Part shown: positions 1 to 62,790 of the stretch, piece after piece | Layout of the letters: each line of letters opens with the position of its first letter | Numbering within the stretch: position 1 is the stretch's first letter | Origin: Alphaproteobacteria bacterium | GTDB lineage: Bacteria; Pseudomonadota; Alphaproteobacteria; JABAAW01 | DNA length: 62,790 nucleotides | Direction: 5' to 3' | Assembly: GCA_014237925.1 (NCBI GenBank) | Contig: JABACB010000002.1 | Location: 62,028-124,817, forward strand | Notes under the pieces: model-generated | What the model was told of the DNA's origin: nothing | Databases searched by the model: none | Seen by the model: the letters and a program-made list of their open reading frames with translations, nothing else | Made by a program: the position numbers and the translations under genes

Positions 1-90
1 GCCAACACTCGAAAAAAACAGGTGGAAAGAAACCTTGACAGAAACCTTGACGGCGATCTTCTCGCCGCGCAAACGAACGACGCAAAATAG
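1..90 (+). CDS. 3' tail of an upstream gene, probably cytochrome c oxidase subunit II (partial)
   Basis: Frame 1 is open to TAG at 88-90 (ANTRKKQVERNLDRNLDGDLLAAQTNDAK*). Identity rests only on its position before coxA. Confidence 0.3.
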   Translation, partial: ANTRKKQVERNLDRNLDGDLLAAQTNDAK

Positions 91-116
91 AGCGCAAAAT
101 AGAGCGCAAAATAAAG
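81..116. repeat. 12-bp tandem repeat x3 (CGCAAAATAGAG) containing the upstream stop codon
   Basis: Read directly: 81-92, 93-104, 105-116. Confidence 0.9.
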
Positions 117-135
117 CATAGGAGTAGAGAGTAGA

Positions 136-1779
136 ATGGCAAGCATCACCATGAACGGAAAGAAAGGAACGAAGGCTTCGGGTAAGAAAGCCTCCGCTTC
201 TGCAGAGCATCGCCCCTACGGTATCGGACGCTGGCTTTTCTCGACGAACCACAAGGATATCGGAACGATGTATTTGGTCTTCGCCATCATGGCGGGATTG
301 ATCGGCGGTGGTATCTCTTTTCTCATGCGCTTGGAGCTGCAACAGCCCGGCGTGCAATACTTCCTCGGTGCCGGCGATCCCGACGGACACATGTGGAATG
401 TGTTCATCACCGCGCACGGCTTGATCATGGTCTTTTTCACTGTCATGCCCGCCTTGATCGGAGGGTTCGGCAATTGGTTCGTCCCCCTCATGATCGGCGC
501 GCCCGACATGGCTTTCCCGCGCATGAACAACATCAGTTTTTGGCTGCTCGTTCCCGCCTTTCTGCTGTTGCTGCTTTCTCTTTTTGTAGGCGGCGCAGGC
601 ACGGGTTGGACGCTCTATCCCCCCCTGTCTGGTACGCTCGGACATTCGAATCCTTCCGTGGATCTCGCCATCGTCGCCATGCACTTGGCGGGGATCTCCT
701 CCATTCTCGGCGCCATCAACTTCATCGTCACCATCTTCAACATGCGCGCGCCAGGCATGACGCTTCGTGTTCTGCCCCTCTTCGCATGGGGCCTGCTGAT
801 AACAGCTTTCCTGCTCATTATGGTCATGCCCGTCTTCGGCGGCGCGATCACGATGCTGCTCGCCGATCGCAACTTTGCGACAGCCTTCTTCGTGCCTGAG
901 GGCGGCGGAGACCCGCTTCTGTTTCAACACCTGTTTTGGTTTTTCGGACACCCCGAAGTCTACATCATGATCCTGCCCGCCTTCGGCATCATCAGCCATA
1001 TCGTCTCGACCTTCTCGCGCAAGCCCATCTTTGGTTATCTCGGCATGGTCTCTGCCATGGTCGCCATCGGATTCTTGGGATGCATCGTTTGGGCGCACCA
1101 TATGTTCACCGTCGGCATGGGATTTTTTCTCAAGCTCTACTTCAGCGTCGGAACGATGATCATCGCCGTGCCGACGGGCATCAAGATTTTCAGCTGGCTC
1201 GCCACCATGTGGGGCGGATCGATCCGATTCTCCGTGCCGATGTTGTGGGCGCTCGGCTTCATCGGTCTCTTCACCATCGGCGGCGTGACGGGGGTCGTCC
1301 TTGCGCTCGGAGGCGTCGATGTGCAGCTGCACGACACCTACTATGTCGTCGGACACTTCCACTATGTTCTCAGCCTTGGCTCGGTGTTCGCCGTCTTCGG
1401 CGGCTTCTACTATTGGTTTACCAAGATGAGCGGCTGCGTCATTCCTGAGTGGGCAGGCAAGCTGCATTTTTGGACAACCTTCCTCGGCGTGAACATAGCC
1501 TTCTTCCCGATGCACTTCTTGGGACTGGCGGGCATGCCGCGCCGCTACATCGATTACAACGAAGCTTATGCGGGATGGAACGCGGTCGCTTCCTACGGCA
1601 GCTATCTTTCTGCCACCTCCACATTGTTCTTCGTGACGACCGTTGTCGTCGCTCTGTTGCGCGGCAAGCGGAAGGTCGCCGACAATTATTGGGGAGCGGG
1701 CGCGACCACGCTGGAGTGGACGGTCTCGACACCGCCGCCTTTCCACAGCTTTTCGACGCCGCCGCGCATTTCGCGCTGA
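136..1779 (+). CDS. coxA: Cytochrome c oxidase subunit I (aa3 type)
   Basis: [23 protein letters not shown] and HFHYV heme/CuB ligand motifs; AGGAG upstream. Confidence 0.98.
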
Positions 1780-1784
1780 CCCGA

Positions 1785-2765
1785 ATGGCGAGCGCGAGCC
1801 GTTCTTCCCGTCCTCTTACCTTGGAGGCACCCGTAGCGGCGGGGTTGCGCGTCCCTTCTGCTCGACCCTCCGAGGTCGGAGATTTCCTCGCGCTCACCAA
1901 GCCGCGCATTCTGTTGCTGACAACCTTCACCGCCGCCTGCGGCATGGTGCTGGCGGACGGCGGCAACCACATTGTTTTGAACATCATCGCCTTGCTCGCC
2001 GTCGCCATGGGAGCAGGGGGGGCTGCCGCCTTCAACATGTGGTACGACCGCGACATCGACCGACTCATGCTACGCACGCGCGCAAGAGCGGTCGCTTGTG
2101 GAACGATCGCGCCTTCCGATGCGTTTGTGTTCGCTATGATCCTCTCGCTACTGGCGTTCGCCTTGCTGGGGCTTGCAGGGGGGTGGGGGGCGGCGCTGTT
2201 GCTGGGCTGCACAATTCTCTTCTATTCGGTTTTCTACACGATGTTTCTGAAACGGCGCACCGTCTTCAACACCGTCGTCGGAGGTACTGCGGGTGCAGCA
2301 CCGCCCTTGATCGGATGGCTTGCCGCTTCCCCTTCGTCGCAGGCGAGTTTTCTCGATCCTCTCTTGCTGTGTGTGCTGATCTTCCTATGGACACCGCCGC
2401 ATTCGTGGGCATTGGCGCTCTTACGCCGCGACGATTACAAACGTGCGCGGCTGCCTGTGCTGCCTGTCGTGTATGGAGAAAAAAAGACCAAGCGGCAAAT
2501 CTTCCTCTACTCTCTGACGCTCCTGCCGCTCGCGCCAGCCTTCGCTTGGCTTGGAGGCGCGAGCTGGATCTACGGCGGAATCGCCCTTGTTCTCTCGTTG
2601 CGCTTCGTCTTCTATGCGTTCATGACGAACAGCAAAAAAGAAACCTCCTTACGCTCTGCAGGAGCCTTGTTCGGCTTTTCTATCGTCTATATGGTTTTGA
2701 TGTTCGCCTTGCGCATCGTCGACCATGTTGCGTTGCAGCAGAGCTGGCACTGGTTTTCGTTCTGA
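1785..2765 (+). CDS. ctaB: Protoheme IX farnesyltransferase (heme o synthase)
   Basis: ALTKPR, NMWYDRDIDRLMLRTRAR, LKRRT, FLWTPPH and DDYKRARLPVLP motifs. Start set at ATG 1785 inside ORF 1449..2765. Confidence 0.95.
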   Translation: MASASRSSRPLTLEAPVAAGLRVPSARPSEVGDFLALTKPRILLLTTFTAACGMVLADGGNHIVLNIIALLAVAMGAGGAAAFNMWYDRDIDRLMLRTRARAVACGTIAPSDAFVFAMILSLLAFALLGLAGGWGAALLLGCTILFYSVFYTMFLKRRTVFNTVVGGTAGAAPPLIGWLAASPSSQASFLDPLLLCVLIFLWTPPHSWALALLRRDDYKRARLPVLPVVYGEKKTKRQIFLYSLTLLPLAPAFAWLGGASWIYGGIALVLSLRFVFYAFMTNSKKETSLRSAGALFGFSIVYMVLMFALRIVDHVALQQSWHWFSF

Positions 2766-2771
2766 CGGGCT

Positions 2772-2912
2772 ATGAGAGACGAAGGGCAGGGTAAAAAAGA
2801 CAATCGCGTGCGCTGGACAGAAAGCAGGCGGCGTAAGAACAGAGCCTTGCTGGCTTTGCTGTTGTTGTTCGTCGCGGTGGTCTATGCCTTGTCGATCGTC
2901 AAGTATTTGTGA
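2772..2912 (+). CDS. Small membrane protein (46 aa) between ctaB and ctaG, CoxF-like
   Basis: Hand translation MRDEGQGKKDNRVRWTESRRRKNRALLALLLLFVAVVYALSIVKYL*. Basic patch then one TM helix; GTGA overlap with ctaG. Confidence 0.75.
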   Translation: MRDEGQGKKDNRVRWTESRRRKNRALLALLLLFVAVVYALSIVKYL

Positions 2913-3571
2913 TCCCAAGCTTTGTGTTTGGCATTGTACTGGAAGTTGTGACGACAAGATTCGGCAAGCGAGCGAGGGGTGAGGGCGAGCGGAAAAGGCT
3001 GGGTTTCCGCAACCGTCGTCTTGCACGAAATCTCGTTTTTTTTGGCGTTTTCATGCTGGCGTTGAGCTTTGCTTCTGTTCCGCTGTACGATCTTTTTTGT
3101 CGCACGACGGGCTTCGGCGGCAAGACGCAGCAAAGCAGTTTGCAGGAGCTGCTTGGGTTGGCAAAGCGAGAAGCGGCGCAGACGATCAATGTACGCTTCG
3201 ACGGCAATGTCAATGGTCTCGACTGGCAATTCGCGCCCTCGCAGAGAGAGATGGAAGTTGCTTTCGGCGAGCTGTACGAAACTTTCTACACGGCGGAAAA
3301 TCTCTCCTCGCGTGCGCTTGCGGGTGTTGCCACCTACAATGTCACGCCTGCGAAGGCGGGCGCGTATTTTCACAAGGTCGAGTGTTTCTGCTTTGTCGAA
3401 CAGACCTTGCTGCCGAAAGAGAAGGTTCGGATGAAGGTGGTGTTTTTCCTCGATCCCGCGCTTCGCGACCACAAGGAATGGGATACCTTCGATACGGTCA
3501 CGCTTTCATACAGCTTTTTTCCGCAAACTCTTGACGATGAGGCTCTTGACGATGAGGTTGTTGACGATTAG
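2909..3571 (+). CDS. ctaG: Cytochrome c oxidase copper chaperone CtaG/Cox11
   Basis: ASVPLYDLFCRTTGFGG, YNVTP and YFHKVECFCF motifs. Confidence 0.96.
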   Translation: MIPSFVFGIVLEVVTTRFGKRARGEGERKRLGFRNRRLARNLVFFGVFMLALSFASVPLYDLFCRTTGFGGKTQQSSLQELLGLAKREAAQTINVRFDGNVNGLDWQFAPSQREMEVAFGELYETFYTAENLSSRALAGVATYNVTPAKAGAYFHKVECFCFVEQTLLPKEKVRMKVVFFLDPALRDHKEWDTFDTVTLSYSFFPQTLDDEALDDEVVDD

Positions 3572-3643
3572 GAATGGCTTTTGGATGCGCTTTTCGCGTA
3601 GAATCCTCGATAGGATGGAACGCTTTTCATAGGATGGGATGTC

Positions 3644-4465
3644 ATGGCTAAGCCTTCGCACGACTATCATTTGGTGGAACCCAGCCCTTGGCCTGTGCTG
3701 GGTGCACTCGCGGGCTTTGTGTTCATGGGAGGCTTCATTCTCTACCTGCATCCTTCTGTGCTGGGAGAGCCGAGCGCTCCGATGTTGGAGAAATGGGGCG
3801 GGGGGTTGCTGCTTCCTGGGCTCTTCCTGATCCTGCTAACGATGGCGCTGTGGTGGCGTGATGTCATCGCCGAGGCGCACAGCGGGGACCACAAACCCGT
3901 CGTCCAGCTGGGGTTGCGCTACGGCATGGCGCTCTTCATTTTTTCCGAAGTGATGTTCTTCGTCGCCTTCTTTTGGGCTTTCTTCAACGCTGCGTTCTTC
4001 CCGACCGAGCAGATGGGAGGCATCTGGCCGCCTGAGGGAATTCGTCCCTTCGACGCTTTCGGACTGCCCTTCACCAATACGGTCGTCTTGTTGCTGTCGG
4101 GAACGACCGCCACTTGGGCGCATCATGCGCTTGTCGAAGGCGATCGAGCAGGTCTCATCAAAGGTTTGTCGATCACGATCGCTTTGGGCATCCTGTTTAC
4201 CGCCTTGCAAGCGTACGAGTATGCGCACGCCGCCTTCGCCTTGGAGGACGGGATCTACGGCTCGACCTTCTACATGGCGACAGGTTTCCACGGGCTGCAT
4301 GTCATCATCGGCACGATCTTTCTGATCGTCTGCCTCTACCGCGCCTTGCACGAAGATTTCACGCCGCAACAGCACTTCGGCTTCGAAGCCGCCGTCTGGT
4401 ACTGGCAGTTCGTCGATGCCGTGTGGCTTTTCCTCTTCGTCTGCGTCTATTGGTGGGGCGCGTAG
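3644..4465 (+). CDS. coxC: Cytochrome c oxidase subunit III
   Basis: HDYHLVEPSPWP, FIFSEVMFF and FYMATGFHGLHV motifs. Confidence 0.97.
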   Translation: MAKPSHDYHLVEPSPWPVLGALAGFVFMGGFILYLHPSVLGEPSAPMLEKWGGGLLLPGLFLILLTMALWWRDVIAEAHSGDHKPVVQLGLRYGMALFIFSEVMFFVAFFWAFFNAAFFPTEQMGGIWPPEGIRPFDAFGLPFTNTVVLLLSGTTATWAHHALVEGDRAGLIKGLSITIALGILFTALQAYEYAHAAFALEDGIYGSTFYMATGFHGLHVIIGTIFLIVCLYRALHEDFTPQQHFGFEAAVWYWQFVDAVWLFLFVCVYWWGA

Positions 4466-4509
4466 AACCACGCAGACAGAACGCGGAGGACTAGCGCTTT
4501 TGTGGAGGG

Positions 4510-5274
4510 CTAGCGCTTTTGTGCGTTGCTCTTGCTGGTTCTTGTTCTTCGGTCTATTCTTTTGCTCGCGTCCTTGCGGACGAAAAGCATGCCTGTTTCG
4601 CGCATGAAGTCGCGTCTCATCGAGCTGCGTTCTCTCAGAAGTCGCGTGTTTGTCTTGTCGAAGGCGAAGTCGTATTTTTTGAAAACTCCGATCCAATAGG
4701 CTTGATCGCGGCAGTTGACATGGTGGAAGCCCAGCTGCCCAGGAGGAGCGGCGGTGCATACAACCCTTTTTGCCAAGCGAAAGGCAGACATGTAAAGGGG
4801 TTGGTGTCGCTCTTCGACATGTTCGAGAAACTCGACCGACCAGCAGAGGTCGAATTCTCTGGCGCAAGAGAACTTTCCCTTCGTGAAGTCGTGCAAGAAG
4901 AAAAAGGGTTCGGAAAATTTCAGCGTGTGGTCGCCGTCGACACCGAAAGCCTCGATTTCGAGGCGGCGAGCAATGCGCACCTGCTTGCCGGGACCGCAAC
5001 CCACATCGAGCATGGATTCAACGCCCAAGGTTTCTTTCAGAAAAACTAACGCTCCCTTGTCGACATTCGTAAAGCCGAAGTGTCCGCCCAAGTGAGCCGC
5101 CAGTCGCCCTTGCGCGATGGCTTCCGAGTGTCTGTCGAACTCACGAGAGAAGAAATCGCTCACGACGCTGACGACGCGGCGCAACGGCAAGAAAAGCCAA
5201 AACAGAAGCCCTTTGCCGGAGGGAGATGTTTTCGACGAAGAGGACTTTTTGCTCCAGACCCACAAAAAATTCAT
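4510..5274 (-). CDS. Class I SAM-dependent methyltransferase, substrate unknown
   Basis: MLDVGCGPG motif I, GVDGD, FDLCWSVEFLEHVEE, GFHHVNC..YW. Start at 5274 or 5340. Confidence 0.8.
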   Translation of the reverse strand: MNFLWVWSKKSSSSKTSPSGKGLLFWLFLPLRRVVSVVSDFFSREFDRHSEAIAQGRLAAHLGGHFGFTNVDKGALVFLKETLGVESMLDVGCGPGKQVRIARRLEIEAFGVDGDHTLKFSEPFFFLHDFTKGKFSCAREFDLCWSVEFLEHVEERHQPLYMSAFRLAKRVVCTAAPPGQLGFHHVNCRDQAYWIGVFKKYDFAFDKTNTRLLRERSSMRRDFMRETGMLFVRKDASKRIDRRTRTSKSNAQKR

Positions 5275-5416
5275 GATACCGCCGGATTTCAACACGATGC
5301 GGTTATAGACGAAACGAATAAAAGCTGTGTAAAGCACCAATCGAACCCTTTTTGTGGTCAGCAGAAATTTCGCTTATGCTAGCATGAAGGCAGGTTGAAC
5401 AAATTTTTTCTCCAAG

Positions 5417-6337
5417 GTGTCCGTGATGAGTCTGCGTAGCTGGCTGTTGTTGTTGGGCTTGAGTTGCTGTTGGGGCAGCTCTTTTTTGATGATCGACGTT
5501 GCACTCGATGCGTTTTCTCCGATAGCGATCGCCTTCTTGCGAATCGCCTTAGGAGCAATGTTTCTTTGGGCTATCGTTTTCGCTCGCGGTTTGCGCGTGC
5601 CGCGAAGCCTTCGTCTTCTCTGCGGCATGGGAGTGGGAGGCGTTCTGATCACCTCTCTGCCGTTCACGCTCATCGCTTGGGGGCAGCAGCAGATCGATTC
5701 GGGACTGACCGCCGTTCTCAACGCGACGACCGCCATCTTCGGAACCTTGCTGGCAGCACTTCTCTTCAAGGACGAACGTTTGACCACACCCAAAGCGTTC
5801 GGCGTTGCAACGGGATTTTGCGGGGTTGTCGTCGTCATCGGAATCGAGAGCTTGCAACATCTCGATATCACGAGCCTTGCCCAATACGCCGTCCTTGTCG
5901 CTGCGGTCAGCTACGCTTTCGGCGGCGCGAGCGGAAAAATTCTGATGCGGGAAGGCTCTCCCGTCGTCCATGCAGCGGGCACGACCACTTGCGGCGCGCT
6001 CCTTCTTTTGCCCTTCGTCGCCTTACAACCCGCAGGCTTGCAAGATTTGTTAGCCGTCGATATTCGTTCGACGGTTGCCGTTTTGTGGCTAGGCATCGTT
6101 TCGACGGCGATAGCCTATCTGTTCTATTACAACCTTTTGCGCGCGGCGGGTGTCGCCAACCTTTTGCTATGCACCTTGATTATTGCGCCGATAGCAATCG
6201 CTCTGGGAGCATTCTTCTTGGACGAGGCTCTCACTCTTCAGGTTTGGGGCGGGTTCGCGCTCATCGCCTTCGGGCTTGTGCTCATCGATGGCAGGGCGAC
6301 GCGTGCCGTTCTTTCGCACGAAAGGGCAAGGTCGTAG
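5417..6337 (+). CDS. DMT/EamA family transporter
   Basis: About 10 TM helices; WGSSF, SGLTAVLNATT and GIVSTAIAYLFYY motifs. Confidence 0.92.
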   Translation: MSVMSLRSWLLLLGLSCCWGSSFLMIDVALDAFSPIAIAFLRIALGAMFLWAIVFARGLRVPRSLRLLCGMGVGGVLITSLPFTLIAWGQQQIDSGLTAVLNATTAIFGTLLAALLFKDERLTTPKAFGVATGFCGVVVVIGIESLQHLDITSLAQYAVLVAAVSYAFGGASGKILMREGSPVVHAAGTTTCGALLLLPFVALQPAGLQDLLAVDIRSTVAVLWLGIVSTAIAYLFYYNLLRAAGVANLLLCTLIIAPIAIALGAFFLDEALTLQVWGGFALIAFGLVLIDGRATRAVLSHERARS

Positions 6338-6389
6338 AGGAAGGGGGATTTTTATAGCGGGGCAGGAGATAACGGAGAGATAACGGAGA

Positions 6390-6463
6390 TAGCGGAGGAG
6401 GGATTTGAACCCCCGACACACGGATTATGATTCCGTTGCTCTAACCAACTGAGCTACTCCGCC
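6390..6463 (-). tRNA. tRNA-Met(CAT), elongator type, CCA not encoded
   Basis: GGCGGAGTAGCTCAGTTGGTTAGAGCAACGGAATCATAATCCGTGTGTCGGGGGTTCAAATCCCTCCTCCGCTA; anticodon stem ACGGA/TCCGT. Confidence 0.93.
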
Positions 6464-6507
6464 AACGAGCTGCGCCACCGATCCTTTCGTGCGTCTTGCG
6501 CGTCAAG

Positions 6508-7068
6508 TCAAGGCAGGCAACGCTCGATCCACACATCGTAGATCGGATGATCCATCGCGCTCAAGGAGGGATATTGTGCGTACATCCAGCCTTTAAACAA
6601 GATGCCTTCTTCGCGCTCCGAGATCGACAAGAGTGCGGCGGAATCCTCAAAGTGCGGATGGAGGATGCGCGCGCAAGAAACCAGGCGAATCGAGAGCGTC
6701 TCGAAGGTCAGACTACGCCCTACAGGAGCGCGCAGCTTCTTTGCCTGCCCTGAGCGTTTGTTCAGTCCGATCAGAAATGCGCTCGACGATTCTTTAATGC
6801 GTCGCTCGACATCGAACGACGCTGCGTTGTCTTCGTCGCTTGACTCTTGTCCTGACGCGAGGCGAGGGAGGGTGATGGTAGCGAGGAAGGCAACGAGGAA
6901 GGCAGCGAGAAAGGCAACGAGGAAGACAAAAGGAATCGCGCAAGGAATCGCTATACCATTCCCTTGAGCGAGCGTGCGTTCTCTTCCCGCCTGTCTGTTG
7001 GGTTGTCTTTTGCGCGAAGTTTGTCTGCGTTGTGCAGGCAGTCTTTGTTGCGCGCGCGGAAGCGTCAT
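6508..7068 (-). CDS. DUF2155-family exported protein (true start probably downstream of 7068)
   Basis: LFKGWMYAQYPSLSAMDHPIYDVWIERC C-terminus; usual position after mlaD. Confidence 0.8.
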   Translation of the reverse strand: MTLPRAQQRLPAQRRQTSRKRQPNRQAGRERTLAQGNGIAIPCAIPFVFLVAFLAAFLVAFLATITLPRLASGQESSDEDNAASFDVERRIKESSSAFLIGLNKRSGQAKKLRAPVGRSLTFETLSIRLVSCARILHPHFEDSAALLSISEREEGILFKGWMYAQYPSLSAMDHPIYDVWIERCLP

Positions 7069-7511
7069 CGCGCTTGCTCGCCTACGACGAAGACGGCGCG
7101 TTCCAAAATTTCTTCGAAGGTGAGTTCGCTTCGCGTGGAGACGACGCGGTCGCCGCTTTGCAGGGCGGTCGCCTCTTTGCCTGGAATCACGCTGAGGTAG
7201 GCTTCGCCCAGCAGCAGGGGGCTTTGTGCGACCAGCGTGCTGTCGAAGGGCAGGCGCAGCGAGTCTTTGAGGGTGAGGGTGACGACAGCCTCGAAGACGA
7301 TCGGGTCGATATGGACGCGTACAACCTTTCCGACAACGACGCCGTTCAGGCGCACTTCGCTACCGCGCACGATGCCGCGGCTGGAGGGAAAGTGTGCCGT
7401 GAGGGTTTGGTCGCCTTCGTGCGATTCTTCGCCCAAAGCGTAGAGGAAGAAGCCCGTCGCGCAGGCGAGGGCGACGGTGCCTGCGATCAGTTCAAACCAG
7501 CTGTGTTTCAT
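7065..7511 (-). CDS. mlaD: MlaD/MCE family protein
   Basis: N-terminal TM, GIVRGSEVRLNGVVVGKV, LLGEAYLSVIPG. Confidence 0.9.
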   Translation of the reverse strand: MKHSWFELIAGTVALACATGFFLYALGEESHEGDQTLTAHFPSSRGIVRGSEVRLNGVVVGKVVRVHIDPIVFEAVVTLTLKDSLRLPFDSTLVAQSPLLLGEAYLSVIPGKEATALQSGDRVVSTRSELTFEEILERAVFVVGEQAR

Positions 7512-8053
7512 TGTTCTCTGGCGGGGGTTTTTTGGGGGGAAGCGGCTTTTTGCGAGATGTTGCGTTCTGCGCGTTCGACGATCGTTGTGATCAGTCGGGG
7601 CAGTTCGATGGGTTCGCGCGTAAAGGAGAAGAAGTCGCCTTCTTGCAGGGATTGTTCTTCGCCGCCCGGCAAGATGACGAGTACCATGCTTCCGGAGAGG
7701 TCTTGGGCGCGGATGACGGCGGAGCTGTCAGAAGGAATTTCGAGGCTGTTGTCGACGGCGAGTTGCACGCGTACGTTTAGCGAGGGTTTTTGCAGCGAGA
7801 CTTTCGTGACTTTTCCGATGGCAACCCCTCCGAGGGTTATGGGGTTTCCTGGGCGCAGTCCTTGTATTTTGAGGAAGTCGGCGAACAAAGTAATGGATCG
7901 GTTGGCGGCATCGGTTCTGTCGGCGCGGTAGGAGTGGGCGAGCAGCAGCGCGAAGGCGAGGAGGGTGACGGCTCCGTAGAGGCGGTGTCGGATGCGCTGT
8001 CGTTTTGCAAGCGTGGCGGCTGCGGAGTGTTGCGGGGGGCTTGGGTTTGTCAC
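7508..8053 (-). CDS. Second MlaD/MCE family protein
   Basis: QGLRPGNPITLGGVAIGKV, IPSDSSAVI, ILPGG. Start set at in-frame GTG 8053. Confidence 0.8.
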   Translation of the reverse strand: MTNPSPPQHSAAATLAKRQRIRHRLYGAVTLLAFALLLAHSYRADRTDAANRSITLFADFLKIQGLRPGNPITLGGVAIGKVTKVSLQKPSLNVRVQLAVDNSLEIPSDSSAVIRAQDLSGSMVLVILPGGEEQSLQEGDFFSFTREPIELPRLITTIVERAERNISQKAASPQKTPAREQ

Positions 8054-8102
8054 AAGGCGGAAACAGAGGTTTGCGTTAGGGGCTGGCGTTAGGGGTTTGG
8101 CG

Positions 8103-8456
8103 TTAAGGGGAGGAGGGGGGAGACCAGGCTTGGTAGGGTTTGGGGGGTTGGTGTCTTTTGGGAGAGACGGCTTGGGGGGTTCCCGTGGGATTGGGGTTAT
8201 GGGGTTTTTGCCAGGCGTGTCGGAGGCGGGGGGCAGAGGATTGGTTGGGGGGGGTCTTGGTGGTGTGATGAATCCAGGCGTGCCAGGCGGCGGGGATGGC
8301 GCTGGCATCTTCGTTTTTTTTGTTGTAGACGACCCATCGGCGGGGGTGGCGGGGATTTTTTGGGGATTTTTCTTCAAAGTAGCGGTTGTTCAGAGAGTCG
8401 CGTCCGACGGGGCGACCGTGCAGGAGGGTTTGGAGAAGGATTGCGGCGGTAGGCAT
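8103..8456 (-). CDS. NADH:ubiquinone oxidoreductase subunit NDUFA12 family protein
   Basis: GRDSLNNRYF, RRWVVY, ASAIPAAWHAWIHHT, WQKPHNPNPTGT, YQAWSP. Confidence 0.92.
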   Translation of the reverse strand: MPTAAILLQTLLHGRPVGRDSLNNRYFEEKSPKNPRHPRRWVVYNKKNEDASAIPAAWHAWIHHTTKTPPNQSSAPRLRHAWQKPHNPNPTGTPQAVSPKRHQPPKPYQAWSPPSSP

Positions 8457-8603
8457 GGCGGAGAGTGTAGCAGAGTTTGCTCATAGAACGGGCTTTTTAC
8501 GGACAAAAAGGCGCTATGTCTGTTGCGCGCGCGCGCGATAGCGCTTTCTACGCACGAGTGCCTCGTTCCCGTTTGCGAAATCGGCGAGGAGATTAAAAAA
8601 AAT

Positions 8604-8612
8604 TGTGGATAA
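8604..8612. promoter_or_regulatory. Perfect DnaA box upstream of nrdJ
   Basis: TGTGGATAA, the reverse complement of TTATCCACA, in the divergent nrdJ/NDUFA12 spacer. Confidence 0.6.
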
Positions 8613-8678
8613 GAAAATGAGCCTCCAAAACGAGCTTATACTGCCTCTGGCTACTCACCTCCAACCCTTCCCTCTCCC

Positions 8679-11600
8679 TTGAAAATCCCCCGCCACTACA
8701 CGCGCGCAGGCGAAAGCCCCTACGCCCGCATCCCCTTCCACCGCGTCACCGCCTCTCTCCGCTCCGCCACAGGCGACCTCGTCTTCGAACAACACAAAGT
8801 CGAAGTGCCAAAAAAATGGTCGCAAACCGCAACCGACATCCTCGCGCAAAAATACTTCCGCAGAAAAGGCATCCCGCATTTCCTCAAACGCATCCCAGAG
8901 AAAGACATCCCCCGCTTCGCACAACGCTCCGCCCCAGACACACAAAAACTGCAAACCCTCCCCGACGAACAACGATACACAGGAGAAACGAGCGCCAAAC
9001 AAGTCTTCTCCCGCCTCGCCGGAACCTGGACATATTGGGGAGCGCGCAACGGATACTTCGATTCCGACGAAGACGCTCAAGCTTTCTGCGACGAGATGCA
9101 ATTCATGCTGGCTTGTCAGATCGCCTCGCCTAACTCGCCGCAATGGTTCAATACAGGGCTATTCTGGGCATACGGCATCGAAGGACCGCCGCAAGGACAC
9201 TGGTACATCGACGAACAGACGAAAACCCCCGCCCTCGCTCAAACAGCCTACGAACGCCCGCAACCCCACGCCTGCTTCATCCAGTCGGTCAAAGACGACC
9301 TTGTCGGCGAAAGCGGCATCATGGATCTGTGGGTGCGCGAAGCGCGGCTTTTCAAGTACGGATCGGGAACAGGTAGCAACTTCTCCGATCTGCGCGGCGA
9401 AAACGAACCCTTGTCTGGCGGCGGATACTCGTCAGGACTCATGTCGTTTCTCAAGATCGGCGACCGCGCCGCAGGTGCGATCAAATCGGGCGGAACAACC
9501 CGCCGCGCCGCCAAGATGGTCGTCGTCGATATCGATCACCCCGACATCGAAGAGTTCATCGATTGGAAAGTACAAGAAGAACAAAAAGTCGCCTCGCTCG
9601 TCGTCGGAGCTCAACGTTGCCAGCAACACCTCGACAATGTGCTGGACGCAGCGCACAGCGGCGACATCCCGAAAAAACAACGGCACTTTGAAGCAACGAA
9701 CCCCCTGCTCGCCACAGCTCTTTCGGCTGCCCGCAAAGACCGCGTTCCCGAATCGATCCTCGTCAAAGTCCTGCAGAAAGCCCGCCAAGGCGAACGCCGC
9801 ATTCCCTTCTCAACCTTCGATACAGACTGGCAGGGCAACGCCTATCTCACCGTCTCGGGACAAAACGCCAACAACAGCGTTCGCGTGAGCGAACGCTTCC
9901 TCCAAGCCGTCGAGAACGACAAACCCTGGCAGCTGACCCGACGCACCGACGGCAAAACACACAAAACCCTCGCCGCACGAACGCTGTGGAAAAAAATCGC
10001 CGACGCCGCTTGGGCAAGCGCAGACCCAGGCATCCAGTTCGATACCACCATCAACGAATGGCACACCTGCCCGAACTCAGGACGCATCAACGCATCCAAT
10101 CCTTGCTCCGAATACATGTTTCTCGACGATACGGCTTGCAACCTCGCCTCCCTCAACCTCTTGAAATTCTGCACCGACAAAGGATTCCTCACCGATGCCT
10201 TCGCACACGCAACACGCCTGTGGACATGCACGCTGGAAATATCGGTCGCCATGGCGCAGTTCCCCTCGCAAGCCATCGCACGCAACTCCTACGACTTTCG
10301 AACGCTCGGACTCGGATTCGCCAACTTGGGCGGAGCTCTCATGAGCTTCGGCGTTCCCTACGACAGCACCGAAGGCAGAAGCTTTTGCGCCGCCGTCAGC
10401 TCGCTCATGAGCGGAACAGCCTACGAGACAAGCGCAGAAATGGCGCGCGAACTCGGCGTTTTTGCGCGATTCGAAGAAAACAGAGAGCCCATGCTGCGCG
10501 TCATGCGAAACCACCGCCGCGCCGCGCACGGAGAGAAACAAGGCTACGAAGGGTTGAGCCGTCCTCCCGTCGCTTTCGAAAGCTTATCGTGCCGCGACAA
10601 CGTGCTCGCCGCCGCTGCGCAAAAAGTTTGGGATCGCGTTCTCGAGAAAGGCGAGCAGCACGGTTTTCGCAACGCCCAAGTCAGCGTGATCGCACCGACA
10701 GGCACGATCGGTATCGTCATGGATTGTGCAACAACGGGAATCGAACCCGATTTCGCGCTCGTCAAAATGAAAAAACTCGCCGGCGGAGGAACGCTCAAGA
10801 TCGTCAATCCCACCCTCTCCGCAGCTCTGCAATCGCTCGGATACGACGAAGAAAGCACGCGCGCCATCGAACAAGCCGTTGCAGGCAGCGGCAAGCTCTC
10901 TTCGAACGAAAAAGGCGTGTCGCCAACAAAACCGTCGCGCGCAAAACCGTCGCGCGCAAAGCTGTCGCAGGAAAAACTGGAGCATGCAGGGCTTTCGAAA
11001 GAAGCCGTCAAAGCCGTCGAGCAAGCCTTGAAAAACGCCTTCCACATTCGCAACGCCTTCACGCCGCACACGCTGGGCGCGAAAGACTTCCAACGCCTTG
11101 TGGCGCGCAACGGCGATGTACTGGCGGCGCTCGGGCTTGACGCGCAAGAGATCGCGGACGCCAACACCGAGATTTGCGGAAGGCTCACCGTCGAAGGAGC
11201 GCCCTTGCTGAAAGACGAACATCTCGCCGTCTTCGACTGCGCAACGCCCTGCGGCGTCGAAGGGAAACGCAGCCTCTCCTGCGAAAGCCACCTTCGCATG
11301 ATGGCAGCAGCCCAACCCTTTGTATCGGGCGCTATCTCGAAGACCGTCAACATGCCGTACCACGCCACGCTCGAAGACTGCCAACACGCTTTCGAAACCT
11401 CGTGGAAGCTGGGGCTCAAAGCCAACGCGCTCTACCGCGACGGCTCGAAGCTTTCGCAGCCCATGACAACTTCTTCGCTCGGCGAAAGGGAAGCAGAGCC
11501 CGTAGCCGAGACGCAGGCGCAGATCCACAACCTCGCCGAGAAGCTCGCGCTCAACCTCTTCGAGCGTTACAAGAGGGCGCTGGAGGAAGAGCGGCAAGGA

Positions 11601-12338
11601 AGCAAAACGCCGCCGCGTGCACGCGGCGCACGCGATCGTCTGCCCGCGCGTCGCAAGAGCTACACGCAGAAAGCCGTCGTCGGAGATCACAAGGTCTATC
11701 TGCACACGGGCGAATACGAGGACGGATCGCTGGGAGAAATCTTCATCGACATGCACAAGGAAGGTGCCGCCTTTCGCTCTATGATGAACAACTTCGCCAT
11801 CGCCGTTTCTATCGGCTTGCAGTACGGTGTGCCGCTGCGGGAGTTCGTCGACGCCTTCACCTTCACGCGCTTCGAGCCAAGCGGCATCGTGCGCGAGAAC
11901 GCTTCGATCCGCCACGCCACCTCCATCCTCGACTACATCTTCCGCGAGCTCGCCATCAGCTACTTGGGACGCGACGACTTGGGACACATCTTGCTGCCGG
12001 ACGGCGACTTCACAGGACTCGGCAAGGGCAAGGACGAGGGACGTCTCAGCGAGGAGACAAGGGCAGCCATCGACCACCTGACCAAACTCACCAGCAGCGG
12101 CTATGTACGCCGCGAACTCACGGCACGACGCAATGGAAACGGTAATGGTAATGGCAACGGCAACGGTAATGGCAATGGCAGTGGTGAGGGCAACAGCGCA
12201 GAGGGCGTGATGTTGCAGGCAAAAACGATGGACGAAGGAATCGGCGATTCCTGCGACTACTGCGGGCATATCACCCTTGTGCGTAGCGGCTCATGCTACG
12301 CTTGCACAACCTGCGGGCAGACGACGGGCTGCAGCTAG
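8679..12338 (+). CDS. nrdJ: Class II (adenosylcobalamin-dependent) ribonucleotide reductase
   Basis: [42 protein letters not shown] and a C-terminal CxxC..CxxC-GCS. TTG start. Confidence 0.97.
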
Positions 12339-12347
12339 AGGTTGCAG

Positions 12348-13142
12348 CTAGAGCTTGGCGGAGGGGAGAGGGGGGACGCGCTCGTTTGATTCGGCGCGAG
12401 AGAAATAGTGCGCGACGAAGGGCAATGTGATCTTGCGTTGGTGCGCAAGGCTCAGGGAATCGAGCTCTTCGGCGATGGCGTGGTGTGCGCGAAAGCTGCG
12501 CTCGATACGACGGTGCACATAGGCAATTACGCGCGCATCCACTTCCAGCTGGCGCGTGCGAAAGATGCTCGCCAAAAGACGCGCGCTGTCGTCGTCGCTT
12601 GGATCTCCGATGCGGAGGACGGCAACCGCGCGCATGCGCGAGCGTAGATCCGCTAAGGAGAATCGCCATCGGCTCGGCTCGCTCCGCGCCGTGATCAACA
12701 GAGAACCCTTCGTGGCGTGCTTAACCTCGTTGTAGAGGGCGTAGAGCTTTCGCTCCAAGCTCAGTGCCATGCCTTGGGCTGGATCCTCGTCGGCGGAAAA
12801 ATCGAGCCACAAGGGTTTGTCCGGCAAAGACAAATCCTTGGACAAGTCCTGGACGCTTTGCAGCAAGGAGGGCGAAAGCGCGCGCGCACCGTTGCGTGCG
12901 CGCCATATTTCGCCCAAGTGCGACTTGCCACATTTGGCAGGTCCGCACAAGGCTTCGATGCGCGGCATGCCGTGCGCGCACGAAGATGGTCGAAGGATTT
13001 GCTCGCAGGGTCGTGCGTGATGCCATGCGAGCAAGGCATCCAACGCCTCGCCGTTGGCTTGCAGACGCAAGAAATGTTTTTCTTCAAATCCCTCGTTGCG
13101 CGTCTCAGGCAGGGGGAGGCTTTGTTGCTCGGCTTGTGCCAC
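12348..13142 (-). CDS. hdaA: DnaA regulatory inactivator Hda/HdaA
   Basis: N-terminal clamp-binding QQSLPL, GPAKCGKSHL Walker A, DLRSRM; follows the AI-2E gene as in other alphaproteobacteria. Confidence 0.88.
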   Translation of the reverse strand: MAQAEQQSLPLPETRNEGFEEKHFLRLQANGEALDALLAWHHARPCEQILRPSSCAHGMPRIEALCGPAKCGKSHLGEIWRARNGARALSPSLLQSVQDLSKDLSLPDKPLWLDFSADEDPAQGMALSLERKLYALYNEVKHATKGSLLITARSEPSRWRFSLADLRSRMRAVAVLRIGDPSDDDSARLLASIFRTRQLEVDARVIAYVHRRIERSFRAHHAIAEELDSLSLAHQRKITLPFVAHYFSRAESNERVPPLPSAKL

Positions 13143-13154
13143 ATCGCCGCTCTG

Positions 13155-14294
13155 TCAGGGGTTGCGTCTGTGCTCGTCGATGTGGGCTACGATCGCACGG
13201 AGCGTGGCGCCTGCGGGCAAGGCGAGCAGGATTCCTGCAAAGCCCGCAAGCTCGCCGCCGGCGAGCACGAAGAAGACGACCCACAGCGGATGAAGACCGA
13301 CGCGCTTGCCTATCCAGCGCGGTGTGAGAAAGTAGCTTTCTAGCAACTGTCCGACGACGAAGACGAGCAGCGTCAGCAGCAGAGGTAAGGCGAAACCGCC
13401 TTGCACATAGGCGACGACGAGGGCGATGCCTGCTCCCAGAAGGGTGCCGACATAGGGCAGAAGCATCAGCAGTCCCGAGGTGATACCGATGGCAAATCCG
13501 TAGGGCAGCCCTATCAGCGAGAGTAGGGTTGCATAGAAGAGTGCCATCGTGCCTAGCACGGCGGCTTGCCCGCGAATCAGCGCCGAAAGAGTCTCGTCGA
13601 TGCGGCGGAAGAGCGCAAACAAATGTTCTTCCGCGCGCGGAATGCGTTTGCGACAGGCTTGCATCGCTTGCGTCCAGTCCTTCAGAAGGTAGAAGGTGGC
13701 AAACGGCACGAGCGCAAACCACGACAGCACCGCCACCACCGACGAGGTTTGTTGTCCCAGCGTCTGTAGCGCTTGCGAGAGCAGGCGCAAGACAGGCTTG
13801 GTAAGGCTGTGCCATTGCGAGAGATTCGGCAACAAGCTCGGATTGAGGTCTCTCACGCTCTCCCAAGCGGGCAGAAGAAGTTCTTGCCATCGTTGCACCC
13901 AAGAGAACTCTTGCGCTTTGCGTTGCAGGGTCGTTGCGATGTTCGGCAAGGCCGCGGTCAGCTCCAATGTCTCGCGCAGAAGGGCGGGCAGCGTTGCAGA
14001 GAGCAACAGGACGAGCAGCGCGAGCAACGCGAGCGTCAGCAGAAAAGCAGCAAGCGCGCGTGCGAGTTGAAGGGATGCAATCCTTGCCAGACGCTTCGTG
14101 AGACGCGCACAAAGGGGGTTCAGCATCCACGCCAGCACGAAGGCGAAGATGAAGGGCGCAAGAATGTTGCCCAGCAGCAGAAATAGGAGGGTCAGGCTTG
14201 AAAGCCATGCAAGCCACCACAAGATGCGCGTCCAGCGTGCGGCGCGCACCGTGGTGGCGAGGGTGCTTCTTCGCTCGGCTTTCGGGGTTGTCAT
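13155..14294 (-). CDS. AI-2E/PerM family transporter
   Basis: LLPYVG, QLLESYFLTPRWIGKRVGLHP, GILLALP motifs. Confidence 0.93.
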   Translation of the reverse strand: MTTPKAERRSTLATTVRAARWTRILWWLAWLSSLTLLFLLLGNILAPFIFAFVLAWMLNPLCARLTKRLARIASLQLARALAAFLLTLALLALLVLLLSATLPALLRETLELTAALPNIATTLQRKAQEFSWVQRWQELLLPAWESVRDLNPSLLPNLSQWHSLTKPVLRLLSQALQTLGQQTSSVVAVLSWFALVPFATFYLLKDWTQAMQACRKRIPRAEEHLFALFRRIDETLSALIRGQAAVLGTMALFYATLLSLIGLPYGFAIGITSGLLMLLPYVGTLLGAGIALVVAYVQGGFALPLLLTLLVFVVGQLLESYFLTPRWIGKRVGLHPLWVVFFVLAGGELAGFAGILLALPAGATLRAIVAHIDEHRRNP

Positions 14295-15610
14295 GGCAAA
14301 ACGGAATCGGTGTTGAAATCGTTGCTTTCGCCAGTCTTGAGAAGTGTTACGGCGAGATCGCCTCCCTTCAACGCGCTGACTTGGAGACCTCGTCGTGACA
14401 AGGCCGCTTTCAACAGGCTTGGCGAGCCGTAGTGGTGTGCAACAACATGCGCCTGTCGTGCAGACAGGCTTCGCAAGCCGTACTCGACGAGCTCCGGCGT
14501 TGCGGAAAGCAAGTTGTCAACAGCTCCCCACTCCTCGCGCGAGCTGAGCTCGGCTACGATACGCAACTTGCGGCGTTTTGCCGCGTGCGCCGTCTGCTCC
14601 TTCCAAAGGCGATTCAGACGATACAACGTCTCGGTGCGCGCTTGCTTCAGCAAGGGGGCAAGCAGGGCGGCATGAGAATCGGCAAGGGGGGCGGCAGGAG
14701 AATCGGCAGGAGAATCGGCAGGAGAATCGGCAGGAGAATCGGCAGGAGAATCGACAGGAGAATCGGCAGAAGAATCGACAGGAGAATCGGCAAGGGGGTC
14801 GGCAAGAGGAGACAACGGACTCTTGCTCGTGCTGTCCATCGCGACCGAGAAAGGAGGCAGCTCAGAAGGAAATCCCCGCTGGTTCAAACGGCCGCTCACG
14901 CTCAAAGTGAGGACGGAAGGATTGTTCTCGTCGGTGTGCGTCGTTGCCAAAAGCACGGCGATTCCTTGCGCACGATACTGTTCGGCGAGCAGAGCAGCCT
15001 GCATCGATTGCAAGTCCTTGACGGCATCGAGCACGGCGAGTCTTTCGGCGGCGTTCGCCTCGATCGGCGTGATCGGCACCAGCCAGCTTTTGTCGGTGCT
15101 TTCCGTTTTCCACGCGCTCAGCCACAGGTTTTGCGGCGGCCACAATTCTGTTGCTCCTGCCCGCACGAAGACGGGAATCAGCACGAACGAGGGCGCGACG
15201 GTAAAGGAGACTTGCAGCCCTTCCTTGTTGAGACGCGCGAAAAGACGCTCCAAGACGAAACGGACGCTGGCTTGTCCTGTAAAATGTTCGCCGTCGAAGT
15301 CTGCGATTTCCACGATCAGCGTCTCGCTGAGCGCGCGAATCTGTTTTTCAGACAAGCTTTGTGCGAGGGCTTGCGCGCGTTCTTCGTCGACGACGAATCG
15401 ATGCAACACCTCTGCGAAGGTTGTGCGCAGGGCGAGACGCGCTGCTTTCTTCTTGCCTTCGTTCTCGCTGGTGGCATTGACATTGACGGGCAGCGAGACG
15501 AACAGCGCTTCTTCGAGGCGATTCTGCTGTGCAAACGCACTTGCAGGCAGAAGAAACGGCGGGAGAAGAAAAAGAAGGAAAGGAAGAAAGCGAAGAAGAC
15601 GAGGCGACAT
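14291..15610 (-). CDS. DUF2066-like exported protein with internal (DSPA)n linker
   Basis: Signal peptide (ASAFAQ), VLIPVF..WPPQNLWLSAW; conserved position between purM and AI-2E/hdaA. Confidence 0.7.
   Translation of the reverse strand: MSPRLLRFLPFLLFLLPPFLLPASAFAQQNRLEEALFVSLPVNVNATSENEGKKKAARLALRTTFAEVLHRFVVDEERAQALAQSLSEKQIRALSETLIVEIADFDGEHFTGQASVRFVLERLFARLNKEGLQVSFTVAPSFVLIPVFVRAGATELWPPQNLWLSAWKTESTDKSWLVPITPIEANAAERLAVLDAVKDLQSMQAALLAEQYRAQGIAVLLATTHTDENNPSVLTLSVSGRLNQRGFPSELPPFSVAMDSTSKSPLSPLADPLADSPVDSSADSPVDSPADSPADSPADSPADSPAAPLADSHAALLAPLLKQARTETLYRLNRLWKEQTAHAAKRRKLRIVAELSSREEWGAVDNLLSATPELVEYGLRSLSARQAHVVAHHYGSPSLLKAALSRRGLQVSALKGGDLAVTLLKTGESNDFNTDSVLP
14669..14800. repeat. 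12-bp tandem repeat x11 (GGCAGGAGAATC), coding (DSPA/DSPV)
   Basis: Units read directly at 12-bp period from 14669. Confidence 0.95.
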
Positions 15611-15673
15611 GGCAGAAATTTCTCGTACAGAGAGCAATACCTCCATCATACAACAAGATTTCCAAAAAAAAGA

Positions 15674-15694
15674 TGGGGATAACTTTGTGGAATT
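15674..15694. promoter_or_regulatory. Two imperfect DnaA-box-like sites upstream of the DUF2066-AI-2E-hdaA operon and purM
   Basis: TGGGGATAA (1 mismatch) and TGTGGAATT (mismatched) spaced 12 bp apart. Confidence 0.4.
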
Positions 15695-15992
15695 TTAGAG
15701 GCAAGAAGATAGGCAAGCGGAGTGCGCGTAAGCGCACAACTCTCGAAGGGGTATGCGCGAAGAGCGCAGTCTCGGACGATAAAGCGCGTTTTGTAGAAAT
15801 GCGCAACCAGCCCAGCAACGCAGCAAAATCTTGCGTTTTCGTACTATTGTCGACATTCTCTCGAACAGAAGGCTTGAAAACAGAAGGCTTGAAAAGAAAC
15901 GAGGTAGCAAAAAGACAGCAAATAGTGCTAAAAACAATAAGAGGCTTGCTGAAAGCAGGCTAAAGAAGTTGCGGATCACCTTTGTTGTTCTT

Positions 15993-17060
15993 ATGGACTT
16001 TAGGACTGAGTCCTCTTCTCTGACATATCTTGAATCAGGGGTCGATGTCGAGGAAGGGAATCGCTTCGTCGAGAAGACGCTCGCTCCGCTTGCTCGTCGG
16101 ACGAGCGAGGCTGCATCCTTTCCCCCGCAAGCCGTGTCGTCGCTCGGAGGGTTCGGCGCGTCGTTCGACCTGAAAGCAACAGGGCTACGCGATCCGATCC
16201 TTGTGATGGCGTGCGACGGTGTCGGCACGAAGTTGCGCCTTGCCATCGAAGCGCAGTCTTGCGAAGGCATAGGAATCGACTTGGTCGCTATGTGCGCAAA
16301 CGACTTGCTTGCAGACGGCGCACGCGCTCTGGCATTTCTCGACTACTTCGCCTATTCGTCCGTCTCGCCGAGCTTGCAGAAGCAGGTCATGGAATCCATC
16401 GCCGAGGGTTGCGCCGAGGCGGGTTGCGCGCTCATCGGTGGCGAGACCGCGCAGATGCCGAAATTCTATCGCAAAGGGGATTTCGACCTCGCAGGCTTTG
16501 TGCTTGGCGCAGTCGAGCGCGAATCTCCCTTTCGCCATGCACGCGTGGAGAAAGACGACAGGCTTTTTGTCGTCCCCTCCAGCGGCGTGCATGCCAACGG
16601 CTTTTCGCTCGTGCGTGCGGTGCTGGAAAAGAATCCCGCGCTCAAAGGCGACAAGAAGTTTATCCAAACTCTGCTGAAGCCCACGCGCATCTACAGCAAG
16701 CTCTGTGCGCCGTGGATCGAACGAGGACTGGTATCGGGGATCGCGCATATCACGGGCGGAGGGATCGGGGACAACCTGCCGCGCATCTTGCAATGCGGAC
16801 AAATCGCGACGATCGATATGCGTCGACTGGAGCGTCCTGAAGTCTTTGTGCGCTTGCAGCAGGCGGGCAACATCACCGAGAAAGAAATGCGTCGCGTCTT
16901 CAACTGCGGTGCGGGACTTGTCGTCGCTGTGCCTCCGTCCAAGTGTTGCGATTTTCTTGCGTCGGCGGCGAACGAGAATGAGAATGTCATCGAAGTTGGC
17001 ATCGTCACGGATACGGGCGATTCCAACGCCAAGCCCTTCGTCGAGTTTCAGAACGGATAA
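15993..17060 (+). CDS. purM: Phosphoribosylformylglycinamidine cyclo-ligase (AIR synthase)
   Basis: TYLESGVD, DGVGTKL, GIDLVAMCAND, GGETAQMP, SSGVHANGFSL, AHITGGG. Confidence 0.97.
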   Translation: MDFRTESSSLTYLESGVDVEEGNRFVEKTLAPLARRTSEAASFPPQAVSSLGGFGASFDLKATGLRDPILVMACDGVGTKLRLAIEAQSCEGIGIDLVAMCANDLLADGARALAFLDYFAYSSVSPSLQKQVMESIAEGCAEAGCALIGGETAQMPKFYRKGDFDLAGFVLGAVERESPFRHARVEKDDRLFVVPSSGVHANGFSLVRAVLEKNPALKGDKKFIQTLLKPTRIYSKLCAPWIERGLVSGIAHITGGGIGDNLPRILQCGQIATIDMRRLERPEVFVRLQQAGNITEKEMRRVFNCGAGLVVAVPPSKCCDFLASAANENENVIEVGIVTDTGDSNAKPFVEFQNG

Positions 17061-17073
17061 CGGCTCGTCAGCG

Positions 17074-17670
17074 CTGAAGCGCCGAGTCGCCGTGCTGATC
17101 TCAGGGCGGGGGTCGAATCTGCACGCTTTGATAGAAGCAGCTCGCAAGCCGTCGTCTCCTTTCTCCATCGTTTTCGTCGTCGCCGACCGCGAGGCGCATG
17201 GTTGCCAAATCGCCGAAAAGGCGGGAATTCCTACCCAAATAGTCGCCTACGAAAAGCGGGGAAAGAAAGAAGCCGAGCAGGAAATCGATCGCATGCTCGG
17301 CGAACGCGCTGTGGAGATCGTCTGCCTTGCAGGGTTCAAGCGTTTGCTTTCGCCGTGGTTTGTCGAGCGCTGGCGGCGGCGTATTCTCAACATTCATCCC
17401 TCGCTGCTGCCGCAGTTGCGCGGGCTTGCGACCCATCGCCGCGCGCTTGCCGAGGGGCATCGGCAGCACGGATGCAGCGTCCATATCGTCACTGAAAAGC
17501 TGGACGCAGGCGAAATCCTCGGACAAGAGAAGTTGAGCGTCAAGAAGGACGAATCGCCCGAAAGCCTCGAAGCTCGCGTGCTCGCATTGGAGCATCAACT
17601 CTATCCGCGCGTGCTTGCAGACTATGCGGGCTCGCTTGTTTGTGGGACAGGGAGGGAAGGAGGAGCGTAG
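17074..17670 (+). CDS. purN: Phosphoribosylglycinamide formyltransferase (start uncertain: CTG 17074 or ATG 16984)
   Basis: VAVLISGRGSN, LAGF, LNIHPSLLP, HGCSVH, LDAGEI, EHQLYP. Confidence 0.94.
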   Translation: MKRRVAVLISGRGSNLHALIEAARKPSSPFSIVFVVADREAHGCQIAEKAGIPTQIVAYEKRGKKEAEQEIDRMLGERAVEIVCLAGFKRLLSPWFVERWRRRILNIHPSLLPQLRGLATHRRALAEGHRQHGCSVHIVTEKLDAGEILGQEKLSVKKDESPESLEARVLALEHQLYPRVLADYAGSLVCGTGREGGA

Positions 17671-18437
17671 CGGAAGAAAAAGAAGCAGGCGGAAGACGAC
17701 GACAGCGTGCCGAGAGGGACAAAGTCTTCTCCCAGCGACAGAGACGGTTCTCGCTTTGCTGCACGCTGAAAGACGATGAGCGCGCTTTCGGAAAACCATC
17801 CTTGTTTGGCAAAGGCTGCAGGGGATCGGACAGCCTCTTCCATGGGCATGGCGTAGGGGGGGTCGAAGAAAGCGAGCTTGACCGTTCCTCGATCGTGCAG
17901 CGTGCGCGAGGCGCGCGGTGCGAGCGCGTCAGCACAGAAGACTTGTCCGTTGAGACCGCTTCGTTCGATATTGTCGCGCAATGTTTGGGCGGTGGCAGCG
18001 TCCTTTTCGAAAAAGGCGCCGCGCCTTTTGTTGTATCCGCGGTTACATTCTTGCCAGCGACTGAGTGCTTCCAACCCCAACGCGCCGCTGCCGGCGAAGG
18101 CGTCCAACAGCCAGAGGTCGTCTTCTGTAGGAGAAGCATTGCTTGCAGAGTCTTGGGTCGGCATCAACGCTGCGCGCAGGGCGGGGCGGTGTGTGAGGGT
18201 ATCGAAGAGCGCTTTGCGTGCACGAGCCGCTGTCGGGCGCATTCCTTCTTCGCTGTGTGTTTTTAGAAGCAAGCCGCGTCGAGTGCCGCCGAGCAGGCGG
18301 GGGGCGGGGAGGCCATTGCGGAGCGGGGACGAGCGTCGCACGAGGGGTAGAAAATCAACAAGGAGGACGCGGCGGAAGGAGACAGATGATTGTAGGCGAA
18401 ACTTTGCACGAGCGCGAAGCACTTCACGACACTTCAC
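17622..18437 (-). CDS. rsmD: 16S rRNA m2G966 methyltransferase (start uncertain)
   Basis: RLLGG..RPT, LDAFAGSGALGLEALSR, FFDPPY. Confidence 0.9.
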   Translation of the reverse strand: MKCREVLRARAKFRLQSSVSFRRVLLVDFLPLVRRSSPLRNGLPAPRLLGGTRRGLLLKTHSEEGMRPTAARARKALFDTLTHRPALRAALMPTQDSASNASPTEDDLWLLDAFAGSGALGLEALSRWQECNRGYNKRRGAFFEKDAATAQTLRDNIERSGLNGQVFCADALAPRASRTLHDRGTVKLAFFDPPYAMPMEEAVRSPAAFAKQGWFSESALIVFQRAAKREPSLSLGEDFVPLGTLSSSSACFFFFRYAPPSLPVPQTSEPA

Positions 18438-18474
18438 TCAAGCGCGACACTTCGTCTCACGCAACAAGCTGCAT

Positions 18475-18525
18475 CATCAAGTTTGTATCACCAAGCTTGT
18501 GTCATCAAGTTTGTATCATCAAGCG
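18475..18525. repeat. Intergenic 14-bp tandem repeat x~3.6 (CATCAAGTTTGTAT)
   Basis: Units at 18475, 18489, 18503 and a partial unit at 18517. Confidence 0.85.
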
Positions 18526-18566
18526 TTTTGCTAGGTTGAGGTCTGTGGTGCGTCTTGTGTTTTCGA

Positions 18567-19328
18567 TCAATCAACATTGGTTAGCGCCCAAAGCTTCTCT
18601 CCCACCGCTGCGCGCAGCTCTTTTGGCGCAACACGCTTATACGCGCCACGCGCAAGCTCTCCCAGCGCGAAAGGACCGAATCGTGTGCGCATCAAGCGCG
18701 AAACCCCGTATCCCAACGCCCCCATGATCTTTCTCAGTTCACGATTCTTTCCTTCTGTTAAAGTCACCTCCACCCAAAAGTTTGATTTTTGAGAAGCGTC
18801 CTTGGAAGCATGTCGAGGCTTCTTGAAGGTGACGCAAACGGGACGATAGCGCACACCCCCGATCTCGATACCTTGTCTGAGCTCCTTGAATCGCGCAAGT
18901 GACTGCTCGTCTTTCCTCCCGTACAAACGCAGGCGATAACAGCGCTTCCATGCGTTCTGCGGCAGCTCCAAATGTCGCGCGAGATCGCCCGAAGTTGTCA
19001 GCAACAGCAGCCCTTCGGAAATGAAATCAAGCCTTCCCACAGGTTTCAGCCGCGCTAGAGAAGCAGGCAGCAGGTCGGGCAAACAGACGCGCTGGCTTTT
19101 GTCTGTGCGTGCCGTCAAAACCTCGCGCGGCTTGTGGAACAGGTACAGCTCCAAGGGTTGCGCGCACGGCAAAGGAAAGCCGTCTAGCGTGACCTCTGCT
19201 CCATCCTCTACATCGTAGGCAGGCGAAGCGAGCGTCTTGCCAGAAACGGCGACCCGCCCGCTTAAAATCATCGCCTCCGCCTCGCGCCGAGACGCGACAC
19301 CGCTTTCGGCGATGCGCTTGGCAATCCT
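18567..19328 (-). CDS. rluB: 23S rRNA pseudouridine synthase, RluB/RsuA family with S4 domain (start unresolved)
   Basis: HKPREV, VGRLD catalytic motif, EGKNRE. The S4 start RIAKRIAESGVASRREAE lies upstream of ATG 19271. Confidence 0.88.
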   Translation of the reverse strand, partial: RIAKRIAESGVASRREAEAMILSGRVAVSGKTLASPAYDVEDGAEVTLDGFPLPCAQPLELYLFHKPREVLTARTDKSQRVCLPDLLPASLARLKPVGRLDFISEGLLLLTTSGDLARHLELPQNAWKRCYRLRLYGRKDEQSLARFKELRQGIEIGGVRYRPVCVTFKKPRHASKDASQKSNFWVEVTLTEGKNRELRKIMGALGYGVSRLMRTRFGPFALGELARGAYKRVAPKELRAAVGEKLWALTNVD

Positions 19329-19341
19329 TTTCGTGACTCGC

Positions 19342-20574
19342 TTAATAATTCGCTTCGTGACCTGCTTCGTGACTCGTTTGGTGATTCGTTTGACGATTCG
19401 TTTGGCGATTCGTTTGGCGAGCCGCGCCCTCCTTGCCGTCGTTCTTGTCGTCGTGCTTGGGCGAAAACGAACGAAAGGTCACATGTCCCATCTTTCGCCC
19501 TTTCCGCGTCTCGCGCTTGGCGTAGAGATGCAGCGCAGCCTCAGGGTCTTCCAAAAAGCGTCGATAGTCGCGCCACGAATCTCCCAGCAGGTTTACCATG
19601 CGCGCGGGCAGAACATGCTCTGTGCTTGCCAAAGGCCAGTCCAACACGGCGCGCAACAGCTGCTCGAACTGGCTTGCAGGAGCTGCGTCCAAAGTCCAGT
19701 GTCCCGAGTTGTGCGGTCTGGGCGCCATCTCGTTCGCCAACACCTCTCCCTCGCGCGTTGCGAAAAACTCGACCGCAAGCAACCCCACAACCCCCAACCG
19801 CTCCGCCAAAGTGCGCGTCCAGTCTTGCGCACGCGCGAGCATCGAGGCATCCAGCCTTGCTGGAACGCGGCTCTCGCGCAAAATGCCGTCTGCGTGAAAG
19901 TTTTCGGTTGCAGGAAAAAGGACGCACTCGCCGCACGCCGTGCGCGCTGCGATCAGCGAAAACTCCGATGCCAAGTCCGCCTTCTTCTCGACGATGGCGC
20001 ACACTTCGCCCTCCCCCAAAGTAATTCCTTTGGCGATTCCCGTGGCGATTCCTGTGGCGGTTCTTGTGGAGATCTTTCGCCAAGCCTCTGCGAGTTGTCC
20101 TCGTTCGACGATGTCGATCTGTCCTTTGCCGTCGTAGCCGCCGCGCGTGCGCTTCAACAACACGGGCAGCGCGAACTTTTCTGTCGCGCGTGTCAATTCT
20201 TCGAGACTGGAGACGGCTTGCCACGGCACGCTCGGCACGCCGCATTCGGCGAAAAAGGATTTTTCACGGATACGGTCTTGCGCGCACGCAAAGACGGAAG
20301 CCGAGGGGCAGAGCTTCGTGTGCGCCTCGACGGTTGCAAGCGCGGAGGCGGGAACATTTTCGAATTCGCAAGTGACGACATCGCAACGTCGGGCGAATCG
20401 TTTGAGCATCGTTTCGTCGTCGTATTCGGCGCGAAAGACAATCTGCGCCGTTTCGAAGGCGGGGGCGAGAGGTTCGGGTGCGAAGATAGCGGTCTTCAAC
20501 CCTAGCCGTGTTGCGGCTTGAGCTGTCATGCGCGCGAGCTGTCCGCCTCCGACGATGCCGACCAATGCCGTCAT
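19342..20574 (-). CDS. purK: N5-CAIR synthetase
   Basis: GIVGGGQLARM, TCEFENVP, GYDGKGQ, NEMAPRPHNSGHWT, SQFEQ, RKMGHVT. Confidence 0.97.
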   Translation of the reverse strand: MTALVGIVGGGQLARMTAQAATRLGLKTAIFAPEPLAPAFETAQIVFRAEYDDETMLKRFARRCDVVTCEFENVPASALATVEAHTKLCPSASVFACAQDRIREKSFFAECGVPSVPWQAVSSLEELTRATEKFALPVLLKRTRGGYDGKGQIDIVERGQLAEAWRKISTRTATGIATGIAKGITLGEGEVCAIVEKKADLASEFSLIAARTACGECVLFPATENFHADGILRESRVPARLDASMLARAQDWTRTLAERLGVVGLLAVEFFATREGEVLANEMAPRPHNSGHWTLDAAPASQFEQLLRAVLDWPLASTEHVLPARMVNLLGDSWRDYRRFLEDPEAALHLYAKRETRKGRKMGHVTFRSFSPKHDDKNDGKEGAARQTNRQTNRQTNHQTSHEAGHEANY

Positions 20575-20607
20575 TGCTGCCGTCGACCTTGATGCCAACC
20601 TTGATGA

Positions 20608-21231
20608 TTAGGCGCGGACAGGGATCTGATCGTCGTCGGGAGGTGTCGAAGAGCCGTTAAAACGCGCGGCGTCGAGACGCGTGGCGTCGAGACGCGTGGC
20701 GTCGAAACGCGCGGCGTCGAGACGCGCGGCGTCGAGAGGAGAGCTGTTATCTGTGGGCGTGAGCGGAACTTTCTTTGTCTGCTCTGCGCGAAAGTGTCGC
20801 AAACGTTCCTTCAATTCCGCATCATTGCCCGCCAAGACGGCGATGGCGAATAGGGCTGCGTTGGCAGCTCCTCCGATGGAAAGGGTTGCGACCGGCACGC
20901 CGCGCGGCATTTGCACAATCGACAGCAGCGCGTCGAGTCCGTCCAAGGCGTCGCTTTTGATCGGCACGCCGAAGACGGGCAGCAGTGTTTCGGCAGCCAG
21001 CATCCCGGGCAGGTGCGCAGCCCCTCCTGCGCCGGCGATGACGGCTCGGATACCGCGTCGTTCGGCGTTGCGCGCGTAATCGCGCAGGCGCTCAGGCGTG
21101 CGATGCGCGGACAAGATGCGTTCTTCGCACGGCACAGAAAATTGTGTCAAAACTTCGACAGCCTCGTTCATCGTGGGATAATCCGAACGACTGCCCATGA
21201 CGACGGCGACTTGGGGTGCTTTGTTTTCCAT
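20608..21231 (-). CDS. purE: N5-CAIR mutase
   Basis: MGSRSD, SAHRTP, AGAGGAAHLPGM, SIVQMPRGVPVAT. Confidence 0.98.
   Translation of the reverse strand: MENKAPQVAVVMGSRSDYPTMNEAVEVLTQFSVPCEERILSAHRTPERLRDYARNAERRGIRAVIAGAGGAAHLPGMLAAETLLPVFGVPIKSDALDGLDALLSIVQMPRGVPVATLSIGGAANAALFAIAVLAGNDAELKERLRHFRAEQTKKVPLTPTDNSSPLDAARLDAARFDATRLDATRLDAARFNGSSTPPDDDQIPVRA
20660..20734. repeat. 15-bp tandem repeat x5 encoding an (LDAAR)n tail of PurE
   Basis: Units A(A/G)ACGCG(C/T)GGCGTCG. Confidence 0.93.
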
Positions 21232-21357
21232 TTGTTACCTAAACGAGTGTCCCGTATCGGTATTCTACACTTTTTCGGGGTTTGTGTATGTTGGATGTTT
21301 TGCTTACGCAAGGAGTGCGCCAGGGAGTGCGCCAGGGAGTGCCGCTTGTGTTTTCCT

Positions 21358-22581
21358 CTATAGTAGCGCGTGCGCCCTCGCCAGCATCTCTTCCAGACGC
21401 GATGCCGTTCTCTGAAACTCTTTCGCATGACTCTCTCCGCCGTACAGCCTACGCGGCGAAACAGCCGCAGTGTGACACAGCACAAGCGCGCGCTGCTGGT
21501 AAAACAGATCGACCAAACGCATGAAACGCTTCGCAGCATTGCGTTGCCTCTCGTCCAAAACAGGAAAATCCGCCAAAAACAACACATCGCAACGAGCAAG
21601 CAAGATGCCGTAGTCTCGAACGCCACGCGGGCTTTGACACAAATCGGCGAAGCCACAGCACACGACTCCCCTCGTCAATCCCCTCGTGCGCAACCTTTCG
21701 GAAGGCGTGCCTGTGCGTAGCAGCAGAATCGGACGACCCTCGCACGCCAAGCGCCGATTCTCGTCCTGCGCGTCTGTAAAGCGCGCGAATGTGTCGAGCA
21801 TGCGTTTTTCTCCCTCTTCCCCCCGAAACCACAGGTCTCTGCCCTGCCGAGCCAGCGCGAGCGAGCGGTAGTCTGCCTTGCTACGCACTTGCAACGAGAC
21901 GACAGCTTGACGCAACAATGCGAGGAAAGGGAGGAAGTTGTCGCGCTTGAAGCCGTCCTTGTACAGATCGTCGGGGGCGAAGTTGGAGGTTGCAACTAGC
22001 ACGACATCGCGTTCTGCAAGCTCCGCAAACAACCGTCCGAGCAGCATGGCGTCCGCGATATCCTCGACGACAAACTCGTCGAAGCAAAGCAAGCGGCTTT
22101 CTTTGGCAACGCGCGCCGCCAAGCGCACCACGGGATCACGACGATCGCGCGAATCGCTGTTGTTGAGACGCTCGATCGCTGCGTGCATCTCTTGCATGAA
22201 AGGGAGGAAATGCGTGCGACGGCGCGTCAGCGATGCGAGCGCAGGCGAAGCCTCGATGCCTTGGAAGAACATGTCCATCAGCATGCTCTTGCCGCTGCCG
22301 GGCTTGCCCCACAGGTAGAGTCCGCGCAAAGCCTTGTTGCCACGCGGCTTGTCGAAGGTTTTGCCGAAGGGTTTGCCGAAGATTTTGTCGAAGATCAGGT
22401 GTTTCCAAAAACGACGCCCCCCGTACAGCGCGATCAAACGCTCGTGCAGAAGGTCCAAGGCTGCGGCAGCTTGCGTTTGCGCGGGATCGGGTTGCAACCT
22501 CCCCTGCGCCACGCTTTGTTGCAAGACGGCTTCGAGGCTTTGTTCCCTATGCGCTTTCTTAGGCGAAGGGGTCGCGGACAA
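21358..22581 (-). CDS. zapE: Cell division ATPase ZapE (AFG1 family)
   Basis: [48 protein letters not shown]. Confidence 0.94.
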
Positions 22582-23839
22582 GGATCACATCCTCGCGCTT
22601 CGGACTGGTCGAAAGCATGGTGACAGGACGCGCGATCAGCTCTTCGATGCGACGCACATACTTGATCGCCTGCGCGGGCAAGTCTGCCCATCGCCGTGCA
22701 CCCTTCGTCGATTCGCGCCATCCCTCCATCGTTTCGAAGACGGGTTCGATGCGCGTCTGCAGGAAAGGATGCGGCGGCAGACGCGTCCAAGTTTCTCCGT
22801 CGATACGATACTCGGTGCATATTTTGATCTCGTCGAAGTCGTCGAGCACATCCATCTTCGTCAGCGCGATTCCGTCGATACCGCCGACGATGCCCGCCTG
22901 TCGCACCAGCACCGCATCGAACCATCCGCAGCGTCGCTTGCGCTGCGTCACGGTGCCGAATTCATGTCCGCGCATGCCCAAACATTCGCCGATGGCGTTG
23001 TTCTGCTCGCTGGGGAAGGGTCCCAGTCCGACGCGTGTCGTGTAAGCTTTGGTGATTCCCAAGACGAACCCCGTGCGTGTTGCGGCGACGCCGCTGCTGC
23101 AGGCGGCTTGCGCCGGCAGCGTCTGCGACGAGGTCACATAGGGAAATGTGCCGTGGTCGAGGTCGAGGTGGATGCCTTGTGCGCCTTCGAACAAAATTTG
23201 CGCGTGGTGTCGCCTTTCAAAAACTTGCCAGACGGGCTGCGCAAACGCCAGCAGGGCTTCCGCCGCCTGCTCCAAAGGCTCCAGCAGCTCTTGGAGGGTC
23301 GGCACATCGAGACGCGCTGCCTCCAAGAAGGGCTTGTGATGCTCCAGCAGAGCTTCCATCCGCATGCGCAGGTAGCCCTTGTCGGCGAGATCGCAGAGGC
23401 GAAGCCCGCGCCGCGCCGCGCGGTCGGCGTAAGCAGGGCCGATGCCGCGCAAGGTCGTGCCGATCCCGCTGCCGCTGGCTTGCTCCTGCTGCTGCTCGAT
23501 CAAACGATGCAGCGGCAGAATCAACGCCGCGTTCTCCGCGATCACAAGGTTGTGCGGCGAAATCGCAATGCCGCGCGCTCGAAGCTCGGTGATCTCTTCC
23601 AGAAGCGCCTGCGGATCGATCACGACACCGCTTGCAATCACCGCGAGCTTGTTCTTGCGTACGATCCCCGAAGGCAGAAGACGAAGCTTGTAGGTCTCGC
23701 CGTCGATCACCAGCGTATGCCCCGCGTTGTGACCGCCTTGGAAACGCACGATGATCTCGGCGCGTTCCGAAAGCCAGTCGACGATCTTTCCCTTCCCCTC
23801 GTCGCCCCATTGCGTTCCCACGACCGTCACGCAGTTCAT
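22559..23839 (-). CDS. purA: Adenylosuccinate synthetase
   Basis: [47 protein letters not shown]. Confidence 0.98.
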
Positions 23840-24969
23840 GACAACTCCTGCAGGGTGTCGTCGGCGTGCAACACTTGTGCGCAGCCGTTGTCTTCGGCAG
23901 CGCGCAAGGTCTCTGCGCGCGATTGCTCGCACAAGGCTTGGACGACGACGGCTCCTTCGTCTCGGTGTCGTCGCACGGTCTCGCGCTTTGCGTTGTTTGT
24001 GGCGTAGATGCGATGGCGAGGAATCGGGGAGGCGACCGCCTCTGCCAGCGTATCGAGGTAGAAGGAGCAACCGCAGGCGGGTTCGGGCGAGCGATAGCTG
24101 CCGCCGCGTCCCAACGCGCCGCGCGCACCTTCGCATAACAAGGTGAAGGCGAAGGAGTCGTGATAGAAAAACCCTCGCGTCTCGACAGGATCGATCGTCA
24201 AGGCAAGCGTATCGGGCAAGTCGGCAGCTGCTACGGTCTGTTCCACCGCAAGCCACAGATCAGAGAGCGTCGCAAGGAGGGGTTGCTGCTCGCTCAATCT
24301 TTTCAAGGCGCACAGCGTCGTATGCACCTCCCCCCTCAGCGCGAGCAGCGAACGGCAGGCTTGTGCCAACTCTTTGCTGGCAAGTTTGTCCAACGATTCC
24401 TTGTTGCGGACGGCAAAACTTTCTGCCAGCAATGTGCGCTGTTCTTCGTCCAAGTCGTGCGCCTCGGAGAGCTTCTGTACGATCGAAGGCGTTGCAATCT
24501 CGACGATCGGTTGTCGGACACCGCAACGGGTCAAGGAGCGGGCGGCAAGCGTCAGAATCTCGGCGTAGGCGCTCGGCGATTCTGCTCCGAACTGCTCGCA
24601 TCCCAGCTGCGAGAACTGACGACGCGGCTTGGCTGCGCTCGTGCGCGTACGAAGGCTCGTTCCCGCGTAAGAGAGGCGCAAAGGACGCGGCTGTCGGCGG
24701 AGGCGTGTTGCTGCCAGTCGCGCGGTTTGCATCGTCATGTCGCATCGAATCGCCATCATGCGTTGCGTTGCCGAATCGACGACGCGAAAGCAGTGTTCGT
24801 TGTGCGCTCGCCGCATGCTGTGAGCAAGCAGCGAATCCTCGTACTCGACCAACGAAGGGGCGATGCGTCGATAGCCGAAGCTTTCGAGCAACGACAAGAG
24901 GTTCTGCTCCAAGGATTGCTCGCGTTCGACCTGACCTTCCAGCAGGTCGTAGAAACCTTCGGGCAACAA
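23836..24969 (-). CDS. hisZ: ATP phosphoribosyltransferase regulatory subunit
   Basis: [35 protein letters not shown]; directly upstream of purA; TTG start. Confidence 0.9.
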
Positions 24970-24983
24970 GGCTTGTACCTAGG

Positions 24984-25469
24984 CTAGAGAGAGCGCAGAT
25001 TTTCGCCGGGCACGGCGTAGGCTTGAATGCGCGCCGTCAGCGGTGCGCAGAAGAGCAGGATTTGGACGACCAGCGCCAAAACCCTGGAAAGATACGACTC
25101 CTCGATCTTTCCCTCCAACGCCCCCTCGCAAACAAGACAGATCATTTGACGCGGCGTAACATGATAGCGGACAGGAAACGCCTGCAACGCAGCCTCGGCG
25201 TTCGCTTCTTCGATCGTCGCAAGCGTCTTGTGACGACGCAGACTTCCCGACTCTACGGAATAGGCGACATAACCCACAAAGCCCAGCAAACGCAGACGAT
25301 TCTCGCCGCGTTGCTCAAGCATGTAGCTCGTGTTGTTGTGAAAAAAGCCGAACAGCGAGGGCTGACGAACAATAATCTGACCATAGGTGTTCGCGCGCAC
25401 AGCCTGCAGGAGCGAGAAAACATCGCCGAGCGAGTGAGAAGAAGGACGATCAACAGAAAAAGACGACAC
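24984..25469 (-). CDS. Hypothetical protein (161 aa), possibly YbjN/T3SS-chaperone-like fold
   Basis: Fills the gap exactly and is co-oriented with its neighbours. The fold guess is a weak by-eye resemblance. Confidence 0.5.
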   Translation of the reverse strand: MSSFSVDRPSSHSLGDVFSLLQAVRANTYGQIIVRQPSLFGFFHNNTSYMLEQRGENRLRLLGFVGYVAYSVESGSLRRHKTLATIEEANAEAALQAFPVRYHVTPRQMICLVCEGALEGKIEESYLSRVLALVVQILLFCAPLTARIQAYAVPGENLRSL

Positions 25470-25560
25470 GGAAAACCTTTGCGGAAAACTCTTGCGAAAA
25501 ATTCTTGCGGAAAACTTTTGCGAAAAACTCTTGCGAAAAATTCTTGCGAAAAGCTCTTGC
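25470..25560. repeat. Intergenic 13-bp tandem repeat x7 (G(G/A)AAAACTCTTGC)
   Basis: Seven units read at exact 13-bp period. Confidence 0.95.
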
Positions 25561-25580
25561 GCAAGAAAAGAACGCGTCCG

Positions 25581-26198
25581 CTATTGTAACAACGGAAGAA
25601 GCTTTTCTTCAAGAGATTTGATGTCGGCATCGGAGCTGCCGAACAGCACTTTCGCCTCTCTCAGCTGTCGTCGCACGCGCTGTTTGTCCTTGTCGTTCAA
25701 GGGGGATCCCAGCAAAACGGCGACGGACGAGGCAAGCCATGCTTTCTGTCGCGTGAGACCGACATGGCGTTCCTCCGCCTGCTCCAGTGCCGCATGCGCG
25801 TTGTCCTTGTCGCCGAGCACGACTTCCGCGCGCGCCAAGCGCAGCCACTCCTGCGGCGCTCCGCCGTTGCGGTACAACCTTTCCGAAAGGGACGCCACCA
25901 TCGCACGAATACGCTGCGCACGCTCTTCGGGCGAAAGCGCGGCGAAAGTCTTCTCGGCTTCTTTCGCCACTGCATCGACAGGACGCTCTTTTGTCAGCGC
26001 GCGTGCCGTGCGTTGTTGCAAGGGGTGGTCGGGAAGCCAAATGTGTCCAAGGTGCGCGTACAGCACCAACGAAAGCCCCGGCAAAAACAATCCCAAGCCT
26101 ATCGTCGCCAGCAATCGTCTCCCTTTCGGCAGCGCCATAGCGAGAGCTGCCAGCAAAAGAAGGTTTGCGCATAAGAAAAACAGCAGCATAGCCTTCAT
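25581..26198 (-). CDS. ccmI: Cytochrome c biogenesis protein CcmI/CycH (short form)
   Basis: Two TM helices, SLVLYAHLG..LPDHP, TPR-like WLRLARAEVVLGD; last gene of the ccm operon. Confidence 0.82.
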   Translation of the reverse strand: MKAMLLFFLCANLLLLAALAMALPKGRRLLATIGLGLFLPGLSLVLYAHLGHIWLPDHPLQQRTARALTKERPVDAVAKEAEKTFAALSPEERAQRIRAMVASLSERLYRNGGAPQEWLRLARAEVVLGDKDNAHAALEQAEERHVGLTRQKAWLASSVAVLLGSPLNDKDKQRVRRQLREAKVLFGSSDADIKSLEEKLLPLLQ

Positions 26199-26220
26199 GC
26201 GACAAGTCTCAACGCAAGAA

Positions 26221-26658
26221 TCAACGAAGACGGCGGCTGTTCAAATAGGAACGCAGCACACCGAGAGCGACGAGCAGGCACAGCACGGGCGCGAGCCACA
26301 GCAACATTGCCGAAGCGAAGCGCGGTCTTAGAAGAACCCCTTCGCCGTAGCGTTCGACCAGCCACGACAACGCTTCTTCCTCGCTTTTTCCTGCAACAAT
26401 TTGTGTCCGCAGCTCCTCTCTGATAATACGGCTGAGCGGCGCCTCCGATTCCGAGATGGGTTGCGCAGGGCAGACGGGACAGCGAATCTGGCGATAGAGC
26501 GATTGCAAGCGGCGGTCGAGCGCCTCATCCGAAAGGCTCGAAACATCGCCTTGCACCGCAGCGCCGCTCGCAGCAAAAAACGCGAGCGTAGCGAGTGCCG
26601 CAAGAAAAGAGAACAACGCCAATGCCGTCGATGTTGAACGCATCGCAAAAAAGCTCAA
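26221..26658 (-). CDS. ccmH: Cytochrome c biogenesis protein CcmH/CycL
   Basis: IRCPVC..QPISES, VERYGEGVLLRP, LLWLAP. Confidence 0.92.
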   Translation of the reverse strand: MSFFAMRSTSTALALFSFLAALATLAFFAASGAAVQGDVSSLSDEALDRRLQSLYRQIRCPVCPAQPISESEAPLSRIIREELRTQIVAGKSEEEALSWLVERYGEGVLLRPRFASAMLLWLAPVLCLLVALGVLRSYLNSRRLR

Positions 26659-27221
26659 AGGTTAGGGTTGACCTTAATCGCCTCCAAACCTTTGCGGAGG
26701 CTTTCGCGCGTCAGAGGTCCTGTGTGGACAAAACGAATCGTTCCCGATCTGTCCAAGAAGAAGGTTTCGGGAATTCCGGCGATGCCCCATTCCAGACCCG
26801 CTTTGCTGTCGGAATCAACGCCGACAAGAAAAAACGGATTGCCGTGCTGACGCAGCCATGTTTGCGCCTTGTCGCCGCTGTCACGCCAGGCGATGCCGAA
26901 GACGCTCACTTGGCTGTTGTCCGACAATTCCATCAACAGAGGATGCTCGGCGAGGCAGGGCTGACACCAACTGGCGAAAAAGTTCACGACGAAAGGCGAA
27001 CCCTGCGAGGTGAGAACGCTGTCGCTCATCACCGCCATGTTGGTCACGCTCTCTTCGGCGAGCGCCGGAATACGAAAGCGCGGCGTGGCGCGCATTCGGC
27101 TCTCGGTGATTCTGCGAAGCGACATGCTCTTCTTTCCCTCCATCAGCTCGGGCAAGAAGAAGTAGCCCAGAAAGCTTACGACGGCTGCGAAAGCCAAGAG
27201 GGGAATCAGGGAGTATCTCAT
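26655..27221 (-). CDS. ccmG: Thiol:disulfide oxidoreductase CcmG/DsbE
   Basis: NFFASWCQPCLAEHP, WGIAGIPETFFLD; ATGA overlap with ccmF. Confidence 0.95.
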   Translation of the reverse strand: MRYSLIPLLAFAAVVSFLGYFFLPELMEGKKSMSLRRITESRMRATPRFRIPALAEESVTNMAVMSDSVLTSQGSPFVVNFFASWCQPCLAEHPLLMELSDNSQVSVFGIAWRDSGDKAQTWLRQHGNPFFLVGVDSDSKAGLEWGIAGIPETFFLDRSGTIRFVHTGPLTRESLRKGLEAIKVNPNL

Positions 27222-29155
27222 CGGCGGCGAGCCTTCAAGGTCACAAGAGGAGACAACAAGGAAAGAACCCCGCCCAAAACCATGACGAGCGCTCCCCCCC
27301 ACACCCAAAACATCAAGGGCTTGCCTTGCACACGCACCGAAAGGGTTTCTTCAGAATCGTTTGTCTTGCCGCGCGTCTTCTCGCGGGACATTGTGACATA
27401 AATGTCGCGCAAAAGCGACCGATCGATCGCTGCCTCCGTCGTCTCCAAGCCGCGAGGAGGATACACGCGACGCGAAGGCGAAAGCATCGCGCGCGACTTG
27501 TCGACAAAGGCGAAGCGCGCTCCGCGCTCCGTGTAGTTGACACCCCTGCGCGCGAACAATTCTTGCAACTCCAAAGACTCTGAAAAAAGAGGACCCGTGA
27601 GCGTGACCCGATCGCCCTCGCGCATCGTGCGAAACTTCTCGACATCGGTGAGGCTCGCGCCCGCGATCGCAATGACAACGATGCCAACACCCGCATGCAC
27701 CAGCGCGCTGCCGCGTGCATCCTTTGCCGACCTTGTCTTGACGGCACCCAACAAAGCCCATGCCCCCAACGCCGCCGCAATCGCAGCCGTTGCGCTCGTG
27801 CGGGTCAAGAGGAAAAACGCCAGCCCGAAGCCGCAGGCGACGGGCGCGAAGCGAATCAGATGTCGTCGAATTCGTGCCCTCGAGCTGCCTCCCCATCCCA
27901 AAACGGGCAACAACCCCAAGACGGCCAGCAGAAAAAGAAAAAACGGCGACAGCACAACCGCATAGTAAGGAGGACCTATCGACAAGGTGCGGTTTGTAAA
28001 GAACTCAAAGAACAGAGGATACAAGGTCGCCAACAAGACCAGCCCTGCGCACAGGCTCAACAGCAGCGCGTTCAACAGCTGTGCGCTTTCGCGCGAAAAA
28101 AAGGGCAACGCAGACGGCGGAGGTTTCGTGTTCTTGCCGCCCGTGCGCCACGCAAAAAGCGCCAGGGCGGAGGTGGTCAGCAGACTGACGCAAAGAAGGA
28201 TGACAAGCCCCCTGAGAGGGTCGCTGGCAAAACTATGCACCGACATCAGCACGCCTGAGCGCACGAGGAAGGTGCCGAGCAGGCTGGCGCTGAAGGCGAG
28301 CAACACGAGCAGCACCGCCCAAACAAGCAGTATTTGCCGTACCATGTACGAGCGCAGAGCATGCAAGGCGGCGGTTGCAAGCAGCCAAGGCATGAGCGAG
28401 GCGTTCTCGACAGGGTCCCAAAACCAAAAGCCTCCCCAGCCCAGCTCTTCGTAAGCCCAAAAAGCACCGAGCGTGATCCCTGCGCCCAAGAAGCACCATG
28501 CCACCAGCGTCCAAAGCCGCGTCTTCTGAGCCCACTCGCGCGAGCAGTCGTCCAGTATCAGTCCTGCTACCGTCGTGCTGAACGCTGCCGAAAGTCCCAC
28601 ATAGCCCAAGTAGAGCAACGGAGGGTGGAAAGCCAACGCAGGATGCTGAAGAATCGGATTCAAACCTTCCCCTTCCCAAGGGACAGGAAAAACGCGTGCG
28701 AAGGGGTTCGAGAAGAACAGCACGAACGCTAAAAAAAGCGCACAAATACAGCCTTGCACAGAAAGACTCAGAAGGGTCAGACGCGACGGCTTGCGTTGTG
28801 AGTATGCCATCGCAAGCGCGAACAGGCACAAGACGAAAACCCACAGCAGCATCGAACCTTCGTGGTTGCCCCACATCGCGGCGATTTTGTAGAGAGGCGG
28901 CTTCTGCGAGTGCGAGTGTTGCCAAACGAGCAACACCGAAAAATCGCTCGCGCGAAACGCGCGGATCAACATCGCGCAGGCGCAAAAACACAGCACGCAC
29001 AGCGACACAGCCAACGGACGCGCCAGCGACACAGCAGGCGCGAAGGTTGTGCCGAACCCACGTCCCCTCACCAGCCCCAGCGCGGGCAGGAAAGCTAGAG
29101 CCAGCGAAGTGCAGAACGCCAGCACCAACGCGTAGTGACCAATTTCGACGCCCAT
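27218..29155 (-). CDS. ccmF: Heme lyase CcmF
   Basis: WGNHEGSMLLW, HPPLLYLGY, WAYEELGWGGFWFWDPVENAS, SVHSFA. Confidence 0.98.
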   Translation of the reverse strand: MGVEIGHYALVLAFCTSLALAFLPALGLVRGRGFGTTFAPAVSLARPLAVSLCVLCFCACAMLIRAFRASDFSVLLVWQHSHSQKPPLYKIAAMWGNHEGSMLLWVFVLCLFALAMAYSQRKPSRLTLLSLSVQGCICALFLAFVLFFSNPFARVFPVPWEGEGLNPILQHPALAFHPPLLYLGYVGLSAAFSTTVAGLILDDCSREWAQKTRLWTLVAWCFLGAGITLGAFWAYEELGWGGFWFWDPVENASLMPWLLATAALHALRSYMVRQILLVWAVLLVLLAFSASLLGTFLVRSGVLMSVHSFASDPLRGLVILLCVSLLTTSALALFAWRTGGKNTKPPPSALPFFSRESAQLLNALLLSLCAGLVLLATLYPLFFEFFTNRTLSIGPPYYAVVLSPFFLFLLAVLGLLPVLGWGGSSRARIRRHLIRFAPVACGFGLAFFLLTRTSATAAIAAALGAWALLGAVKTRSAKDARGSALVHAGVGIVVIAIAGASLTDVEKFRTMREGDRVTLTGPLFSESLELQELFARRGVNYTERGARFAFVDKSRAMLSPSRRVYPPRGLETTEAAIDRSLLRDIYVTMSREKTRGKTNDSEETLSVRVQGKPLMFWVWGGALVMVLGGVLSLLSPLVTLKARRR

Positions 29156-29192
29156 CGTGCCTATGTCCGTGTCTGTATCGTCAAGGTTGTTG

Positions 29193-29687
29193 TCAAGGTT
29201 GCTCGCGCCAAAGGTTGTTTTTTTTCAGAGCTTTCTCCACCCCTCGCGGCATGTAGTACTCGTCGTGCTTTGCCAGGATCTGCTCTGCCTCCAGCAGCGG
29301 CAGAGGCTCGGAGGAAGTGCCTTCGACCCTCGCGGCTTGGAGCGTGCCTGTTGCAACGACGCCTTGTCCCTCTCGAAACAAGTCCGGCACGATGCCGCGA
29401 TAGCGCACCGCCACTCGCGCCGCGCCGTCCGTCACCACGAAGCGCACCTCGCCGCTGTCGCTGTCGCGGGCAACGCTACCCTCGACGACAAGCCCTCCCA
29501 GTCGAATGCGACCATCCCCCACCCTTCCTTCCGCAAGACGCTCCACGACATCCGAAGGCACAAGGAAGAAAACGACATTCTCGCGCAAGGCGACGAGGAC
29601 GAACGCCGTGCCGATGCCCACGCAAGCGAGCAACACGACCACTGCCGTCAGCCGTTGCGTTCTCCGCCAGCCCCTGCGAGGTCGCAT
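29193..29687 (-). CDS. ccmE: Heme chaperone CcmE
   Basis: IRLGGLV, PDLFREGQGVV, LAKHDEYY. Confidence 0.97.
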   Translation of the reverse strand: MRPRRGWRRTQRLTAVVVLLACVGIGTAFVLVALRENVVFFLVPSDVVERLAEGRVGDGRIRLGGLVVEGSVARDSDSGEVRFVVTDGAARVAVRYRGIVPDLFREGQGVVATGTLQAARVEGTSSEPLPLLEAEQILAKHDEYYMPRGVEKALKKNNLWREQP

Positions 29688-29690
29688 CGA

Positions 29691-29873
29691 TCAACCCCTC
29701 TCGCGTTCGCTCAGCGCGCGTTGCAACTCGCGGCGCAACGTTGTCCCTTCGCGTTTTAACCAGAGCGAGAACAGCAGCAGCGCGCACAGAAACAGAGCGT
29801 AGGCCACAACTACCAAAGCAGGTAGAGAGACGACGCGCTCAAGCACAGAGTTCCAAAGCGAGAAGAATGTCAT
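29691..29873 (-). CDS. ccmD: Heme exporter protein D
   Basis: 60 aa, one TM then a charged tail; lies between ccmC and ccmE. Confidence 0.78.
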   Translation of the reverse strand: MTFFSLWNSVLERVVSLPALVVVAYALFLCALLLFSLWLKREGTTLRRELQRALSERERG

Positions 29874-29888
29874 CGTCCGCCAAGAGCG

Positions 29889-30611
29889 TCAGGATAAGGG
29901 ATGCAACAAGCGTTGCAAGCGCGTGCGCATCGAGATGTTGTCGAACGCCGTGAAGCTTGCCCAAGCTGCGAAGAAGGTTGCGCCCGCTAGACAAAGCAGC
30001 AGAGGCTGCAACAGATCGGGATGAACGCTGCTGCCACCTTTGCGCAGCAGGCTTGCGGGTTGGTGCAGGCTGTACCACCATTCGACCGAGAACTTGACGA
30101 TGGGAAGATCGACAGCGCCCACCAGTACGAATACCGATGTTGCAAGCCGCGCGCGCGCGCCATCGACGAAAAGGCTGTGGAGCGCGAAGTAGCCGATATA
30201 GATGAAGAACAACACGAGCAGCGAGGTGAGCCGCGCGTCCCACACCCACCAAGCCCCCCAGCTCAGTTTTCCCCACAGCGATCCTGTCACCAAACACAGC
30301 GCGGTCATGAGCAGCCCTGTCGGCGCAACGGCGCGGCAGACGAGCGCGAAGCTTGGCAGACGCAGCACGAGGAAGCCGAGCGACGCCACCGCCATCGTGC
30401 CGTAGAGTAGCGTCGAGAGGGTGGCAGCAGGAACATGCAGGTAGATGATGCGCACCGATTCGCCTTGAAGATAGTCGGCGGGAGCGAAGAAGAACCCCCA
30501 AACCAGCCCTGTTGCGCCGAAGAGAATCGCGCCGAGCAGACAGACACCGCGCAAACGCGCGGCGACCTTGCCGGCTACGGAAGGGTTCGCCCATCGAAGG
30601 AGTTGCTTCAT
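29889..30611 (-). CDS. ccmC: Heme exporter protein C
   Basis: QGESVRIIYLHVP, WGAWWVWDARLTS, WWYSLHQ. Confidence 0.97.
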   Translation of the reverse strand: MKQLLRWANPSVAGKVAARLRGVCLLGAILFGATGLVWGFFFAPADYLQGESVRIIYLHVPAATLSTLLYGTMAVASLGFLVLRLPSFALVCRAVAPTGLLMTALCLVTGSLWGKLSWGAWWVWDARLTSLLVLFFIYIGYFALHSLFVDGARARLATSVFVLVGAVDLPIVKFSVEWWYSLHQPASLLRKGGSSVHPDLLQPLLLCLAGATFFAAWASFTAFDNISMRTRLQRLLHPLS

Positions 30612-30641
30612 CGCGCGTGGAGTTTTGCGAAAAATATCATC

Positions 30642-31541
30642 TTACGGCTTTTCCTCATCAGAACGCGAGCGAGAAACAGCACCAAGCAGCAGCGCGCAGA
30701 CGGGCAGCAAGGCAAGCGACAAGAAGACGCTGCCGCACAGCAGCAGTAGCGAAGGCACGAAGTCAAGAGCAAGAGAGTCAAGAGCAAGAGAGTTAAGAAC
30801 AAGAGGATTAGAAGAAAGAGAGGCGGCAGAGAGTCCGCTCGCCAAACACGACATCGACAGCAACAAGGGGGGCAGAAAAAGCGGCAGCGCGAGCAACAAA
30901 GCATTCTCGACGCGCGCACGCGATTGCAAGGTCAGAGTCGCCACAAACAATCCGACGGCAGAAAGGGCTGTCGCGCACAGCAGGGTTACGGGAAGCGCGA
31001 GCGAGAACGCCGCAAGCAAGGAAACTTCGAGGCGCGGATAGAACAACACCGAGCCCGTCGTTGCAAGCACGGCAGGCACACCCCGCAACAGGAGGAAGCT
31101 TGCAAACTTTGCAACGACAAACACAAGCCAGCCCTGAGCACTGAGCGCATAGAGCGTCAGGCTCTCGCGTTCGCCGTCGCGCGTGAGCCACCCCTCCAAG
31201 CCCAGCATGCAAGCGAAGCACAGCAGAAAGCCGCTGTTCGCCGCATACAAGACGGGCGAAGAGAGCGAAAGCTTCGACACTCCAAATGCCAACACCGCGC
31301 TCGCCAAAAGGACGAAGGAGGGAGCAAGCCACAAGCCGCTGCGCTCGCGCCGCGCCAGCGTTCGTTCGCGTGCAAGCAGAGCAGCAAAGACGATCCACGA
31401 ATCTCCCAAAGAAGAACCCAGAGAAGCATCAGAAGAATCATCAGGAGAATCATGCGGACGCGAGCGCGCGGAAAGATCGTCCGTGTTGTCTTCTGCGTCG
31501 TTCATGGCTTTTTCCATGTCTTTTTCTATGTCTTTTCCCAT
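30642..31541 (-). CDS. ccmB: Heme exporter protein B (divergent; start at 31541, 31517 or 31505)
   Basis: Polytopic membrane protein between ccmA and ccmC; LLALPLFLPPLL. Confidence 0.8.
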   Translation of the reverse strand: MGKDIEKDMEKAMNDAEDNTDDLSARSRPHDSPDDSSDASLGSSLGDSWIVFAALLARERTLARRERSGLWLAPSFVLLASAVLAFGVSKLSLSSPVLYAANSGFLLCFACMLGLEGWLTRDGERESLTLYALSAQGWLVFVVAKFASFLLLRGVPAVLATTGSVLFYPRLEVSLLAAFSLALPVTLLCATALSAVGLFVATLTLQSRARVENALLLALPLFLPPLLLSMSCLASGLSAASLSSNPLVLNSLALDSLALDFVPSLLLLCGSVFLSLALLPVCALLLGAVSRSRSDEEKP

Positions 31542-32191
31542 GTCTTTTTCACTGCTGTCAGCGTGAGCTTGCACCGCACTCTGTCTTGCAAGGACTTGGG
31601 AAGGTTTTCGTGCAAGGCGACGACGGCGACGCCACCGCGCTCCAAGTGCGCGAGCAGGCAGCGATGCAGCCGCTGCCTTGCCGTCGCATCGAGCGAGGCT
31701 TCGGGCTCGTCGAGCAGCCAAAGATTTGCGTGCGGTCTCAACGCCAACATTGCAAGCGCACCGCGCTGCTGCTCGCCTGCAGACAGGCTGGAAATAGAGA
31801 GGTGCCAAAATCCTTCGAGCGCAAACTGGCGCGCCGAAGATAGCAGCGTCGTTGCGTGTCTGCGCGGCGCGAACACCCTTGCCCAAAAACGCAAGTTTTC
31901 GAAAAGGCTCAAGCTCTTCAGGAAAGGCGCGCGGTGTCCGACCAGCATCGCCTCGCTTGCCAGCTCCGAGAAGGGGACGGAGCGACCTCGGTATCGCACG
32001 CGCCCCTTCGTGCTAACACCCTGCTGCATCACGCCGCACAGGCTTTGCAACAGGCAACTCTTGCCGCTGCCGTTCGCGCCGCGCACGGTTGTCACGCACC
32101 CTTGTTCGAGAGAAAAGGACAGATCAGAAAACAGAAGCCTGTCCGCCGCCGCGCACGAAAGCCCCTCCACCTCAAGATAGCGAGAAGACAC
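31526..32191 (-). CDS. ccmA: Heme export ABC ATPase
   Basis: GANGSGKS, LSAGEQQR, LWLLDEP, LAHLERGG; GTG start. Confidence 0.92.
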   Translation of the reverse strand: MSSRYLEVEGLSCAAADRLLFSDLSFSLEQGCVTTVRGANGSGKSCLLQSLCGVMQQGVSTKGRVRYRGRSVPFSELASEAMLVGHRAPFLKSLSLFENLRFWARVFAPRRHATTLLSSARQFALEGFWHLSISSLSAGEQQRGALAMLALRPHANLWLLDEPEASLDATARQRLHRCLLAHLERGGVAVVALHENLPKSLQDRVRCKLTLTAVKKTWEKT

Positions 32192-32199
32192 CTGCGAAG

Positions 32200-32670
32200 T
32201 CAGCTGCGAGTAGCCTTATGTTCAAAGCTTGTGAGCAGGTCGAAAATCTCGTCGCGGCTCTTCGTGCGCCGCAAGGCGGTTTGAAGAGGTTTTTGCGACA
32301 TCACCAGCGAAATGTGCGCGATCGTGCGCGCGTGTTGCGCACCATGCGCCGTATCGACGAGCAGCAGGAACAGCAAATCGACGGGCCTGTCGTCGGGGGC
32401 GTCGAAGCCGATCGGCTTGTCGAGACGCGCGAAGCAGCCGAGCGCGCCGTCGATCCCCTCGACCAACGCGTGCGGCAACGCGATGCCGCCGCCGGTCGCC
32501 GTCGAGCCTAGCTTTTCGCGCTCCCACAACAATTCCAGCGCGCGCGCACGATCCAACGCGTGGCTTTCTGCAAGGCGAGCGATCATCGTCTCGAAGGCAT
32601 GGCGGCGCGAGCGTGCTTTCAACGAAGCAAAGATCGCATCCAACGACAGCAGCTCTTCGATAAGAATCAT
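32200..32670 (-). CDS. ptsN: PTS IIA-like nitrogen regulatory protein
   Basis: REKLGSTATGGGIALPH, PIGFDAPDDRPVDL. Confidence 0.94.
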   Translation of the reverse strand: MILIEELLSLDAIFASLKARSRRHAFETMIARLAESHALDRARALELLWEREKLGSTATGGGIALPHALVEGIDGALGCFARLDKPIGFDAPDDRPVDLLFLLLVDTAHGAQHARTIAHISLVMSQKPLQTALRRTKSRDEIFDLLTSFEHKATRS

Positions 32671-33866
32671 GGCGAAAAAAACTTCCTCAAAACAACATGA
32701 TACACATCGCTCAGCTGTTCCAGCTCAGTGACAAGAATGCCCTCGTCGGTCGCATGCATGCTAGCGCCTACGGGACCGAAATCCAGCGTCGGACAGAGGC
32801 TGTAGAGAAAGCGCGAATCCGAAGTGCCGCCTTCGGTAGAAAGACGAGGCGTCCTTCCGCAAACCTCTTCGATCGCAGAGGAAACCAGAGCGCTGAAAGC
32901 GTTGGCAGGCGTGAAAAATACTCGTGCACCGGACAGACGCTCCACATCCACATCGATACCATGATCGCGCGCCTTCGCTCGCAACAAGGCGAGCAGGCTC
33001 GCTTCGTCGTGGAGCGGGTTGTAGCGAATGCTCAGCAAGGCTTCCGCGCGGGCGGGCAGCATGTTCGAGACATGCGTGTCCGTCGCCAGTCCCGCGATCT
33101 GCAAGCTGGAGGGTTCGAAGAGTCCGTCTTTCGTGCCTGCGTCCAACGAAAGTGTCGAGAGCGCATGCAAAAAAGGCAGAAACTTGTGCGCAGCATTATC
33201 CGCCAAGTGCGGATAGGCACTATGTCCCGCCTTGCCGCGCACGCGCACGCGCAGGCTCAAAGAGCCGCGCCGTCCGATCTTGATCCGATCGCCCAACACG
33301 CGATCGCTCGTAGGCTCGCCCGTCAAGCAGGCGTCGAAGTCTTTGTCCTTCGCCTCCAAGCGTTCGAGGAGTGCGCACGTGCCGAAATGCGCCGGTCCTT
33401 CCTCGTCGCCCGTCAGCAGCACGACGATCGAGCCGCGCTCAAACTTCTCTTCCGCCAAAAAATCGTGCGCCGCTTGGACGAAGGCTGCAACCGAGCTTTT
33501 CATGTCTACGCTGCCTCTGCCGATCAGCACGCCATCCTTCACGACCGCAGCGTAAGGGGGCGACGACCACAAGGAGGGGTCTCCTGCAGGGACGGTGTCG
33601 AGGTGTCCGCAGAAGGCAAGCACGGGCTTCGACGCTCCCGCGCGTGCGTAGAGGTTGTCCGTAGCCTCTTCTCCTTCGCCCAAGCGGTAGCGTCGCAAGG
33701 CAAAGCCCGCCGTCCGCAGTTTTGATTCGACCAGATCGAAAACCTCCCCTCGCGCAGGCGTAGGCGTGCGCGCACGCACGAGCGCTTGCGCCAAGCTCAG
33801 CGAGGAAGAGAGATCGCAAGTTGCAGAAGAGCCCTCGAGACGCTCGTCGCTCACATCCTCCCTCAT
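32667..33866 (-). CDS. dapE: Succinyl-diaminopimelate desuccinylase
   Basis: FCGHLDTVP, GRGSVDMK, GDEEG, TGEPT, GRRGS, GHSAYP, GGTSD, HATDE. Confidence 0.95.
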   Translation of the reverse strand: MREDVSDERLEGSSATCDLSSSLSLAQALVRARTPTPARGEVFDLVESKLRTAGFALRRYRLGEGEEATDNLYARAGASKPVLAFCGHLDTVPAGDPSLWSSPPYAAVVKDGVLIGRGSVDMKSSVAAFVQAAHDFLAEEKFERGSIVVLLTGDEEGPAHFGTCALLERLEAKDKDFDACLTGEPTSDRVLGDRIKIGRRGSLSLRVRVRGKAGHSAYPHLADNAAHKFLPFLHALSTLSLDAGTKDGLFEPSSLQIAGLATDTHVSNMLPARAEALLSIRYNPLHDEASLLALLRAKARDHGIDVDVERLSGARVFFTPANAFSALVSSAIEEVCGRTPRLSTEGGTSDSRFLYSLCPTLDFGPVGASMHATDEGILVTELEQLSDVYHVVLRKFFSP

Positions 33867-33876
33867 GCCTGCCCTC

Positions 33877-34746
33877 TCATGGTTGGAGCAGCGCGTCTCG
33901 TAGCAAGTCGTTGATGGCGGTTTTGGATTTTGTCTTTGCATCGACTCGTTTGACGATGACGGCACAAGCCAAGCTCGGTGCAGCGCTGCCGTCGGCTAGT
34001 AGCGGCGTTCGTGCGGGCAGCGAGCCAGGCACGACGACCGAGCCCGCCGGCACGCGACCGACATGCACCTCGCCGCTGTTGCGATCGACGATTCGCGTCG
34101 ATTGTCCCAAGAAGACGCCCATGGCGATCACGCTGCCTTGTTCGACGATCACCCCTTCGGCAACCTCCGAGCGTGCGCCGATGAAACAATCGTCCTCGAT
34201 GACGACAGGAGCGGCTTGCAAAGGCTCCAGCACGCCGCCGATGCCGGCTCCGCCTGAGATATGCACGCGCTTGCCGATTTGCGCGCAAGAACCTACCGTA
34301 GACCATGTGTCGATCATCGTCCCTTCGTCGACATAGGCACCGATGTTGACGAAGCAAGGCATTAGGACGACATCGCGTGCGATGTAGGAGCCTCGGCGCA
34401 CGACGCAACTAGGCACAGCGCGAAAGGCGGCGTTGCTGAAGTCGTGTTCCTGCCAGTCTTGAAACTTGTTGTCGATCTTGTCCCACCACAAGCCGCCTTG
34501 CGGTGCGCCTGAGATCGTCTTGAGAGGGTTGAGACGGAACGAGAGAAGGATCGCTTTCTTGACCCATTCGCAGGCGATCCACGGCTCGCCTTGTCGCGCC
34601 GTTGGTTTTTCGGCGGCGCGAATCTTGCCCGCGTCCAGCCGCGCGAGCACCGCATCGACGGTGGCGCGTGCAGACGAAGAGGAGGGGGAGAGCGAAAAAC
34701 GCTCTTCCCAGTAAGATTCGATCGATTCGCGGTGAGGATCGGACAT
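33877..34746 (-). CDS. dapD: Tetrahydrodipicolinate N-succinyltransferase
   Basis: [38 protein letters not shown]. Confidence 0.98.
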
Positions 34747-34875
34747 GGAAAAAAGGACGCACGACACGCGCGAGGCAAAAACTCGCACAGCGCGAGCATT
34801 CTGCTCGTTTGCCTTTGCAGAGTCAATGTGAGAAAAACATAGCCTGAAGACAAAAACTTTGCAAGGGAAGGACGC

Positions 34876-37140
34876 GTGGAAACTGATCGGACACAGTTCG
34901 AAAAGGATTTCGAAAAAAAATGGCTGGAATCGCTGAACGACAAGCAGCGCGAAGCCGTCGAATGTTTGGAAGGACCGCTGCTCGTGCTTGCAGGTGCGGG
35001 AACAGGCAAGACGCGCGTACTTACCGTGCGCCTGATGACGCTGGTCGTTCGACGCTGCGCGTTTCCTTCGCAAATCTTGGCTGCCACTTTCACGAACAAG
35101 GCGGCACGCGAGATCGTCGGGCGTATCGAATCGCTGCTCGGCGCTGAGACGCATCGCATGGCGCTCGGCACTTTCCACGCTCTTTCCGTCAAGCTGCTGC
35201 GACGCTACGCCGCGAAGATCGGATTGCGCAGCGATTTCACGATCGTCGATACGGACGACCAAAGACGCTTGCTGAAAGAAGTGTTGCAAGGTCTGTCGCT
35301 AGAATCCGATCTGAGTGCGACGCGACGATGGGTTGGGATGATCCAACGATGGAAAGACCGCGCGCTCCAGCCCCATGCCGTAGACGAAGAAGAAGCTTCG
35401 GGACGCGCACGCGAGGTCTATCGGATCTATCAACAACGTCTCCTTGCTGCGGGCGCGTGCGACTTCGGCGACCTGATTCTCCATTGCGTCGAGCTCTTTC
35501 GCAACAACGCCGACATCCTACAGCAGTGTCGTGAGCGCTACCGCTATATTTTGATCGACGAATATCAGGACACGAACGCCGCTCAGTACCTTTGGATGCG
35601 CCTGCTCGCCGAGGGACACAAGAACATCTGCTGTGTCGGCGACGACGACCAATCGATCTACGGCTGGCGCGGCGCGGAGGTCGGCAACATCCTGCGCTTC
35701 GAACACGACTTCCCGCAAGCGCGCGTCATTCGTTTGGAGCGCAACTATCGCTCGCAACCGCATATCCTGCACGCCGCGGCGGGGTTGATAAGACGGAACA
35801 AACAGCGCATGGGCAAGACCCTGTGGACAGAAGAGCAGGGACAGGGTGCGCAGGAGCGAATCGCCATCCGCGGATTCTACGACGGAAGGAGCGAAGCGCG
35901 CGCGATCGTCGAGGAGATCGAGGCGTTGCACCGAAGGCATGCAATCGCCTACGGACAGATCGCCGTCCTCGTGCGCACAGGAACCCAAATGCGCGCTTTC
36001 GAAGAAGCCTTCCTGTTCGAAGACATTCCCTATCGAATCGTCGGCGGCGCACGTTTCTACGAACGCGAAGAGATCCGCGATGTCGTGGCTTACCTGCGCG
36101 CAACGCACCAAAGCGCTGACGACTTGGCGTTTCGACGCATCGCCAACAAGCCCGCGCGAGGGCTGGGGGCCATCACGTTGCAGAAGCTGGCAGCATTTGC
36201 ACAAGCGCAAGGCTTGCCCATGCAGGAGGCGGTAGAGAAGGTGGTGGAGGAAGGTATCGTGAAAGGACGCGCCGCCCACGCGCTTACGCTGTTGCAGCGA
36301 CAGCTGCAGCGCTGGCGCAATGATGTCGCCGAGATGTCTCTACGCCGCCTTGTCGAGCGTATCGTCGTGCAATCGGACTACGCTCAACATTGGCACGCCA
36401 AAGCGGACGAGCAGACACGCCTCGACAACATCCGCGAGCTCTACTCCGCCTTGGAGGAGGTCGAGAGCTTGGAAAGCTTTCTGGAGCATGTCGCGCTGGT
36501 CGCAGACGGCGAGGAGGAGGACGGGAAAGGGCGCGTCTCGGTGATGACCATGCACGCTGCCAAGGGCTTGGAGTTCGACGCCGTCTTCCTGCCGGGGTGG
36601 GAGGAAGGGCTGTTTCCGATGCAGCGCAGCATGCAGGAGAAAGGCGAGAAGGCACTGGAAGAAGAGCGACGATTAGCCTATGTCGCGCTAACGCGCGCGC
36701 GAAAGTATGTGACGATAGGTTACGCACGCTTGCGCCACATCTTCGGACAGATGCGTACAGCCGAACCCTCGCGCTTCCTCAAAGAGATACCGAGAGATGT
36801 TGTCGCGCACGACGAAACCGTCGTCTACGACCTCAATGATGCAGACGAGGGTTGGCACGCACAAGACGACATCTCCTCCTTTTCTCCCTCCTTTTCTCCT
36901 TCTTTCTCCTCTTCTCCCTCTTCCCCCTTGTCTTCTTCTTGGACGAACTCGCCGTCCGATGGGAATGCGCCCCGTGAATCACGAGCGTTTGCCAATGCCT
37001 TGAAGATAGGCGATGCGTGCAAACACCGCCAGCTCGGCGAGGGACGCGTCGTCGGCTGCGAGAAGAACTCGCTCACCGTCGCCTTTCCGAACAAGGGTGT
37101 CTATCGCATCGATCCCGATTATGTCGTCGCGCTCGATTGA
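34876..37140 (+). CDS. uvrD: UvrD/PcrA ATP-dependent DNA helicase
   Basis: [56 protein letters not shown]. Confidence 0.97.
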
Positions 37141-38530
37141 CAGAACAAGAAGGCTTGCCGCCTTCTTCCGATCCCCCTCGATGCAGGACTGCTTGCGTCG
37201 CGCCGCCCCGATCGTCGCAGGGCATGTCACGATCGCGCTCTTGGGGGTTGTCGACACCGCGGTTGCAGGACGCATGCCGGGTGTCGCCTTCCTCGCAGCC
37301 GTAGGCTTGGGTAGCATCTTCGCCCATTTCGTCTTTTGGCTCTTCGGATTCTTACGCATGGGAACGACAGGTGTTACAGCCCAAGCGATCGGTGCCAACG
37401 ACGCACGCGGCGTGAGGCTATCGCTCTTGCGCGGCGCAGGTTTTGGCGCAGTACTCGGAATGCTGCTGTTGTTGCTTTCTCCTCTGATCGTCTCTCTTGC
37501 CGTCGAACTCTATGTTCAGGACAAAACCCTGACGCAGCCCTTCTCGCAGTATTTGACCATCCGTTTCATCGGAGCTCCTTTCGCGCTCGCTTCGTACGCT
37601 TTCTACGGATGGTTCTTGGGTGTCAATCGCAGTGCCTTGATGATGGTGATCCAGACCTTTGTCATCGCTACGAACATTATCTTGAGCCCTCTGCTCGCCT
37701 TCGGTTTCGGATGGGGGGTCGAGGGAATCGCATGGGCTACGGTGGCAGCTGAGATTCTCGGTGCCGTCCTCTCGCTCGTCTGCGTCGTTCGAATCCTGTC
37801 GCGCGTCCCCCAGCTGAGACTTTCGCGCAAGATTGCACGCGCAGACCTTCTCGATGTTCGTGAGGTCCGAAGATTTTTCGCCATCAACACGCATATCTTC
37901 GTGCGCACGCTGTGCATGCTGCTCGCCTTCCAGTTCTTTTGGCTGCTGTCGGCTTCGGTCGGCAACATCGCGCTCGCCGTCAACACGATCCTGCGCCAGC
38001 TGATCGAGATCGCCGCCTTCGCCCTAGACGGATTCGCCCTCGCCGGCGAGGCGATGGCGGGCGAACAAGTTGCACGATACGCGAGCAAGAAGAAGAGCTT
38101 GGCTGCCGTCGATTCGGTCGTGCGCGTCGTCTTCGTGTGGTCGTGCCTTTTCGCCCTGCTCTTCGCCTTCGTCTATGCCGTCGCCTTCGATTCGATCGTC
38201 GCGGGATTCACCGATATCGAAGCCGTGCGCACAGCGGCTCCCTCCTACCGATGGTTTGCCGTCTTCGTTCCCGTCGTCGCCGTGTGGGCATACGCGTGGG
38301 ACGGAATCTTTCTCGGACTCACCCTAACCCGCGCCATCATGGTCTGCATGGCACTGGCGGCAGCAGGATTCGTGCTGGTGGCACTGCCGCTCACCGCTCT
38401 CTTCGACAACACGGGGTTGTGGATTGCTCTCTACCTCTTCTTCGCCTTGCGCGCGCTCACGCTCTATGTCGCGTGGAGAAGATGGCGCAAAGGGAAAGGG
38501 CGCAAGGAGAAGGGAAACCTTCTTCGCTGA
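37121..38530 (+). CDS. MATE family efflux transporter (DinF-like)
   Basis: LLGVVDTAVAG, FGFLRMGTTG, ALDGFA, WDGIFLG. Start at 37121 or 37181. Confidence 0.92.
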   Translation: MSSRSIDRTRRLAAFFRSPSMQDCLRRAAPIVAGHVTIALLGVVDTAVAGRMPGVAFLAAVGLGSIFAHFVFWLFGFLRMGTTGVTAQAIGANDARGVRLSLLRGAGFGAVLGMLLLLLSPLIVSLAVELYVQDKTLTQPFSQYLTIRFIGAPFALASYAFYGWFLGVNRSALMMVIQTFVIATNIILSPLLAFGFGWGVEGIAWATVAAEILGAVLSLVCVVRILSRVPQLRLSRKIARADLLDVREVRRFFAINTHIFVRTLCMLLAFQFFWLLSASVGNIALAVNTILRQLIEIAAFALDGFALAGEAMAGEQVARYASKKKSLAAVDSVVRVVFVWSCLFALLFAFVYAVAFDSIVAGFTDIEAVRTAAPSYRWFAVFVPVVAVWAYAWDGIFLGLTLTRAIMVCMALAAAGFVLVALPLTALFDNTGLWIALYLFFALRALTLYVAWRRWRKGKGRKEKGNLLR

Positions 38531-38546
38531 CTCGCGGAAAGAAGCC

Positions 38547-39344
38547 ATGCGCGAGATCGTCGTCGATACGGAAACAACGGGGCTGGAGGCACAGCAAGGG
38601 CACAAGATCGTCGAGATCGGCTGCGTCGAGCTGCAGCGTTCGGTGCCTACGGGAAACGAGTTCCATCGCTATCTCAACCCTGAACGCGACATTCCTGAAA
38701 GCGCGCGCGAGATCCACGGCATCGACGAGGACTTCGTCAAGACCATGCCGCGCTTTGGCGATATCGCTTTGGACTTGTTGGATTTTTTTGGCGACGCGAT
38801 CTTGGTGATGCACAACGCTCCCTTCGACTTGGGCTTTCTCAACGCCGAGCTCGAACATTGTGCGAGGCCTCCTCTTGCGAACTCCGTTTGCGACACGCTC
38901 GTGCTGGCTCAGGATCGTTTCCGTGGCGAGCGCGTCGGCTTGGACGCGCTCTGTCGCCGTTACAGAATCGATCTCTCCGAGCGCGAACGGCATGGTGCGC
39001 TGATCGATGCGCGTCTGCTCGCCAAGGTCTATTTGGAGCTCTGCGGCGGCAGGCAACAAGGGATAGGGTTTGCCGCCCCGCAGCCCGTCCCTGTTTCTGG
39101 CTCTATTTCCAGTTCTGGCTCTGTCGAGACGAGCGAACAATCGAGCTCGTCTGAGACTGAGAGCAGGCAGGCATCAGAGCAAGAGTCAAAGCAAGAGTCG
39201 AAGACAGAGTCGAAGCAAGAGTCGAAGACAGAGTCAAAGCAAGAGCAGCGCGAGCGTCCGCCTTTTCGCGTCTTGCCCGCAAGCCCCGAAGAGAAGGAGG
39301 CGCATCTCGCGCTGCTTGCCAAGATCGAACAGAAACAACCCTAA
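38547..39344 (+). CDS. dnaQ: DNA polymerase III epsilon subunit
   Basis: DTETTG, HNAPFD, HGALIDA, ELCGGRQ; C-terminal PASPEEKEAH. Confidence 0.97.
   Translation: MREIVVDTETTGLEAQQGHKIVEIGCVELQRSVPTGNEFHRYLNPERDIPESAREIHGIDEDFVKTMPRFGDIALDLLDFFGDAILVMHNAPFDLGFLNAELEHCARPPLANSVCDTLVLAQDRFRGERVGLDALCRRYRIDLSERERHGALIDARLLAKVYLELCGGRQQGIGFAAPQPVPVSGSISSSGSVETSEQSSSSETESRQASEQESKQESKTESKQESKTESKQEQRERPPFRVLPASPEEKEAHLALLAKIEQKQP
39181..39240. repeat. 12-bp tandem repeat x5 encoding (ESKQ/ESKT) in the DnaQ linker
   Basis: Each unit contains GAGTC. Confidence 0.93.
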
Positions 39345-39375
39345 GTTTCTCTCGACGCGTACAGACTCGTTCCCG

Positions 39376-40128
39376 TCAGGCTTTCGTGCGGCGGCGAGAA
39401 GTTGTGCCGATCGTTTTTCTTTGAGCGATCTTTTTTCCGCTCGCAGGCGGCGGGGGTTGCACGATGCCGAACGAGAACACCATTTTCACCGCGTCTTCCA
39501 CCTTCATGTCGAGATCGATCGTCTCTTCCTTTGGAAAGAAGACGATGAAGCCCGAGGTCGGGTTCGGCGTCGTCGGCACGAAGACGACGCGCATGGCGCG
39601 GATTCCGACCTTCTTGGATACTTCAGGAATGCTCTCGGCGGTCAGGAAGCCGATCGTCCAGCAGCCCTTGCGCGGATACTGTACCAGAACGGCTTTGCGG
39701 AACGCGATCTTCTTGTCGGGGCGAAAGAGCGTTGCGAAGATTTGTTTTGTCGTCGAATAGATCTTCGGCAACAGCGGCGTGTGTTGCAAAACACGCTCGA
39801 TACGCCCCAAGATCCACGCGCCGATGAGCCCGCGCGCGAAGATGCCGATGACCATCGTTGCAACGAAAAAGATGACGATGCCCGCCCCTGGAATGTCGCG
39901 CACCGGATCGATGCCGATATGTTCCAGCGCCCATGCAGACAGCTGGTAAGGGATCAAGGGGGCGATGCGCGAATCGATGAAAAAAACAAGCCAGCGCACG
40001 ATCACGAAGGTGAAGACGAAGGGCATCAGCACGATGAGCCCTGCAAAGAAGTTGCGACGCATGTAGCCGCCCACGCCGAAGGAAGGGCGACGCGGTTTTT
40101 TAGCCAGTCTTCTGCGTTGTGCGCTCAT
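39376..40128 (-). CDS. DUF502 family membrane protein
   Basis: FFAGL, PLLPKIYST, VQYPR, FVPTTPNPTSGF, VFSFG. Confidence 0.93.
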   Translation of the reverse strand: MSAQRRRLAKKPRRPSFGVGGYMRRNFFAGLIVLMPFVFTFVIVRWLVFFIDSRIAPLIPYQLSAWALEHIGIDPVRDIPGAGIVIFFVATMVIGIFARGLIGAWILGRIERVLQHTPLLPKIYSTTKQIFATLFRPDKKIAFRKAVLVQYPRKGCWTIGFLTAESIPEVSKKVGIRAMRVVFVPTTPNPTSGFIVFFPKEETIDLDMKVEDAVKMVFSFGIVQPPPPASGKKIAQRKTIGTTSRRRTKA

Positions 40129-41090
40129 TGCTTCGAAGGGGAGAAGCCTTGCTGGGTTATTTGCAAAAACACCTCTTCCAACGAGGGCTCTTTCGTCGTC
40201 AAGTCTTGGATGCTGACATCGTTGCCGTCGACAGCTGCCAGCAGTTCGGCAACGGCGACCTTCTGCGGGTTGTAGCAGATCTCGACGCTGTGGCTTGTGC
40301 AGGCGACGATGTGCGCGTGTTCAGGAAGACGCAGGGTTTTTTGCATCTTGGGACGTTCCTTGCCGCGAAAGGTGATATGCAGCGATTTCGTCGCCAAGCG
40401 CGCGATCAGAGTCGATGTTTTGTCGTAGGCGACGATCTTGCCGCGGTCGATGATCGCGATCTTTTCGCACAAGGCTTCGGCTTCCTCCAAGTAGTGCGTC
40501 GTCAGCAGGATCGTCGTACCTTCGGCGTGCATCTCTTGCACGAAGGCCCACAGGTGCTTGCGAAACATGACATCGACGCCTGCCGTAGGTTCGTCCAAGA
40601 CGAGAATCGGAGGACGATGCACCAAAGCTTTGGCGACCATCATCCGTCGCTTCATGCCGCCTGAAAGCGAACGCGAATACACATGCTTCTTGTCGCCCAA
40701 GCCCAGCCTTTCCAGCAGCGTGTCGTTCCATCGTTCGGAGCGCCGCAAGCCGTAGAGCCCCGCGCACAGCTCCAGCATGGCGTAGGGGGTGAAGAAGGGA
40801 TCCATATACACTTCCTGCGGCACGATGCCGATGGCAGCCCGCGCGTTGCGCGGATCCTTGTCTACATCGCGTCCCCACAGCGAAACTTTTCCGCTGTCCT
40901 TCAACACCAGTCCGCCCAAAATGTTGATCAGCGTCGACTTGCCCGCTCCGTTCGGTCCCAACAGCCCGATGAAGGCGCCAGGAGCGACGCGCAACGAAAC
41001 ATCGTCCAGCGCCACAAGATCGGAGCCGTAGCGCTTCGTCGTACGCTCGATCGAAATCGCCGCGGCGACAGAGGGGAGGGGGAGGTTCAT
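40125..41090 (-). CDS. ABC transporter ATP-binding protein (YadG/DrrA-like)
   Basis: GPNGAGKST, LSGGMKRR, LDEPTAGVD, TTHYLEEAE. Confidence 0.95.
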   Translation of the reverse strand: MNLPLPSVAAAISIERTTKRYGSDLVALDDVSLRVAPGAFIGLLGPNGAGKSTLINILGGLVLKDSGKVSLWGRDVDKDPRNARAAIGIVPQEVYMDPFFTPYAMLELCAGLYGLRRSERWNDTLLERLGLGDKKHVYSRSLSGGMKRRMMVAKALVHRPPILVLDEPTAGVDVMFRKHLWAFVQEMHAEGTTILLTTHYLEEAEALCEKIAIIDRGKIVAYDKTSTLIARLATKSLHITFRGKERPKMQKTLRLPEHAHIVACTSHSVEICYNPQKVAVAELLAAVDGNDVSIQDLTTKEPSLEEVFLQITQQGFSPSKQ

Positions 41091-41171
41091 GGAATCTCGC
41101 TGTTGTTGTACGCTCCGTCTCGTATAATGCACACGGTCGCAGATAGGAAGCAAGACCGACGGAGCAAAGGC

Positions 41172-41408
41172 ATGCAACAAGACACCAACGAAGATCCAAT
41201 CAAGGAAGAAACGAAGAAAATGACGAAGGAAGAAACGAAGAAAATGACGAAGGAAGTAACGAAGCCTGAAGCCAACACGCGAGTGCAAAAAGTGCGCTGC
41301 AACGGCGACGCTCAAGGCAGCGGACATCCTGTCGTCTACCTCTCGTTGAACGACGAGGGATTTGTCGTCTGCCCTTACTGCTCGCAGCGCTTCGGCGACA
41401 ATTCCTAA
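41172..41408 (+). CDS. zf-CHCC zinc-finger protein
   Basis: C..G....GHPVVYL......CPYC. The N-terminus is lengthened by a 24-bp repeat (41205-41264). Confidence 0.9.
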   Translation: MQQDTNEDPIKEETKKMTKEETKKMTKEVTKPEANTRVQKVRCNGDAQGSGHPVVYLSLNDEGFVVCPYCSQRFGDNS

Positions 41409-41426
41409 ACGCTATCCTCGAACATT

Positions 41427-42290
41427 ATGCTCACCCCGAACGCTGTGCAAACATTGGAGCGAACATTGGAGCGAAAGCGATTCGCCGCCCTCGATGCCCT
41501 GTGCTACGGCGGAACGAAGACGCCGCCCTCGTCTCCGCCATCTTCCCTTCTCGTCGTCTTTCACGGCTACGGGGCGACGGCAGAAGACTTGCTCCCTCTT
41601 GCCCCCTCGTTTGCGCACGCCATGCCTGAGACGGTGCAAGTCTTTCTGCAAGCGCCCGAGCCTTGCTTGGCAGGCGGGCTTGCCACAGGACGCGCGTGGT
41701 TTCCGTTGCAGCTCTTGTCTTACGAAGAGATCGTTTCAGGGCTGCAGGCGGTCGAAGGTTCTGTCGCAGAGGCGCTGGACAAGATCGGCAAGCACTATGG
41801 TGTCTCTTCCCGTCGTATCGCTCTGTTCGGCTTCAGTCAGGGCGGCATGGTCGCCTTGCAAGCTGCGTGCAACGCAGGGCATGCCTGGCTTGCAACCGTC
41901 GGCGTGGCGACGCGATTCGTCGAGCCGTGCGATATGAAAACAAGCGCGCCCAACAAAGGCACGCCCCTGATGATGATCCACGGCGAAGACGACACCCTCG
42001 TGCCATTCCAGCAGGGCTTGAAGACAGCCTCCGCACTGCGTGAGAAGGGCTACGACATCGCATGGCTTGCACGACCAGGGATGGGACACGCCATCGACGA
42101 GACGGCATTGGAAAGCGCCTGCAACTTCTTGGGGACGCACGCGCGCAAGACGACAAAGGAGCAGACGCGAAAACAACAGACGCAAACAGAGAAAACACAA
42201 ACAGAGAGGACCCAAACGGAAATGACACGAGCAGAAATGACCCAAACGGAAATGACACAAGCGGAAACGACACGAGCGGAGGTCTTGTGA
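41427..42290 (+). CDS. Phospholipase/carboxylesterase (alpha/beta hydrolase)
   Basis: FHGYG, GFSQGG nucleophile elbow, HGEDD..VP, GMGHAI. Confidence 0.93.
   Translation: MLTPNAVQTLERTLERKRFAALDALCYGGTKTPPSSPPSSLLVVFHGYGATAEDLLPLAPSFAHAMPETVQVFLQAPEPCLAGGLATGRAWFPLQLLSYEEIVSGLQAVEGSVAEALDKIGKHYGVSSRRIALFGFSQGGMVALQAACNAGHAWLATVGVATRFVEPCDMKTSAPNKGTPLMMIHGEDDTLVPFQQGLKTASALREKGYDIAWLARPGMGHAIDETALESACNFLGTHARKTTKEQTRKQQTQTEKTQTERTQTEMTRAEMTQTEMTQAETTRAEVL
42180..42284. repeat. 15-bp tandem repeat x7 encoding a (TQTEM)n tail
   Basis: 15-bp period read directly. Confidence 0.9.
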
Positions 42291-43009
42291 GCGCAACATC
42301 AAGACAGGCGGGGGAGCTGCGACTGGTTTCCTTTGCGCCCGATGTCGCGCTTCACGCCGAAGGATCGTGCCTCGCCTCCTTCGGCAGAACGCGCGTCTTG
42401 TGTACTGCCAGCGTCGAGGATTCTGTTCCTTCGTTTCTGCGCGATCTCGGCGAGGGGTGGATCACGGCGGAATACTCCATGCTGCCGCGTGCAACGCACA
42501 GGCGCAACGCACGCGCGAAGACGCTAGCGGCGGGACGCACGATGGAGATACAACGTTTGATCGGACGCTCCTTGCGTTGTGTGACCGATCGCAGCCTTTT
42601 TGCCAATCAGCAGATCAGGATCGATTGCGATGTGTTGGACGCCGACGGCGGAACGCGTACCGCAGCACTCAGCGGTGCTTGCGTCGCTTTGAGCATCGCT
42701 TTCAGAAGGTTGCAAGCGTTGGGGGCGATCGACCGAAACCCTCTGTTGAAGCTGGTGGCGGGCGTCTCCTGTGTACTCAAGCAGGACGGCAGCCTGCAGA
42801 TCGATCCTACCTATCGTCAAGATTCGCAAGCTTTCGCCGATGCCAACTTCGCCGTCACCGAGGAGGGCGAGCTGGTCGAGGTGCAAATGGCGGCGGAGCG
42901 CAGCCCTGTCTCACGGCAAACCCTTGAGAAGATGCTCGACTTGGCACGCGACGCCGCGAACGCGATCACGCGTCTGCAGCGTGCGGCAATCGAAGCCGCG
43001 CAAAAATAA
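42287..43009 (+). CDS. rph: Ribonuclease PH
   Basis: GWITAEYSMLPRAT, EIQRLIGRSLR, DCDVLDADGGTRTA; GTGA overlap. Confidence 0.96.
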   Translation: MSATSRQAGELRLVSFAPDVALHAEGSCLASFGRTRVLCTASVEDSVPSFLRDLGEGWITAEYSMLPRATHRRNARAKTLAAGRTMEIQRLIGRSLRCVTDRSLFANQQIRIDCDVLDADGGTRTAALSGACVALSIAFRRLQALGAIDRNPLLKLVAGVSCVLKQDGSLQIDPTYRQDSQAFADANFAVTEEGELVEVQMAAERSPVSRQTLEKMLDLARDAANAITRLQRAAIEAAQK

Positions 43010-43102
43010 ACGAAGAATAAACGAAGAATACAAGAAGGGTAGAGAAGAAGGATAGAAGCCGAACTGAGGGGCTGGTGAGGGCTCTCGTTACGCTCGTGTC
43101 GT

Positions 43103-43819
43103 ATGCAAGGATGGTTTTACGAAAAGGGGGGGAAGTCGCAGCTGGTGATCGCAACGGGCAACCGAGGAAAATTTGTCGAGATCGCAGACTTGCTGAAGCC
43201 CTTTGTTTCCGACATCCGCCCTTGGAACGCGTTCGGCGTAGCGAAGGTGGAGGAGACGGGCGCAACCTACGCCGAGAACGCTCTGATCAAAGCGCGTGCT
43301 GCCTTCCAGCGTAGCGGACGGGCAAGGGGATTTGCCACTCTTGCCGACGATTCGGGGTTCGAGGTCGAAGCGCTGGACGGGAAACCAGGCTTGCTTTCGG
43401 CAAGATGGGCGGAGGGGCAAGATCAGGAGCAGGAGCAGGAGCAGGATCAGGAGCAGGAGCAGGGGGGGAATAATGGCACGCGCGACTTTGCGCGTGCTAT
43501 CGAGCGCGTTCGATGTGAGATGCTAGCGCGCTCGTATAAAGAATCGTCTGCACGGTTCGTTTGTGCGCTTGCGCTTGTGCGCAGCGACGGTGCGGAGCGT
43601 GTTGTCGAGGGCGAGGTGCAGGGAAGGGTTGTTTTTCCACCGCGCGGCGGGCGGGGATTTGGCTATGACCCTATTTTCGTGCCTTTCGTTACGGGGGACG
43701 ACCGAACTTTCGGCGAGATGGAGCGCGAAGAGAAGCAATGTATTAGTCATCGTGCGCAGGCTTTTCGTCGTTTGGGCGAAGATTGTTTTGCGCAAGAGAT
43801 CCGTCAGGAGATTGGCTAA
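43103..43819 (+). CDS. rdgB: Non-canonical purine NTP pyrophosphatase with a (QE)n insert
   Basis: ATGNRGK, ENALIKA, ADDSG, GFGYDP, SHRAQA. Confidence 0.96.
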   Translation: MQGWFYEKGGKSQLVIATGNRGKFVEIADLLKPFVSDIRPWNAFGVAKVEETGATYAENALIKARAAFQRSGRARGFATLADDSGFEVEALDGKPGLLSARWAEGQDQEQEQEQDQEQEQGGNNGTRDFARAIERVRCEMLARSYKESSARFVCALALVRSDGAERVVEGEVQGRVVFPPRGGRGFGYDPIFVPFVTGDDRTFGEMEREEKQCISHRAQAFRRLGEDCFAQEIRQEIG

Positions 43820-44003
43820 AAAATCTGCCGAAAGATTTGCCGAAAACCACGCGCTCGCTACGGGATTTTGCGCGAGGAAACTTCCCGCATCCCCCCGCAC
43901 TCTCCATGCGTGCGCGACAACCTCTTTCCGTCCTTAACAATCCCTTTGCTTGTTCGCAGTCTCTGTTTTCGCAAACCCATACGCAGCTCCCCAAAGCAAA
44001 ACG

Positions 44004-45257
44004 ATGCCTACTTCTTCTTCCACCTGCGCGCGCGACCTTTCGCTCTACATCCACTTCCCCTTCTGCGAACGGAAATGCCCCTATTGCGACTTCAACTCGC
44101 ACGAACGCACCACCATTCCCGAAGACGCCTATGTCGACGCTGTCTTGTGGCGTTTGCAAAACCTCAGCCGCGACCGAACGATACAAAGCGGTAAGTGCCT
44201 TGTGCGCTCGATCTTCTTCGGCGGCGGCACGCCCTCGCTCCTCTCGCCACACGCCGTAGGCAATATCCTCGAAGGCGCGGACAAAAACTTTCGCATCGCG
44301 CAAGACTGCGAAATCACCCTGGAGGCGAATCCTTCCAGCGCGGAAAAAAACAAGTTCGCCGAATGGAAAAAGGCGGGTGTCAATCGTGTCTCGCTCGGCG
44401 TGCAGTCCTTCGACGACAACGCGTTGCGTTTCTTGGGAAGACTCCACGACGCACGACAGGCGCGCGCCGCGCTCGAGCGAGCCGCCAGCCTGTTTGCGCG
44501 CTTCTCCTTCGACCTCATCACAGCTCTGCCACAACAAAGCGACGAGGCGGTCAAGCGCGAGCTCGCTTGCGCCGCACGCTTTGGCGCAGAGCATCTTTGC
44601 GTCTATCAACTGACGATCGAAAAAGCGACCGCCTTCTATCGTGCCGAAGCCAACGGCTTGCTCACCTTGCCCTCGCAGGCGCACGCAGCGCGCCTCTATC
44701 GGCTTGTCGAACAAGAGCTGGCGGCGCAAGGCTACGCCAGCTACGAAATCTCCAGCCACGCCCTCGGCATCGCGTCGCAATCGCGTCACAACCTCGTCTA
44801 TTGGCGGAGCGGCGACTGGCTGGGAATAGGACCAGGGGCGCACGGACGCATCACGCGCTCAAAGCGAAGCATCGCAACTCGAATCGCAACTTTGGAGACG
44901 CGCGACCCCGACCGATGGCTCAAGCAAGCGCAGGCAAGAGACGGACGCATCGAAAAACGCATCCTCCTCTCGCCAGAAGAGGCAGCGCAAGAGCGCGTGA
45001 TGATGGGACTGCGCCTCAAGGAAGGCGTGCCGCTCGCGTTGTTCGACGAAACGAAACAAGCGCGCATCGTCGATCTGTGCAAGGCGGGCTATTGTGAAAA
45101 AACTTTGCTACGACTAAACTTGACGACAGAAGGAAGTTTGCGACTCGATTCGATCGTAGCCTGTCTGCTCGCCGACAGCGCGTCTCTCTACCAAGAGACG
45201 CCGACAGTCGAAAAGGCTGACAGCTTCAAGCCGAACGAACGCGAGAACGAACATTGA
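44004..45257 (+). CDS. hemW: Radical SAM heme chaperone (start 44004 or TTG 43950)
   Basis: YIHFPFCERKCPYCDFNS, FFGGGTPS, NRVSLGVQS, HNLVYW. Confidence 0.95.
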   Translation: MPTSSSTCARDLSLYIHFPFCERKCPYCDFNSHERTTIPEDAYVDAVLWRLQNLSRDRTIQSGKCLVRSIFFGGGTPSLLSPHAVGNILEGADKNFRIAQDCEITLEANPSSAEKNKFAEWKKAGVNRVSLGVQSFDDNALRFLGRLHDARQARAALERAASLFARFSFDLITALPQQSDEAVKRELACAARFGAEHLCVYQLTIEKATAFYRAEANGLLTLPSQAHAARLYRLVEQELAAQGYASYEISSHALGIASQSRHNLVYWRSGDWLGIGPGAHGRITRSKRSIATRIATLETRDPDRWLKQAQARDGRIEKRILLSPEEAAQERVMMGLRLKEGVPLALFDETKQARIVDLCKAGYCEKTLLRLNLTTEGSLRLDSIVACLLADSASLYQETPTVEKADSFKPNERENEH

Positions 45258-45275
45258 GAAAACATTTAGGAACCT

Positions 45276-45887
45276 ATGTCGCAGCATCAGTCCGTACCCC
45301 AGCCCTCCGTATCTCAGCCCTCTGCATCTCAGTCCTCCATGGATCAACCTGAGAGTTTGCAGCCTGTCGAGGACAGATCGCTTTGCGCGCAGGGCAGAAG
45401 CGTCTTCGAGCATGCCGACCTTGTCGAGTGCGGGATGGGAAAGCTTTTCGGCAAGGGCAACGCGCAGCTGCCGTTGGCGCCGATGCTGATGTTCGAGCGA
45501 ATCTCCGATATTTCCGACAAGGGCGGAAAGTTCGCGCACGGCGCGGTCGCGGCGGAGATGACGATCTCCTCCGACATGTGGTTTTTCGCCTGCCACTTCT
45601 ACAAGGATGCCGTCATGCCGGGGTGCCTCGGGCTCGACGCACTGTGGCAGCTGCTGGGATTCCACCTCGCATGGCTCGGACACAAGGGCAGAGGCAGAGC
45701 CTTGGGCGTCGAGGGCATTCGATTTCGAGAACAAGTCTTGCCCTCGACAACACTAGTCTCCTACCAATTGCACATCAGGCGCATCATTAGCGGCAGGCTG
45801 GTCATGGGCATCGCCGACGGCGTGTTGCAAGCCGACGGCGTCGTGTCGCTCACGGCGAAGGGCTTGCGCGTAGGATTGTTCCACTGA
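45276..45887 (+). CDS. fabA: 3-hydroxyacyl-ACP dehydratase/isomerase
   Basis: [26 protein letters not shown]. Confidence 0.96.
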
Positions 45888-45910
45888 CACAACAACAAGG
45901 AGGAAAGAGT

Positions 45911-47146
45911 ATGCGCAGGGTTGTCGTAACAGGGCTGGGAATCGTCAGCTGCATCGGATGCGATCCTTCGACGGTCGTAACCTCGTTGCACGAGGCGAAG
46001 GCGGGCATTCGGTTTGCGCCCGATCACGCAGAACGCGGCTTTCGCTCATGCGTCTATGGTGCCGTCGACATCGATTTGGACGCGTTGGTCGAGCGCAGGT
46101 GGCGACGGTTCATGGGCGACGGTACCGCTTATGCCGCCATTGCCATGGGCGAGGCGATGAAGGATGCGAAGTTGGAGAAGGGAGACATCTCGGACCCCAA
46201 GATCGGGATCGTCGTCGGATCGGGAGGACCTTCGACCTTCAATCTGCTTTCTTCCTTCAACAGCTTGGAGAAGCACCGAACGACGCGGCGCATCGGTCCG
46301 TTCATGGTACCGCGCACGATGTCCTCGACGAGCTCGGCGGTGCTGGCGACCGCCCACGGCATTCGCGGAATCAACTATTCGATCAGCTCGGCGTGCGCGA
46401 CCAGCGCGCACTGCATCGGCAACGCCGCCGAGATGATTCAGTGGGGCAAGCAAGACGCCGTCTTCGCCGGCGGCTGCGAAGAGCTGCATTGGAGCATGAG
46501 CTGCCTGTTCGACGCCATGGGCGCACTCTCCTCCCAGCACAACGAAACCCCTCTCACTGCATCGCGTGCCTTCGATGCAACAAGGGACGGCTTCGTCATC
46601 GCGGGCGGAGCAGCGATCGTGCTGTTGGAAGAAGCGGAGCGCGCACAAAAAAGGGGCGCGAAGATCTACGCCGAGCTCACGGGCTACGGCGCGACTTCCG
46701 ACGGCGCCGATATGGTGCAGCCCTCAGGAGAAGGCGCCAAACGATGCATGGAGCAAGCTCTGGCGGGAGTGCGCAACCCTGTCGAGTATGTGAATGCGCA
46801 CGGCACCTCCACGCCCGTCGGAGACGCGGTCGAGTGTCGCGTGATCGACGAGCTCTTTCGCACGCGACAGCCCGAAGCCATGCCCTTTCTGGGCTCGACC
46901 AAATCGCTGACCGGACACTCGCTGGGCGCGGCAGGGGCGCAGGAAGCCGTCTATACGCTGCTGATGATGGAAAACAGCTTCATGGGCGCATCGGCGAACA
47001 TCCAAACCCTCGACGAGACCATCGCTTCCTACAAGATCGCAGACTCTATCCTGCTGAAACGGCGCGACGCACCCTTCAAGTGCGCCATGAGCAACTCGTT
47101 CGGATTCGGCGGCACAAACGCAGCCCTCGTCTTTGAAAAGGTGTGA
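45911..47146 (+). CDS. fabB: Beta-ketoacyl-ACP synthase I
   Basis: [38 protein letters not shown]. Confidence 0.97.
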
Positions 47147-47182
47147 CGGATGAAAGCCTCGTCTCAATAAGCGCAAAGAACA

Positions 47183-48208
47183 TTAGCGCAAAACATCCTT
47201 GTTCGATCGCGCCGAGGATTGGGGATGCGATGGCGCAAGGAATTGAGATTGAGATTGAGGATGGGCAGCGCGGTGCTGTTCGACAAGGTGGGCCATATCG
47301 ACCTCCGTATAACGCTGCGTGGCTTTAAGCGAGCTGTGTCCGAGAAGTTTTTGGATAGAGCGCAAGTCTCCCCCCTCCTCCATCAAATGCGTCGCAAAGG
47401 AATGGCGTAGCGCGTGCGGGGTTGCGCTCTGCGGCAAGCCTTGCTGTTCGCGCAAAATCTTCATGCGTTTTTGCACGACGCGCGGATGCAGCCTTTCGCC
47501 GCGAGCTCCGCGAAAGAAGGGTTGCTCGGAAGTTCGCTCGGAAACATGCGTCTTGGTATCGGGACGCTGCTCGCGGTAGTCTTTCAAGGCATCGCACACG
47601 CGCGGCAAGACAGGCACGAGGCGCACCTTGTCGCCTTTGCCGTGGATGCGCAAGCGACGGGGTGTTTCTTTTGTCATGCGTAAGATCTCCTCGTCGTCGA
47701 GCGCGAGGGCTTCGGAGATACGCAGTCCCGCGCCGTAGAGCAGCGTCAGCAGCGCGACATCGCGCGCCTTGACCCAGTCTTGCTGTTCGGCGCACATTCC
47801 CGCTGCTACGATCAGCGCGTGCGTGCGCTCTTGCGAAAGGGGATAGGGCGGCGGCAACTGATGCGGAGGGCGGCGCACGCGAAGGGCGGCGGAGCAGGAG
47901 ATGTTGTAGAGGGTTTGTAGCCTGCGCACAAAGCCTTTTAAAGCCGAAAGTGCGCGAGCAACCGATTGCGCTTGCAAACCCTGTGCGCGCAGTTGCGCCA
48001 TCCACCCGCGCAAGTCTCGCTCTTCGATCTCCGACCATGCCGCCAAGGGGATAGAGCTACCACGGTGGTTTGTGAGAAAACGATCGAAAGCAAGAAGGTC
48101 GCGGCGATAGGCTGAGAGCGTGTGCGGGCTGAGGCGTCGCTCGCTTTCGAGATGGCGACAATAGTCTTCGAGGGCGACGGAAAAGGGAGGGGGCGATGCT
48201 TGGGACAC
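47183..48208 (-). CDS. xerC: Tyrosine recombinase XerC
   Basis: LLYGAGLRISE, GKGDK, TPHALRHSFATHL, LLGH, TQRYT; no integron-integrase insert seen. Confidence 0.9.
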   Translation of the reverse strand: MSQASPPPFSVALEDYCRHLESERRLSPHTLSAYRRDLLAFDRFLTNHRGSSIPLAAWSEIEERDLRGWMAQLRAQGLQAQSVARALSALKGFVRRLQTLYNISCSAALRVRRPPHQLPPPYPLSQERTHALIVAAGMCAEQQDWVKARDVALLTLLYGAGLRISEALALDDEEILRMTKETPRRLRIHGKGDKVRLVPVLPRVCDALKDYREQRPDTKTHVSERTSEQPFFRGARGERLHPRVVQKRMKILREQQGLPQSATPHALRHSFATHLMEEGGDLRSIQKLLGHSSLKATQRYTEVDMAHLVEQHRAAHPQSQSQFLAPSHPQSSARSNKDVLR

Positions 48209-48248
48209 AGAACAGGAGGGGCAAAAATCGCGCCAATCTTACTTTTTG

Positions 48249-48353
48249 TAACGATAGAAACGCAAGATAGCAAGTCTCGTGCGTGTTTGTTGCGTGAGCG
48301 CTATCCAAAAAGCACGAGCGCTAGCGTAGCAGATATATCATGCCGCAACGGAC
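48249..48353. repeat. Direct repeat copy 1 (~105 bp, internally palindromic)
   Basis: Core 48249-48326 matches 49012-49093 at 75/78 nt plus one 4-bp indel; the degenerate tail aligns without gaps. Confidence 0.93.
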
Positions 48354-48473
48354 TTCTAGTGATGTTTTGTTTATGGAAATTACATACGAAAATCCGCAAA
48401 AAAGCAGAAAGAGTCTATGCGTTGTGTGCTTGGTGAACTTTGAGACTGTTTTTGACGGAAAATTATCAGTCGC

Positions 48474-48923
48474 TCATTTCAGGTTGCATTCGTAGAAGAA
48501 GGCATCATCAAGTGATTTGTTTTTTAACTTCATCTTTTTTATTGCGTCTGATGCCATTTTCCAGCAAATTTCCGAGTTTGGATAGACATTAATCTCCTCC
48601 TCTAGCAACACTTTTTCAGCATCTGATTTTGTCGGATCTTCCCAATAAAACTTGGAAAGCACGTGTGGCCTATTAGATTCTCTGATATACCCTTCTTCTA
48701 CTTTATCCTTGCTCATTTGTCCCAATTGGCATTTTACGAGCAGAAACAAAACGATTGCGAAGGGAATCCCGCCAACGACAAAGGTTAAGATGAATTTTGA
48801 CCTGTTTGAAAGAGGCGGTTGGTCTTTGGTAACATCTTTTAGATAATCGGCAATAGATTCTCCGTCTCTTCTTTCCCTAATTTCAGGTTTGGCTTTTTGC
48901 TCGTCTTGATCTTGGTTGCTCAT
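48474..48923 (-). CDS. Low-GC orphan single-pass membrane protein (149 aa)
   Basis: MSNQDQDEQK..FILTFVVGGIPFAIVLFLLVKC..FFYECNLK. Hand counts give 32-37% GC in sampled lines. Confidence 0.8.
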   Translation of the reverse strand: MSNQDQDEQKAKPEIRERRDGESIADYLKDVTKDQPPLSNRSKFILTFVVGGIPFAIVLFLLVKCQLGQMSKDKVEEGYIRESNRPHVLSKFYWEDPTKSDAEKVLLEEEINVYPNSEICWKMASDAIKKMKLKNKSLDDAFFYECNLK

Positions 48924-49011
48924 TATCAAGTCCTTTTTGTTTGGGTTTGATGTTGGGATTGGGGCTGACACTCCAAAGGAGTTGCGAATTCTCGCATGAA
49001 ATTCTCTTTTA

Positions 49012-49120
49012 TAACGATGGAAACGCAAGATAGCAAGTCTCGTGCGTGTTTGTTGCGCGAGCGCGTGCTATCCAAAAAGCACGAGCGCGAGCGCAACATA
49101 TACGCCGTGTGGCAATTGAC
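49012..49120. repeat. Direct repeat copy 2 (~109 bp)
   Basis: See copy 1. Contains GATAGCA/TGCTATC and CTCGTGC/GCACGAG inverted pairs. Confidence 0.93.
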
Positions 49121-49129
49121 ACTGTTGTA

Positions 49130-49436
49130 GCGCGTTTCTGCGAAACGCGCCTGGAGCAGGAAGAGGCTGCGCGCTTGCGCGCAGTTTTTTGCGGGAAAAC
49201 TTCGTCCCCCCTCAGCCCCTCCGCGTGCGCTAGCGCACAGTTTTTTTGCGGGGGAACTTCGTCCCCCCACACCCCCCCGCGTGCGCTAGCGCACGCGACG
49301 CGCGACCGCCTTTTTGTCGCCCAAAGTCCCGTTCCTTGTCTTCTTCCTTGTCCTCCCCCCCGCGCGCGCTGACGCACGCGACGCGCGACCCGCCTTTTTG
49401 TCGCCCAAAGTCCCGTTCCTTGTCTTCTTCCTTGTC
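49130..49436. repeat. Hairpin array: 9-bp stem, 56-bp unit x2, ~83-bp unit x2, 20-bp perfect palindrome
   Basis: GCGCGTTTC-TGC-GAAACGCGC (49130-49150); GGGGGA-ACTTCG-TCCCCC; CGCGTGCGCTAGCGCACGCG (49278-49297). Confidence 0.92.
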
Positions 49437-49448
49437 TTAGGCAAAACT

Positions 49449-50108
49449 TCAAAGGATCGTCTGCTTCGTCTTTTCCCAATCGTCCAAAAACGCCCGCAAG
49501 CCCCTGTCCGTCAAAGGATGCTTATAAAGCGCACGAAAAACCTTCGGCGGCAAGGTCGCCACATGCGCGCCCAAACGCGCCGCCGCCGTGACATGTCCCG
49601 TATGACGCACCGAAGCAACTAACACCTCCGTAGCAAAGTCGTGGGCGCGATAAATATCCAATATCTCCTCAATAAGCTGCAAGCCGTCGTGACCGATGTC
49701 GTCAAGCCTGCCGACAAAAGGCGAGATGAAACTTGCCCCCGCCTTCGCCGCGAGCAAAGCTTGCGCGGACGAGAAGCACAGCGTGACATTGACCGCCGTC
49801 CCCTCACGACTGAGAGCATGACAGCAACGCAAGCCTTCTTCGGTCAGAGGAACCTTGACCGCAACATTCTTCGCAATCGCCGCCAGTGCCTTGCCCTCCT
49901 CCAGCATGCCATCGAAGGAAGTGGCGGTCACCTCGGCGCTCACAGGACCCTCGACGACAGCACACAGCTCCTTGATGCGCTCATGAATCGACGCACCCGA
50001 TTGCGCGATCAACGACGGATTCGTCGTCACCCCATCGATAAGCCCAAGCCCGCTCTTGACGAGCGCAGACACCTCGCTAACATCGGCAGAGTCGATGAAC
50101 AACTTCAT
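49449..50108 (-). CDS. fsa: Transaldolase / fructose-6-phosphate aldolase (TalC/Fsa type)
   Basis: [42 protein letters not shown]. Confidence 0.96.
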
Positions 50109-50198
50109 CCCACGCTTGTGCGACACAGACCGACGAAAGTCAAGCAGATGAAGGTCAAGCAGATGAAGATCGAGCAGATGAAGATCGAGCAGGAGGAG

Positions 50199-52568
50199 AT
50201 GAAACACGCTGAGACGAGAGCCGAGATGACAACGCCTTGTTCGCCGCCTTGTTCGCCGACCGCAGAGCTGCTCGTCCTTTCGCCACGCCTCGACCAGCTC
50301 TTCTCCTACGCCTGCCCGCAAGAGATAGTTTGCTCTCGCGTTCTCGAAGAAGGCGCTCTGTTTCGCGTTCCGTTCGGCAGCAAAGAGGTTCTCGCCGTCG
50401 TGTGGCGCGTGGTCGAAAGCTCCCTGCCGCCCGCGCGTCGCCTGAAATCGCTGACGGCAGCGATGCGCCAAGAGCTGCCGCCCTTACAAGCAGACCTCCG
50501 CGCCTTCATCGATCGATTCGCCGCCTACACCATGACCCCGCGCGGACGCGTGTTGAAAAGCGTCTTCGCATCGGCGCTCAACGCAGGGCAACCGCCGCGC
50601 AAGAAAGAGAGACGCGCTTTTCGTATCACCGCGAAAGGCGTAGAAGAACATCTGCAAACAAAAACGACAAGCAAAACAACACAAAAAACCCGCCTGCTCG
50701 CCATGCTGGCGCAGAATTCGATGCGCCCGCATCAAGATTTTTTGCCAAAAGACTTGTCGCACGAAGCTTTGTCGCACGAAGCTTCGTCGCGCGAAGATTT
50801 GCTGAGCGAAGGCATCTCGGCTGCCGTCTTGCGTCGCTGTCGCGCGTTGGAGCTGGTCGAAGAAATTTCGCTTATATCCCCCCCCGTACCACCTCCTACG
50901 CGATCGGCTTCTCTCGCAACGCCCTCGCCCTCGCCGTTTTGCGTCTTGCCGCGCGAATCTCCGCTCGAAAAAGAACAGCAGGAGGCAGCCTATGAGCTCT
51001 GCTCGCTTTGCCAAGAAGGCAAGTTTACAACAGTCCTGCTCGACGGCGAAACAGGCTCCGGCAAAACAGAGGTGTACTTCGAAGCGGTCGCAACCTGTCT
51101 GCAAGCAGGCAAACAAGTGCTGCTTATGCTGCCGGAGATTGCTCTCTCGGTGCGTTTCGCCGAACGTTTTCACAAACGATTCGGAACGGAAGCGCTGCTC
51201 TGCCACTCCGCCCTGTCCGCCCGCGCGCGGCGCGCGGCGTGGAACGAGATCGCCTGCGGCAAGGCACGCGCCGTCTTGGGAGCGCGTAGCGCACTCTTCC
51301 TCCCATTTTGCAACTTGGGACTCGTCGTCGTCGACGAAGAACACGACCACGCCTACAAACAAGAAGAAGGCATCGTCTATCACGCGCGCGATATGGCGGT
51401 GTTGCGCGCGCAAAAAGCGGGCTGCCTCGTCGTGCTCGTGAGCGCGACCCCGTCGCTCGAAAGCTGGCACAACGCCGAGTGCGGCAAGTATCGTCGTCTG
51501 GTGTTGCCGCATCGCTTCGGCAGAGCGACTCTGCCCAAGGTCACCCTCGTAGACTTGCGCAAAGAAGCCAGCGCCGCGAAGACAGGCGAACCCCTCCTGA
51601 CACCGTCCCTCTGCACCCGCATCGAACAGACGCTCTCGCGCAAGGAGCAAGTGCTGATCTTTCTCAACCGCCGAGGCTATGCACCGCTGCTGTTATGCAA
51701 TCGCTGTGGCGCGCGCCTCTCCTGCCGCTTCTGCAACGCCCTCTTGGTCGAACATCGCGCGTTTGTGCGCGTTGTCTGCCACCACTGCGACTTTTCGATG
51801 CCGACACCGCAAATCTGCCCCTCCTGCAATGCGGAGGGGTCTCTGAAGGCGTTCGGCGTGGGTGTCGAGCGGCTTGCGGAGGCGTTGCAAAAACTTTTTC
51901 CGAAAGCTCGCCTGCAACTCCTCAGCTCGGATACGAAGGATCCGCAAGCGGTCGTGCGTGCTTTCGAAGAAGGTCGCTGCAACCTTGTGGTGGGAACGCA
52001 AATGCTGGCGAAAGGCTACCACTTCCCTCATCTGACTTTGGTCGGCATCGTCAATGCCGACTTGGGACTTTCGGGCGGCGACCCGCGCGCCTTCGAACGT
52101 TGCTACCAGCTGCTACACCAAGTTGCCGGACGAGCGGGGCGGGGCGCGAAGAAGGGCGAGGTTGTCGTTCAAACGACGGAGCCGCACTCGACGGCGTTGC
52201 GCGCCTTGCAGACCTTCGACCGCGACAGCTTTTTGAAAAGCGAGGTGCTTGCGCGCTCCGACACAAGGCACAACAGCTTTTGGCCGCCCTTTGCCCGTCT
52301 CGCCGCCGTCGTTGTGAGTTCGAAGGAGAAACGTCGTCTCGATATTTTTGCGCAGCGCTTGTACGAGGCTTTCCCCGTATCGTCTAGGGTCGAATGTTTC
52401 GGTCCTGCCGCACCCCCTCTGTCGCCGCTGCGCGGACGTCATCGTCTTCGTTTCTTGTTGCGCACGCGCACCCAACCCCTGCAACCCCTGCTCGCGCGTT
52501 GGCTTGCGTGCAAGATACCCGAAGACGTGCGCCTCAAGATCGATATCGATCCCTACAGCTTTCTTTGA
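50199..52568 (+). CDS. priA: Primosomal protein N'
   Basis: [30 protein letters not shown], Zn-binding Cys clusters, QVAGRAGR; SD AGGAGGAG. Confidence 0.96.
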
Positions 52569-52586
52569 CGCGAGGAGTCCCGCGAG

Positions 52587-52660
52587 TGGGCGATGACAGG
52601 TTCGAACTGCCGACCTTCTCGATGTAAGCGAGACGCTCTGACCGACTGAGCTAATCGCCC
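52587..52660 (-). tRNA. tRNA-Val(TAC), CCA not encoded
   Basis: GGGCGATTAGCTCAGTCGGTCAGAGCGTCTCGCTTACATCGAGAAGGTCGGCAGTTCGAACCTGTCATCGCCCA. Confidence 0.95.
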
Positions 52661-52709
52661 AACATCTCTGTCCGTAGCTCTGTCTGCCTTCGCCTCCGTT
52701 GAAGAGCCG

Positions 52710-52985
52710 TCATTGGTTGACGGCGTCCTTCAAGCCTTTGCCCGCTTTGAACTTGGGCTGCTTGCTGGCTGCGATCTTGATGCTCTCCCCTGTGCGAGGG
52801 TTGCGTCCTGTGCGCGCCGCGCGTTTCAAGACAGAAAACGAGCCGAAGCCCGCAATCTTCACTTCGTTGCCACTCGTGAGCGATTTTGTGATCGCCTCGA
52901 AAACAGATTCGACCGCCATGGTAGCTTCTGTCTTCTTGAGGTTCGTCGCAGAGACGACATTTTCAATAAGTTCGTTCTTGTTCAC
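52710..52985 (-). CDS. hup: DNA-binding protein HU (GTG 52985 or ATG 52994)
   Basis: NKNELI, GFGSF, RTGRNPRTGE, FKAGKGLKDAVN. Confidence 0.97.
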   Translation of the reverse strand: MNKNELIENVVSATNLKKTEATMAVESVFEAITKSLTSGNEVKIAGFGSFSVLKRAARTGRNPRTGESIKIAASKQPKFKAGKGLKDAVNQ

Positions 52986-53181
52986 TGGCCTCATCCTTTT
53001 GTTTGTGTTGCAGAAACTTTCGCTTTGCCGAGACCGTCGCTCGCCCTTCGACGAGCCTCACCCGCGCACCATTGCCGCGCACCGATCAACATCTCTTCCG
53101 ATGTCCGTTCCCCCAGTGTCAGCGAAAGCAATGTTTTCTTCTAGCGAAAAAAGACGCGGTTGGCAAGAGAGAAATCGCCCC

Positions 53182-55791
53182 TCAGTGAGGAATGCGTTCT
53201 TCCAACGGTTGTTTCTTCTTGGGTCTCGAAGCAGGCTCGTCCGCAGGTTCGTCCAAGGGTTGTAGTGCACCCTTCTTTTCGGAAGGAATGGCTTCCAAGG
53301 CGCTCTCCAAGCGCGGCCGCGGCGGCGGCAGAGGCGTCAGCTTGCGCGTCAGCGCCAAATCCAACACTTGGTCGACCGATTCGACAGGGACGATCGTCAA
53401 GCCCTCCTTCACATTTTCGGGAATCTCCTCCAAGTCCTTCTTGTTCTCCTCAGGAATAATCACCGTCTTGATGTTGCCGCGAAGGGCGGCCAGCATCTTC
53501 TCTTTCAGCCCCCCGATCGGCAAAACTCTGCCGCGCAAGGTGATCTCGCCCGTCATCGCAACCGTGCGATCGACCGGAATGCCCGTCAGCACCGAGACCA
53601 ACGCCGTCGCAATCGCTATGCCCGCCGAAGGACCATCCTTCGGCGTCGCCCCTTCGGGGACATGCACATGCAGATCGATCTTTTCGAAAACATCGGGCGT
53701 AATTCCGAAATGCCACGACCTGCTCTTGATAAAGTTTTCGGCGGCGTGAATCGATTCCTGCATCGTGTCGCCCAGCTTGCCAGTACGCCGAATGCGCCCC
53801 TTGCCGGGCACGGTCACGGTTTCGATGGTCAACAGCTCGCCGCCGACCTCCGTCCACGCCAGCCCTGTTGCGATTCCCGTCAAATCTTGGCTTTCCACCT
53901 CGCCGAAGCGATACTTCCGCACCCCGAGAAAATCGGGCAAGTTTTGCGCCTCGATCGTGATCGGAGGCTCCTCCTTCAGAAGAATCTTGCGGATAGACTT
54001 GCGCAGCATGCGCGCGATCGATCGCTCCAAGTTGCGCGCACCCGCCTCGCGCGTGTAGTAGCGAATCGTGTCGCGTAGCGCGTCATCCTTCAGGTCGATC
54101 TCCCCTTCCCTGACACCACACTGCTCAAAATTCTTCGGCAACAGATGACGTTTCGCTATCTGAATCTTCTCGTCTTCCGTGTAGCCCGGCAACCGCACGA
54201 TATCCATGCGATCGATCAACGCTTGCGGCATGTTCAAAGAGTTCGCCGTCGTGATGAACATGCATTCGGAGAGATCGTAATCCACCTCGAGGTAGTGGTC
54301 GTTGAACCCGTTGTTTTGTTCAGGATCGAGCACTTCGAGCAGCGCGGAAGTAGGGTCGCCGCGCCAGTCGTTGCCGATCTTGTCGATTTCGTCGAGCAAG
54401 AAGAAGGGGTCGCTGACCTTGGCTTTCTTCATGCCTTGCAGGATCTTGCCCGGCATAGCGCCGACATAGGTACGGCGATGTCCCCTAATCTCAGCCTCGT
54501 CGCGGATGCCGCCCAGCGAGATGCGAACGAAGACGCGTCCGATCGCGCGCGCGATCGATTTGCCTAACGAGGTTTTGCCGACCCCCGGAGGTCCCACCAA
54601 GCACAGAATCGGTCCCTTGAAAATTTTCACCCTGCTCTGCACCGCAAGATAGTCGAGAATGCGCTCCTTCACCTCTTCCAAGCCGTAGTGGTCTTCGTTG
54701 AGAATCGTCTTGCAAGTTTCCATGTCCGTGTTGATCTTAGAGCGTTTCTTCCACGGCAGGGATACCAGCCAGTCGAGATAGTTCCGCACCACCGTCGCCT
54801 CTGCGGACAAGGGGCTCATCTGCCGCAGTTTTTTCACCTCCGAGGTCGCCTTCTCTTTCGCTTCCTTGCTCATGCGCAAAGAGCGGATCTTCTCCTCCAT
54901 CTCCGAAAGCTCGTCGCCGCCCTTCTCCCCTTCCCCCAGCTCTTTTTGAATCGCCTTGATCTGCTCGTTCAAATAGTACTCGCGCTGACTCTTCTCGACC
55001 TGCTTCTTCACGCGAGAACGAATCTTCCGCTCCACGCGCAGCATGCCGATTTCGTCCTCGATGATCTTCAAGATCAGCTCGAAACGTTTCGGCAGCGATG
55101 CCAAAGACAAAAGATTTTGCTTCTTCTCCAGCCGCACCGCGAGATGCTGCGACATCAAATCGCACACCTCCGCCGCATCGTCCATCTTCGATAGCGTCTG
55201 CATCAGGTCTTCGGGAATACGACGATTGGTCTGACAATACTTTTCGAATTGTCCCAAGGTCGCGCGACACAAGTTCGCCAAGTCCTTGTCGTCGCGGTTC
55301 GTGTCCTCCATCGCCTCGTAGGCGACGGAGAGAAATGTCTCCTCGTTGCGTTCGACATGCAAGCGCACGCGCCTTCTGCCTTCGACAAGAATCTTCACCG
55401 TGCCGTCGGGCAAATGCAGCATCTGCAATACGACGCTCTCGACACCGATGTTGTAGAGGTCTTTGGCTTGCGGACGGTCTTGCGACGCGTCCTTTTGGGT
55501 TACCAACAGAATGGTGCCATGCTGCTTGCGCGCTTGCTCTAGCGCGCGCACCGAGCGTTCGCGTCCCACCGACAAGGGTACGACCATGCGAGGGAAAACG
55601 ACGATGTCGCGGAGCGGTAGCGCGGCGCAACGGGGCAACGCCGACCTTGCCTTTCCTCCTAGCTTTCCTGTAGCCGACCCCGCTGACGATCCTGCAACCG
55701 ATCCCACCCCGTCGCCGTCTTCGTCCTCGATCTTCGCCGCTTGCTCGTCTGTCGCAGGGGGCTTGTCGCTGTTTTTTGTGCGTTTGAACAT
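53182..55791 (-). CDS. lon: Lon protease
   Basis: [34 protein letters not shown]. Confidence 0.98.
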
Positions 55792-55895
55792 GAGTGAACG
55801 ATAGCCTCTTTTCGGTCGTTTGTCTCTTTGCTTCTTTCTTCGCTTCTTTCTTCGCTTCTTTCTTCGTTCGTTTCGGTTTTTCTCTGGCAACGATG

Positions 55896-57182
55896 CTAAG
55901 CGCGCGCCGCCGAGGATTTGTTTTCGCGCCGCGTTTTGGAAAGAATCTTCAACGGCGCGCTCTTGCCTTCGACGGTCGCACGTTTGACGACGACCTCCTC
56001 GATGTCTTTGTGATCTGGCACCTCGTACATCGAATCGAGCAACACCTCTTCCAAGATGGCACGCAAGCCGCGTGCGCCCGTCTTGCGTTTGCTGGCTTTC
56101 TCGGCGATCGCCTCCAAGGCGCTTGCGGCGAAGGTCAGGCGCACCTCTTCCATCGAGAACAGACGTTGATACTGCTTGATTAAGGCGTTCTTCGGCTCGA
56201 TCAGAATGCGTACCAGATCCTCCTTCGTCAGCGTCTCCAACACGGCGACGATGGGCAGTCGCCCGACAAACTCAGGGATCAGTCCGTACTTGATGAGGTC
56301 TTCGGGTTCCAAATCGTTGAAGATCTTCGCGTTCGTGTGCGCCTCAGGGTGTTGCAGCTCCGATTCGAAGCCGATCGTCGTTCCTTTGCCGCGCGCCGCG
56401 ATGATCGATTCCAGCCCTGCAAACGCGCCGCCGCAGATGAACAAAATGTTCGTCGTATCGACTTGCAAAAACTCCTGCTGCGGATGCTTCCGCCCCCCCT
56501 GCGGCGGCACGCTCGCCACCGTGCCTTCCATGATCTTCAGCAACGCCTGCTGAACCCCTTCTCCTGAGACATCGCGCGTGATCGAAGGGTTCTCCGACTT
56601 GCGACTAATCTTGTCGACCTCGTCGATATACACGATCCCGCGCTGCGCCCGCTCGACATCGTAATCTGCCGTCTGCAAAAGTTTCAGAATGATGTTCTCC
56701 ACATCCTCGCCGACATAACCCGCCTCTGTGAGCGTCGTTGCGTCCGCCATCGTAAAGGGAACATCCAAAATTCTCGCCAAGGTTTGCGCAAACAGAGTCT
56801 TGCCGCTGCCGGTAGGTCCCACCAGCAAAATGTTCGATTTCGCCAGCTCCACCTCGTCAGGGTTCGCTCGCTCCTCTTCGATGCGCTTGTAGTGGTTGTG
56901 AACCGACACCGAAAGCACTCGCTTGGCGTGTCCCTGTCCGATGATGTACTGCGCCAAGTACTTGTCGATCTTCGCTGGCGAAGGCACGCGACTCTCGGTG
57001 CGCAAGGCAGCGTTTTTGTGGTCTTCCTGAATGATCTCGGTGCACAGATCGACGCACTCGTCGCAAATGAACACTTCGGGACCTGCGATCAGCTTTTTGA
57101 TCTCGTTCTGACTCTTGCCGCAAAAAGAGCAACACAGCGTCTTCTTCTCCGAACCCGATTGCAAATCGCGACGACGAGCCAT
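55896..57182 (-). CDS. clpX: ClpX ATPase
   Basis: CSFCGK zinc finger, [21 protein letters not shown]. Confidence 0.98.
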
Positions 57183-57207
57183 GATCCCGTGCTCCTTCCT
57201 TCGAAAA

Positions 57208-57855
57208 CTAGCTTTTCGTGCTGCCGAGAGGCTTGCGTTTCACAAGCACTTCGTCGATCAGCCCGAACTTCTTCGCTTCCTCGCCGTTCATGAAGTTGTC
57301 GCGGTCCATCGCCTTCTCGATGGTGGCGATCTTTTGTCCCGTGTGCTTCGCGTAGATGTCGTTGATCCGCTCGCGCAGGCGCAGCATCTCTTTCGCCTGA
57401 ATGTGAATGTCGGCGACCGTGCCGCGCGTGCCGCCTGAGGGCTGATGCACCATCAGACGACTGGAGGGCAAGGCGAAGCGTTTCCCCTTCTTGCCCGCAG
57501 CCAGCAGCAGCGATCCCATCGAGGCAGCCTGTCCCAAACACAAGGTTGTAATATCAGGACGGATGTAGTTCATCGTGTCGTAGATCGAAAGTCCCGCCGT
57601 CACCTCGCCGCCAGGAGAATTGATATAGAAGGCGATGTCGCGTTTCGGATTCTCCGCCTCCAAGAACAGCAGCTGCGCGCACACCAAACTCGCAACTTCG
57701 TCGTGAACAGGTCCCGTCAAAAAGACGATCCGCTCCTTCAAAAGACGCGAATAGATGTCGAACGCACGCTCGCCGCGCGCCGTCTGCTCCACCACCATCG
57801 GCACCAGCGTACCGTACGCATCGGCGGAGCTCGCAGCAGATTTGTCGATCAGCAT
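57208..57855 (-). CDS. clpP: ClpP protease
   Basis: [33 protein letters not shown]. Confidence 0.98.
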
Positions 57856-57946
57856 GGCAAGGTCAAGACGAGCGCACTCTAAAGAACAAAAGGCGAGGAG
57901 AACAAAAGGCGAGGAACAAAAAGCGAGAGCCAAAGAAAAGACGAGA

Positions 57947-59404
57947 CTATCGTCTCTTTTTCTTCTTGCCACCCCTTGCTTCGGCGATGTCTGTCGAGGC
58001 AGAGCCCTCGAGCGCGTCTGGCGAAGATCCGTCGAAGGCAGAGGACTCGACATGCAGTTGCGTTTCTTTGTTCAACTCGCGCGCGCGCGACAGCATGTCC
58101 TCCAGAGAGACGCTTTCGTTGGTGGTCGAAACTTTGCTCAAAATGTGGTCGACGACATTCTCCTCGATCACTTGCGGGCGAACCTCTGCAAGAACGCTTT
58201 GCGGGTTCTTCGCAATGCGCTCCAACAGTTGTTTCTGCTGAGCGTTAGGCTTCGCTCCGATGCGCGCCTTGATCGAACGCAACAAGCTCTCGTCGTCGAC
58301 GGTGATGTTGTTTTGTCGTGCGATCTCGGAGAGGATCAGCCCCGTCTTCAAGCGGCGCTCGGCGATCGTGCGATACTGCTCGCGCAGTTGTTTTTGTGTC
58401 TCGGCGAACTTTTCTTCCGAGACCTCGCGCTGTTTCATCTCTTGCTCGACTCGCCGCCAAATGTCGGCGAACTCCGTCTCGATCAGACGTTGCGGCAGAG
58501 GAAACGAGTACTGCTCGTCGAACCAGTCGAACACCTGCCGCTTGATCATCTGCCGCGCGGCGGGCTGGCAGCCGTTTTCGATTTGTCGAACGACCGCCTT
58601 CCTCAGTTCTCCCAAGTCCTTGTGCTTCATGCGCAGGGCGAGCGCTTCGTCGATCTCGAAATCTTTCGCGTTGCGCGCAAGCACCTTCCTCACCTCCACT
58701 TCGAAGGCGACCGTCTTGCCCGCGACATTTCGCGCCGTGTGCGTATCGGGAAACGAGATCGTGAAGCTCTTCTTTTCCCCCGCCGCAAGACCGGTCAGGT
58801 TGCGTTCGAAGTCGTTGTGGATGATGCCGTCGCCAAGTCCCAGCCGATAGCCCTGAGTCTTCAGCGATGCCTGCTTCTCGTCGCCGACGCTGCCTTGATA
58901 GTCGATGACGACAACATCGCCGTCTTGGCTCTTGCGTTGCACCTCTTCGACGGGTGCCGTGCGGCGCGCCAAGGCTTTCAGGTTCTCTTCTACCGTCTTG
59001 TCCGGCACTTGCACTTGCGGACGGGTGATCGTCATCGCCGAGAAGTCTTTCACCTCGACCTCAGGCGCGGTATCGATATCCACATCGAAAGCGACTTCGT
59101 TCGCATCGTCCTTCGTGAACTGCACGCGCGGCGCGCCCACAGGACGCAGCTCCTTGTTTTCGTTCAAGATCCGCTGCACCGCTTGCTGAGCAAAGGCTGT
59201 CAAGACCTGCTGCTTGATCCGCCCGCCGTGTTTCTCACGAATGACGGAAACAGGAACATTGCCGTCGCGAAAGCCGTCCATCTTCATCTTCGGAGCGATC
59301 TGCTGGAGCTTGGACTCCACAGCCTTCTCGAAGTCTGCTTTCGGCAACGCGACCTGATACTTGTGTGCGAACTCTTCTTTCAAGTCCGTTTTTACGATAT
59401 TCAT
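57947..59404 (-). CDS. tig: Trigger factor
   Basis: GFRDGNVP signature, FKBP-like domain ([20 protein letters not shown]); upstream of clpP. Confidence 0.95.
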
Positions 59405-59522
59405 AAGTCCAATCTCCTTGTTGCTTCGCCTTGTCGTTTCTTGGTCGTTTCTTGGTCGCTTCTTGCAAAGCGTCCAAATCGAGGGTTCCGTTCTTGTCCT
59501 CAAGGTGCAGTGCACGAGCGGA

Positions 59523-59604
59523 TGCGGGCGGAGGGACTCGAACCCCCACGAGTTGCCTCACCGGCACCTAAAGCCGACGCGTCTGCCTGTTTCGCCACGC
59601 CCGC
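59523..59604 (-). tRNA. tRNA-Leu(TAG), CCA not encoded
   Basis: GCGGGCGTGGCGAAACAGGCAGACGCGTCGGCTTTAGGTGCCGGTGAGGCAACTCGTGGGGGTTCGAGTCCCTCCGCCCGCA; long variable arm. Confidence 0.93.
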
Positions 59605-59677
59605 ATTCAGCCGTCCCTTCCTACTATAGTGGGTCTTGCATCGCGTAATTTCAAGTACAACAGCTCTTGCAAAAAGG

Positions 59678-60064
59678 TCACGATTTCGTGATGTCCGAGG
59701 TCGCAATTTCCGACTTCGTGATGTCCGACCTCGTGATTTCATAGAGGTTCGAAAACTGCTCGATCGAAAGAATCTTCGGACCCTCCCAATCCTCGACAGG
59801 ACTGTAAGGGTGGCGAAAGCGCACTTCGAAGCGTACATGCGTGATTCCTCCGTTGTCGTGAAAGCCCAAAATCCTTGCTGTCTCCACCGTCGAGTCCTTG
59901 CGCACCCGTCGAAAGCTGCTGCCGGCTCTCAGATAGTAAGGCTCCACAGGAGTCCGTGTCTTTTCGTCGGGCTGGAACAGAGTCTGTTTGCGATTCGAAG
60001 ACACTTTTTGTTCAAGCCAGTCCTTCAGCACGCGCGTGTGTTTCTTGAGAGGAAGCGGAGTCAT
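59678..60064 (-). CDS. Hypothetical protein (128 aa)
   Basis: Globular beta-rich core YLRAGSSFRRVRKDSTVETARILG..HVRFEV..EGPKILS; (SDITK)-type repeat tail. Confidence 0.65.
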   Translation of the reverse strand: MTPLPLKKHTRVLKDWLEQKVSSNRKQTLFQPDEKTRTPVEPYYLRAGSSFRRVRKDSTVETARILGFHDNGGITHVRFEVRFRHPYSPVEDWEGPKILSIEQFSNLYEITRSDITKSEIATSDITKS

Positions 60065-60270
60065 AGAATTGCCTTGGGAGTTGACTTGGAAGATGCCTTG
60101 GAGATGGTAGGCGGATGTCCGCCGAGCAGGAGGGATTCTTGCTTTGTCTCTATCAAAAAAAGTGCCAAGATGGGAAAACAGCGGACAAGCGGCAAGGCAA
60201 GTAGCAAGGCAAGCAGCAAGGCGAGCAGTAAGGCGAGCAAGCAGACAAGCGACCACAACAGGAGAGAACG

Positions 60271-60615
60271 ATGACCTTTGTCGTGACCGAAAAATGCATC
60301 AAGTGTAAGTATCAAGATTGCGTCGAGGTTTGTCCTGTCGATTGTTTCTACGAGGGAGCAACGATGCTGGTGATCCACCCTGACGAGTGCATCGATTGCG
60401 GCGTTTGCGAGCCGGAGTGTCCGATCGGGGCGATCCTTCCCGACACAGAAAAGGACGCGGAGGCGTGGCTGGGCGTCAATCGCGAGTACAGCGAAAAGTG
60501 GCCGAACATCACGCGCAAGGGCGAGGTGCCGAGCGACGCCAAAGAGTGGGAGGAGGTTGCCGACAAGTTCAAAAATCACTTCTCCGACAAGCCCGGAAAA
60601 GGCGACGAAGAGTGA
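60271..60615 (+). CDS. fdxA: 7Fe ferredoxin
   Basis: [18 protein letters not shown] and [12 protein letters not shown]; SD AGGAGAG. Confidence 0.97.
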
Positions 60616-61628
60616 GGCTTCTTCGGCGAGCGCAGAAGATCGAGCTTGCAGAAAAACGGACAAGCAGGGAAGGAAGCGGGGGAGGAAGCGGGGGAGGAAG
60701 CGGGAGTCTGCGCAGAAGCGCGGACAAGCTTACGCAGAGACTTGCGCCAAAACCAAAGGACGAGGTTGTAGGAAAGAACTATCGTTTTTACGCTCGATCC
60801 TGCGAGCGCATGCCTGAGTGCGCGGACGGCTCGATCGCCTTGACGATCACCTCGCCGCCGTACTGGAATGCGATCGACTACGACTTGCACGCCGCCCAAG
60901 ACGACTCTTCGCGCGAGGCTAATTCGGTCTGGTACCGAGAGCGCGCCTACAGCGGATTCGGCGATACGCTGGAGGCGTATCTCGACAAGATTGGCGTGGT
61001 GTTCACCGAGGTGTTGCGTGCCACCAAGGCGGGCGGGTTTTGTGCGATTGTCGCAGGCACGCTTCTTCACGAGCGCAAGCACATTCCGACGCCGATGTTA
61101 ATCACTGAACGCATGCTGCGCTTGGGTTGGGAGTTTCATCAAGACATCGTTTGGAACAAGGTGACGGGCGGGGTGACTCGCGCGGGCTGCTTCATCCAGC
61201 GTCCCAGGGCGGGCTATTACTATCCAAACATCATGTGCGAGTACATTTTGGTCTTTCGCAAAGAGGGGACGCATTGGCGAGACAAGAAAGACGCGCTTGC
61301 GATCGACGATGTGTTCAAGCGCGATATCGCAAACAACATTTGGCACATTGCGCCTGTTCCTCCTCGGACGATCGATCATCCTTGTCCCTACCCTGAAGAG
61401 CTGGTGCGTCGTCTGGTGTTGCTCTATTCGTGTGAGGGCGACGAGGTGTTGGATCCGTTCTTGGGTAGCGGACAGACGGCACTAGCAGCGAGGCGTTGCG
61501 GTCGGTTGTCTGTCGGTTACGACATCGAACCACACTACATTGCTTTGGCGGAGCGGCGAGTGCTGTCTCCTCCTGAGTGTCGCAAGTACCAGCTTCTGCC
61601 TTTTGTCGAGAGGGTTGCGAGCGGATAG
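60612..61628 (+). CDS. DNA methyltransferase, beta class (SPPY, probably m4C)
   Basis: TSPPYW (motif IV) precedes [10 protein letters not shown] (motif I); HPCPYPEEL. In-frame GTG overlaps the fdxA stop (GTGA). Confidence 0.9.
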
Positions 61629-61654
61629 GCAATGAGGGGAGGGAACGAATTTCT

Positions 61655-62790
61655 TCACAAAGCGAGGTTGATGTTGGCGTTTTCCAGCGAGCGTTGAGAA
61701 AAAAGATAGCGTCCGCCCGTCATGAAGCCGAGCGCTCGCCAGTCGAGGCGGTTCAGTTCTTCGCAAATCTCTGCCAAGTTGTGAATCTTCTTTTTGGGGA
61801 AAAGCGCCAAGACCGAGCCGTCGAACGCTTCTGCCGTTGAGATGAAGAAAGGTTTTGTGATGCGTGTCTTGCCGTTGACATAGATTCGCGCGCCCTCGCG
61901 TTCGGGGTATTTTCTGCCCCATTGCCACCAGTTGTTTTCGTCGAATGCTCGTATGCGTCTTTGTAGCAGGGTTTGTTTGTGCGGGAGGAGGGCTCGGCTG
62001 AGCTTGTTGTAGATCATGCGTTTGAGATCGCCTGTGGTTCGCGTTTGCGAGCAGACGAAGTCTTGGTTTCCGTGTGGCGATTCGTAGATGTGGTCTGCTC
62101 CGCTGACGGCGCCCACTTTCACTTCGAAGGCGTCTCCCAGTCTGTGAGCGAGGTGCGCTTTTTTGGGGGAGAAGGTGAGTTGTCCTTCGTGGCAGAGGAA
62201 GGTTCTGCCGTCCGCCATGCGGGGTGAGGTTTTTCCTTTTTGGAAGCGCCATACGGCGCAGTTGGGAGTTGCGTTGTGGAAGAGTTTTGTATCGCCGTAG
62301 TCTTGGAAGTGGGTGATGGTTCCTGTTTTGTGTAGGTATTCATTGAGGTTTTTGGCGCTGGTGGCTTTGGTGAAGTCTCTGGGAGTGATGAAGATGAGTT
62401 CTCCGTTGTCGTTGAGGTGGAGGGTCGCTTTGTAGATGAAGAAGAGGTAGAGGTTCGTTCGGTTGTCGAAAAAGGTTGGAGAGGGGGAGGGTAAGGGAGA
62501 GGATGTTTTTTGGAGGGATTTCAGGAAGGCGGTAATTTTTGTGTGTGTTGTGGGGAGGATATCTTGGAAGCGGACATAGGGTGGATTTCCGATGATGGTA
62601 TCGAACTTTTGGGAGAGGGGATAATCGAAGAAGTCTGTGTTGATATGGTTGATATGGCGTGTGTTGCTGGAGTGATTAAGGGACGGGTCGATTTCTAGGG
62701 CTGTGATGGGGATATTTTGTGCGAGGGGGGAATGGAGGAAGATATTTTTGCCGCTTGCGGGTTCTAGGATTTGTCCGTGGTTGTGTTTGA
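61655..62790 (-). CDS. Amino-DNA methyltransferase, gamma order (NPPY), 5' end beyond the window
   Basis: Hand translation is open from 62788: ILEPASGKNIF..ALEID..TDFFDY..FDTIIGNPPYVRFQDI..NLYLFFI..GELIFITPRDF, continuing into ORF 61655..62218. Confidence 0.88.
   Translation of the reverse strand, partial: KHNHGQILEPASGKNIFLHSPLAQNIPITALEIDPSLNHSSNTRHINHINTDFFDYPLSQKFDTIIGNPPYVRFQDILPTTHTKITAFLKSLQKTSSPLPSPSPTFFDNRTNLYLFFIYKATLHLNDNGELIFITPRDFTKATSAKNLNEYLHKTGTITHFQDYGDTKLFHNATPNCAVWRFQKGKTSPRMADGRTFLCHEGQLTFSPKKAHLAHRLGDAFEVKVGAVSGADHIYESPHGNQDFVCSQTRTTGDLKRMIYNKLSRALLPHKQTLLQRRIRAFDENNWWQWGRKYPEREGARIYVNGKTRITKPFFISTAEAFDGSVLALFPKKKIHNLAEICEELNRLDWRALGFMTGGRYLFSQRSLENANINLAL

Follow-up and report, generated by a model that had tools for sequence, protein, structure and literature searches.

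A one-gene, low-GC islet between long direct repeats upstream of xerC in an uncultured alphaproteobacterium, and its resemblance to insertion with long target duplication

INTRODUCTION

Insertion with long target duplication was reportedly described by Nobusato et al. in 2000 (Gene 259:99). RM genes insert with variable target duplications of 30 to ~420 bp and carry no mobility genes, and double-strand breakage is the suspected trigger (PMC2853133). Flanking repeats have been sorted by Furuta, Abe and Kobayashi (2010, NAR 38:2428; PMC2853133) into those that arise by site-specific recombination, those that represent a long target duplication, and those between which a gene has landed by chance. 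REPs are likewise known to be targeted by insertions (Tobes and Pareja 2006; PMC1525189). The minimal mobile elements of Neisseria are exchanged by homologous recombination in conserved flanks, without flanking duplications (PMC3787668, PMC1797815).

Here we analyze a locus on a 62,790-nt stretch of DNA (the window), which forms part of contig C222 (124.8 kb) of an alphaproteobacterial MAG (G000; 1.97 Mb, 409 contigs, 86% complete, 3% contamination). A preliminary description, made from the sequence alone, had noted a low-GC orphan gene between palindromic direct repeats next to xerC and had read it as a repeat-delimited gene cassette whose folded palindromes could act as single-stranded DNA (ssDNA) recombination sites. 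We compared the locus with the rest of the source genome and with six congeners (G001 to G006).

RESULTS

A low-GC insert lies flush between two copies of a long direct repeat

The spacer between xerC and the transaldolase/fructose-6-phosphate aldolase gene (tal) is 1240 nt long in the source genome (Table 1). The tal gene forms the second conserved border of this spacer and adjoins xerC in G002, G005, and G006 as well. GC content is 0.37-0.41 over 48350-48950 and ~0.60 on either side, with a genome mean of 0.5625. As had been stated in the preliminary description, this is the only low-GC segment of the window, being its sole island with a GC content below 0.42 for at least 350 nt. No normal-GC spacer remains between the insert and either repeat copy.

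Table 1. Features of the tal-xerC spacer and its borders (window coordinates)
Feature	Position	Strand	Remarks
xerC, 341 aa	47183..48208	minus	Pfam Phage_integrase + SAM_1; orthologs in 6/6 congeners
Direct-repeat copy 1, xerC-proximal	48244..48353		~41 nt locus-specific sequence, degenerate REP, diverged tail
Candidate sigma-70-like xerC promoter, TTGCTA-17 nt-TACAAA	48245..48273	minus	by-eye reading
Degenerate REP copy	48285..48333	plus	4-nt deletion in 5' arm; nhmmer 42.8 bits
Low-GC insert, ~650 nt	48354..49006		GC ~0.38; flush between both repeat copies
149-aa gene	48474..48923	minus	lone ORF of the low-GC insert
Direct-repeat copy 2, distal	49007..49120		carries well-formed REP
Duplicate of candidate promoter, TTGCTA-17 nt-TATAAA	49008-49036	minus	upstream of the 149-aa gene; by-eye reading
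Near-consensus REP copy	49048..49100	plus	nhmmer 63.5 bits
Remaining spacer	49121..49448		other dispersed repeats: GCGTTTCTGCGAAACGC hairpin, C-rich 56-nt and 83-nt units
tal, transaldolase/fructose-6-phosphate aldolase gene	49449..50111	minus	Pfam TAL_FSA, 7.6e-60

The two repeat copies had been described as nearly identical, with a 4-bp indel and a transition-rich tail, and the alignments bear this out. Over their first 58 nt they are 95% identical (repeat search and MAFFT). After nucleotide 58, copy 2 alone contains the four nucleotides GCGT, the next 22 nt are identical, and the tail of ~21 nt has 8 differences between the copies, 6 of which are transitions. BLAST of the island flanks gave 87 columns at 90.8% identity (E=1e-27), and the longest perfect block spans 38 nt (48257-48294 = 49020-49057). 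With its tail the whole flanking repeat measures 110-114 nt and thus exceeds 30 bp. Similarity continues in register toward the xerC start codon but is not significant there (shuffle p=0.07).

The left ~41 nt of the unit were found in the source genome in copies 1 and 2 only, with a weak likeness of their REP-proximal end in a few longer copies of the REP-like family described below. Compared with the consensus of that family, both window copies also have the private variants GTTTG and GCACGAG. Since the unique ~41 nt and the private variants are shared, the two units are local copies of each other, which rules out two independent REP insertions. When the repeat was compared by BLAST with the genome and its relatives, the answer differed for its two parts: the full-length unit occurs in two copies in the genome, both in the window and not in an array, while at least 45 copies of its palindromic 54-nt part are spread over the genome. 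The suggestion that other cassettes might lie between unit copies therefore failed, as the genome has no further copy of the full unit.

A scan for consensus promoters and terminators found nothing beyond shuffles and did not call the by-eye promoter listed in Table 1, and Rfam families across 47.9-49.6 kb gave sub-threshold noise only. Copies of the GCGTTTCTGCGAAACGC hairpin and of the C-rich units in the remaining spacer recur in the flanks of REP loci elsewhere in the genome.

The 149-aa gene has two congeneric homologs between unrelated direct repeats

In agreement with the preliminary description, the insert holds one 149-aa ORF with a single transmembrane (TM) helix and no recognizable motif; Pfam, NCBIfam, PADLOC, and PDB sequences gave no match. 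The protein has a polar N-terminus, the TM helix, and a C-terminal domain of ~70 aa, in which the pattern PHxL...SDAxK...VYPN...C is conserved in a family of three, and it is predicted to be a small N-in/C-out membrane protein. An AF2 model based on the 3-sequence alignment has a helix at residues 42-82, with a pLDDT of only 58 that is inadequate for a fold search. The weak Rz-like spanin match in PHROGs (E=0.0036), obtained with one family member only, probably comes from coiled-coil and TM composition. Because the N-terminus MSNQ is common to the G004 homolog, the ATG is fixed at 48923; this conservation also excludes that the ORF starts at the in-frame GTG at 48971 as a translational fusion with a duplicate of the xerC start. 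The source genome has no paralogs of the gene.

Relatives were confined to the genus in every collection that we searched. A search of 5.8e9 proteins returned the query alone, and neither a profile search of 1.84e9 representatives nor tblastn against phages and plasmids, nor scans of viral, metagenome, and genome-contig sequences, revealed relatives beyond two congeners. An exact-protein lookup and the 27-nt repeat pattern gave no match in metagenome contigs.

The two intact homologs are found in G004 (145 aa) and G005 (147 aa), members of the same genus of uncultured Alphaproteobacteria, and layout and conserved pattern are the same in all three family members. The G004 homolog is located downstream of argF and the G005 homolog between ilvA and a HIT-family gene, each in low-GC DNA and neither near xerC. 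Both are bracketed by direct repeats, which in G004 are 73 nt long, 92% identical, and 772 nt apart, and in G005 are at least 40 nt long, 85% identical, and 509 nt apart. The G004 repeat is plain coding sequence, namely the argF 3' end with its last ~22 codons and stop codon. The repeats at the three loci are mutually unrelated in sequence, those of G004 and G005 are not palindromic, and we found no conserved noncoding ends among the three inserts. G000 has a single copy of the argF 3' end, downstream of which lies a different low-GC gene; thus, for the target of the G004 homolog, a related genome that lacks the insert has one copy of the sequence. The site occupied in G005 is empty in G000, where the gap between ilvA and the HIT gene is 5 nt.

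Taken together, unrelated local repeats at different loci indicate three independent insertions, each of which most likely duplicated local target sequence. The 149-aa gene is real, lineage-restricted, and mobile.

The palindrome within the repeat belongs to a dispersed REP-like family

The right-hand ~54 nt of each unit are a dispersed REP-like palindrome with the consensus GTCTGTTGCGCGAGCGCGTGCTATCCAAAAAGCACAAGCGCGAGCGCAACAGAC, for which we obtained 46 BLAST matches, 41 in-register loci, and 45 non-overlapping nhmmer hits in G000. In an alignment of 33 full-length copies, 5 of the 11 consensus pairs of the hairpin show double-sided compensatory changes. The family is present in 4 of the 7 genomes of the genus, with 34 BLAST hits in G003, 15 in G004, and 6 in G002; it was found neither in G001, G005, and G006 nor in genomes outside the genus, and it has no match in Rfam. 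That each repeat copy can fold, as had been proposed, held for copy 2, whose 63-nt core reaches -20.2 kcal/mol (z=-3.8 versus shuffles). It did not hold for copy 1, which at -8.3 kcal/mol (z=-0.2) folds no better than shuffled sequence.

REPs are solitary at nearly all of their ~38 loci. Six further same-orientation pairs exist, spaced 90-430 nt apart, in which the duplication reaches 81-231 nt past the REP; the GC content between the members of these pairs, which include a head-to-tail 90-nt tandem on contig C199, is normal. Twelve of the 66 low-GC islands of G000 lie within 400 nt of a REP, and 45% of REP copies are near low-GC patches, versus 8% of random positions. At the other REP-adjacent islets the REP stands on one side only. 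The foreign DNA beside REPs consists of bare genes: two for nucleases, of the GIY-YIG and HNH types, one methyltransferase-like gene that may have a restriction partner, and the 149-aa ORF.

The family resembles known REP/BIME sequences in that it is an intergenic, imperfect palindrome of ~54 nt with at least 45 copies, a compensated hairpin, and a lineage-restricted distribution, and in that mobile or foreign DNA tends to adjoin its copies. It differs in that no RAYT/Y1 transposase was found, in that the neighbors here are bare genes rather than insertion sequences, and in that the REP at this locus appears to lie within a duplicated target and not to be the mobile unit. We lean toward the view that a REP resident at the target was duplicated along with it, and not that the palindrome is a recombination site borne by a cassette.

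No dedicated recombinase was detected

The preliminary description had identified the neighboring recombinase as XerC and had assigned the islet to no standard recombinase-driven class, and our searches confirmed both points. The tyrosine recombinases found in G000 are XerC and XerD only (best NCBIfam models XerC and XerD/PRK00283). The top NCBIfam model for xerC is TIGR02224 XerC with 293 bits, which does not reach the equivalog cut-off of 335. Integron models fit only the catalytic C-terminus of XerC and XerD (96-108 bits versus a cut-off of 265 for IntI), and neither an attI site nor a cassette array is present at the locus. A Y1/HUH (RAYT) transposase (PF01797) was absent from the 86%-complete MAG in a search whose control was positive in 6 of 14 reference genomes. 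Between 48100 and 49500 we found no dif-like 28-nt site within 8 mismatches; dif-like sites are located elsewhere in the genome, at C365:62343 and C316:277. The insert itself contains no mobility gene, and the adjacent recombinase is the housekeeping xerC. None of the 7 genomes of the genus encodes a reverse transcriptase (RVT_1) or Ku. We note that at 86% completeness of the MAG the enzyme absences in G000 are not absolute.

Several described routes find no support in these results. An IS200/IS605 element, transposon, or MITE does not accord with the lack of a Y1 transposase and of common noncoding ends or with repeats that are long and variable in length. Retro-insertion of a TPRT-like kind and Ku-dependent end-joining are not supported because the genus has no RVT_1 and no Ku, respectively, and neither is IMEX or XerCD-dif integration because the spacer has no dif-like site.

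Integron cassettes (attC) are similar to the islet in that they consist of a single promoterless-looking gene with an imperfect palindrome and a tyrosine recombinase gene alongside. The islet differs from them in having no IntI, attI, or array and in that its palindrome is a genome-wide REP. Its repeats match within a locus and are unrelated between loci, which is the opposite of attC. Since the REP is dispersed, the fold of copy 1 is lost, the repeats of the homologs are unrelated, and no enzyme was found, the reading of the palindromes as ssDNA sites is not supported. What remains of the proposed repeat-delimited cassette is a foreign-looking gene between direct repeats; palindromes that define it as folded recombination sites do not.

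The tal-xerC spacer carries different cargo in different congeners

In G002, G005, and G006, the tal-xerC spacer is 43-150 nt long and has neither the repeat unit nor an insert. The G004 spacer contains a 2.45-kb islet with two DNA methyltransferase-like genes, and that of G003, at 3.1 kb, contains a Sel1-repeat gene between long inverted repeat arrays, with a REP ~200 nt upstream of xerC. G000, G003, and G004 have ~25 conserved nucleotides in common beside xerC (48220-48243 in the window); the window repeat begins right after them. The single-copy form of the window's spacer was found in none of the congeners, whose spacers are too diverged or too short. Because it holds variable foreign cargo or none, the tal-xerC spacer is a hot spot for foreign DNA, and the neighborhood of xerC is best read as such a hot-spot spacer and not as a sign of XerC action. 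It resembles the Neisseria minimal mobile elements, where one intergenic site likewise carries differing cargo or nothing in genomes rich in small repeats; our comparison of the spacer is between species and not, as there, between strains.

Long flanking repeats are rare among low-GC islets

Contigs of 5 kb or longer in G000 carry 66 low-GC islands, and we found a long flanking repeat at the window's island only (1 of 66). In G004 (1.6 Mb), with 122 low-GC islands, there was, besides the family member, one good and one weak (37 nt) case. In the good case, the cargo is a membrane protein of 666 aa, and the repeats on its two sides, 120 nt long, duplicate sequence from upstream of the following gene. 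Two further repeat-flanked hits in G004 were discarded as tandem glycosyltransferase paralogs. In 1.2 Mb of G003, we found no islet with flanking repeats; one apparent case seems to be a tandem glycosyltransferase paralog array, as in G004. Thus, outside the 149-aa family, ~2 of 188 islands (G000 and G004), or roughly 1%, have flanking repeats, compared to 3 of 3 members within it. The family may be specially prone to this route, or it may comprise the newest arrivals, the scars of older ones having decayed.

REPs and low-GC islets coincide with GC-skew flips

The plus-strand GC skew at REP sites is +0.31 just to the left and -0.24 just to the right and decays over ~2 kb, compared to 0.01 +/- 0.03 at random control sites. 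Its sign is independent of the strand of the flanking genes (left, +0.23 and +0.17; right, -0.23 and -0.17). Low-GC islets lie on such flips in 50-67% of cases, versus 8% of random positions, and the window locus carries the same flip. This suggests that skew flips at REPs and low-GC islets mark break-prone sites. Established chemistry would predict a mirror-image skew of this kind where a site breaks repeatedly, its ends are resected 5'-3', and the 3' strand that survives is deaminated.

DISCUSSION

With moderate confidence, we interpret the locus as a horizontally acquired one-gene islet that entered a repeat-rich, break-prone spacer by insertion with long target duplication. Because its homologs are bracketed by unrelated local repeats, the window repeat is most likely a duplicated target. 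In the scheme that we propose, ~100 nt of the resident spacer upstream of xerC would have been copied to both sides of the 650-nt insert, the duplicated target comprising ~41 nt of unique sequence, one resident REP hairpin, and a short tail. No element-encoded or dedicated recombinase would act; the likeliest route would be that the host captured or copied foreign DNA while repairing a break, or staggered nicks, at this fragile REP site. As a consequence, xerC and the new gene would each retain the same promoter-like upstream sequence, and the identical blocks of 38 and 22 nt might allow the gene to be lost or amplified in a RecA-dependent manner.

The comparison with published long target duplications shows several likenesses. 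The insert is short, foreign, and lower in GC and has no mobility gene. The repeats exceed 30 bp and are variable in length (40-110 nt here, 30 to ~420 bp in published cases). They most likely represent local target sequence, which differs from locus to locus, they often overlap the end of a neighboring gene, and double-strand breakage is the suspected cause in both settings. Our cases depart from the published ones in their cargo, a small single-TM protein in place of an RM, McrA-type, or other DNA-cutting gene, and in that one gene family is scarred in 3 of 3 members. In addition, the window target contains a multi-copy REP, and a mirror-image mutation footprint is found at the sites. Several points count against this interpretation. 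Published cargo is DNA-cutting or addictive, whereas the 149-aa gene shows no nuclease and yet has the scar throughout its family; the single-copy target was demonstrated for the G004 homolog alone; and the window repeat includes a multi-copy element.

Of the alternatives, the one that we take most seriously, while considering it unlikely, is that a REP-bearing stretch had already been duplicated upstream of xerC and that the foreign gene later landed between the copies by chance. The six other REP pairs with local duplications and the 12 low-GC islands near REPs provide precedents, the window repeat does include a multi-copy element, and chance insertion is among the three flanking-repeat classes of Furuta et al. 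(PMC2853133). Such an event would, however, have had to hit the exact junction, since no normal-GC spacer is left at either copy. Nor does it predict that both congener homologs have flanking repeats, in one case made of coding sequence, and at all other islets adjacent to REPs the REP is one-sided. A Campbell-type circle that carried the gene with a local segment, entered by a RecA-mediated single crossover, was excised via the repeats, and spread among related strains appears quite unlikely to us. It leaves unexplained how host sequence came to be in the first circle at three unrelated loci, and the homology involved is short (40-100 nt). It would fit the structure itself, which a single crossover produces and for which the 38-nt perfect block is available to RecA, and an insert-amplify-release cycle has been proposed by Furuta et al. 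(PMC2853133). The G004 repeats are informative here: copy 2 shares ATCTTGCT.TGG with the argF of G000, copy 1 has 4 clustered synonymous changes, and the polymorphisms at the argF end are distributed as in a donor-by-recipient crossover, an argument that is based on ~6 sites.

The remaining two accounts are both highly improbable in our judgment. A site-specific cassette system acting on folded ssDNA palindromes, of an attC-, XerC/CTXphi-, or HUH/RAYT-like kind, could draw on the imperfect palindrome in the repeats, on the adjoining xerC, and on the presence of a low-GC islet beside xerD as well. The palindrome, though, belongs to a REP family of 45 copies, almost all of them solitary, and its fold is lost in copy 1, no IntI, Y1 transposase, or dif-like site accompanies it, and the homologs sit away from xerC between unrelated, non-palindromic repeats. 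As for an assembly artefact, in which a low-GC fragment of another organism was joined at a collapsed repeat, the MAG is fragmented (409 contigs, 3% contamination), and many of its short low-GC contigs, e.g., C157 and C264, end in REPs. Against this, an indel and several mismatches separate the two copies, which therefore do not represent a collapsed repeat, the locus lies on a contig of 124.8 kb, and two independent assemblies, one of which is a contig of 1.6 Mb, show the same architecture of a gene between local repeats.

We also considered a broader and more speculative reading, which we regard as doubtful, namely that the 149-aa family is a minimal selfish gene without a recombinase. It would spread in the genus via recurrent breaks at fragile sites, palindromic repeats among them, and be inserted by host repair with a 40-110-nt duplication that enables its excision, amplification, and transfer. 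If this were true, it would be the first non-nuclease cargo that habitually uses the route of long target duplication, and the mirror-image mutation footprint would, for the first time, provide a physical trace of the long-suspected breaks.

The analysis removes a false lead, as there is no new integron-like or XerC-driven cassette system at this locus. It adds a clean case to a 25-year-old and still unexplained phenomenon, the entry of genes with long, variable target duplications and no recombinase. The case is informative because the cargo does not cut DNA, because the scar is found in 3 of 3 family members, and because the insertion sites coincide with palindromes at skew flips. If the link between REPs and breakage holds, the genus would offer a natural system in which to test whether the repair of breaks at fragile hairpins yields long target duplications as a by-product.

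GC-skew flips and low-GC islets at REP sites

Genome-wide, we found that GC skew flips at copies of REP, the dispersed family of ~54-nt imperfect palindromes, with values of +0.31 to the left of a site and -0.24 to its right. The flip is centred on the REP sites, is independent of gene orientation and decays over ~2 kb; positions 47600-49600 of the window are one example. At least half of all low-GC islets in the genome lie at flip sites, including islets with no REP of the window family nearby. Four further REP-adjacent islets of the source MAG are listed in the table with their coding content. Many of the 0.5-2 kb contigs in this MAG have low GC, and some have a REP at their end (e.g., C157 and C264). 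Repeat-flanked islets probably break the assembly, and counts of such structures in the MAG are therefore lower bounds.

Islets and repeat-rich spacers in the source MAG and its congeners G003 and G004
Location	Feature	Content
G000 C398:26885-27478	REP-adjacent low-GC islet	GIY-YIG nuclease
G000 C333:86550-87452	REP-adjacent low-GC islet	HNH endonuclease
G000 C349:3395-4976	REP-adjacent low-GC islet	methyltransferase-like gene and possible restriction partner
G000 C365:59246-59806	REP-adjacent low-GC islet	unassigned 186-aa ORF
Window 49121-49448	remaining tal-xerC spacer	further dispersed repeats
G003 L045:2590-5279	tal-xerC spacer	554-aa Sel1-repeat gene inside long inverted repeats
G004 L044:3083-5073	tal-xerC spacer	two DNA methyltransferase-like genes and 170-aa ORF
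G004 C2:218353-220681	low-GC gene between direct repeats	666-aa membrane protein

The tal-xerC spacer and related loci in congeners

One kind of repeat in the remaining spacer of the window is a hairpin, GCGTTTCTGCGAAACGC, which recurs on C264 and at C365:82290. The others are C-rich, 56 and 83 nt long, and were seen again at C199:3138. Between the tal start and priA (window 50132-50206), four GATGAAGATCGAGCA-like units of 15 nt stand in tandem.

In the G003 spacer, the arms of the inverted repeats are 154 nt long and 96% complementary, and they consist of arrays of ~110-nt units, each with the palindrome GCGCGAGGC-TTGCCTCGCGC, which is a second REP family common to the genus. In G004, this hot-spot spacer has a GC of 0.30-0.46 and lacks flanking repeats; its methyltransferase-like products are 309 aa with an SPPYW motif and 213 aa with DPPW.

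Direct repeats of 107-120 nt (78% identical) bound the 666-aa gene of G004 and are a copy of the next gene's upstream region. The genus has here a second example of long target duplication, unrelated to the first. Tandem arrays of five to six family-2 glycosyltransferase paralogs, 69-81% identical and of below-average GC, were also observed (G004 C2:1556300-1562800; G003 C1:811764-814535).

Xer-associated sites and possible connections

Outside the window, a low-GC islet also directly follows xerD (C244:16330-18289). Of its two ORFs, one encodes 157 aa and the other, of 149 aa, is antitoxin-like with a SocA/Panacea domain (Pfam 1.2e-17). The presence of an islet beside each of xerC and xerD may be a coincidence. 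Two near-identical dif-like sites, TAGGCGCATAAG-N6-TTATGGAAAAT, were detected elsewhere in the MAG (C365:62343 and C316:277), one of them on a contig of 516 nt; such a pair could reflect a XerCD-integrated element elsewhere in the genome. Finally, the break footprint and the nuclease genes that adjoin the palindromes could be connected.

What the first reader, a model, noticed from the sequence alone, without database searches (positions are those of the whole stretch)
49130..49436. Array of GC-clamped hairpins that are not terminators
Seen: a perfect 9-bp stem; two 56-bp units with T-tract + GGGGGA-ACTTCG-TCCCCC + C-tract + GCGTGCGCTAGCGCAC; a 20-bp perfect palindrome; then two ~83-bp units. 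The T-tract lies 5' of the stem on + (A-tract after it on -), which is the wrong geometry for an intrinsic terminator on either strand. Established: G5-loop-C5 stems are typical HUH-endonuclease substrates; the pMV158-family nick loop is TACTACG/A, recalled from memory. The loop here, AACTTCG-T, resembles it loosely. Inference: relic or active nick, stall or REP-like site.
Basis: partly seen in the sequence, partly recalled or inferred. Interest (0 to 1): 0.65.

Follow-up and report, generated by a model that had tools for sequence, protein, structure and literature searches.

The report
Mosaic hairpin repeat element, not HUH site
The hairpin array is one internally duplicated copy of a repeat element made of small DNA hairpins that is scattered through the genomes of one genus of uncultured small-genome alphaproteobacteria; no nicking (HUH) enzyme of the four families searched accompanies it, and across the family its copies sit where DNA-break-type mutation footprints and foreign defence genes pile up.

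Summary

**What it is.** It is not a local oddity. It is one copy of a dispersed element of about 210 nt, with conserved linkers and swappable perfect hairpins. The order is H1, AAGAGG, H2, (H3/H4), T-run, the G6/C6 hairpin H5, a C-run, then a tail. In the window the H5 block (56 nt) and the tail (84 nt) are tandemly duplicated.

**Distribution.**
- About 17 H5 cores occur in this MAG and at least 46 in a complete relative.
- Six of 7 genomes of the genus carry the family. None of 54 other alphaproteobacteria does.
- Copies are intergenic, lie in either orientation, and differ in presence between species.

**Enzymes.** Y1 transposase/RAYT, relaxase, Rep_trans and Rep_OBD were not found. SbcD is also absent. 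AddA and UDG are present.

**DNA-level signs.**
- Stems vary only by double Watson-Crick changes.
- Family-wide, the flanks show a mirror skew over about 2 kb, driven by C>T and C>G on the strand pointing at the element. This is independent of gene direction.
- Low-GC defence-type genes lie only on the H1 side. In several loci they sit between two inverted copies.

**Reading.** This is a REP/BIME/NIME-like mosaic repeat that acts as a recurrent break or ssDNA site. That step is inferred, and the footprint at the window's own copy is weak.

The parts
49037..49110 (+). Module X: a long imperfect hairpin (arms 49044-49064 and 49085-49105). It is a family module that usually follows element tails in relatives. 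A diverged second copy lies near 48250-48330, on the other side of the orphan gene.
   Evidence: I1: 21-nt arms, 81% complementary. (Xf hits beside other copies). (sequence of both copies).
49130..49150 (+). H1: perfect 9-bp stem GCGCGTTTC-TGC-GAAACGCGC. It is identical to one of the two commonest H1 variants of the family.
   Evidence: H1 stems vary between copies only by double compensatory changes.
49161..49166 (+). Conserved AAGAGG linker motif between H1 and H2. The family consensus is TTTTGAATAAGAGG; the window reads CTGGAGCAGGAAGAGG.
   Evidence: Invariant columns in alignment A1. 108 linker copies were found in the held sequence.
49167..49184 (+). H2: CTGCGCGC-TT-GCGCGCAG. Its family counterparts are CTACGC...GCGTAG, of variable length.
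49185..49190 (+). T6 tract directly 3' of H2. This is terminator-like geometry on the + strand.
49191..49211 (+). H5a: a degenerate copy of the G-run/C-run core hairpin (GCGGGAAAAC-TTC-GTCCCCCC). Three G>A changes give A.C on this strand and G.T on the minus strand.
49223..49238 (+). Tail-B palindrome, copy a (GCGTGCGC-TA-GCGCAC), followed by AG and T7 (49241-49247).
49248..49278 (+). H5b core (GCGGGGGAAC-TTC-GTCCCCCC) plus ACACCCCCCC. This is the most conserved block of the family.
   Evidence: Only this block is retained in the distant genus members G004 and G008.
49278..49297 (+). Tail-B palindrome, copy b: a 20-bp perfect palindrome, CGCGTGCGCT/AGCGCACGCG.
   Evidence: (I8).
49171..49294 (+). 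Tandem duplication of the 56-nt block (palindrome + T-run + H5 + C-run), 2.2 copies.
   Evidence: score 188; D1, D4, D7.
49272..49436 (+). Tandem duplication of the 84-nt tail block (C-run + tail-B palindrome + GACGCGCGACCGCCTTTTTGTCGCC + CAAAGTCCCGTT...), 2.0 copies. It ends 12 nt from the tal stop codon.
   Evidence: score 300, 95% matches; D2, D3.
49449..50108 (-). tal (transaldolase / fructose-6-phosphate aldolase family). This gene is on the tail side of the element and is read toward it.
   Evidence: (PF00923, E = 3.6e-59).
48474..48924 (-). Low-GC orphan ORF on the H1 side of the element. It has no Pfam match and is absent from the orthologous spacer of relatives.
   Evidence: no family. 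(relatives). (GC 0.38-0.42).

Best explanation
**What it is.** The array is one copy, with two internal tandem duplications, of a genus-specific, non-coding mosaic palindromic repeat element. The element is built from conserved short linkers (..GAGTCAGCTT, TTTTGAATAAGAGG, a T-run, ACACCCCCC) that separate interchangeable perfect hairpins, around an almost invariant G6/C6 hairpin (H5). Copies are intergenic and occur singly or as head-to-head inverted pairs.

**How it most likely works (inferred).** It acts as DNA, not as RNA and not as an HUH-enzyme substrate. Its hairpin-prone arms, which form a palindrome of about 0.5 kb when paired, make the site prone to breakage or gapping. The ends would be resected 5'->3', probably by AddAB, which is present. 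The 3'-ended strands would then stay single-stranded for up to about 2 kb on each side, where cytosines deaminate. This leaves a mirror G/T-versus-C/A skew. The same fragility would favour local tandem duplications, like the 56- and 84-nt units here, and the lodging of foreign low-GC genes on the H1 side or at the centre of inverted pairs.

**Shown.** Family membership, anatomy, distribution, absence of HUH enzymes, DNA-type covariation, the strand-specific C>T/C>G footprint, and the position of the cargo genes.

**Inferred.** That breaks actually occur at the element, which nuclease makes them, and how copies spread.
For: - **Family and anatomy.** Searches find 17 H5 cores in the own genome, many at contig ends. 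Searches give 60 pattern matches at 57 loci, 54 of them in three alphaproteobacterial MAGs (the other six lie in the Clostridia- and Planctomycetota-labelled MAGs). One search shows that the window aligns module by module.
- **Distribution.** The family is restricted to the genus: 6 of 7 genomes against 0 of 54 others.
- **Presence/absence.** Orthologous spacers differ between species. The tal-xerC spacer is about 18 nt in G008/G009.
- **Position.** 0 of 59 copies lie inside called genes. Flank types are 23 convergent, 9 divergent and 14+13 co-directional. There is no replichore orientation bias.
- **DNA-type palindromy.** In H1, 5 of 8 pairs covary, with 36 double changes and 0 single or G.U changes. 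H2 has at least 38 distinct perfect arms.
- **Skew.** GC skew is +0.23 at -500 and -0.42 at +250, decaying over about 2 kb. It is the same for genes read toward or away from the element and strongest at codon position 3 (-0.40 to -0.52), while the genome-wide coding skew is about 0.
- **Substitution direction.** Comparing relatives that have the element with G000 where it lacks it: downstream G>A 1034 versus A>G 213 and G>C 348 versus C>G 115; upstream C>T 812 versus T>C 195 and C>G 298 versus G>C 125.
- **Repair genes.** AddA is present in all genus genomes and UDG is present in six of the seven.
- **Cargo.** Low-GC DNA lies on the H1 side in about 10 of 41 copies (upstream GC 0.45 or less) and on the tail side in one at most (C333, GC 0.43). 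It encodes a methylase, HNH nucleases, an AAA_13 protein and similar. In at least 6 loci it is bracketed by inverted copies.
Against: - There is no direct evidence of breaks.
- SbcD, the classical hairpin nuclease subunit, is absent from the whole genus, so the cutting activity is unknown.
- The window's own copy has only a weak footprint: GC skew -0.17 and TA skew -0.21 in the first 500 nt downstream. It shows no G>A excess against G005, which lacks the element here.
- The substitution test has no outgroup.
- The skew could partly reflect an insertion preference.
- The hairpin+T runs on the top strand and the G.T-compatible changes in H5 on the bottom strand leave room for an RNA-level role.
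- No transposase or other propagating enzyme was identified.
Confidence: 0.55

Rival explanations
1. HUH-endonuclease substrate. The G-run/C-run hairpin would be a nick site for a RAYT/IS200-type Y1 transposase, a rolling-circle Rep or a relaxase, making the array a REP/REPIN cluster or a relic origin.
For: The repeats are short, GC-rich, extragenic palindromes in many copies, often as inverted dimers, as in REPINs. H2 often begins with CTAC and ends with GTAG, which recalls GTAG-tagged REPs (PMC3733652).
Against: Y1_Tnp is absent from G000 and from three relatives, including a complete chromosome. Relaxase, Rep_trans and Rep_OBD are absent from all 7 genus genomes, while the control genomes ring. 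GTAG is base-paired here rather than an unpaired tag, and the window's H2 has CTGC/GCAG instead. The mutational footprint lies on the strand pointing toward the element, opposite to the strand a 5'-linked HUH nick would displace. IS91-type Y2 and TrwC-type relaxase models were not searched.
Confidence: 0.05
2. RNA-level element. The hairpin+U modules would act as transcription terminators or insulators, or as 3'-UTR stabilisers, when transcribed, as proposed for many REPs. The array would then be a stack of such modules.
For: Two hairpin+T sites on the + strand in the window, and several per element in the family, all point from H1 toward the tail. Copies are enriched next to gene 3' ends: 39% of spacers are convergent, where a random share would be about 25%. 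The H5 variants are A.C on top, which is G.U on the bottom strand. In the window the bottom strand is the tal mRNA strand.
Against: Orientation is random relative to flanking genes (14 versus 13). In the window the T-runs are antisense to both neighbouring genes. H1 and H2 vary only through strict Watson-Crick double changes with no G.U. No Rfam family matches. An RNA role does not explain the 2-kb flanking mutation footprint or the cargo position.
Confidence: 0.15
3. Foldback-type mobile element. Inverted pairs of the element would be the long terminal repeats of a transposon-like unit that carries cargo genes and is moved by an unidentified enzyme acting in trans. The window copy would be a solo arm, and the flank footprint would be a by-product of excision and insertion.
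For: Low-GC cargo is bracketed by head-to-head copies in at least 6 loci. At several orthologous sites G000 lacks both the pair and the cargo. Copies are more than 90% identical at dispersed sites. Empty orthologous sites exist.
Against: The cargo is heterogeneous and no protein is shared between cargos. Cargo gene orientation is mixed. No target-site duplication could be read because the spacers are too diverged. At one orthologous site G000 has the pair without the cargo, which fits insertion into a pre-existing pair.
Confidence: 0.2
4. Protein-binding or chromosome-structuring site. The near-invariant H5 block would be bound by a host protein (gyrase, an IHF-type or other nucleoid protein, as for BIMEs, or an unknown structure-specific factor), and the other modules would be passengers.
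For: H5 plus its C-run is the only block conserved in the most distant genus members. The same 29-nt core occurs three times each in two unrelated high-GC MAGs. The 21-nt hairpin, often with a second C-run, occurs in 13 metagenome contigs.
Against: No candidate protein was found. Palindromic GC-rich 21-mers can recur by chance among the very many hairpins in a database of that size. Binding alone does not predict strand-specific C>T over 2 kb.
Confidence: 0.1

Closest known systems
REP / BIME elements (bacterial interspersed mosaic elements) and REPINs, with their RAYT transposases (PMC2817692, PMC3116915, PMC3733652)
   Same: Both are small GC-rich extragenic palindromes in tens to hundreds of copies. 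They are combined in mosaics with conserved linkers and often form head-to-head dimers. They are enriched between convergent and co-directional genes, and sub-families differ by complementary stem changes.
   Different: No RAYT/Y1 transposase occurs in the clade. There is no unpaired GTAG or CGTC tag. The unit is a fixed ordered string of five to six different hairpins of about 210 nt, not one repeated palindrome. Stem variation shows no G.T. Flanking DNA carries a strand-specific C>T footprint.
Neisseria intergenic mosaic elements (NIMEs: RS units between dRS3 inverted repeats); dRS3 is classed as a CGTC-1 REP in PMC3733652. The rest is from my own knowledge.
   Same: Both are mosaic intergenic arrays of swappable modules. 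They sit at sites where gene content differs between strains, and no dedicated transposase is known for the CGTC class.
   Different: The sequences are unrelated. Here the modules keep a fixed order around the G6/C6 core. Head-to-head pairs enclose the cargo. dRS3 is a known phage integration target, and nothing comparable was seen here.
Long DNA palindromes and inverted repeats as fragile sites. SbcCD-dependent breaks in E. coli are from my own knowledge. Inverted repeats and ssDNA-linked clustered mutation around breaks in yeast are described in PMC10164571 and PMC6786661.
   Same: The paired elements form palindromes of about 0.5 kb. The mutation footprint has the polarity expected for 5'->3' resection from a break, and a C>T plus C>G spectrum typical of ssDNA cytosine damage processed by UDG.
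   Different: SbcD is absent from the genus. The footprint is an evolutionary, fixed composition skew at dozens of natural loci rather than an induced cluster. No deaminase-like sequence context is seen.
MITEs and foldback elements
   Same: Both are non-coding, present or absent between species, and built on inverted-repeat architecture. Some copies enclose passenger genes.
   Different: No parent IS or transposase was found, no target duplication could be shown, and the internal modules are themselves variable palindromes.

Membership tests
REP/REPIN-RAYT system | A RAYT (Y1_Tnp, PF01797) gene in the genome, typically flanked by the REPs | tested here: not met
   There were 0 matches at E<=1 in G000 and in G001-G003, which include a complete 1.9-Mb chromosome. 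The control genomes ring.
REP/REPIN-RAYT system | An unpaired GTAG (or CGTC) tag at one end of a 20-40-bp palindrome (PMC3733652) | tested here: not met
   H2 often reads CTAC...GTAG, but the tetranucleotides pair with each other. The window's H2 is CTGC...GCAG. No CGTC-type unpaired tag with A/T first stem pairs was seen, but the consensus figures of that paper are not held, so the CGTC comparison is incomplete.
REP/REPIN-RAYT system | High-copy extragenic palindromes, often as inverted dimers | tested here: met
BIME/NIME-type mosaic repeats (a descriptive class, not a homology family) | Palindromic units combined with conserved linker motifs in variable mosaics, located between genes | tested here: met
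   There are nested hairpin insertions and arrays with a 108-nt period (L061).
HUH nick sites (rolling-circle dso, oriT) | A cognate HUH Rep or relaxase encoded in the lineage | tested here: not met
   PF03432, PF02486 and PF01719 are absent from all 7 genus genomes. PF04986 (IS91 Y2) and PF08751 (TrwC) were not searched.
   The H5 loop is T(T/G)C between AC and GT. The resemblance to the recalled motif is loose, and cleavage cannot be assayed here.
Intrinsic terminators | A GC-rich hairpin followed by a T-run, downstream of a co-oriented gene | tested here: inconclusive
   The geometry is met on the + strand at two sites. No + strand gene lies upstream in the window. Family orientation relative to genes is random. 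No transcript data were available.
MITE | Terminal inverted repeats, a target-site duplication, and a related autonomous IS | tested here: inconclusive
   Inverted pairs exist. Empty sites exist, but the spacers are too diverged to read a duplication. No parent element was seen, but transposase families were not searched exhaustively.
Known RNA families (Rfam 15) | A match at the gathering threshold | tested here: not met
   Searches gave only sub-threshold generic-hairpin hits.

The most novel reading that the evidence does not exclude
The H5-centred elements would be natural, recurrent DNA-break sites ('fragile sites'). They would be recognised or processed by a still unidentified structure-specific nuclease in a lineage that lacks SbcCD. 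Each copy would then hypermutate about 2 kb of neighbouring genes through resection-exposed ssDNA and serve as a landing pad where defence genes are captured at the centre of inverted pairs. That would make them a repeat-driven engine of local mutation and gene acquisition not described in bacteria.
Probability: 0.3. Interest if true: 0.85.

Novelty: new variant of a known kind. Interest (0 to 1): 0.62.

Why it matters
Dispersed palindromic repeats (REP, BIME, NIME) are abundant in bacteria, and their origin and function are still debated. Three things make this family unusual.
- No candidate mobilising enzyme was found among the four HUH families searched; other transposase families were not searched.
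- Its stems vary like DNA palindromes rather than RNA helices.
- Its copies coincide with a strong, strand-specific cytosine-damage footprint and with the insertion points of foreign defence genes.

If the elements really are recurrent break sites, three consequences follow. They would show that selfish or structural repeats can locally reshape both the mutation rate and the gene content of a small bacterial genome. They would offer natural sequences for testing how hairpins are processed without SbcCD. They would also warn that local GC/AT skew flips in such genomes do not mark replication origins or termini.

Tried and rejected
- **One-sided, polar process starting at H5.** This was suggested by the 'single' copies. 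It was rejected because seven strict singles with native upstream DNA show a two-sided skew. The asymmetry came from young low-GC inserts on the H1 side.
- **SbcCD cleavage as the break source.** SbcD is absent from the genus.
- **A sequence-specific deaminase.** No sharp 5' or 3' context was found for C>T or A>G.
- **HNH nuclease cargo as the common nuclease.** Only three loci carry it, at 40% identity, one of them a pseudogene.
- **Integron-like cassettes or attC.** Cargo orientation is mixed and no core-site motif is present.
- **Replication-direction dependence.** Both orientations are interleaved all round the G006 chromosome.
- **Known RNA family.** Nothing in Rfam.
- **Phage origin.** The 29-nt core is absent from IMG/VR. 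It was also absent from JGI metagenome contigs; only the 21-nt hairpin was found there.
- **H5-only copies in the distant genus members G004/G008.** There were too few to say whether H5 alone carries the footprint.
- **First gene finder.** A codon-usage gene finder swallowed tal into an antisense priA extension. It was replaced by a dicodon model.

Full report
**Setting.** The finding lies in a 524-nt gap between two minus-strand genes. One is tal (transaldolase/FSA family, 49449-50108; PF00923, E = 3.6e-59). The other is a low-GC orphan ORF (48474-48924) with no Pfam match. A XerC/D-type recombinase gene lies further left, and priA diverges to the right. The window comes from contig C222 of a 1.97-Mb, 409-contig MAG.

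**Observation.**
- A perfect 9-bp stem at 49130-49150.
- A 56-nt unit repeated 2.2 times (49171-49294).
- A 20-bp perfect palindrome (49278-49297).
- An 84-nt unit repeated 2.0 times (49272-49436).
- The G-run/C-run hairpin occurs twice, against 0 in shuffles.
- The region folds much better than shuffles on either strand (z = -6.3 and -5.4).

One descriptive claim is wrong. Each T-tract directly follows the preceding palindrome on the + strand. The simple scan calls both sites terminator-like, so the geometry is not 'wrong on either strand'. There is simply no + strand gene for them to end.

**It is a dispersed family.**
- The H5 core with its C-run occurs about 17 times in the same MAG, often at contig ends.
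- A degenerate 29-nt pattern found 57 loci among species-representative genomes. Almost all are in three MAGs labelled Alphaproteobacteria, one of them a complete 1.9-Mb chromosome.
- Stacking these copies gives a fixed anatomy: a left end ..GAGTCAGCTT; hairpin H1; TTTTGAATAAGAGG; hairpin H2; hairpin H3 and/or H4; a T-run; H5 (GCGGGGGGAC-TKC-GTCCCCCC); ACACCCCCC; then one of two tails.
- The window aligns to this scheme. H1 is identical to one of the two commonest variants, AAGAGG is conserved, H2 is a short variant, and H3/H4 are missing. The H5 block and the tail-B block are each tandemly duplicated.
- A BLAST search with a canonical 208-nt copy hit 6 of 7 genomes of the genus and none of 54 other alphaproteobacteria. 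In the most distant genus members only the T-run/H5/C-run block is kept.

**Distribution and turnover.**
- With a self-trained dicodon gene finder, none of 59 cores with both flanks called lies in a gene.
- Spacer types are 23 convergent, 9 divergent and 14+13 co-directional. Copies therefore favour gene 3' ends, but their orientation does not follow transcription.
- Orientation does not follow position on the complete chromosome either.
- Orthologous spacers differ between species. The tal-xerC spacer is about 18 nt in G008/G009. G005 has about 150 nt without hairpins. G006 has about 650 nt of elements followed by a different neighbour gene. G007 has a tail palindrome followed by low-GC methylase genes.
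- Several element-bearing spacers of G006 are empty in G000.

**HUH hypothesis.**
- Y1_Tnp/RAYT is absent from G000 and from three relatives.
- Relaxase, Rep_trans and Rep_OBD are absent from all seven genus genomes. The control genomes ring each time.
- The defining REP feature of an unpaired GTAG or CGTC tag (PMC3733652) is not met. GTAG occurs in H2 but is base-paired.
- The element is therefore REP/BIME-like in design but is not a member of the RAYT system.

**DNA or RNA?**
- H1 exists in at least six stem versions, all perfectly complementary. Five of 8 pairs covary, with 36 double changes and no single-sided or G.U change.
- H2 has at least 38 distinct perfect arms next to 108 copies of the conserved linker.
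- Strict Watson-Crick symmetry without wobble intermediates is what DNA palindromes show, whether through templated correction or selection on both strands. It is not what RNA helices show.
- Hairpins are also nested inside the loops of other hairpins.
- Rfam has no match.
- The only wobble-type change is in H5. It is A.C on the top strand and G.T on the bottom strand in 10 of 21 copies, and three such changes occur in the window's H5a.

**Flanks.** I tested this for the present family.
- Oriented on H5, GC skew is +0.23 at -500 and -0.42 at +250, TA skew behaves likewise, and both decay over about 2 kb.
- The skew is the same whether the flanking gene is read toward or away from the element. 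It is strongest at third codon positions (-0.40 to -0.52), while the genome-wide coding-strand skew is about 0.
- Where a relative has the element and G000 has no H5 in the orthologous spacer, substitutions are strongly directional. Downstream: G>A 1034 versus A>G 213, and G>C 348 versus C>G 115. Upstream: C>T 812 versus T>C 195, and C>G 298 versus G>C 125.
- This amounts to C>T and C>G on the strand that runs 5'->3' toward the element. There is no sharp sequence context.
- An apparent one-sidedness disappeared in strict single copies with native upstream DNA.
- This polarity is the one expected for the 3'-ended strand left by 5'->3' resection from a break at the element. It is opposite to the strand displaced from an HUH or relaxase nick.
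- AddA is present in all seven genus genomes and UDG in six of them; SbcD is absent from the genus.
- At the window's own copy the footprint has the right sign but is weak, with no G>A excess against G005.

**Cargo.**
- Low-GC DNA (GC 0.28-0.45) adjoins the H1 side in about 10 of 41 copies; on the tail side only one copy (C333, GC 0.43) falls that low.
- Its ORFs include an N6/N4 DNA methylase, HNH nucleases, an AAA_13 protein and an OmpA/MotB-like protein, and several have no family.
- No protein is shared by all cargos.
- In at least six loci the cargo sits between two head-to-head copies.
- At one orthologous site G000 has the pair without the cargo. At others it has neither.
- In the window, the orphan ORF occupies the same H1-side position.

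**Interpretation.** The array is a copy of a genus-specific mosaic palindromic repeat. The most coherent mechanism is that the element, above all when paired, is a recurrent site of breakage or gapping. Processing of that site would expose flanking ssDNA and favour local duplications and the lodging of foreign DNA. The break itself, the nuclease and the mode of spread are all inferred. The main rivals are an RNA-level terminator or stabiliser role, a foldback-type transposon with unknown enzyme, and a protein-binding site.

**Wider occurrence of the core.** The same 29-nt core occurs three times each in two unrelated high-GC MAGs. The 21-nt hairpin occurs in 13 metagenome contigs, often with a second C-run. 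This may point to a wider recognition motif or may be convergence among GC-rich hairpins. I could not decide between the two.

**Limits.**
- Only 8-kb tiles of the relatives were held.
- The substitution test lacks an outgroup.
- Transposase families other than the four HUH models were not searched.

Noticed in passing
window 1-62790 (for example 14668-14808, 20662-20737, 25471-25561, 42179-42280): There are very many short tandem arrays with periods of 11-15, 18 and 24 nt throughout the window, inside genes and in spacers (102 TRF rows).
   Followed up: no
window 48250-48330 and 49037-49110, around ORF 48474-48924: A low-GC orphan ORF (151 aa, no Pfam match) lies between two diverged direct copies of hairpin module X. 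The ORF is absent from the tal-xerC spacer of relatives.
   Followed up: partly
L015, L033, L048 (CALWKN01, labelled Clostridia) and L017, L047, L062 (JBPOIU01, labelled Planctomycetota): The identical 29-nt core GCGGGGGGACTTCGTCCCCCCGCACCCCC occurs three times in each of two unrelated 65-72% GC MAGs. It sits inside their own hairpin-rich repeats, mostly near contig ends.
   Followed up: partly
L090-L102 (JGI metagenome contigs): The hairpin CGGGGGGAC-TTC-GTCCCCCCG occurs in 13 contigs of diverse GC content. It is usually just after a gene end and is often followed by GACCCCCC or GCCCCCC.
   Followed up: no
genus g1 (G000, G004-G009): SbcD (TIGR00619) is not detectable in any of the seven genomes of the genus, while AddA-type helicase-nuclease is present in all seven and UDG-family glycosylases in six (not in the 64%-complete G008).
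   Followed up: partly
L049:5604-7991 (G007); L060:1277-2011 (G006); G000 C333:86550-87419; L043:6587-7651; L022:1482-4459: Low-GC genes next to or between elements look like defence genes. They include an AAA_13 (PrrC/RloC-like) ATPase, HNH endonucleases at non-orthologous sites in two genomes (40% identical), an N6/N4 methylase with many paralogues in G000, and a large coiled-coil protein followed by an OmpA/MotB-like protein.
   Followed up: partly
L061 (minus orientation), about 460 nt upstream of the H5 core: Four tandem repeats of the left-end/H1/AAGAGG block with a 108-nt period. The front half of the element can therefore form arrays on its own.
   Followed up: no
window 49641-50117: The longest priA ORF (975 aa) runs antisense across tal. 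Domain positions and the dicodon model place the real priA start near 50118, so the overlap is an ORF-calling artefact.
   Followed up: yes

Follow-up and report, generated by a model that had tools for sequence, protein, structure and literature searches.

The extreme G/T-rich, C-poor composition at the right edge of the window, by which we mean the whole stretch of 62,790 nucleotides that was analysed, very probably represents one arm of a mirror-image footprint centred on hairpin repeats. About 200 clusters of such repeats per genome in this genus each skew the 1–2 kb on both of their sides. The footprint is visible in base composition, in synteny, in its anchoring on the repeats, in its independence from gene orientation, and in a polarised substitution spectrum. 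We compared the assembly that holds the window (G000) with two genomes of the same genus, G003, a single contig of 1.9 Mb, and G004.

A preliminary description of this DNA had reported an extreme G/T bias climbing toward the right edge, and counts in 200-nt windows bear this out. G and T predominate on the strand that runs 5′ to 3′ toward the site, its AT skew is negative, and within the final 1 kb its GC skew climbs from +0.2 to +0.68: ≈+0.2 at 61801–62200, +0.43 at 62201, and +0.64 to +0.68 at 62301–62790. C drops to 16–18 per 200 nt near the edge, and the last ≈600 nt hold ≈17 C versus 80 G per 200 nt. A recount of 62461–62520 gave A15 C1 G29 T15, identical to the G29 and C1 reported earlier. 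This C-poor, G/T-rich stretch exceeds chance. The binomial probability of at most one C in 60 nt is 8.5e-8, so that ≈0.2 windows are expected genome-wide, and 628 were observed; an absolute skew of at least 0.62 occurs in only 14 of 17,489 windows of 600 nt.

Table 1. Features of the skewed arm at the right edge of the window
Feature	Position	Strand	Remarks
Ferredoxin gene (Fer4 + DUF3470)	60271..60615	+	Outer limit of the arm
Decaying tail of the G/T-rich arm	59900..62200		Plus-strand GC skew ≈+0.1 to +0.3; background reached ≈2.5–3 kb from the contig end
N4/N6 DNA methyltransferase	60387..61628 (listed ORF)	+	PF01555, E 1.4e-32
Eco57I-family (gamma-class, NPPY) N6-adenine DNA methyltransferase	61655..62790 (ORF 61655..62788)	−	PF07669, E 1e-17; truncated near codon 25, where the contig ends
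Peak of the G/T-rich, C-poor arm	62201..62790		Plus-strand GC skew +0.43 to +0.68, AT skew −0.15 to −0.43; stops at the contig end
End of contig C222 (124,817 nt)	62790..62790		Flip centre and mirror arm lie beyond; joined to C354 by synteny

Both methyltransferase genes within the arm carry the bias. The 5′ half of the minus-strand gene, to which M.BseCI, CamA, and M.TaqI align from the NPPY motif onward, is depleted of G on its coding strand. Just six of its first 190 codons end in G, the same number as the preliminary description had estimated, and their commonest residues are T, L, N, I, P, F, K, S, and H, among which are all six (H, N, P, T, I, and S) that it had named as enriched. The composition changes along the gene, and its 3′ half is near normal. 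The listed ORF of the plus-strand methyltransferase overlaps the ferredoxin gene, so that the true start must lie later, near 60735–60830. Its third codon positions go from C30 G23 T11 A10 in the first block to G29 T20 C16 A8 in the last 73 codons (genome average, C 0.40, G 0.30, A 0.15, and T 0.15), so that its 3′ end is indeed G/T-ending, as had been noted. Because G/T-ending codons rise toward the 3′ end of this gene, the bias is not tied to the direction of genes; the strand running 5′ to 3′ toward the repeat turns G/T-rich whatever genes it carries, and the minus-strand methyltransferase has consequently lost most G in its 5′ half.

The composition had also led to the prediction that a strong site, a contig end, or the end of a linear DNA lies within ≈1 kb to the right. 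Contig C222 does end at the right edge of the window, and a site is found as well; a linear end is not supported, since the locus is internal in G003. Synteny places contig C354 next, beginning with hairpin repeats (1–200) followed by grpE (215..1099, minus strand), dnaJ (1150..2298, minus strand), and dnaK. The first 215 nt of C354 fold as hairpins (z −5.7), and after the repeats a mirror C/A-rich flank spans ≈1 kb, with a GC skew of −0.44 to −0.55 and 73–88 C versus 21–29 G per 200 nt across bases 200–1100. The start of C354 is thus probably the opposite arm of the footprint at the end of C222, across an assembly gap. A search of the G000 assembly for a bridging contig found none, and the 24 codons that the minus-strand methyltransferase lacks at its start, also sought there, were not found.

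Gene order in both relatives runs dnaJ, grpE with a G/T-rich 3′ end, hairpin repeats together with a variable low-GC insert, and the methyltransferase with a C/A-rich 5′ end. Both arms are therefore carried in G003 and G004, and the second arm in G000 is C354:200–1100, tied to C222 by synteny only. Across the site in the relatives, skew is +0.57 in grpE and −0.61 in the methyltransferase, whose coding strand at these orthologous loci holds ≈80 C and ≈16 G per 200 nt, as in G000. Immediately upstream of the methyltransferase start in G003 is a cluster of GC-clamped hairpin repeats 371 nt long (L010:11135–11505), at a position equal to ≈75–450 nt past the window edge. Its counterparts are L004:358–507 in G004 and, by synteny, C354:1–200 in G000, in which the centre is unassembled. 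Inspection of the adjoining sequence, which had been proposed as a check, thus revealed both the mirror C/A-rich flank (the 3′ end of grpE in G003 and G004, the 5′ end of C354 in G000) and the repeat motifs (in the G003 centre and at the start of C354). In this case, composition alone sufficed to predict a site that is unassembled, together with its mirror flank.

Were the minus-strand methyltransferase a recent acquisition, its bias could simply be the codon usage of a donor, an outcome that, together with the absence of a flip downstream, had been named in advance as fatal to the prediction. The gene is of a restriction-modification type and adjoins low-GC foreign inserts, as this explanation would have it. 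The gradient nevertheless lies inside the gene, orthologues at the same place in all three genomes share it, and its mirror image appears in grpE, a core gene on the far side of the site, so that neither a uniformly atypical composition nor its absence from core neighbours is observed. The inserts that are truly foreign, which differ between G003 and G004 and whose ORFs gave no matches in a Pfam search, are also without the strong skew of the flanking genes. We regard a donor origin of the bias as extremely improbable.

Artefacts of assembly or sequencing at the ends of contigs would account for the observation that, among 58 contigs of at least 4 kb, the terminal 1–2 kb is rich in C at 5′ ends and in G at 3′ ends. 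The same skews are internal to the single contig of G003, however, and so this explanation is scarcely credible; single-cell amplification damage at contig ends was dropped as a candidate for the same reason. Contigs end at skewed sites because the assembler breaks in dispersed repeats. Repeats lie at 10 of 162 contig ends versus 1.3 expected, and the first 44 nt of C354 recur at other contig ends. For annotation and assembly, the footprints carry a warning: contigs break at the repeats, gene finders based on codon usage can place genes of an arm on the wrong strand, and screens for horizontal transfer that use composition will pick out native genes there.

The pattern at this locus recurs throughout the genomes. 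The repeats are short, GC-clamped, imperfect hairpins that are intergenic, arranged in mosaic clusters, and present in hundreds of copies, features that they share with the GC-rich palindromes of REP/BIME elements; G003 has 200 clusters with a median length of 250 nt and stems of 8–22 bp. To our knowledge, REP elements have not been reported to skew their flanks, and a literature search for such an effect found no report of it. When averages were anchored on the G003 repeat clusters, and not on skew, mean GC skew at 100–300 nt was +0.33 to the left of the clusters and −0.34 to their right, falling to zero by 2–3 kb, and the repeat-anchored profiles of G004 and G000 match this one. Flips are correspondingly of one polarity, G-rich and then C-rich. 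At a skew difference of >0.7, G003 has 49 of these and 0 of the reverse, and at >0.6 it has 101 versus 5; G000 has 22 versus 1, the sole reverse flip being a run of N. A copy of the site's repeat is found within 300 nt of 72 of the 101 G003 flips, where ≈13.5 would be expected by chance within 600 nt. Skew does not depend on the length of the repeat cluster (Spearman 0.12, p 0.2). Altogether, the footprints drive GC skew to 0.3–0.7 over roughly 30% of the genome.

The claim that the bias is independent of orientation also holds beyond the two methyltransferases. Flips of the same polarity occur between convergent Pfam-confirmed genes (gltX and an HlyD-like gene, dxs and an aldehyde dehydrogenase gene) and between divergent ones (an MlaD-like gene and class II RNR), and mean arm skew is +0.18 for genes pointing away from the site (n = 24) and +0.16 for genes pointing toward it (n = 23). 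These data make a transcription-linked skew, whether through G-poor transcript 5′ ends or through deamination of the non-template strand, very improbable. The G-poor strands are coding strands of gene 5′ ends both here and at ≈8.5 kb of the window, as such a skew would require, but coding strands are G-rich at the 3′ ends of the convergent genes, amplitude is equal in both directions, and the sign does not follow the transcribed strand. Selection on mRNA, or avoidance of R-loops or Rho, at the G-poor 5′ ends of divergent genes was dropped on the same evidence from convergent 3′ ends and equal amplitude.

Replication skew likewise changes sign at a point, and the polarity seen here is terminus-like. 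Replication, however, produces two flips per chromosome with an amplitude of a few percent, whereas the genomes studied here have 101–200 flips of one polarity, with amplitudes of up to 0.7 and a reach of 1–2 kb. The number of flips within the 1.9 Mb of G003 is not that of an origin or a terminus, and the left and right arms of the footprints are symmetric in both replication arms apart from ≈0.06, which is the size of the global skew. A search for dependence of the footprints on fork direction found only this global offset.

To characterise the underlying changes, we polarised substitutions on the G003 branch with G000 as the outgroup, within 600 nt of repeats and read on whichever strand points toward the repeat; polarised counts at the single locus were too few and were replaced by these genome-wide, three-genome counts. 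Raised classes are C>T (2.1–2.5-fold), A>G (1.8–2.2-fold), C>G (1.7–2.9-fold), and G>T (1.5-fold), and lowered classes are G>A (to 0.7–0.8 of background), T>C (0.46–0.49), and G>C (0.3–0.6). Flips defined in G004 give the same spectrum. C>N and A>N are thus in excess on the 3′-ending strand, mirrored across the site and over 1–2 kb, as resection to single-stranded DNA would leave them. No strict sequence context was found for the substitutions, C>T being up 2–3-fold in all contexts, and a motif-specific deaminase (APOBEC- or DddA-like) was dropped for this reason; a lack of mismatch or uracil repair was also dropped, since mutS and mutL were found, as were two UDG-family genes. The summed rate of each complementary pair is only 1.0–1.7 times background (≈1.5 times for the C>T pair). 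Mutations have not simply been added: the complementary classes fall below background, and either erasure of the changes of a removed strand or a fixation bias is needed.

The explanation that we find best, and somewhat probable as a whole, is a repeat-centred, two-armed footprint with recurrent 5′ to 3′ strand removal. The hairpin repeats would repeatedly give rise to DNA ends or nicks, and of the two strands the one with its 5′ end at the site would be removed 5′ to 3′ for up to 1–2 kb. The surviving, 3′-ending strand would be exposed as single-stranded DNA and then serve as the template for resynthesis, so that its damaged or mispaired bases would be fixed (C>T, A>G, C>G, and some G>T) and the changes of the removed strand erased. 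Strand removal as the mechanism, for which geometry and spectrum argue, is in our judgement plausible but just short of probable. An addA-like helicase-nuclease gene and recJ are present. Against strand removal, an AddA-type enzyme degrades both strands near a break, and the peak would then not adjoin the site; the 2–3-fold drop of the complementary classes demands removal in a large share of generations; and the G004 lineage has almost no substitution asymmetry, even though it carries the same repair genes as G003. The maker of the ends at the repeats is also only putative: sbcD, the gene of the classic hairpin-cleaving nuclease, was searched for in five genomes of the genus and not found, which weighs against the mechanism and led us to drop cleavage of the hairpins by SbcCD. 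The overall explanation must further accommodate the 44 of 124 isolated clusters in which just one arm is clearly skewed.

Nicks on both strands at extruded hairpins could produce a similar outcome with no double-strand break, if nick translation or long-patch 5′ to 3′ excision replaced the strand that starts at the site and used the other as template. The depressed complementary classes and modest pair sums look more like changes shifted from one strand to the other than like additional damage, the failure to find sbcD agrees with nicking, and excision-repair tracts are similar in length to the 1–2 kb reach. Tracts of nick translation by polymerase I, however, are usually much shorter and so too short for this reach. 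Recurrent nicks are known to destabilise repeats (PMC11626148). The nicking enzyme would be just as putative, and C>T exceeds what pure redistribution allows, which suggests true single-stranded exposure. We consider nicking rather unlikely.

Less likely still is a bias in fixation, either through repeat-initiated recombination in which heteroduplex mismatches are repaired with a strand preference (strand-specific biased gene conversion) or through selection for the skew itself. This would produce the simultaneous rise and fall of complementary classes, and the sites do recombine, given that G003 and G004 carry different foreign inserts. A preference for the resident strand alone makes no new G or T, however, and we see no apparent benefit in a skew that takes no account of the direction of genes and changes conserved proteins. 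On balance, we judge fixation bias to be improbable.

Returning to recurrent strand removal at the repeats, we tentatively propose a broader view, in which the repeats would be recurrent break or nick sites of a putative structure-specific nuclease, landing pads for foreign restriction-modification genes, and engines of strand-directed change that remodel ≈30% of the genome, essential proteins included, with an activity that is strong in G003 and nearly off in G004. Because activity differs so sharply between these sister lineages, a comparison of genomes could reveal the factor responsible. If this is true, hundreds of fixed sites impose a local, two-sided, strand-specific mutation regime on a bacterial lineage, strong enough to yield GC skews of 0.3–0.7 and to alter the amino-acid make-up of neighbouring proteins, among them the core proteins GrpE and ribonucleotide reductase. 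Such sites would constitute a natural evolutionary record of bacterial strand removal and resynthesis at DNA structures, comparable to that of human meiotic hotspots, and could be located from sequence only.

There are several systems with which the footprints may be compared. The heavy strand of vertebrate mitochondrial DNA is G/T-rich through deamination of C and A in a single-stranded phase of replication. Like the strand pointing at the repeat, the exposed mitochondrial strand acquires C>T and A>G, there along a gradient that follows the time spent single-stranded. Mitochondrial DNA has one replication-driven gradient per genome, whereas the footprints number in the hundreds and are local, two-sided, and independent of the replication arm. 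Heavy-strand deamination is the subject of a review (PMC3269012).

In yeast, damaged single-stranded DNA at double-strand breaks is reportedly hypermutable, as Yang et al. are said to have found in 2008. Strand-coordinated mutation clusters have been described as well (Sakofsky et al. 2019, PMC6786661). These systems resemble the footprints in that coordinated changes switch strand across a break and cytosines are damaged in resected single-stranded DNA; they differ in being experimental or somatic single events, often with added deaminases or chemicals and with clear motifs, whereas the changes described here accumulated over evolution and follow no strict motif.

The closest geometry is that of human meiotic double-strand-break hotspots, which display a mirror-image mutation asymmetry over ≈2 kb on each side, with C>N and A>N on the 3′-tailed strand (Hinch et al. 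2023, Science, PMC7615360). The strand that 5′ to 3′ resection leaves single-stranded is the forward strand in the left arm and the reverse strand in the right arm, and in the footprints it is the corresponding strand on which C>T, C>G, and A>G are raised. Unlike the footprints, the human hotspots belong to a eukaryotic germline, arise from programmed SPO11 breaks, and are recorded as de novo mutations that barely change composition. The bacterial counterpart, by comparison, involves ≈200 hairpin-repeat sites with a putative break-making enzyme and depressed complementary classes, and its skews extend over nearly a third of the genome.

The window spans C222:62028-124817, and its right edge coincides with the end of that contig (124,817 nt), in keeping with the preliminary description, which had placed a strong site or a contig end just to the right. 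GC skew climbs toward this edge from +0.2 through +0.43 to +0.64-0.68 in 200-nt windows; over the last 1 kb, C falls from ≈45 to 16-18 per 200 nt as G rises to 77-83 and T to 58-70. The reported extreme at 62461-62520, with 29 G and a single C, is reproduced by direct count (A15 C1 G29 T15). Sixty-nucleotide windows with no more than one C have a binomial P of 8.5e-8, yet 628 are present in the genome; the C-poor edge pattern is real and recurrent. The contig end truncates the minus-strand methyltransferase, which aligns with M.BseCI, CamA, and M.TaqI starting at the NPPY motif, at about codon 25. Its first 190 codons include just six ending in G, as had been estimated, and are rich in T, L, N, I, P, F, K, S, and H; the last 187 are ordinary. 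Codon counts likewise uphold the described increase of G- and T-ending codons toward the 3' end of the plus-strand methyltransferase.

The mirror C/A-rich flank predicted beyond the edge exists on a separate contig of the source assembly (G000), C354, which would adjoin C222 judging by synteny, the only link between the two; no bridging contig was found in the G000 assembly. The flank has 73-88 C and 21-29 G per 200 nt and fades by about 2 kb. Repeat motifs were also expected here, and the first 215 nt of C354 fold as hairpins (z -5.7), one of them common to the center of the orthologous site in G003, a same-genus genome in one 1.90-Mb contig. The first 44 nt of C354 are found again at other contig ends, and its first 25 nt, a hairpin-repeat unit at the presumed site center, match twice in the hairpin array near 49.2 kb of the window, so the edge site and that flip share a repeat family. 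The gene order in G003 is dnaJ, grpE, a 1.7-kb insert (34-40% GC), a 371-nt GC-clamped hairpin cluster, and the Eco57I-family methyltransferase; skew reaches +0.57 at the grpE 3' end and -0.61 in the methyltransferase 5' half, and the flip is therefore present. A second relative, G004, has the same frame, with repeats adjoining grpE, a different low-GC ORF, and a frameshifted methyltransferase. The low-GC (32-40%) cargo differs between the two genomes, has no Pfam match in either, and was not found in G000; the site looks like an insertion hot spot for restriction-modification-type genes. The AT skew farther along C354 is a coding effect of the Lys/Glu/Asp-rich tail of DnaK, unrelated to the footprint.

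Locations of features at the edge site and its orthologs (L003 and L010, stretches of G003; L004, stretch of G004)
Feature	Location	Strand	Remarks
Eco57I-family NPPY-type N6-adenine methyltransferase	window 61655..62788	-	PF07669, E 1e-17
N4/N6 methyltransferase	adjoins the preceding gene	+	PF01555
Presumed SAM-binding motif I, Eco57I-family methyltransferase	window 62720-62760	-	EPASGKNIF, residues ILEPASGKNIFL
Perfect 12-nt tandem array	window 60640-60700		GGAAGCGGGGGA x3
Matches to first 25 nt of C354	window 49214-49268 (= C222:111214-111295)		two matches
grpE (G000)	C354:215-1099	-	then dnaJ, dnaK
C/A-rich flank	C354:200-1100
dnaK 3' end	C354:2400-3000	-	AT skew -0.55 to -0.74, GC skew near-normal
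Methyltransferase ortholog, G003	L003:1431-2753		intact, 440 aa
Methyltransferase ortholog, G004	L004:1395-2804		frameshifted, ORFs 1395..1649 and 1773..2804
Cargo, G003	L010:9487-11134		376-aa NPPF-motif methyltransferase-like ORF and 174-aa ORF
Cargo, G004	L004:734-1417		unrelated 227-aa ORF

Contig ends throughout G000 are C-rich at the 5' side and G-rich at the 3' side over 1-2 kb, which first raised the suspicion of an end artifact; the same skew at the orthologous locus in single-contig G003 speaks against it. The genome-wide trend arises because hairpin repeats are over-represented where G000 contigs break (10 of 162 ends versus 1.3 expected). Nor does the codon usage of a donor explain the bias, since it forms a gradient inside one conserved gene whose 5' half has ≈80 C and ≈16 G per 200 nt of coding strand in G003 and G004, as in G000.

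An explanation from G-poor 5' gene ends fits the edge site and the divergent pair at ≈8.5 kb of the window (an MlaD-like gene and a class II ribonucleotide reductase). It fails, however, at convergent Pfam-confirmed genes, between which the polarity is identical: gltX and an HlyD-like gene, dxs and an aldehyde dehydrogenase, and an aldehyde dehydrogenase and a phosphoesterase (Obg, EamA, and a class-V aminotransferase were also Pfam-confirmed in that search). When gene strand was assigned solely from the unskewed distal portion of long ORFs, mean arm skew was +0.18 for genes running away from the site (n = 24) and +0.16 for those running toward it (n = 23), which, with the convergent flips, bears out the orientation independence first claimed. 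Between the two replication arms, the left- and right-arm skews shift by only about 0.06, equal in size to the global skew. Within skewed arms on all G000 contigs, a codon-usage gene caller tended to favor whichever strand was G-rich, and automated annotation may assign wrong strands or starts near the repeats in genomes of this kind.

Sharp flips run from G-rich to C-rich in 22 of 23 cases in G000, the single exception being a run of N. The same order outnumbers its opposite in G003 by 49 to 0 at a skew difference >0.7 and by 101 to 5 at >0.6. The repeat from the site center forms 200 clusters in G003, one of which lies within 300 nt at 72 of the 101 flips (chance expectation about 13.5 within 600 nt). 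A profile anchored on repeats rather than flips, and hence free of selection by skew, gives mean plus-strand GC skews at 100-300 nt of +0.33 to the left and -0.34 to the right, with AT skews of -0.15 and +0.17; all of these decay to zero by 2-3 kb, and the profiles of G004 and G000 are the same. Sequence no more than 1.5 kb from a cluster makes up about 31% of G003. Two clear arms flank 75 of 124 isolated clusters, a single clear arm flanks 44, and five have none; amplitude shows no dependence on cluster length.

We polarized substitutions in a three-way alignment of about 0.5 Mb, with G003 and G004 as sisters (89-93% identity) and G000 as the outgroup (81-83%). For the G003 lineage, up to 600 nt from a repeat and on the strand directed toward it, rates relative to sites >4 kb away are raised for C>T (2.1-2.5-fold; complement G>A, 0.7-0.8), A>G (1.8-2.2; T>C, 0.46-0.49), C>G (1.7-2.9; G>C, 0.3-0.6), and G>T (1.5; C>A, about 1.0), all ratios returning to 1 by about 2.5 kb. 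The asymmetry persists with flips defined by G004 composition and is thus not an ascertainment effect. The rise in C>T extends to all sequence contexts and thus gives no indication of a motif-specific deaminase. The asymmetry is pronounced on the G003 branch and almost absent on the sister branch; G004 still carries skews, and it has fewer, shorter repeats (10.4 kb per 800 kb versus 57.8 kb per 1.9 Mb). The two genomes are alike in the candidate repair genes checked.

We infer a mechanism of strand removal starting at the repeats. On both sides, the strand beginning at the site would be removed 5' to 3', erasing its changes, and the surviving 3'-ending strand would be exposed and then copied, so that its deaminated C and A, abasic sites, and mispairs become fixed. 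Such removal and copying would account for the rises, the falls of complementary classes, and the 1-2 kb reach. The starting lesion may equally be a two-ended break or paired nicks, and a strand-specific fixation bias is possible. Five genus genomes (G000, G001, G003, G004, and G006, one of them single-contig) have mutS, mutL, two UDG-family genes, an addA-like gene, and recJ; no sbcD homolog was found in them. In geometry and mutation classes, the footprint matches what is seen beside human meiotic break hotspots (PMC7615360). Among known cases, eukaryotic break-associated asymmetries and the mitochondrial heavy-strand bias come closest, and a full-text literature search found no bacterial description of repeat-centered mirror skews. 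New here are the predicted off-window flip with its mirror arm, the skew-independent repeat-anchored profile, the depressed complementary classes, the sister-lineage contrast, and the repair-gene inventory.

The N-terminal third of the Eco57I-family methyltransferase in the window is no longer alignable to solved relatives. Related methyltransferases usually have small or glycine residues at the corresponding motif I positions; the presumed motif in the G003 ortholog reads EPASGNNAF. G>A on the coding strand would turn Gly, Asp, or Ser codons into K and N codons. The G003 copy also carries a His/Asn-rich tandem insert, HNNHVHHNNHVHH, and the 12-nt array in the window lies between a ferredoxin gene and the plus-strand methyltransferase domain.
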